Origin: Naegleria gruberi
Lineage: Eukaryota
DNA length: 6,227 bases
Assembly (NCBI GenBank): GCA_000004985.1
Contig: GG739153.1
Reading direction: 5' to 3' (one strand)
Shown here: positions 1-6,227 of the stretch, in pieces
Position numbering within the stretch: position 1 is the stretch's first letter
Layout of the letters: each line of letters starts with the position of its first letter
Made by a program: the position numbers and the translations under genes
The notes under the pieces: model-generated
Seen by the model: only the letters and a program-made list of their open reading frames with translations
Told to the model about the DNA's origin: nothing
The model's database searches: none

Positions 1-97
1 GAAATTCATCCAATAAGAGAAAAAGAAATATGAAAGAAAATGGATCAAAGAAAAGAAAAGTTCAACAATCACCAAAGAAATTAATTACTCTGATAAT

Positions 98-475
98 TTG
101 AAAGAAATACTTCAAGAATATGAAATTAATGGTAAAATTGCTACGAAAATAAGAAATGATGATAAGGTAGCTCTCTATTTTAAACTTGATAATGGGTTTT
201 TAAAGATAATTCACTATTTTGATAATAGTTCAGAGAATGTGAAAGGCATGCAAATTATCAAATCCATTCAGCATGACAATATTAATCAGATTTTTCAATT
301 TAAGAAACTGTCCATAACTAGCTCACAATTAGATGAATTGTTTTTTGAAAACATTTCAGTTACAACCAAATCAGAACCAACAATATTTGATAGAGGATGG
401 ATTATCGTTGAGAATAAATTTCAACACTTCCACATAGGTTCCACAACAGTCAATCACTCGAACAGTATTCAATAA
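98..475 (+). CDS. Protein-kinase-like domain, N-lobe segment (partial). Reading frame 2 is open from position 14, with no in-frame ATG before residue ~50.
   Basis: Seen in sequence: the translation contains KVALYFKL (beta3-like, with the Lys replaced), ENVKGMQIIKSIQHDNINQIF (alphaC / HPN-like region) and a beta4-beta5-like stretch. This fits the N-lobe of the kinase fold whose C-lobe follows at 535-1164. The frame ends at TAA 473-475. Confidence 0.6.
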   Translation: MKEILQEYEINGKIATKIRNDDKVALYFKLDNGFLKIIHYFDNSSENVKGMQIIKSIQHDNINQIFQFKKLSITSSQLDELFFENISVTTKSEPTIFDRGWIIVENKFQHFHIGSTTVNHSNSIQ

Positions 476-534
476 CATTTTCACAATTTGTTGGTGATAT
501 TATTACTTTCATTATTTACCTGAACCAAAAAGAT

Positions 535-1164
535 TTGAATACCAAATTATTATGTTTTATCAAGTTAATGATGGATGCTATTGAAGCAGTTAATATATTA
601 CATGAAAATAATATTATTCATTGTGATATTTCAATTAGAAATGTTGGCATGTTATTTACAAAACATGTCATGACATCATATGCCAAAGAAAAAAGCTCAA
701 TATTGGAAGCATTGCCAAATGTTTCAAACTGTAATTTCATTTTGATTGATTTCAATCATTGTAAAGTGGAAGGACAAGAACAAGCAACATTGAACATTTT
801 TCCAGAATGTAATTTTAAAAAAGAAAATATTTTCTTTCCATTTATATCAGAGGCATACTATCCTACAGATGAATTGGTTCAATTTACAAAAGAACATGAT
901 TATTATAGTATTGCTTTAGTTTTGTCACAATTATTTTTGGCAATTGTTTGTAATGTTTCAATTTCTGAAATATTTAAATGGGAAAATGGAAATTTAAAAG
1001 AATCAGTATTGAGCGAACTCAATAAGAAAATGAAGGAATTTAATAATTTTGATGTGATTATTCAATTGTTGAAGGATGTTATTGAGAATGAGGGTAAATC
1101 TGACATTTGCAATTTCACCAAAACATTCAATTTACTATATGAAAATGTTATTCAACCCAATTAA
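535..1164 (+). CDS. Protein-kinase-like domain, C-lobe (catalytic-loop, DFG-like and subdomain IX motifs). Likely a pseudokinase or atypical kinase. Reading frame 1 is actually open from position 418.
   Basis: Seen in sequence: LHENNIIHCDISIRNV corresponds to the HRDLKPEN catalytic loop, with Arg replaced by Cys and Lys replaced by Ser. ILIDFNHCK corresponds to DFG, present as DFN. IFPEC corresponds to APE. DYYSIALVLSQLF corresponds to DxWSxG (subdomain IX). TAA stop at 1162-1164. Confidence 0.7.
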   Translation: MNTKLLCFIKLMMDAIEAVNILHENNIIHCDISIRNVGMLFTKHVMTSYAKEKSSILEALPNVSNCNFILIDFNHCKVEGQEQATLNIFPECNFKKENIFFPFISEAYYPTDELVQFTKEHDYYSIALVLSQLFLAIVCNVSISEIFKWENGNLKESVLSELNKKMKEFNNFDVIIQLLKDVIENEGKSDICNFTKTFNLLYENVIQPN

Positions 1165-1236
1165 GGATAAAAACTAGTAGTAAAGTATACATCATTGTTG
1201 CAACAAATTTTGTTATGATATAATGTGTGAGTATTA

Positions 1237-1242
1237 TTTATT
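1237..1242 (-). promoter_or_regulatory. AATAAA hexamer overlapping the TAA stop of the Rac-like gene; possible polyadenylation signal.
   Basis: The minus-strand sequence reads caATAAATAata. The hexamer overlaps the stop codon. Function is inferred only; such hexamers are common by chance in AT-rich DNA. Confidence 0.25.
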
Positions 1243-1303
1243 GAATGAAACATTTCTTCTTTTCATCATCAATTTCCGAATCAAATTGTGAATCTTCATC
1301 AGC
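1238..1303 (-). CDS. Probable last exon (3' end) of the same Rac-like GTPase: ...ADEDSQFDSEIDDEKKKCFIQ*, a basic patch plus CAAX box (CFIQ) followed by a TAA stop.
   Basis: Seen in sequence: the reverse-complement translation ends KKKCFIQ-TAA, i.e. Cys at position -4 followed by a stop. This is the hallmark prenylation signal of Rho/Ras GTPases. Same strand, downstream of exons 1-3 across the gap. Linkage to the same gene is inferred, not seen. Confidence 0.55.
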   Translation of the reverse strand, partial: ADEDSQFDSEIDDEKKKCFIQ

Positions 1304-2733
1304 NNNNNNNNNNNNNNNNNNNNNNNNNNNNNNNNNNNNNNNNNNNNNNNNNNNNNNNNNNNNNNNNNNNNNNNNNNNNNNNNNNNNNNNNNNNNNNNNN
1401 NNNNNNNNNNNNNNNNNNNNNNNNNNNNNNNNNNNNNNNNNNNNNNNNNNNNNNNNNNNNNNNNNNNNNNNNNNNNNNNNNNNNNNNNNNNNNNNNNNNN
1501 NNNNNNNNNNNNNNNNNNNNNNNNNNNNNNNNNNNNNNNNNNNNNNNNNNNNNNNNNNNNNNNNNNNNNNNNNNNNNNNNNNNNNNNNNNNNNNNNNNNN
1601 NNNNNNNNNNNNNNNNNNNNNNNNNNNNNNNNNNNNNNNNNNNNNNNNNNNNNNNNNNNNNNNNNNNNNNNNNNNNNNNNNNNNNNNNNNNNNNNNNNNN
1701 NNNNNNNNNNNNNNNNNNNNNNNNNNNNNNNNNNNNNNNNNNNNNNNNNNNNNNNNNNNNNNNNNNNNNNNNNNNNNNNNNNNNNNNNNNNNNNNNNNNN
1801 NNNNNNNNNNNNNNNNNNNNNNNNNNNNNNNNNNNNNNNNNNNNNNNNNNNNNNNNNNNNNNNNNNNNNNNNNNNNNNNNNNNNNNNNNNNNNNNNNNNN
1901 NNNNNNNNNNNNNNNNNNNNNNNNNNNNNNNNNNNNNNNNNNNNNNNNNNNNNNNNNNNNNNNNNNNNNNNNNNNNNNNNNNNNNNNNNNNNNNNNNNNN
2001 NNNNNNNNNNNNNNNNNNNNNNNNNNNNNNNNNNNNNNNNNNNNNNNNNNNNNNNNNNNNNNNNNNNNNNNNNNNNNNNNNNNNNNNNNNNNNNNNNNNN
2101 NNNNNNNNNNNNNNNNNNNNNNNNNNNNNNNNNNNNNNNNNNNNNNNNNNNNNNNNNNNNNNNNNNNNNNNNNNNNNNNNNNNNNNNNNNNNNNNNNNNN
2201 NNNNNNNNNNNNNNNNNNNNNNNNNNNNNNNNNNNNNNNNNNNNNNNNNNNNNNNNNNNNNNNNNNNNNNNNNNNNNNNNNNNNNNNNNNNNNNNNNNNN
2301 NNNNNNNNNNNNNNNNNNNNNNNNNNNNNNNNNNNNNNNNNNNNNNNNNNNNNNNNNNNNNNNNNNNNNNNNNNNNNNNNNNNNNNNNNNNNNNNNNNNN
2401 NNNNNNNNNNNNNNNNNNNNNNNNNNNNNNNNNNNNNNNNNNNNNNNNNNNNNNNNNNNNNNNNNNNNNNNNNNNNNNNNNNNNNNNNNNNNNNNNNNNN
2501 NNNNNNNNNNNNNNNNNNNNNNNNNNNNNNNNNNNNNNNNNNNNNNNNNNNNNNNNNNNNNNNNNNNNNNNNNNNNNNNNNNNNNNNNNNNNNNNNNNNN
2601 NNNNNNNNNNNNNNNNNNNNNNNNNNNNNNNNNNNNNNNNNNNNNNNNNNNNNNNNNNNNNNNNNNNNNNNNNNNNNNNNNNNNNNNNNNNNNNNNNNNN
2701 NNNNNNNNNNNNNNNNNNNNNNNNNNNNNNNNN
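1304..2733. other. Assembly gap (N-run, 1430 nt). It hides the middle and 3' exons of the Rac-like gene.
   Basis: Continuous N. The odd length suggests a scaffolder-estimated gap. Confidence 0.95.
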
Positions 2734-2748
2734 CACTGAAAAACATAC

Positions 2749-2803
2749 CAAACAAAGAAGACATCAGTTCCTGGATATGAAAGAGGTCTCAATCTGTCAT
2801 AAT
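2749..2803 (-). CDS. Rac-like GTPase exon 3: (D)YDRLRPLSYPGTDVFFV plus TG of a Cys codon. It is followed by a GTATGT donor at 2748-2743 and then the assembly gap.
   Basis: DYDRLRPLSYPGTDVF matches the Rho-family consensus DYDRLRPLSYPQTDVF. Splicing at TG|GTATGT gives the conserved Cys of the FLICFS motif, whereas read-through gives VWYVFQ. The remainder of the gene must lie in the N-run. Confidence 0.8.
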
Positions 2804-2852
2804 CTAGTCAATTGTCAAATTGTCACAATTATTAACAACAATTTCAACATAC
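2804..2852 (-). other. Spliceosomal intron 2 of the Rac-like gene, 49 nt, GTATGT...TAG.
   Basis: Removing it joins G|AT to give Asp and restores DYDRLRPLSYP directly after WDTAGQE, exactly as in Rac1/Cdc42/RhoA. The unspliced read-through hits stops. Confidence 0.85.
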
Positions 2853-2919
2853 CTTCTTGACCAGCAGTATCCCACAATCCAACATTATAATTTCTATTTC
2901 CATATGTCACATTAGCACT
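2853..2919 (-). CDS. Rac-like GTPase exon 2: [22 protein letters not shown], plus the first nucleotide of an Asp codon.
   Basis: Switch II / G3 motif WDTAGQE. It aligns to Rac1 [22 protein letters not shown] at the same length. The exon ends in phase 1 at a GTATGT donor. Confidence 0.9.
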
Positions 2920-2956
2920 CTTCCGAAATCAATTTAACTGTCATCAAATTACTTAC
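2920..2956 (-). other. Spliceosomal intron 1 of the Rac-like gene, 37 nt, GTAAGT...AAG.
   Basis: Reading through shifts the frame and hits TAA. Removing these 37 nt joins DNY to SANV exactly as in Rac1 (DNYSANV). The donor is the canonical GTAAGT. Confidence 0.8.
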
Positions 2957-3079
2957 GTAATTGTCAAAAACTGTTGGAACATAATCTTCGGGAAATGAAT
3001 TTGTGGTGGAGGCAATCAAAAGACAACTCTTTCCGACGGCGCCATCACCAACAACTACCAATTTCAAGCTATTGTCCAT
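2957..3079 (-). CDS. Rac-like Rho-family small GTPase, exon 1 (ATG at 3079-3077): [41 protein letters not shown].
   Basis: Hand translation of the reverse complement. P-loop GDGAVGKS (G1), effector region YVPTVFDNY and TTNSFP align without gaps to Rac1 [36 protein letters not shown]. The exon ends in phase 0 at a GTAAGT donor. Confidence 0.9.
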
Positions 3080-3659
3080 TATTATGTACACGTTGATGTG
3101 AGTTTGTTATTTTTTTTTGATTTTGTTTTCAAAGTACCATTGAACAAGGAACTCTTACAAAAATTTGATTAATGATTACTTTATTCAGATTTAAGATCAT
3201 AATTAAAATTCAAAAACAACTTTATTGGTAGGATAGTTTGTAAACTTCAATTTCTTCAACTTTTGCATTTCAACAAACTTTAAAAAAAATAGTCAACATT
3301 CTTCTACTCTAGGAGGACATGATGATTTTCGGAGTGGTTTTACATCATGAAACTACCAAACTTTCACAGCATCACATCAACATCATCTAAATAGTAGTAA
3401 TAGTAATAATTGTTTTTGGTGGATTATCATCATCATTTTGGAATTTATTTTTCATGATGGAAAATCACATGTTGGTGTTTAATCATCCGATCATTCACCT
3501 ACCATCATCAATGTTGTTTTACATTAAAATAATAATAGTATTTGTGGAAATTAATTTTTAGCAATATAATTTTGGAGTCCTTCTGAGTTCCAAATTTCTT
3601 CCTTTGTGGTAACAATTAATCAAAACTCAAACAAAATACCTTTAACTCTTCATCATATT

Positions 3660-5144
3660 NNNNNNNNNNNNNNNNNNNNNNNNNNNNNNNNNNNNNNNNN
3701 NNNNNNNNNNNNNNNNNNNNNNNNNNNNNNNNNNNNNNNNNNNNNNNNNNNNNNNNNNNNNNNNNNNNNNNNNNNNNNNNNNNNNNNNNNNNNNNNNNNN
3801 NNNNNNNNNNNNNNNNNNNNNNNNNNNNNNNNNNNNNNNNNNNNNNNNNNNNNNNNNNNNNNNNNNNNNNNNNNNNNNNNNNNNNNNNNNNNNNNNNNNN
3901 NNNNNNNNNNNNNNNNNNNNNNNNNNNNNNNNNNNNNNNNNNNNNNNNNNNNNNNNNNNNNNNNNNNNNNNNNNNNNNNNNNNNNNNNNNNNNNNNNNNN
4001 NNNNNNNNNNNNNNNNNNNNNNNNNNNNNNNNNNNNNNNNNNNNNNNNNNNNNNNNNNNNNNNNNNNNNNNNNNNNNNNNNNNNNNNNNNNNNNNNNNNN
4101 NNNNNNNNNNNNNNNNNNNNNNNNNNNNNNNNNNNNNNNNNNNNNNNNNNNNNNNNNNNNNNNNNNNNNNNNNNNNNNNNNNNNNNNNNNNNNNNNNNNN
4201 NNNNNNNNNNNNNNNNNNNNNNNNNNNNNNNNNNNNNNNNNNNNNNNNNNNNNNNNNNNNNNNNNNNNNNNNNNNNNNNNNNNNNNNNNNNNNNNNNNNN
4301 NNNNNNNNNNNNNNNNNNNNNNNNNNNNNNNNNNNNNNNNNNNNNNNNNNNNNNNNNNNNNNNNNNNNNNNNNNNNNNNNNNNNNNNNNNNNNNNNNNNN
4401 NNNNNNNNNNNNNNNNNNNNNNNNNNNNNNNNNNNNNNNNNNNNNNNNNNNNNNNNNNNNNNNNNNNNNNNNNNNNNNNNNNNNNNNNNNNNNNNNNNNN
4501 NNNNNNNNNNNNNNNNNNNNNNNNNNNNNNNNNNNNNNNNNNNNNNNNNNNNNNNNNNNNNNNNNNNNNNNNNNNNNNNNNNNNNNNNNNNNNNNNNNNN
4601 NNNNNNNNNNNNNNNNNNNNNNNNNNNNNNNNNNNNNNNNNNNNNNNNNNNNNNNNNNNNNNNNNNNNNNNNNNNNNNNNNNNNNNNNNNNNNNNNNNNN
4701 NNNNNNNNNNNNNNNNNNNNNNNNNNNNNNNNNNNNNNNNNNNNNNNNNNNNNNNNNNNNNNNNNNNNNNNNNNNNNNNNNNNNNNNNNNNNNNNNNNNN
4801 NNNNNNNNNNNNNNNNNNNNNNNNNNNNNNNNNNNNNNNNNNNNNNNNNNNNNNNNNNNNNNNNNNNNNNNNNNNNNNNNNNNNNNNNNNNNNNNNNNNN
4901 NNNNNNNNNNNNNNNNNNNNNNNNNNNNNNNNNNNNNNNNNNNNNNNNNNNNNNNNNNNNNNNNNNNNNNNNNNNNNNNNNNNNNNNNNNNNNNNNNNNN
5001 NNNNNNNNNNNNNNNNNNNNNNNNNNNNNNNNNNNNNNNNNNNNNNNNNNNNNNNNNNNNNNNNNNNNNNNNNNNNNNNNNNNNNNNNNNNNNNNNNNNN
5101 NNNNNNNNNNNNNNNNNNNNNNNNNNNNNNNNNNNNNNNNNNNN
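3660..5144. other. Assembly gap (N-run, 1485 nt).
   Basis: Continuous N. The flanking ORFs on the track are X-run artefacts. Confidence 0.95.
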
Positions 5145-5870
5145 ATCAATTGGGACAGTAGCTTGGCAGATATTCCAATTATATAGATATTAATTTCTAC
5201 CACTCAAATACGTTATCAATATCAATTATAAGAGTAGTGGTATGATATTCTATCTTGTAGCACATCTTGATATTGACTTGTCATATTGCCATGAGTAATA
5301 GCTGACATGGTTGAATGACATGAATATTGAATGATGTCAAAATGATATGAAATTGATAGGAGCCTCATCATATGATGTTAATAACATATGGTATCAATTT
5401 GGTAATGAATCTCATTGTCCTTAGGGTACTTCCCTATTGAGGTACCTTAATTGACTATCTCAATATTTAATATTTAATATGATATTTATTTCAGTTCTAT
5501 CATGTTATATATGTAATTTGAAGCATTTTGATATCATTTTTGATATTTAAATATGATTTATTAGATATTATATACAGCTACTCTTAGTTTTTCAAAATTG
5601 ACTTTGAGATTCCCTAATTGACCATATATATATGACCAATTGATGAAACTAATATCAATCGACTAGATTTTCAATTGTGAACACAATGGTATCAATAGTT
5701 ATATGATTCATGATAGTTTAAAATTGAGTTGGTCATCGGTCATTAAGGTTTGAATGAATTGATATGAAATTCAATACCAATTATTGAAATACCATGATAA
5801 ATTGATCTATATATGATGCTATAATTGAAAGATTTGAAAATTAATATGACTTGATTATCTTGACATTTAT

Positions 5871-5892
5871 AGGGTTTGGGGGTTGGGGTTGG
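5871..5892 (+). repeat. Telomere-like G/T-rich block AGGGTTTGGGGGTTGGGGTTGG.
   Basis: Seen in sequence: G-runs of 3, 5, 4 and 2 separated by TT/TTT, embedded in otherwise AT-rich DNA. It shares its first 10 nt (AGGGTTTGGG) with the block at 6044. Confidence 0.6.
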
Positions 5893-6043
5893 ATTAGAGT
5901 TGTTTTGATTTGTTACTTCGGTGGCACCATGGTCTTTATGATCTAATATAGAGTCTTTAAGTGATCTTGGGCTTTTGGAAAGGTTTTTCAGTAAAGTTTT
6001 AAAAAAAGTATATAATTTCTATCTAGATATCGAGATTTGGTGT

Positions 6044-6068
6044 AGGGTTTGGGTTGGTGGGGTTTGGG
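6044..6068 (+). repeat. Second telomere-like G/T-rich block AGGGTTTGGGTTGGTGGGGTTTGGG; a canonical G4 motif (GGG-N3-GGG-N5-GGGG-N3-GGG).
   Basis: Seen in sequence: four G-runs of at least 3 nt with loops of 7 nt or less. It begins with the same AGGGTTTGGG as the first block, about 170 bp away. Confidence 0.6.
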
Positions 6069-6227
6069 TGAGTTTTATACACTTTCATACAATAGAGTGA
6101 TATTGAAATGTACCCTTTGATATTTCTGGATGGGTAGTATGATTTGGTGATGATTCCGACAATAAAAATCATATATTGTTCATATAATTATCAAGATATT
6201 GTATAATTTATTAAATATAAAGTGGGT

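What the first reader, a model, noticed from the sequence alone, without database searches (positions are those of the whole stretch)
14..1164. Kinase-like gene with N-lobe and C-lobe in different frames: unspliced intron, or frameshifted pseudokinase
Frame 2 (open 14-475) encodes an N-lobe-like segment. Frame 1 (open 418-1164) encodes a clear C-lobe with HCD..N catalytic loop, DFN and subdomain IX. The 58-nt overlap and a -1 frame change need either a 1-nt indel or an intron of length 2 mod 3. An in-phase candidate intron exists at 465-532 (68 nt, GTATTC...AAAAAG), and a second at 438-532 (95 nt, GTTCCA...AG). Separately, the catalytic motifs are degenerate. There is no GxGxxG. The beta3 Lys appears replaced by Tyr (VALY). 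HRD is replaced by HCD. The catalytic-loop Lys is replaced by Ser. DFG is replaced by DFN. This is typical of pseudokinases. No in-frame ATG precedes the N-lobe inside the window. An ATG at 30 lies in a third frame (MKENGSKKRKVQQSPKKL...), so the 5' end may also be split or decayed.
Basis: partly seen in the sequence, partly recalled or inferred. Interest (0 to 1): 0.5.

Follow-up and report, generated by a model that had tools for sequence, protein, structure and literature searches.

The report
Interrupted orphan kinase-like gene in Naegleria
The two reading frames belong to one divergent protein-kinase-like gene of the amoeba Naegleria gruberi that is broken by an 83-base extra segment and a missing base, so it is most likely a recently disabled or poorly sequenced gene rather than anything unusual.

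Summary
The window is a whole 6.2-kb, gap-ridden scaffold of Naegleria gruberi. The frame pattern is real: frame 2 is open 17-472 and frame 1 is open 418-1161.

An 88%-identical environmental contig (L001) locates both frame changes:
- The window lacks 1 nt at 61/62, which gives the frame 3 to 2 change.
- The window carries 83 extra nt at 390-472, which gives the frame 2 to 1 change.

Removing exactly 390-472 gives EPTIF|VTFSQFVGD. L001 reads this colinearly, and a distant intact homologue (P0122, 562 aa) aligns across it without a gap. The segment ends AT..AA, not GT..AG.

Bases 473-532 are conserved coding sequence (90% identity; dN/dS 0.12 over 475-570).

Kinase homology is real but remote: all Pfam hits are below threshold, while hhalign gives 92-95%. 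The catalytic Lys, Asp, Asn and DFx Asp are all present, and the Lys-to-Asp spacing is the canonical 94 residues. Only the Gly loop and the DFG glycine are degenerate, so the standard pseudokinase criterion is not met.

dN/dS of 0.23 shows the protein was under selection until recently. L001 has its own 10-nt frameshift.

Best reading: a recently disabled copy, partly perhaps mis-sequenced, of an orphan kinase-like gene. A non-canonical or cryptic intron is not excluded. Interest is low.

The parts
3..61 (+). Upstream coding part in frame 3, a Lys/Arg-rich linker (NSSNKRKRNMKENGSKKRKV). It runs off the scaffold start, so the gene is 5'-truncated by the assembly. ATG30 is internal (Met versus Thr in L001).
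   Evidence: Frame 3 is open 3-98. It aligns to in-frame coding sequence of L001 at 77% nt identity, and the L001 ORF continues about 70 codons further upstream. dN/dS is 0.89, so constraint is weak.
61..62 (+). Site of a 1-nt deficit relative to L001 (window AAAAGT-TCAAC, L001 AAAAGTATCAAC). This causes the frame 3 to frame 2 change.
   Evidence: DNA alignment A1. It lies 61 nt from the end of a 1.3-kb contig, so a sequencing error cannot be excluded (inference).
62..389 (+). N-lobe coding segment in frame 2: degenerate Gly loop LDNGFLK, beta3 QIIKSIQ, a 22-residue insert, and the first half of beta5 (EPTIF).
   Evidence: 90% nt identity to L001 with dN/dS 0.29. Aligns to P0122. With 390-472 removed, PK_Tyr_Ser-Thr aligns residues 85-187 to profile positions 32-133.
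260..262 (+). Putative beta3 (VAIK) lysine, K87 of the reconstructed protein.
   Evidence: Invariant in the window, L001 and P0122. It lies 94 residues before the catalytic Asp. The Pfam and low-confidence hhalign register agree.
390..472 (+). 83-nt extra segment (ATAGAGG...GTATTCAA) that causes the frame 2 to frame 1 change. It is absent from L001 and has no counterpart in P0122. Its ends are AT..AA.
   Evidence: GC is 36% against 26% in the flanks, and there is no copy elsewhere in the window or the fetched loci. RNA fold z-score is -0.47. It is open in frame 2 and also on the reverse strand. No Pfam match.
407..465 (+). The only canonical GT..AG pair of the right phase inside the extra segment (59 nt, GTTGAG...AACAG). 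Using it would give EPTIFDRGWII|YSITFSQ, which adds 8 residues relative to the relatives. It is a possible cryptic intron and is unproven.
   Evidence: Enumerated by eye from the sequence. The neighbouring Rho GTPase gene has introns of 37 and 49 nt beginning GTAAGT and GTATGT.
473..1164 (+). Hinge, alphaD and C-lobe coding segment in frame 1, with the stop at 1162-1164. G389 plus TA473-474 forms the junction codon GTA (Val) once 390-472 is removed.
   Evidence: (dN/dS 0.12 and 0.23).
619..642 (+). Catalytic loop HCDISIRN, with the Asp at 625-627 and the Asn at 640-642.
   Evidence: hhalign aligns it to HCDIKPEN / HRDLKPxN of ordinary kinases. In the PDB searches, 15 of 15 hits (single sequence) and 47 of 48 hits (profile) are kinases, aligned at this loop where alignments were shown.
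748..756 (+). DFN, the DFG-equivalent with the Asp retained. It lies 41 residues after the catalytic Asp, a 23-residue insert relative to my recollection of PKA.
   Evidence: (invariant D-F-N).
1062..1133 (-). Antisense stretch used as the last exon (KLNVLVKLQMSDLPSFSITSFNN*) of the public Rho GTPase gene model. This is an annotation artefact overlapping the kinase-like ORF.

Best explanation
The region is a single gene for a very divergent, lineage-restricted protein-kinase-like protein of Naegleria gruberi. Its 5' end is cut off by the scaffold end.

Relative to the intact state of the family, it carries two lesions. One base is missing at 61/62. An 83-nt lineage-specific segment is inserted at 390-472, in the middle of the beta5 strand.

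The segment has AT..AA ends, so canonical splicing cannot remove it exactly. As assembled, translation from the N-lobe frame stops at 473-475, and the C-lobe can only be read in another frame.

I therefore read it as a recently disabled gene (a young pseudogene or null allele). The 1-nt lesion may instead be an error of a low-coverage Sanger contig.

Shown:
- the position and size of both lesions;
- kinase homology;
- retention of the catalytic residues;
- purifying selection in the past.

Inferred:
- that the segment is an insertion rather than an intron;
- that no full-length protein is made.

The ancestral protein most likely bound ATP and transferred phosphate through K87, D181, N186 and D222, with an atypical Gly loop and an enlarged segment between the catalytic loop and DFN.
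For: - Organism and assembly: a 100% match to an annotated N. gruberi Rho GTPase whose contig is 6227 bp long. The scaffold is three contigs of about 1.3, 0.9 and 1.1 kb separated by N runs.
- Lesions: the window-versus-L001 DNA alignment shows exactly three indels, at 61/62 (1 nt), 390-472 (83 nt) and 572-581 (10 nt, missing in L001). Removing 390-472 and restoring 1 nt gives one 359-codon ORF.
- The L001 ORF reads EPTIFVTFSQFVGD colinearly.
- The intact 562-aa P0122 aligns across the junction without a gap. L002, which carries it, looks genomic because a convergent ORF ends about 30 nt downstream.
- Among four junction models, the 83-nt-excised one gives the longest and best PK_Tyr_Ser-Thr alignment (residues 85-187 to profile 32-133, E 0.0015, against 0.06-0.8 for the others).
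- The K87-D181 spacing is 94 residues.
- The boundaries cannot be slid without adding mismatches to L001, and they are AT..AA.
- Past constraint: dN/dS is 0.23 in the kinase frames against 0.7-1.05 in out-of-frame controls.
- Equal numbers of derived residues in the window and L001 lineages, 7 against 8. The lesions are therefore young.
- No intact paralogue or identical protein exists among 15 billion predicted proteins, including the N. gruberi proteome.
- Kinase homology: hhalign 92-95%.
Against: - dN/dS of 0.23 and the absence of any in-frame stop in 340 codons would also fit a gene that is still functional. That would require the 83 nt to be removed from the mRNA and the 1-nt deficit to be an error.
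- The segment's length (83 nt, 2 mod 3) restores the frame exactly when excised, as a true intron would.
- Its ends differ from GT..AG only by G to A at the first and last base.
- The segment contains one in-phase GT..AG pair (407-465).
- It is unknown whether L001 derives from DNA or RNA. If it derives from RNA, the absence of the segment would be direct evidence of splicing in a relative.
- No reads or transcripts of N. gruberi were available.
Confidence: 0.55

Rival explanations
1. The 83-nt segment, or part of it, is a real intron and the gene is functional. Either it is a non-canonical AT..AA intron removed exactly (389|473), or the cryptic canonical pair 407-465 (GTTGAG..AACAG, 59 nt) is used, giving a protein with 8 extra residues in the beta4-beta5 hairpin. 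The 1-nt deficit at 61/62 would then be a sequencing error near the contig end.
For: - Exact excision restores the frame and reproduces the protein junction of L001 and P0122.
- dN/dS is 0.23, there are no internal stops, and amino-acid rates are symmetric in the two lineages.
- The length is close to the 37- and 49-nt introns of the neighbouring gene.
- Position 61/62 lies at the extreme end of a short contig.
Against: - There is no GT or AG at the boundaries, and the boundaries cannot be slid.
- The 5' end ATAGAGGA does not resemble the U12 consensus ATATCCTT (my knowledge).
- GTTGAG differs from the GTAAGT and GTATGT seen next door.
- The 8-residue insertion has no counterpart in L001 or P0122.
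- The segment's GC is higher than that of the exons (36% against 26%).
- No RNA structure brings the ends together (z -0.47).
- P0122, which lies on a genomic-looking contig, has no intron here.
Confidence: 0.27
2. The frame changes are artefacts of a low-coverage Sanger assembly (base-calling indels, a chimeric or mis-joined read), and the real locus is intact.
For: - The scaffold consists of three contigs of read-like length with estimated gaps.
- The 1-nt difference lies 61 nt from the contig end.
- The public gene model on this scaffold is itself an artefact spanning a gap.
Against: - An 83-nt insertion of unique, genome-like sequence is not a base-calling error.
- It has no copy elsewhere in the scaffold that could have been mis-joined.
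- The Illumina-assembled relative L001 also carries a frame-breaking indel of 10 nt, so real lesions occur in this family.
Confidence: 0.12
3. One reading: an unspliced GT..AG intron at 465-532 (68 nt) or 438-532 (95 nt) joins the lobes.
For: Both candidates have GT..AG ends and the right phase. The 68-nt model gives a plausible hinge-to-HCD spacing.
Against: - Bases 473-532 are 90% identical to L001 and lie inside its ORF. dN/dS over 475-570 is 0.12.
- They encode VTFSQFVGDIITFIIYLNQKD. This aligns to P0122 and to the alphaD region of a solved kinase, 6vvg (GDLFDFV).
- Pfam alignments are worse for both models than for the 390-472 model.
Confidence: 0.02
4. Programmed -1 ribosomal frameshifting in the 418-475 overlap fuses the two frames.
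For: The two frame changes, 3 to 2 and 2 to 1, go in the same direction.
Against: - There is no X XXY YYZ slippery heptamer in 418-472 in the frame-2 register (read).
- No significant RNA structure was found in the 83-nt segment, the only stretch folded here.
- The relatives encode the junction colinearly without the segment.
- The fused product would carry 28 extra residues inside beta5.
Confidence: 0.01

Closest known systems
Eukaryotic protein kinase (ePK) catalytic domain, Pfam clan of Pkinase / PK_Tyr_Ser-Thr, closest in loop style to the Tyr/TKL-like group
   Same: - Order and spacing of the beta3 Lys, HxD Asp, Asn at +5, DFx Asp, an APE-like YPTD and the subdomain IX Asp (HDYYS).
- Lys-to-Asp distance of 94 residues.
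- hhalign probability of 92-95% over the catalytic loop to subdomain IX.
- The catalytic loop HCDISIRN has Arg-Asn as in HRDLAARN (my knowledge).
   Different: - Below the gathering score of every Pfam kinase model.
- The Gly loop is reduced to one Gly.
- DFN replaces DFG.
- A 22-residue insert lies before beta5 and a 23-residue insert lies between the catalytic loop and DFN.
- Only two relatives exist among 15 billion proteins.
- The fold could not be confirmed by prediction.
Pseudokinases (kinase-fold proteins lacking the VAIK Lys, the HRD Asp or the DFG Asp)
   Same: Degenerate Gly-rich loop and altered DFG glycine. Very divergent sequence.
   Different: All three residues used to define pseudokinases are present and conserved in the three family members. 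The standard criterion is therefore not met.
Young unitary pseudogene or null allele (a gene disabled by indels)
   Same: Two frame-disrupting lesions relative to close and distant relatives. A premature stop follows directly after the insertion. No annotated product exists.
   Different: The substitution pattern still shows purifying selection (dN/dS 0.23), and no nonsense substitutions have accumulated. Inactivation, if real, is very recent.
Short spliceosomal introns of Naegleria (the 37- and 49-nt GT..AG introns in the neighbouring Rho GTPase gene)
   Same: Similar size range. Removal restores the reading frame.
   Different: The ends are AT..AA instead of GT..AG. GC is higher than in the exons. 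The segment is absent from both relatives.

Membership tests
Protein kinase superfamily (ePK-like) | Match to Pkinase / PK_Tyr_Ser-Thr profile at or above the curated score | tested here: not met
   Best scores are 18.3 bits (cut-off 23.1), 15.3 bits (cut-off 31.7) and 20 bits (cut-off 24.1, Pkinase_fungal).
Protein kinase superfamily (ePK-like) | Remote homology of the catalytic core by profile-profile comparison | tested here: met
   hhalign of the family alignment against a small kinase alignment gives probability 92-95% and E 5e-7 to 3e-8, with HCD aligned to HRD/HCD, DFN to DFG, and HDYYS to the subdomain IX Asp. 47 of 48 weak PDB hits are kinases.
Protein kinase superfamily (ePK-like) | Beta3 Lys, catalytic-loop Asp and Asn, DFG Asp | tested here: met
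   K87 (260-262), D181 (625-627), N186 (640-642) and D222 (748-750) are invariant in the window, L001 and P0122. The K-D spacing is 94. The Lys assignment rests on weak alignments.
Protein kinase superfamily (ePK-like) | Gly-rich loop GxGxxG | tested here: not met
   The window has LDNGFLK. The aligned stretch of P0122 has no GxGxxG either.
Protein kinase superfamily (ePK-like) | Bilobal kinase fold | tested here: inconclusive
   AlphaFold2 models had mean pLDDT 34 (P0122) and 44 (window C-lobe). Foldseek found nothing below E 3.
Protein kinase superfamily (ePK-like) | Phosphotransfer activity | not testable with these tools
   Needs recombinant protein.
Pseudokinase | Loss of at least one of the VAIK Lys, HRD Asp or DFG Asp | tested here: not met
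   All three are present and conserved.
U2-type spliceosomal intron (segment 390-472) | GT (or GC) at the 5' end and AG at the 3' end | tested here: not met
   The ends are AT and AA. Sliding the boundaries by a base or two adds mismatches to L001 and still gives no GT..AG.
U2-type spliceosomal intron (segment 390-472) | Removal restores a continuous, homologous reading frame | tested here: met
   Removal gives EPTIF|VTFSQFVGD, identical to L001 and aligned to P0122.
U2-type spliceosomal intron (segment 390-472) | Absent from mature mRNA | not testable with these tools
   No N. gruberi transcripts were available. The source type (DNA or RNA) of L001 is unknown.
   Bases 473-532 are 90% identical to L001 and retained in its ORF. 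dN/dS over 475-570 is 0.12. The stretch aligns to P0122.
U12-type intron (AT-AC and variants) | 5' splice site ATATCCTT and a branch site near the 3' end | tested here: not met
   The 5' end is ATAGAGGA. The consensus is from my knowledge. The literature search gave no statement on a minor spliceosome in Naegleria.
Pseudogene | Frame-disrupting lesions relative to functional relatives | tested here: met
   A 1-nt deficit and an 83-nt insertion.
Pseudogene | Relaxed selection (dN/dS near 1) | tested here: not met
   dN/dS is 0.23 against out-of-frame controls of 0.7-1.05. Only a very recent inactivation is compatible.
Programmed -1 frameshift site | Slippery heptamer X XXY YYZ in the overlap, followed by a structure | tested here: not met
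   No slippery heptamer was seen by eye in 418-472. The only fold run, of the 83-nt segment itself, was not significant.

The most novel reading that the evidence does not exclude
The 83-nt segment is a genuine, recently gained spliceosomal intron of Naegleria gruberi with non-canonical AT..AA termini, or one gained by insertion and spliced through an internal cryptic GT..AG. It sits in a still-functional member of a previously undescribed, Naegleria-restricted kinase family that keeps all catalytic residues.
Probability: 0.12. Interest if true: 0.5.

Novelty: new member of a known kind. Interest (0 to 1): 0.2.

Why it matters
The finding mostly matters as housekeeping.
- It identifies an unannotated, very divergent kinase-like gene in N. 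gruberi.
- It shows that the public Rho GTPase model on this scaffold borrows an antisense piece of that gene.
- It corrects the proposed gene structure.

The family has only three known sequences and falls below all Pfam kinase thresholds, yet keeps the catalytic residues. It is a small addition to the catalogue of atypical kinases.

If the 83-nt segment turned out to be spliced, it would be a dated example of intron gain, or of a non-canonical intron, in a heterolobosean. That would be of moderate interest to people studying intron evolution.

Tried and rejected
- **Word-index searches:** the search with the C-lobe found nothing. The search with the three-sequence profile found only the two known relatives.
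- **Locating the scaffold in the assembly index:** the exact look-up of the annotated Rho GTPase protein P0001 found no gene on record.
- **Cluster look-up of the two relatives:** each is the only member of its cluster and carries no source name.
- **Metagenome scan:** it returned only an ordinary CAMK-like kinase, L003, which is not a family member.
- **Viral-contig scan:** nothing found.
- **Structure prediction:** P0122 gave pLDDT 34 and the window C-lobe gave pLDDT 44. Both were too poor to use, and the Foldseek PDB search on the latter gave only E>3 noise.
- **Rfam on the whole window:** no match.
- **RNA folding of the 83-nt segment:** not different from shuffles. This gives no support for a structured or Euglena-like non-conventional intron.
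- **Origin of the segment:** BLAST against the rest of the window and the fetched loci found only chance words. Pfam on its two open translations found nothing.
- **Direct repeat at the segment ends:** AACAATATTTGA at 379-390 against AACAGTATTCAA at 461-472 match at 9 of 12 positions, read by eye. The offset is 82, not 83, so this was not pursued as a target-site duplication.
- **N-terminal comparison:** the N-terminal region of L001 shows no significant similarity to P0122. The in-frame TAG in L001 therefore cannot be called a nonsense mutation.
- **Literature searches:** PRJEB11402 gave no paper, so the source type of L001 stays unknown. The N. gruberi kinome search turned up nothing about this gene. 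Searches on Naegleria splice sites and the minor spliceosome gave nothing decisive.
- **Rejected after consideration:** a ciliate-type genetic code or Euplotes-type +1 frameshifting. The shift is in the wrong direction, the ORFs contain no in-frame TAA or TAG, and the organism is Naegleria.
Full report
**What the window is.** The sequence is AT-rich (about 27% GC). It consists of three short contigs (1-1303, 2734-3659, 5145-6227) separated by two runs of N. On the minus strand at 2751-3079 lies the 5' part of a Rho/Rac GTPase gene with two short GT..AG introns (Pfam Ras, E 1e-26). Its joined exons are 100% identical to a protein annotated as 'rho family small GTPase [Naegleria gruberi]', whose longest contig is 6227 bp. 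The window is therefore an entire small scaffold of the N. gruberi assembly. The N runs look like scaffold gaps, and each contig is only about one or two Sanger reads long. That last point is my inference from contig sizes and from my recollection that this genome was Sanger-sequenced.

**Checking the observation.**
- Frame 2 is open from 17 to 472, with TAA at 14-16 and at 473-475.
- Frame 1 is open from 418 to 1161, with its stop at 1162-1164.
- The ATG at 30 is in frame 3, which is open from the scaffold start to a stop at 99-101.
- There are thus two successive frame changes in the same direction, 3 to 2 and then 2 to 1.
- A 248-codon open run is far outside what shuffled sequence gives (maximum 127 in 2000 shuffles).

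Support from standard profiles is weak. All Pfam kinase models score below their gathering thresholds, and the N-lobe piece alone matches none.

**Relatives.** A word-index search with the C-lobe found nothing. An exhaustive phmmer search of 1.84 billion representative proteins with the frame-1 ORF found only two proteins:
- P0121 is 245 aa and lies on L001, a 1128-nt contig of an ENA metagenome assembly.
- P0122 is 562 aa and is 27% identical over the C-lobe. It is an intact ORF on L002, a 2.8-kb Logan contig. L002 looks genomic, because a convergent ORF ends about 30 nt downstream.

A profile search with all three sequences found no further members. A JGI metagenome scan returned only an ordinary CAMK-like kinase, and a viral scan returned nothing. 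This is therefore an orphan family. No protein matching the window's gene exists in the collection, which does hold at least one N. gruberi protein from NCBI, UniRef and EukProt (P0001).

**Where the frames change.** L001 is 88% identical to the window over 679 aligned bases. It differs by exactly three indels.
1. The window lacks one base at 61/62 (AAAAGT-TCAAC against AAAAGTATCAAC). Restoring it joins the frame-3 stretch ...KKRKV to the frame-2 stretch STITKEINY..., as in the L001 ORF. The L001 ORF continues about 70 codons further upstream, and the window's frame 3 is open to the scaffold edge. The gene is therefore truncated by the scaffold end, and ATG30 (Thr in L001) is not a conserved start.
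2. The window has 83 extra bases at 390-472. L001 reads EPTIF|VTFSQFVGD straight through. Deleting exactly 390-472 from the window gives the same junction (G389 + TA473-474 = Val) and puts the C-lobe in frame. With both corrections the region is a single ORF of 359 codons.
3. L001 itself lacks 10 bases (window 572-581). This throws its called ORF out of the kinase frame, which nevertheless stays open to the contig end.

Both candidates (465-532 and 438-532) would remove 473-532.
- That stretch is 90% identical to L001 and lies inside its ORF. dN/dS over 475-570 is 0.12.
- It encodes VTFSQFVGDIITFIIYLNQKD.
- This aligns to P0122 and to the hinge/alphaD region of a solved kinase (6vvg: SDGDLFDFVKMNDTREL).
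- Pfam alignments for the two reader models are poorer than for the 390-472 model. In that model PK_Tyr_Ser-Thr aligns residues 85-187 to profile positions 32-133 without a large gap (E 0.0015 against 0.06-0.8).

**What the 83-nt segment is.**
- P0122 aligns across the junction without a gap (SPTV-IWYDYF against EPTIFVTFSQF). The segment is therefore not ancestral coding sequence. It interrupts what is most likely strand beta5.
- Its ends are AT..AA. Shifting the boundaries by a base or two adds mismatches to L001 and still gives no GT..AG.
- It does not resemble the U12 5' consensus (my knowledge).
- It has no significant RNA structure (z -0.47).
- No copy exists elsewhere in the scaffold or the fetched loci.
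- Its GC is higher than that of the flanking exons, 36% against 26%.
- It has open frames on both strands but no Pfam match.
- The only in-phase canonical GT..AG pair inside it is 407-465 (59 nt, GTTGAG..AACAG). Using it would leave 8 extra residues that neither relative has.
- There is no slippery heptamer for -1 frameshifting.

On this evidence the segment is best read as a lineage-specific insertion. An intron, either non-canonical or cryptic, cannot be excluded without RNA data.

**Selection.** Nei-Gojobori dN/dS between the window and L001 is 0.29 for the N-lobe, 0.12 for 475-570 and 0.23 for 583-771, or 0.23 combined. The same alignment read out of frame gives 0.7-1.05. The Lys-rich upstream linker gives 0.89. 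With P0122 as reference, the window and L001 have 7 and 8 derived residues respectively. Both reading frames were therefore under purifying selection for most of the divergence. Any inactivation, whether by the window's two lesions or by L001's 10-nt deletion, is recent, or else is bypassed or artefactual.

**Is it a kinase, and is it a pseudokinase?**
- Profile-profile comparison of the three-sequence family alignment with a small kinase alignment gives 92-95% probability (E 5e-7 to 3e-8) from the catalytic loop to subdomain IX. HCD, DFN and HDYYS align to HRD/HCD, DFG and the subdomain IX Asp.
- 47 of 48 weak PDB profile hits are protein kinases.
- The N-lobe register is less secure, but Pfam and hhalign agree in placing beta3 at QIIKSIQ. 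That Lys (K87, 260-262) is invariant in the family and lies 94 residues before the catalytic Asp (D181), the distance I recall for PKA and CDK2.
- K87, D181, N186 and D222 are all present. Only the Gly loop (LDNGFLK) and the DFG glycine are degenerate.
- HCD also occurs in an ordinary kinase (L003). The loop HCDISIRN resembles Tyr/TKL-type HRDLAARN (my knowledge).
- By the usual definition this is not a pseudokinase.
- Structure prediction failed for lack of alignment depth (pLDDT 34 and 44), and the fold search was noise.

**Annotation artefact.** The public Rho GTPase model (105 aa) ends in KLNVLVKLQMSDLPSFSITSFNN. That peptide is encoded at 1062-1133 on the minus strand, antisense to the kinase-like ORF, and is reached by a modelled intron spanning the first N run. 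This probably explains why the kinase-like gene has no model. The minus-strand ORF ending at 1238 (...DDEKKKCFIQ*) looks like a polybasic CAAX tail. It may be the real end of the GTPase, though that is only my inference.

**Verdict.** It is wrong in its coordinates and in the pseudokinase call.

| Reading | Confidence |
|---|---|
| Recently disabled, 5'-truncated copy of an orphan kinase-like gene, with the 1-nt lesion possibly a sequencing error | about 0.55 |
| A real but unusual intron | about 0.27 |
| An assembly artefact | about 0.12 |

The result is ordinary and of low interest. RNA evidence of splicing at 389|473 would raise it.

Noticed in passing
window 1062-1133 (minus strand): The public N. 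gruberi 'rho family small GTPase' model (P0001, 105 aa) takes its last exon from the antisense strand of the kinase-like ORF. The exon is reached by a modelled intron that spans the 1430-nt N run. This looks like a gene-model artefact.
   Followed up: yes
window 1238-1303 (minus strand): An ORF running out of the N gap ends ...ADEDSQFDSEIDDEKKKCFIQ*, a polybasic stretch followed by a CAAX-like box. It may be the true C-terminus of the Rho GTPase whose 5' exons lie at 2751-3079.
   Followed up: partly
window 5872-5892 and 6045-6070: Two similar G-rich tracts (TAGGGTTTGGGGGTTGGGGTTGG and TAGGGTTTGGGTTGGTGGGGTTTGGGTG) about 170 nt apart in otherwise AT-rich non-coding sequence. They look telomere-repeat-like or G-quadruplex-prone.
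   Followed up: no
L001 247-249, and the gap opposite window 572-581: The environmental relative has its own 10-nt deletion that frameshifts the kinase frame, although that frame stays open to the contig end. It also has an in-frame TAG separating an 82-codon upstream ORF from the main ORF. Different frame-breaking lesions in two close relatives suggest the gene is being lost repeatedly.
   Followed up: partly
L002 782-2470: P0122, the only distant homologue, is an intact 562-aa ORF. It has a roughly 200-residue N-terminal extension with no Pfam match and no significant similarity to the L001 upstream region. The organism of SRR25266757 is unknown.
   Followed up: partly
window 390-472 (reverse strand): The 83-nt extra segment is also fully open on the reverse strand (LNTVRVIDCCGTYVEVLKFILNDNPSS), and its GC is 36% against 26% in the flanks. 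It could be a captured fragment of another gene.
   Followed up: partly
window 2743-2750 (minus strand, next to the N run): After ...GTDVFFV the Rho GTPase sequence reads TG|GTATGTTTTTCAGTG before the gap. Either a third short intron starts here, or the coding sequence continues (FVW...). The gap prevents a decision.
   Followed up: no

Follow-up and report, generated by a model that had tools for sequence, protein, structure and literature searches.

A Naegleria gruberi gene for a Rac-type small GTPase, interrupted by an assembly gap and with a probable CAAX ending beyond it

Locus and Database Record

The stretch of DNA analyzed here (the window) is an entire scaffold, 6,227 bp long, of Naegleria gruberi NEG-M, a species with a genomic GC content of about 25–35%; N makes up 47% of the scaffold. 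The minus strand bears three exons of a Rac-type small GTPase gene, followed by the scaffold gap and, beyond it, by a short fragment ending in a CAAX box, while an unannotated coding region approaches convergently on the plus strand (Table 1). The GTPase gene is already known and annotated, and it is an ordinary Rac-type small GTPase interrupted by an assembly gap. It corresponds to RefSeq XP_002668306.1 (UniProt D2W5U0), named “rho family small GTPase”, with a 100% match, and residues 1–81 of that protein are exactly what the three exons encode when spliced by hand. A previous reading of this DNA from its letters alone (the sequence-only reading) had proposed a multi-exon, minus-strand Rac gene split by the gap, and the exons were recovered where it had placed them. 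The gene had not been missed by annotation: it already stood in RefSeq under the above accession.

Table 1. Features located on the 6,227-bp scaffold.
Feature	Position	Strand	Description
Convergent neighbor	17–1164	plus	Unannotated coding region, 5′-incomplete; separate from the GTPase gene
RefSeq terminal exon	1062–1134	minus	(C)KLNVLVKLQMSDLPSFSITSFNN-stop; judged spurious
Probable terminal exon fragment	1238–1303	minus	ADEDSQFDSEIDDEKKKCFIQ-stop, TAA at 1240–1238; abuts the gap
Scaffold gap	1304–2733	n/a	1,430 N
Pre-gap segment	2734–2748	minus	GTATGTTTTTCAGTG, final 15 nt ahead of the N-run; exon 3 ends in TG, followed by GTATGT
Exon 3	2749–2803	minus	55 nt; DYDRLRPLSYPGTDVFFV plus TG, the first 2 bases of a Cys codon (Rac1 C81 equivalent)
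Intron 2	2804–2852	minus	49 nt, GTATGT...TAG, phase 1
Exon 2	2853–2919	minus	67 nt; SANV, beta2-beta3 hairpin TYGNRNYNV, GLWDTAGQE (G3 / start of switch II)
Intron 1	2920–2956	minus	37 nt, GTAAGT...AAG, phase 0
Exon 1	2957–3079	minus	123 nt, residues 1–41; start codon, P-loop GDGAVGKS, switch I; identical to RefSeq

More than 80 Rho-family genes are given for N. gruberi in the available part of the supplement of Herman et al. (2021; PMC8296547), and this locus is therefore one paralogue of a catalogued expansion. PMC5499878 likewise notes that Naegleria carries many Rho copies, and the available part of PMC8296547 describes birth-and-death evolution of the family with signs that it is recent. 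Neither the accession XP_002668306.1, nor the N-terminal peptide, nor KKKCFIQ was found in the available part of the Herman et al. (2021) supplements. Because the accession is absent from that part of the curated Naegleria GTPase table, the table offers no curator-endorsed model of the locus. Searches found no second 100%-identical product in the protein collection and no near-identical copy among annotated proteins. Metagenome contigs were scanned by exact match for sequence filling the gap, once with a 30-nt piece of exon 3 and once with a 39-nt piece of the tail exon, and each scan gave 0 hits. None of these searches turned up a transcript or an independent assembly that connects exon 3 with the CAAX fragment. 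Scanning the window for tRNAs, Rfam families and repeats gave nothing relevant, and a bacterial promoter/terminator scan, a method unsuited to eukaryotic DNA, stayed at background levels.

Exons, Introns and the N-Terminal Half of the Protein

Exon 1 starts at the first ATG following an in-frame stop and is contained in a 59-aa minus-strand ORF (2912–3091) that opens after this stop. The exons do lie in three different reading frames, as the sequence-only reading had noted, but exon 1 is visible within that ORF, so the gene is not wholly invisible to six-frame translation. Both introns are of the GT..AG type, with boundaries fixed by the gapless Rac alignment together with the RefSeq model, and their removal yields a continuous reading frame, gapless against Rac. 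An N-terminal extension of the F-box type upstream of exon 1 was considered and rejected: an in-frame stop is located just upstream of the ATG, minus-strand ORFs of at least 40 aa were not found in 3092–3659, and the N-terminus matches those of stand-alone paralogues.

In the product of the three minus-strand exons, the N-terminal half of the G domain is intact. The G1 P-loop GxxxxGK[ST] is present as GDGAVGKS (residues 11–18), G2 is represented by Thr36 in YVPTVFDNY and G3 by the catalytic Gln62 in WDTAGQE, these two column for column with Rac, and the Rho-type switch II/alpha2 motif DYDRLRPLSYP is exact. The segment between exon 3 and the N-run has two readings: a 5′ splice site opening intron 3, which the RefSeq model adopts, or coding sequence that runs on from exon 3 (..VFFVWYVFQ). 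The Pfam Ras scores of the two versions, 89.6 bits (spliced, with the Cys added) and 91.3 bits (read-through), do not discriminate between them.

Rac Assignment

The spliced product of 81 residues aligned without gaps to Rac1, Rac2 and Rac3 (residues 4–81 to Rac 3–80, E-value = 2.5e-36), in agreement with the gapless alignment claimed earlier. The Ras-family check that had been proposed for the spliced protein was also positive, with a Pfam Ras (PF00071) match at an E-value of 6.4e-25 and 88 bits (cut-off 21.6) that spans only profile positions 1–78 of 162; TIGR00231 matched with an E-value of 3.3e-20 and 72.5 bits. The Rac and Pfam E-values place the Ras/Rac likeness far beyond chance. The top PDB matches were Rac2/1/3 with 126 bits, by a small margin over Cdc42 with 119.6 bits, and the best 60 of 768 PDB matches were all Rac or Cdc42. 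BLOSUM scores were 315 for Rac1, 302 for Cdc42 and 264 for RhoA, computed against the human sequences. Rac-type residues are present in S-A-N following DNY (DNYSANV) and in the Trp at the Rac1 W56 position (GLWDTAGQ), whereas Cdc42 carries A-V-T and Phe56 at the S41-A42-N43 and Trp56 sites. The earlier description of SANV as Rac-type and not Cdc42-like agrees with these residues, and on sequence comparison the Rac-type assignment holds for the visible N-terminal part. In the available part of the curated Naegleria table, every non-RhoBTB Rho-family entry is labelled ‘Rac’ (PMC8296547).

Over the known part, identity to human Rac1 is 73%. The Asn/Tyr-rich beta2-beta3 hairpin, on which the sequence-only reading had commented, is present, and it falls in the most variable segment among the available paralogue sequences (VMYKNTTVSL, VVYKEKTVTL, VNYKDEVFIC). 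The accompanying claim of a divergent paralogue that is not the housekeeping Rac is overstated because of that identity to human Rac1, next to which stands 74% identity to the canonical-looking N. gruberi Rac XP_002674299.1. Most of the available curated N. gruberi paralogues compared are less close than this.

CAAX Tail Fragment Across the Gap

The KKKCFIQ-stop fragment announced beyond the N-run is indeed found at 1303–1238 on the minus strand. It is on the right strand, downstream of exon 3 and adjoining the gap, and it stays in frame from the gap edge to the stop, with a layout of acidic linker, KKK polybasic patch and CAAX box CFIQ. The pattern [KR]3-C-xxx-stop was observed once in the window against 0.016 expected (six frames, composition-matched), and the same pattern with the two middle CAAX residues aliphatic is expected 0.0027 times per window. 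KKKCFIQ matches curated Rho tails of N. gruberi, which in the available part of PMC8296547 include KPKKKCLIQ, IPKKKCIIQ, GKPKKCFLQ and ADEKKKKCHLL. Among the complete curated ‘Rac’ tails examined in that part, 27 of 27 have a CAAX box (11 ending in Gln), Lys runs precede it in most, and one paralogue has a like acidic-then-basic tail, DDNSADEKKKKCHLL (PMC8296547). Taken across the gap, the 1303–1238 fragment is probably the true 3′ end of the Rac gene.

Three further features of this segment were recorded. Rac hypervariable regions do not usually have an acidic stretch like the one ahead of KKK, the final CAAX residue is Gln where metazoan Rac has Leu, and a second reading frame is also open over 1303–1238.

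RefSeq Terminal Exon and the Convergent Neighbor

XP_002668306.1 is 105 aa long, and its model leaps the 1,430-N gap to end in the segment 1134–1062. The Ras profile match in this protein ends at residue 82 (profile position 78 of 162), and a profile search found no Ras similarity in the terminal exon, which runs antisense within the conserved plus-strand ORF 535–1164. Because it is without Ras similarity and antisense to a conserved coding region, the RefSeq terminal exon is very probably an artifact.

The plus-strand neighbor, which has faint kinase-like motifs, is read in frame 2 as far as 475 and in frame 1 from about 418 onward, so that the frames overlap, and its stop (1162–1164) is located 73 nt from the GTPase stop. 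The ORF 535–1164 comprises 209 codons in DNA of about 25–29% GC. It has a distant relative that is colinear over both of its parts, and only one relative was detectable among 1.84 billion representative proteins; a word-indexed homologue search with the plus-strand ORF returned no match, self included. The bad RefSeq exon hides this unannotated gene on the opposite strand.

Proposed Gene Structure and Alternative Explanations

The explanation that we favor, and regard as probable in its entirety, is that of a conventional Rac-like Rho-family small GTPase gene whose middle has been removed by the gap. The gene would continue through the gap from beta4 to alpha5 with NKxD, the Rho insert and SAK, about 90 residues plus any introns, an expectation derived from the Rac1 length and the alignment. 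About 270 nt of coding sequence are missing, and the 1,430-nt gap has room for these together with introns. As a guide to its content, the best non-self relative, on an 802-kb ENA contig, was discarded: it belongs to another organism, of 37% GC, and lacks introns where this gene has them. The gene would then end in the 1303–1238 fragment, with a prenylated KKK-CFIQ tail. Under the CAAX rule, boxes ending in Gln receive a farnesyl rather than a geranylgeranyl group, so the product is predicted to be farnesylated and not geranylgeranylated. Lipid and lysines together would anchor the GTP/GDP switch on membranes, and by analogy with Rac elsewhere the protein would control how the amoeba assembles actin. 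The RefSeq product of 105 aa would be a gene-model artifact, in which exon 3 was spliced over the gap to a fortuitous AG at 1136–1135.

The CFIQ fragment could also terminate a second small-GTPase gene contained entirely in the gap (e.g., a tandem Rho duplicate), the Rac gene itself ending inside the gap. The family, with its more than 80 members, shows signs of recent birth and death, no physical link was found between exon 3 and the CFIQ fragment, and the 1,430 nt could barely accommodate a remainder of ~300 nt, a short spacer and a GTPase gene of 600 nt with few introns. However, two genes would be packed very tightly in a gap of merely estimated size, while a single gene needs fewer assumptions and agrees with the same strand, the correct order and the family-typical tail; we therefore consider the two-gene arrangement unlikely. 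Much less credible is a decaying pseudogene or an assembly leftover, such as a collapsed or alternative haplotype fragment. The short scaffold (6.2 kb, 47% N), the accession missing from the available part of the curated GTPase table, the frame change of the neighboring plus-strand ORF at ~418–475 and the birth-and-death evolution of the family are in its favor, but nothing visible is damaged, from the ATG and the three exons to the canonical splice sites and every catalytic residue, the visible part is 73% identical to human Rac1, the tail fragment is in frame to its stop with a complete CAAX box, and a near-identical second copy is absent among annotated proteins. Least probable of all is that the RefSeq model is right and that exon 3 is spliced to 1134–1062, giving a 105-aa half-GTPase without a CAAX box. 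It is the deposited model, its junction has GT and AG and recovers the conserved Cys from TG+T; against it, the final 23 residues show no Ras similarity, the product would be without G4/G5 and half the fold, the exon is antisense in a conserved ORF, the model is forced over 1,430 N, and the family-typical KKKCFIQ-stop would be left unexplained.

The CAAX exon proposed earlier is preferable to the ending of the public model, and the only new point of this work is that the last exon of that model is very probably wrong and the CAAX ending likely true. The entry XP_002668306.1 / D2W5U0 is a truncated chimera, almost certainly incorrect over its final 23 residues, with KKKCFIQ identified as the likely true C-terminus, and counts or phylogenies of Naegleria Rho GTPases should treat it as a partial sequence. 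The significance is mainly one of annotation hygiene, for one of the more than 80 genes that make up a catalogued expansion in a long-published genome. A bolder reading, tentative at best, would place the gene in a small class of farnesylated stand-alone Naegleria Racs (Gln-ending CAAX, acidic linker), with the plus-strand ORF as a lineage-restricted kinase-like family; if true, a Gln-ending stand-alone Rac class would hint at a distinct membrane-targeting mode.

Comparison with Known Rac GTPases

Human Rac1/Rac2/Rac3 (PDB 1ds6_A, 5qqd_A, 1mh1_A) align with the known part without gaps (E-value ~3e-36, 73% identity). They share with this gene the P-loop, switch I, DTAGQ, DYDRLRPLSYP, S-A-N after DNY and Trp56, and probably, across the gap, the polybasic and CAAX tail. 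Unlike human Rac, this gene has GKS and not GKT in the P-loop, Gly at Gln74, and 8 of its 20 substitutions in the beta2-beta3 hairpin (TYGNRNYNV against MVDGKPVNL). Its probable ending CFIQ (predicted farnesyl), with an acidic linker before a short KKK patch, contrasts with the human CLLL (geranylgeranyl), and its introns measure 37 and 49 nt.

The closest among the available curated sequences compared is the N. gruberi Rac XP_002674299.1 (Herman et al., 2021, Table S8), with 60/81 residues identical and no gaps. Both have a stand-alone architecture, a like N-terminus (MDTSIKCVVVGD) and VxY opening the beta2-beta3 hairpin. The tail of XP_002674299.1 is KKKSGKCSLL, with a Leu-ending CAAX box, against the probable KKKCFIQ here, and an identity of 74% marks this gene as a distinct paralogue.

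Gln-ending N. gruberi Rho tails in the available curated set include those of XP_002677510.1 (KPKKKCLIQ), ACER01000440.1 (IPKKKCIIQ), ACER01000199.1 (GKPKKCFLQ) and XP_002678988.1 (KKDKCTLQ), which have in common with the probable tail of this gene a Lys run and then C-aliphatic-aliphatic-Q-stop. XP_002678988.1 is also a stand-alone GTPase, with DDNSLKIIVVGD at its start, and is 60% identical to this gene. Most Gln-ending members in that set bear long N-terminal extensions, several with an F-box, and their G domains are more divergent; the gene presented here, unlike most of them, begins directly at the G domain.

Gene Structure and Existing Annotation

The window corresponds to one entire small scaffold from the published N. 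gruberi genome assembly (6,227 bases, GC 25-35%), and its two N-runs account for 47% of it (see table). The sequence-only reading had proposed a minus-strand, multi-exon Rac-type GTPase gene split by an assembly gap, and three exons were confirmed. Homologue search of the spliced product against the protein collection led to one 100%-identical match, P0001 (105 aa; "rho family small GTPase [Naegleria gruberi]", strain NEG-M; EFC35562.1, XP_002668306.1, UniProt D2W5U0), and to no second identical product in that collection; the gene is a previously annotated, known member of a catalogued family. Residues 1-81 of the RefSeq model match the three hand-spliced exons exactly, and the exon boundaries are therefore independently corroborated. 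The starting ATG is the earliest in its ORF, with an in-frame stop immediately before that ORF. Exon 3 ends 15 nt from the gap, and its gap-side edge is either a third intron (GTATGT, as in intron 2) or a read-through (VFFVWYVFQ), the two versions having equivalent Pfam Ras scores. By position, the guanine-specificity motifs G4 and G5, like the Rho insert, would fall inside the gap; exact-match scans of metagenomes for sequence filling it gave 0 matches.

The partial gene seems to have escaped the curation of Herman et al. (2021), because XP_002668306.1 is absent from the supplementary files, including the curated small-GTPase table. The residual value of the locus lies in a correction of the gene model and in an unannotated convergent ORF overlapped by the wrong exon. 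Elsewhere, 3080-3659 and 5145-6227 (1.6 kb of real sequence) contain no ORF of at least 50 aa, tRNA, Rfam match or notable repeats. The motif CCCAAACCCTA occurs twice on the minus strand (5870-5880 and 6043-6053, 173 nt apart; 0.01 expected by chance), within C/A-rich low-complexity patches (~5868-5897 and 6038-6067) that overlap strong plus-strand GC skew (0.44-0.54); alignment of its flanks gave no longer repeat.

Features of the N. gruberi scaffold
Feature	Position	Strand	Details
Unannotated coding region	17-1164	+	5'-incomplete; convergent with the GTPase gene
RefSeq last exon (XP_002668306.1 / D2W5U0)	1062-1134	-	KLNVLVKLQMSDLPSFSITSFNN
Candidate tail fragment	1303-1238	-	ADEDSQFDSEIDDEKKKCFIQ-stop; starts at first base past the gap
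N-run	1304-2733		1,430 N
Exon 3	2803-2749	-	55 nt; TG at end, then GTATGTTTTTCAGTG, then gap
Intron 2	2852-2804	-	49 nt; GTATGT...TAG
Exon 2	2919-2853	-	67 nt
Intron 1	2956-2920	-	37 nt; GTAAGT...AAG
Exon 1	3079-2957	-	123 nt; ATG at 3079
N-run	3660-5144		1,485 N

Family Assignment

The 81-residue product scores above the Pfam Ras cut-off (6.4e-25; 88 bits vs. 21.6) and also passes TIGR00231. In its sequence the nucleotide-binding P-loop and both switch regions (I and II) of a Rac-type GTPase are intact. The gapless alignment to Rac1 that had been proposed was borne out in the PDB, where residues 4-81 align to 3-80 of Rac2/Rac1/Rac3 (E-value = 2.5e-36, 126 bits), with Cdc42 next (119.6 bits), and every motif listed beforehand is present. 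S-A-N follows DNY, and Trp occupies the Rac1 W56 position; the Rac-type assignment drawn from SANV thus holds for the visible half, although the lead over Cdc42 is modest. Over this half, identity is highest to human Rac1 (73%), followed by Cdc42 (72%) and RhoA (63%). In the curated Naegleria table of Herman et al., every non-RhoBTB Rho-family entry is labeled "Rac" (PMC8296547).

The 3' End of the Gene

Two different ends have been given to this gene. In P0001, the residues beyond 81 (CKLNVLVKLQMSDLPSFSITSFNN) derive from TG at 2749 spliced to T at 1134 (after CATATAG), with TGA at 1064-1062. The Pfam Ras match covers the profile only up to position 78 of 162, reached at residue 82, and such a product would lack NKxD and SAK and amount to half a G domain. 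This exon is moreover antisense within a 209-codon plus-strand ORF (535-1164), in DNA of ~25-29% GC where long ORFs are unexpected by chance. Searched against 5.8 billion proteins, the plus-strand ORF had 0 matches, itself included; scanning the full set of 1.84 billion representatives with HMMER gave one distant relative, P0121 (562 aa, Logan contig, without Pfam domains; E-value = 1.1e-4, query residues 3-203). The upstream ORF (17-475) is colinear with the preceding part of P0121 (E-value = 0.002), and plus is therefore the conserved coding strand at this site. Because the Ras match stops and the exon lies antisense to an ORF that has a relative, the RefSeq last exon appears to be spurious, an artefact of a model forced across the gap.

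The plus-strand region is read in frame 2 for 17-475 and in frame 1 for ~418-1164, the frames overlapping at 418-475 with a stop at 473-475. The change of frame within 418-535 may reflect a 95-nt intron at 438-532, albeit one whose donor (GTTCCA) is poor, or else a frameshift of 1 nt, caused by an error in sequencing or marking a pseudogene. Weak Pfam kinase matches (Pkinase_fungal, 3.9e-4; Pkinase, 0.016) were detected, and the motifs IIHCDISIRN, LIDFN and HDYYSIA suggest that the region possibly belongs to a lineage-specific kinase-like or pseudokinase family.

The other end is the minus-strand fragment ending in CFIQ-stop that had been noted beyond the gap and was confirmed there. It carries the only [KR]3-C-xxx-stop of the window (0.016 expected over six frames of composition-matched sequence, or 0.0027 if both middle CAAX positions must be aliphatic), on the strand of the GTPase gene and downstream of it. 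Among the "Rac" tails examined in the Herman table, all 27 complete ones have a CAAX box and 11 of the 27 end in Gln, such as KPKKKCLIQ, KIKKQCLIQ, IPKKKCIIQ, GKPKKCFLQ, KSKTCFLQ, ERKKNCFLQ, KKDKCTLQ, KQKKCMLQ and RRKDCILQ (PMC8296547); one N. gruberi paralogue there shares the acidic-then-basic layout (DDNSADEKKKKCHLL). The fragment, judged by its residues, fits this tail pattern. The gap offers ample room for the missing ~90 residues of the visible gene, and the two convergent stop codons would lie 73 nt apart (1238 vs. 1164). The fragment is probably the true end of the GTPase gene. The main alternative, that it belongs to a second GTPase gene concealed in the gap, is unlikely.

Comparison with Known Rho-Family GTPases

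Herman et al. (2021; PMC8296547) report >80 Rho-family genes for N. gruberi and nearly 50 for N. fowleri, and high copy numbers of Rho, Dbl and DOCK have been reported in Naegleria (Fort and Blangy, PMC5499878). Compared with Rac1, the product shows conservative changes, T17S (P-loop), S22A, Y23S, Q74G and a few others, except for eight substitutions clustered in the beta2-beta3 hairpin. This hairpin also varies among the N. gruberi paralogues seen in the Herman table (VMYKNTTVSL, VVYKEKTVTL, VNYKDEVFIC, VEINDKEVSI), and Asn/Tyr enrichment is expected since the genome is AT-rich. The gene is closer to Rac1 than most curated paralogues compared, the nearest of which is XP_002674299.1 (74%). The label "divergent paralogue" therefore stands as to a paralogue among many, while divergence is only weakly justified at 73% identity to human Rac1. 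The closest non-self relative on a long contig is P0004, a Rac gene (3001-3423 on L001, ENA contig ctg28051, 802 kb; 77% identity) from a eukaryotic assembly of an unrelated genome (37% GC), sharing a 12-residue stretch with our product. Its first ~125 codons are uninterrupted, without the introns seen in Naegleria, and the intron positions are therefore not common to both.

By analogy with established Rho-family biology, the product would act as a GDP/GTP switch, with the abundant Dbl/DOCK GEFs and RhoGAPs of Naegleria as its regulators, and would control actin assembly in crawling and phagocytosis. Membrane anchoring would depend on the prenylated Cys of CFIQ, aided by the neighboring lysines. 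Under the standard CAAX rule a final Gln predicts farnesylation, and a farnesyl group is therefore predicted for the Naegleria CFIQ, whereas the CLLL of human Rac1 is geranylgeranylated.

What the first reader, a model, noticed from the sequence alone, without database searches (positions are those of the whole stretch)
5871..6068. Two interstitial telomere-like G/T-rich blocks; the second is a canonical G-quadruplex motif
AGGGTTTGGGGGTTGGGGTTGG (5871-5892) and AGGGTTTGGGTTGGTGGGGTTTGGG (6044-6068) stand out sharply from roughly 70% A+T surroundings. They share an identical 10-nt start and resemble G3T3/G4T2/TTTAGGG-type telomeric repeats. The DNA between and after them is strongly G+T-skewed with few C. 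Single TTAGGG (5421-5426) and CCCTAA (5603-5608) hexamers also occur upstream. Possible explanations are an interstitial telomeric sequence, a subtelomeric location, a healed chromosome break, or a G4 regulatory or origin element.
Basis: seen in the sequence. Interest (0 to 1): 0.5.

Follow-up and report, generated by a model that had tools for sequence, protein, structure and literature searches.

The report
Telomere-like G/T tracts flanking a repeat
Two short G/T-rich blocks in a small Naegleria gruberi scaffold are degenerate copies of the amoeba's predicted telomere repeat (TTTGGG) that sit on either side of a ~160-base dispersed repeat: an ordinary interstitial or subtelomere-type telomere-like sequence, not a working telomere or a shown regulatory element.

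Summary
Both blocks are at the stated coordinates and share TAGGGTTTGGG (11 nt). They are the only strong G4Hunter peaks, and only block 2 is a canonical G3+N1-7 motif. The window is a whole 6,227-bp scaffold of Naegleria gruberi NEG-M. The only published, in-silico telomere candidate for this species is TTTGGG, and GGGTTTGGG occurs three times in the blocks (P~5e-5 against letter shuffles).

The blocks are irregular (G2-5T1-3), 22-25 nt long, not an array and not at the scaffold end. The single TTAGGG/CCCTAA hexamers are at chance level, and one coordinate was wrong.

New finding: the 162 nt between the blocks is a dispersed repeat. A metagenome contig (L121) carries two inverted copies, 98.7% and 94% identical to the window copy. 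Each has a shorter G/T tract (GGGTTTGG, AGGGTTGGGTTTGG) at the same end, and the flanks are unrelated.

The blocks are therefore variable telomere-like tracts attached to a repeat family. They could be a target-site duplication or element tail, or relic telomere seeds in a subtelomeric mosaic. Coding, known RNA families, tandem duplication and a decayed long array were tested and not supported. G4 function is untested.

Verdict: a new member of a known kind, of low to moderate interest.

The parts
5870..5892 (+). G/T block 1, TAGGGTTTGGGGGTTGGGGTTGG. Units are G3T3, G5T2, G4T2, G2. Its last ~10 nt (TTGGGGTTGG) align with the G/T tract that precedes the repeat body in both L121 copies.
5870..5880 (+). 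First copy of the 11-nt direct repeat TAGGGTTTGGG. It could be a target-site duplication or the shared start of two telomere-like seeds.
5884..6044 (+). Dispersed repeat 'body' of ~160 nt. It is 98% identical over 162 aligned positions to L121 1227-1388 (reverse strand), and 151/153 (98.7%) over the body columns. Window 5880-5977 is 94% identical to L121 1428-1526. The flanks are not homologous.
6043..6053 (+). Second copy of the 11-nt direct repeat TAGGGTTTGGG.
6043..6070 (+). G/T block 2. The G/T-only run is 6045-6070 and the canonical G-quadruplex motif GGGTTTGGGTTGGTGGGGTTTGGG is 6045-6068. Homology with L121 stops exactly where this block begins. L121 has a T-rich G/T tract (TTTGTTGTTTGCGTTGTTATTTGG) at that position instead.
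6221..6227 (+). The scaffold ends in AGTGGGT, 177 nt after the start of block 2. This could be the start of a third G/T tract, but it is too short to judge.
   Evidence: read directly

Best explanation
The two blocks are short, degenerate, same-orientation copies of the Naegleria gruberi-type telomeric repeat (TTTGGG and G4T2-like variants). They bracket one copy of a ~160-nt dispersed repeat in non-coding, A+T-rich DNA, close to the end of a tiny unplaced scaffold. In this repeat family a G/T telomere-like tract of variable length (8, 14 or 22 nt) always sits at the same end of the element, and a G/T-only tract also follows the other end.

The most likely history (inferred) is one of two. In the first, the element, which carries or primes on a telomere-like tail, inserted into a pre-existing telomere-like tract and duplicated TAGGGTTTGGG. 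In the second, sequence was added repeatedly onto short telomere seeds, as in subtelomeric mosaics. In both cases the tracts are by-products of telomere-repeat biology and repeat-element turnover.

The G-quadruplex potential of block 2 follows from that sequence. It is not evidence for a dedicated regulatory element.

Shown: the tracts are real and non-random; they match the predicted telomere unit; they are attached to a dispersed repeat; there is no coding or known RNA signal. Inferred: a telomeric origin, the insertion or addition mechanism, and a subtelomeric location.
For: Organism: the Rac exons are 100% identical to XP_002668306.1 of N. gruberi NEG-M, whose contig is 6227 bp long.

Telomere candidate: TTTGGG for N. 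gruberi (PMC3622300). Pure (TTTGGG)n arrays do cap contigs of A+T-rich eukaryotes in metagenomes (L014, L021, L112, L117).

Non-randomness: there are 3 GGGTTTGGG in 47 nt, P=5e-5 against shuffles of the same letters. No shuffle of the window reproduces the matches.

Dispersed repeat: phmmer of the minus-strand open frame hit P0124 (E 8.6e-10), a spurious ORF on contig L121. By blastn, the 162 nt between the blocks is 98% identical to one arm of L121 (151/153, 98.7%, over the body columns) and 94% identical to the other. Flanks are unrelated, and the G/T tracts GGGTTTGG and AGGGTTGGGTTTGG abut the same end of the body.

Target-site duplication: the 11-nt direct repeat lies at both borders of the body in the window.

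Orientation: both tracts have the G strand running 5'->3' towards the nearer scaffold end.
Against: The N. gruberi telomere repeat is only an in-silico candidate, and I could not inspect real N. gruberi chromosome ends.

The tracts are irregular. Block 1 fits G4T2 at least as well as G3T3, and there is no array.

The scaffold does not end in repeats; 159 nt of unrelated sequence follow block 2.

The complete L121 copy shows no target-site duplication, and its far border is T-rich rather than G-rich.

Only three copies of the repeat were available, two of them on one metagenome contig of unproven origin.

The scaffold is 28% G+C against about 35% for the genome (PMC6831594), so contamination cannot be fully excluded.
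Confidence: 0.6

Rival explanations
1. The tracts are generic G/T-rich microsatellite or low-complexity tails of a small mobile element (SINE, MITE or foldback type). They have no historical link to telomeres, and the resemblance to TTTGGG is coincidental.
For: The units are irregular. Tract length varies among copies: 8, 14 and 22 nt. The far border in L121 is a T-rich G/T tract, not a G3 repeat. L121 shows a foldback-like inverted pair. No terminal array is present.
Against: GGGTTTGGG is enriched (P=5e-5) relative to random arrangements of the same G/T letters. All three element-borne tracts contain GGGTT(T)GG, which is the predicted telomere unit of this species.
Confidence: 0.22
2. The tracts form a functional G-quadruplex element on the + strand (transcription, replication-origin or recombination signal) that is kept by selection.
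For: G4Hunter scores are 1.96 and 1.88, and block 2 is a canonical motif. The ViennaRNA G-quadruplex term gives -8.4 kcal/mol for block 2, and no ordinary hairpin competes with it.
Against: Block 1 lacks a fourth G3 run and scores only -1.4 kcal/mol. In the L121 copies the tracts are shortened to 8 and 14 nt, and the block 2 position is replaced by a G-poor tract. G4 capacity is therefore not conserved while the body is 94-98.7% conserved. No gene or open frame with homologues lies next to the tracts.
Confidence: 0.07
3. The region is coding on the minus strand. The blocks would encode Pro/Thr/Asn-rich peptide (…NSNPTPTPKPY…, …PNPTNPNPTPN…), possibly as exons.
For: A 91-codon stop-free frame runs through 5746-6018 (-), the longest in this contig. 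It gave a phmmer hit at E 8.6e-10.
Against: The hit (P0124) is an artefact. Its ORF reads TGA as sense, follows the window in two different frames, and then continues into the opposite strand of the same repeat. The second hit is a low-complexity Thr/Pro/Ser protein. There is no start codon, and the two blocks fall in different frames.
Confidence: 0.03
4. The minus strand carries a telomerase RNA gene. CCCAAACCC, present twice, is exactly 1.5 copies of the complement of TTTGGG, as expected for a template.
For: CCCAAACCC lies at the 3' side of both reverse-complemented blocks. The minus strand of 5871-6068 folds slightly better than shuffles (z -2.3). No telomerase RNA came up for Naegleria in the literature searches run here.
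Against: No Rfam telomerase family matches, even at E 10. The sequence is a multi-copy dispersed repeat with a variable 'template'. The C/A runs of 22-25 nt are far longer than a template. A T7 run interrupts the minus strand between the two sites. The prior for any one GGGTTTGGG site is very low.
Confidence: 0.01

Closest known systems
Short interstitial telomeric sequences (short ITS), known from vertebrate, plant and protist genomes
   Same: A few units of the species' telomere repeat sit at an internal site in a head-to-tail orientation. PMC3622300 states that most genomes with terminal candidate repeats also have short internal stretches.
   Different: The units here are irregular (G2-5T1-3) rather than exact. 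The two tracts are physically tied to the borders of a dispersed repeat, whereas classical short ITS are usually isolated insertions (from my own knowledge).
Subtelomeric mosaics with internal telomere-repeat tracts, e.g. the TG1-3 tracts between X and Y' elements in Saccharomyces cerevisiae (from my own knowledge)
   Same: Short degenerate telomere tracts, all with the G strand pointing outwards, separate blocks of repeated subtelomeric sequence.
   Different: No terminal array or chromosome end is shown here. Only one repeat unit is seen, and the sequence after block 2 is unrelated to it.
Telomere-associated or telomere-targeting retroelements: endonuclease-deficient Penelope-like elements (Athena, Coprina, Terminons) and Bombyx TRAS/SART (from my own knowledge)
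   Same: The order on the G strand is G-tract, then element (sense on the C strand, with a 3' tail complementary to the telomere repeat), then G-tract. Tail length varies between copies.
   Different: No reverse transcriptase or any other ORF is present. The element is only ~160 nt. Both complete copies end at the same position, so it is not a random 5' truncation. Membership was not demonstrated.
Canonical putative quadruplex sequence (G3+N1-7)x4
   Same: 6045-6068 fits the motif, with G4Hunter 1.88.
   Different: Block 1 does not fit. G4 capacity is not kept in the other copies of the repeat.
Plant telo-box (AAACCCTA) promoter motif (from my own knowledge)
   Same: Both blocks start with TAGGGTTT, the reverse complement of AAACCCTA.
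   Different: No adjacent gene is seen. The telo-box is a plant motif with no known role in Heterolobosea, so this is a resemblance only.

Membership tests
Functional telomere | Tandem array of many repeat units | tested here: not met
   At most 1.5 perfect TTTGGG units occur in a row. The tracts are 22-28 nt. Tandem Repeats Finder reports no array there.
Functional telomere | Located at the physical end of the molecule | tested here: not met
   159 nt of unrelated sequence follow block 2. The scaffold ends in ...AAAGTGGGT. Whether the scaffold end is near a chromosome end cannot be tested with these tools.
Functional telomere | G-rich strand runs 5'->3' towards the end | tested here: met
   Both tracts are G-rich on the + strand and lie 159-357 nt from the right-hand scaffold end.
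Interstitial telomeric sequence | The sequence matches the species' own telomere repeat | tested here: met
   The species is N. gruberi and its candidate repeat is TTTGGG (PMC3622300). There are three GGGTTTGGG, P=5e-5. Caveat: the repeat is an in-silico candidate only.
Interstitial telomeric sequence | Internal position, flanked by non-telomeric DNA on both sides | tested here: met
Canonical G-quadruplex motif | Four runs of at least 3 G separated by loops of 1-7 nt | tested here: met
   Met for 6045-6068 only. Block 1 has three such runs plus GG.
Canonical G-quadruplex motif | Quadruplex forms in vitro or in vivo | not testable with these tools
   Only predictions are available: G4Hunter 1.88 and 1.96, and the ViennaRNA gquad term of -8.4 and -1.4 kcal/mol.
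Transposable element / dispersed repeat | Several copies with unrelated flanks | tested here: met
   There are three copies: one in the window and two in L121, at 94-98.7% identity. Flanks are not homologous.
Transposable element / dispersed repeat | Target-site duplication at the borders | tested here: inconclusive
   An 11-nt direct repeat TAGGGTTTGGG flanks the body in the window. No comparable duplication is seen around the complete L121 copy.
Telomere-associated retroelement (EN-deficient Penelope-like, TRAS/SART type) | Encodes, or derives from an element that encodes, a reverse transcriptase | tested here: not met
   No ORF with homologues lies in 5145-6227. A parent element could not be searched for.
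Telomerase RNA | Match to a known telomerase RNA family or structure | tested here: not met
   Rfam 15 gives no telomerase family hit on either strand at E up to 10.

The most novel reading that the evidence does not exclude
The ~160-nt repeat is a small non-autonomous element, or the 3' end of a larger retroelement. Its C-strand transcript would end in a tail complementary to the telomere repeat, and it would add itself onto telomere-like G tracts or eroded chromosome ends. That would produce the order G-tract, element, G-tract seen here. It would be the first view of subtelomere architecture and of a telomere-targeting element in Heterolobosea.
Probability: 0.15. Interest if true: 0.5.

Novelty: new member of a known kind. 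Interest (0 to 1): 0.22.

Why it matters
Naegleria telomeres have never been characterised experimentally. The only statement in the literature is an in-silico TTTGGG candidate. This locus gives a concrete and cheap handle: a 162-nt repeat with telomere-like tracts at its borders. That repeat can be used as a probe or BLAST query to locate chromosome ends, subtelomeric repeats or a telomere-associated element in Naegleria assemblies. If it turns out to be only an internal repeat with a G/T tail, the locus is routine genome texture.

Tried and rejected
- **Tandem duplication of a 173-nt unit.** The sequence after block 1 and the sequence after block 2 are not significantly alike (global z 1.3, local z 1.0). 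TRF finds no such period.
- **Decayed long telomere array between or after the blocks.** Telomeric 5-mers are 3-5 times denser there, but base composition explains this (P 0.22 and 0.13).
- **About 175-nt periodicity across the last contig.** With the blocks masked, the 165-185 lag band has 33 6-mer matches against 14-38 in other bands. This is not significant.
- **Coding on the minus strand.** The only hit is a spurious ORF that reads through TGA.
- **Known RNA families and tRNAs.** None were found. RNA folding gives z 0.77 on the + strand and -2.3 on the - strand.
- **More copies elsewhere.** The exact 25-mer of block 2 has 0 matches in metagenome contigs. A 28-mer of the body has 0 matches in GTDB genomes and IMG/VR.
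- **Identifying the organism behind the (TTTGGG)n-capped metagenome contigs.** The aim was independent support for the Naegleria telomere. Only three unnamed hits came back.
- **Extended homology between window 5145-5870 and L121 1-1226.** It is not significant beyond short shared motifs. Homology about 40 nt upstream of block 1 is weak (P 0.019).
- **Other checks.** The bacterial promoter/terminator scan is irrelevant for a eukaryote. The look-up of encoding contigs had no record for the N. gruberi protein. The Cell 2010 genome paper and the supplement of PMC3622300 are not held.

Full report
**What the window is.** The 6,227 bases consist of three short contigs (1-1303, 2734-3659, 5145-6227) joined by two runs of N (1304-2733 and 3660-5144). 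On the minus strand, three exons encode a Rac/Rho GTPase: 2957-3079, 2854-2919 and 2751-2803, with introns of 37 and 49 nt. The assembled peptide is 100% identical to 'rho family small GTPase [Naegleria gruberi]' (EFC35562.1 / XP_002668306.1, strain NEG-M), whose only contig is 6,227 bp long. The window is therefore one complete, tiny, unplaced scaffold of the N. gruberi draft genome, and its ends are scaffold ends. Its non-N part is 28% G+C, against about 35% quoted for the genome (PMC6831594).

**Check of the observation.**
- The shared start is 11 nt, TAGGGTTTGGG, at 5870-5880 and 6043-6053.
- They are the only long G/T-only runs with many G (5872-5892 and 6045-6070).
- They are the only strong G4Hunter peaks (1.96 and 1.88; the next best is 0.88).
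- Only 6045-6068 satisfies the G3+N1-7 x4 rule. Block 1 has three G3+ runs and a GG.
- GGGTTTGGG with at most one mismatch occurs five times, all inside the blocks, against 0.31 expected from dinucleotide shuffles.
- The 11-mer with up to two mismatches occurs four times against 0.35 expected.

Minor corrections are needed. CCCTAA lies at 5612-5617, not 5603-5608. One TTAGGG plus one CCCTAA is what chance gives (33 of 200 shuffles reach two). The G+T excess is 64% between the blocks but only 57% after block 2, against 54% upstream.

**Relation to the telomere of this organism.** The literature held here contains one statement on Naegleria telomeres. A genome-wide in-silico survey proposed TTTGGG as the candidate telomeric repeat of N. 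gruberi, judged from the position and orientation of repeat stretches. It noted that experimental confirmation is lacking and that most genomes with terminal repeats also carry short internal stretches (PMC3622300). Other searches found no competing claim.

The blocks contain GGGTTTGGG three times. If the letters of each block are shuffled, this count is reached with P=5e-5. The tracts are therefore not merely G/T-rich; they are built on the predicted telomere unit. They are also irregular:
- Block 1 reads G3T3-G5T2-G4T2-G2.
- Block 2 reads G3T3-G3T2-G2T-G4T3-G3.

Real TTTGGG telomeres look different. A scan of metagenome contigs for (TTTGGG)4 returned contigs that end in long, pure arrays with the G strand running to the contig end (L014, L112, L117 and L021). 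I could not show that these come from heteroloboseans. In the window, the G strand of both blocks points to the right-hand scaffold end, which is the correct polarity for a nearby telomere. However, 159 nt of unrelated sequence follow block 2, and the scaffold ends in ...AAAGTGGGT, not in an array.

**The new structural fact.** To test whether the region codes on the minus strand, I searched the longest stop-free frame (5746-6018, minus strand, 91 codons) against 1.84 billion protein representatives.
- One hit (P0124, E 8.6e-10) sits on a 1,526-bp ENA metagenome contig (L121).
- P0124 is not a real protein. It reads TGA as sense, and it follows the window first in one frame and then in another. 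It then continues into the translation of the opposite strand of the same sequence.
- At the DNA level, L121 1227-1388 is 98% identical over 162 aligned positions to the reverse complement of window 5884-6044, and 151/153 (98.7%) over the body columns.
- L121 1428-1526, which runs to the end of the contig, is 94% identical to window 5880-5977.
- The two L121 copies form an inverted pair around a 39-nt spacer.
- Outside this ~160-nt 'body' the flanks are unrelated.

In all three copies a G/T tract abuts the same end of the body:

| Copy | G/T tract at the body's start |
|---|---|
| Window | TAGGGTTTGGGGGTTGGGGTTGG |
| L121, second arm | AGGGTTGGGTTTGG |
| L121, first arm | GGGTTTGG |

At the other end, homology stops exactly where block 2 begins. 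L121 has the G/T-only but G-poor tract TTTGTTGTTTGCGTTGTTATTTGG at that position instead.

**What this implies.** Two histories fit.
- **(a) Insertion.** The element, which carries or primes on a telomere-like tail, inserted into a single pre-existing telomere-like tract (...ACATTTA-TAGGGTTTGGG-TTGGTGGGGTTTGGG...) and duplicated 11 nt. Read on the minus strand, this gives the classical order: duplication, element, C/A tail, duplication.
- **(b) Terminal addition.** The locus is part of a subtelomeric mosaic in which short telomere seeds, all with the G strand outwards, separate added blocks of sequence. Yeast X-Y' junctions and arrays of telomere-attaching retroelements are built this way (from my own knowledge).

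I cannot choose between them. The complete L121 copy has no clear duplication, the element has no ORF, and only three copies were available. Both histories make the tracts a by-product of telomere-repeat and repeat-element dynamics.

**Rivals tested.**
- **Tandem 173-nt duplication.** Not supported; the bodies after block 1 and after block 2 are unrelated (z 1.3).
- **Decayed long telomere array.** Not supported beyond base composition.
- **Coding.** Rejected for the reasons given above for P0124.
- **Known RNAs.** No Rfam family, including the telomerase RNA families, matches at E up to 10, and there is no tRNA. RNA folding is unremarkable on the + strand (z 0.77) and weakly better than shuffles on the - strand (z -2.3).
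- **Selected G-quadruplex element.** Block 2 is predicted to fold (gquad term -8.4 kcal/mol, with no competing hairpin). However, G4 capacity is not conserved in the other copies, although the body is 94-98.7% conserved, and no gene lies next to it.
- **Telomerase RNA template.** CCCAAACCC occurs twice on the minus strand, which is formally possible as a template. This reading is very unlikely for a multi-copy repeat with variable 'templates'.

**Comparison with what is known, and verdict.** The tracts meet the definition of short interstitial telomere-like sequences. They match the species' candidate repeat and are flanked by non-telomeric DNA. They fail the tests for a functional telomere because there is no array and no terminal position. 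Block 2 meets the formal G4 motif and block 1 does not. The body meets the 'several copies with unrelated flanks' test for a dispersed repeat, while the target-site duplication test is inconclusive. Membership in a telomere-associated retroelement family is not shown.

This is a new instance of a known kind of feature. Its added value is the link to a specific 160-nt repeat, which could serve as a probe for Naegleria chromosome ends. Interest is low to moderate. The most novel reading still open is a telomere-targeting element that defines subtelomere architecture in Heterolobosea, at about 15%.

Noticed in passing
window 17-472 and 418-1161 (+): Two overlapping open frames of a kinase-like orphan with HCDISIRN and DFN motifs. 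Pfam Pkinase scores E 0.016 and Pkinase_fungal E 3.9e-4, both below the curated cut-offs. There is no homologue among 5.8 billion proteins. The two frames need an intron or a frameshift near 420-475. It is not annotated in the public record.
   Followed up: partly
window 1065-1133 (-) and 2751-3079 (-): The annotated protein XP_002668306.1 (105 aa) looks chimeric. Genuine Rac exons (introns of 37 and 49 nt) are joined across the 1,430-nt N gap to 23 residues (KLNVLVKLQMSDLPSFSITSFNN) read from the antisense strand of the kinase-like frame.
   Followed up: yes
window 5388-5398 and 5686-5696; L121 332-384 and 699-707: The 11-mer ATGGTATCAAT recurs. TGAAATTGATA-N26-CATATGGTATCAATTT is collinear in window 5348-5400 and L121 332-384. 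Window 5145-5870 and L121 1-1226 share 18 11-mers against 2.6 expected, without a significant extended alignment.
   Followed up: partly
L121 1227-1526 (ENA ERZ929261, PRJEB11402, contig k127_444230): An inverted pair of the 160-nt repeat surrounds a 39-nt spacer, with the telomere-like tracts facing each other at the centre (CCAAACCC ... AGGGTTGGGTTTGG). The only gene called on it (P0124) is an artefact that reads TGA as sense.
   Followed up: yes
L014 4-87, L112 1919-2000, L117 6465-6571 (all WGS JAESGV01); L021 6040-6141: These metagenome contigs of A+T-rich eukaryotes end in long pure (TTTGGG)n arrays in telomere orientation. A flippase fragment from L014 found only three unnamed relatives, so the organism is unknown.
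   Followed up: partly
window 5437-5466 and 5604-5633: A 30-nt direct repeat (77% identical) has a spacing of 167 nt, close to the 173-nt spacing of the G/T blocks. There is a weak, non-significant excess of 6-mer matches at lags 165-185 across the last contig.
   Followed up: partly
window 6221-6227: The scaffold ends in AGTGGGT, 177 nt after the start of block 2. This could be the first bases of another G/T tract cut off by the end of the assembly.
   Followed up: no
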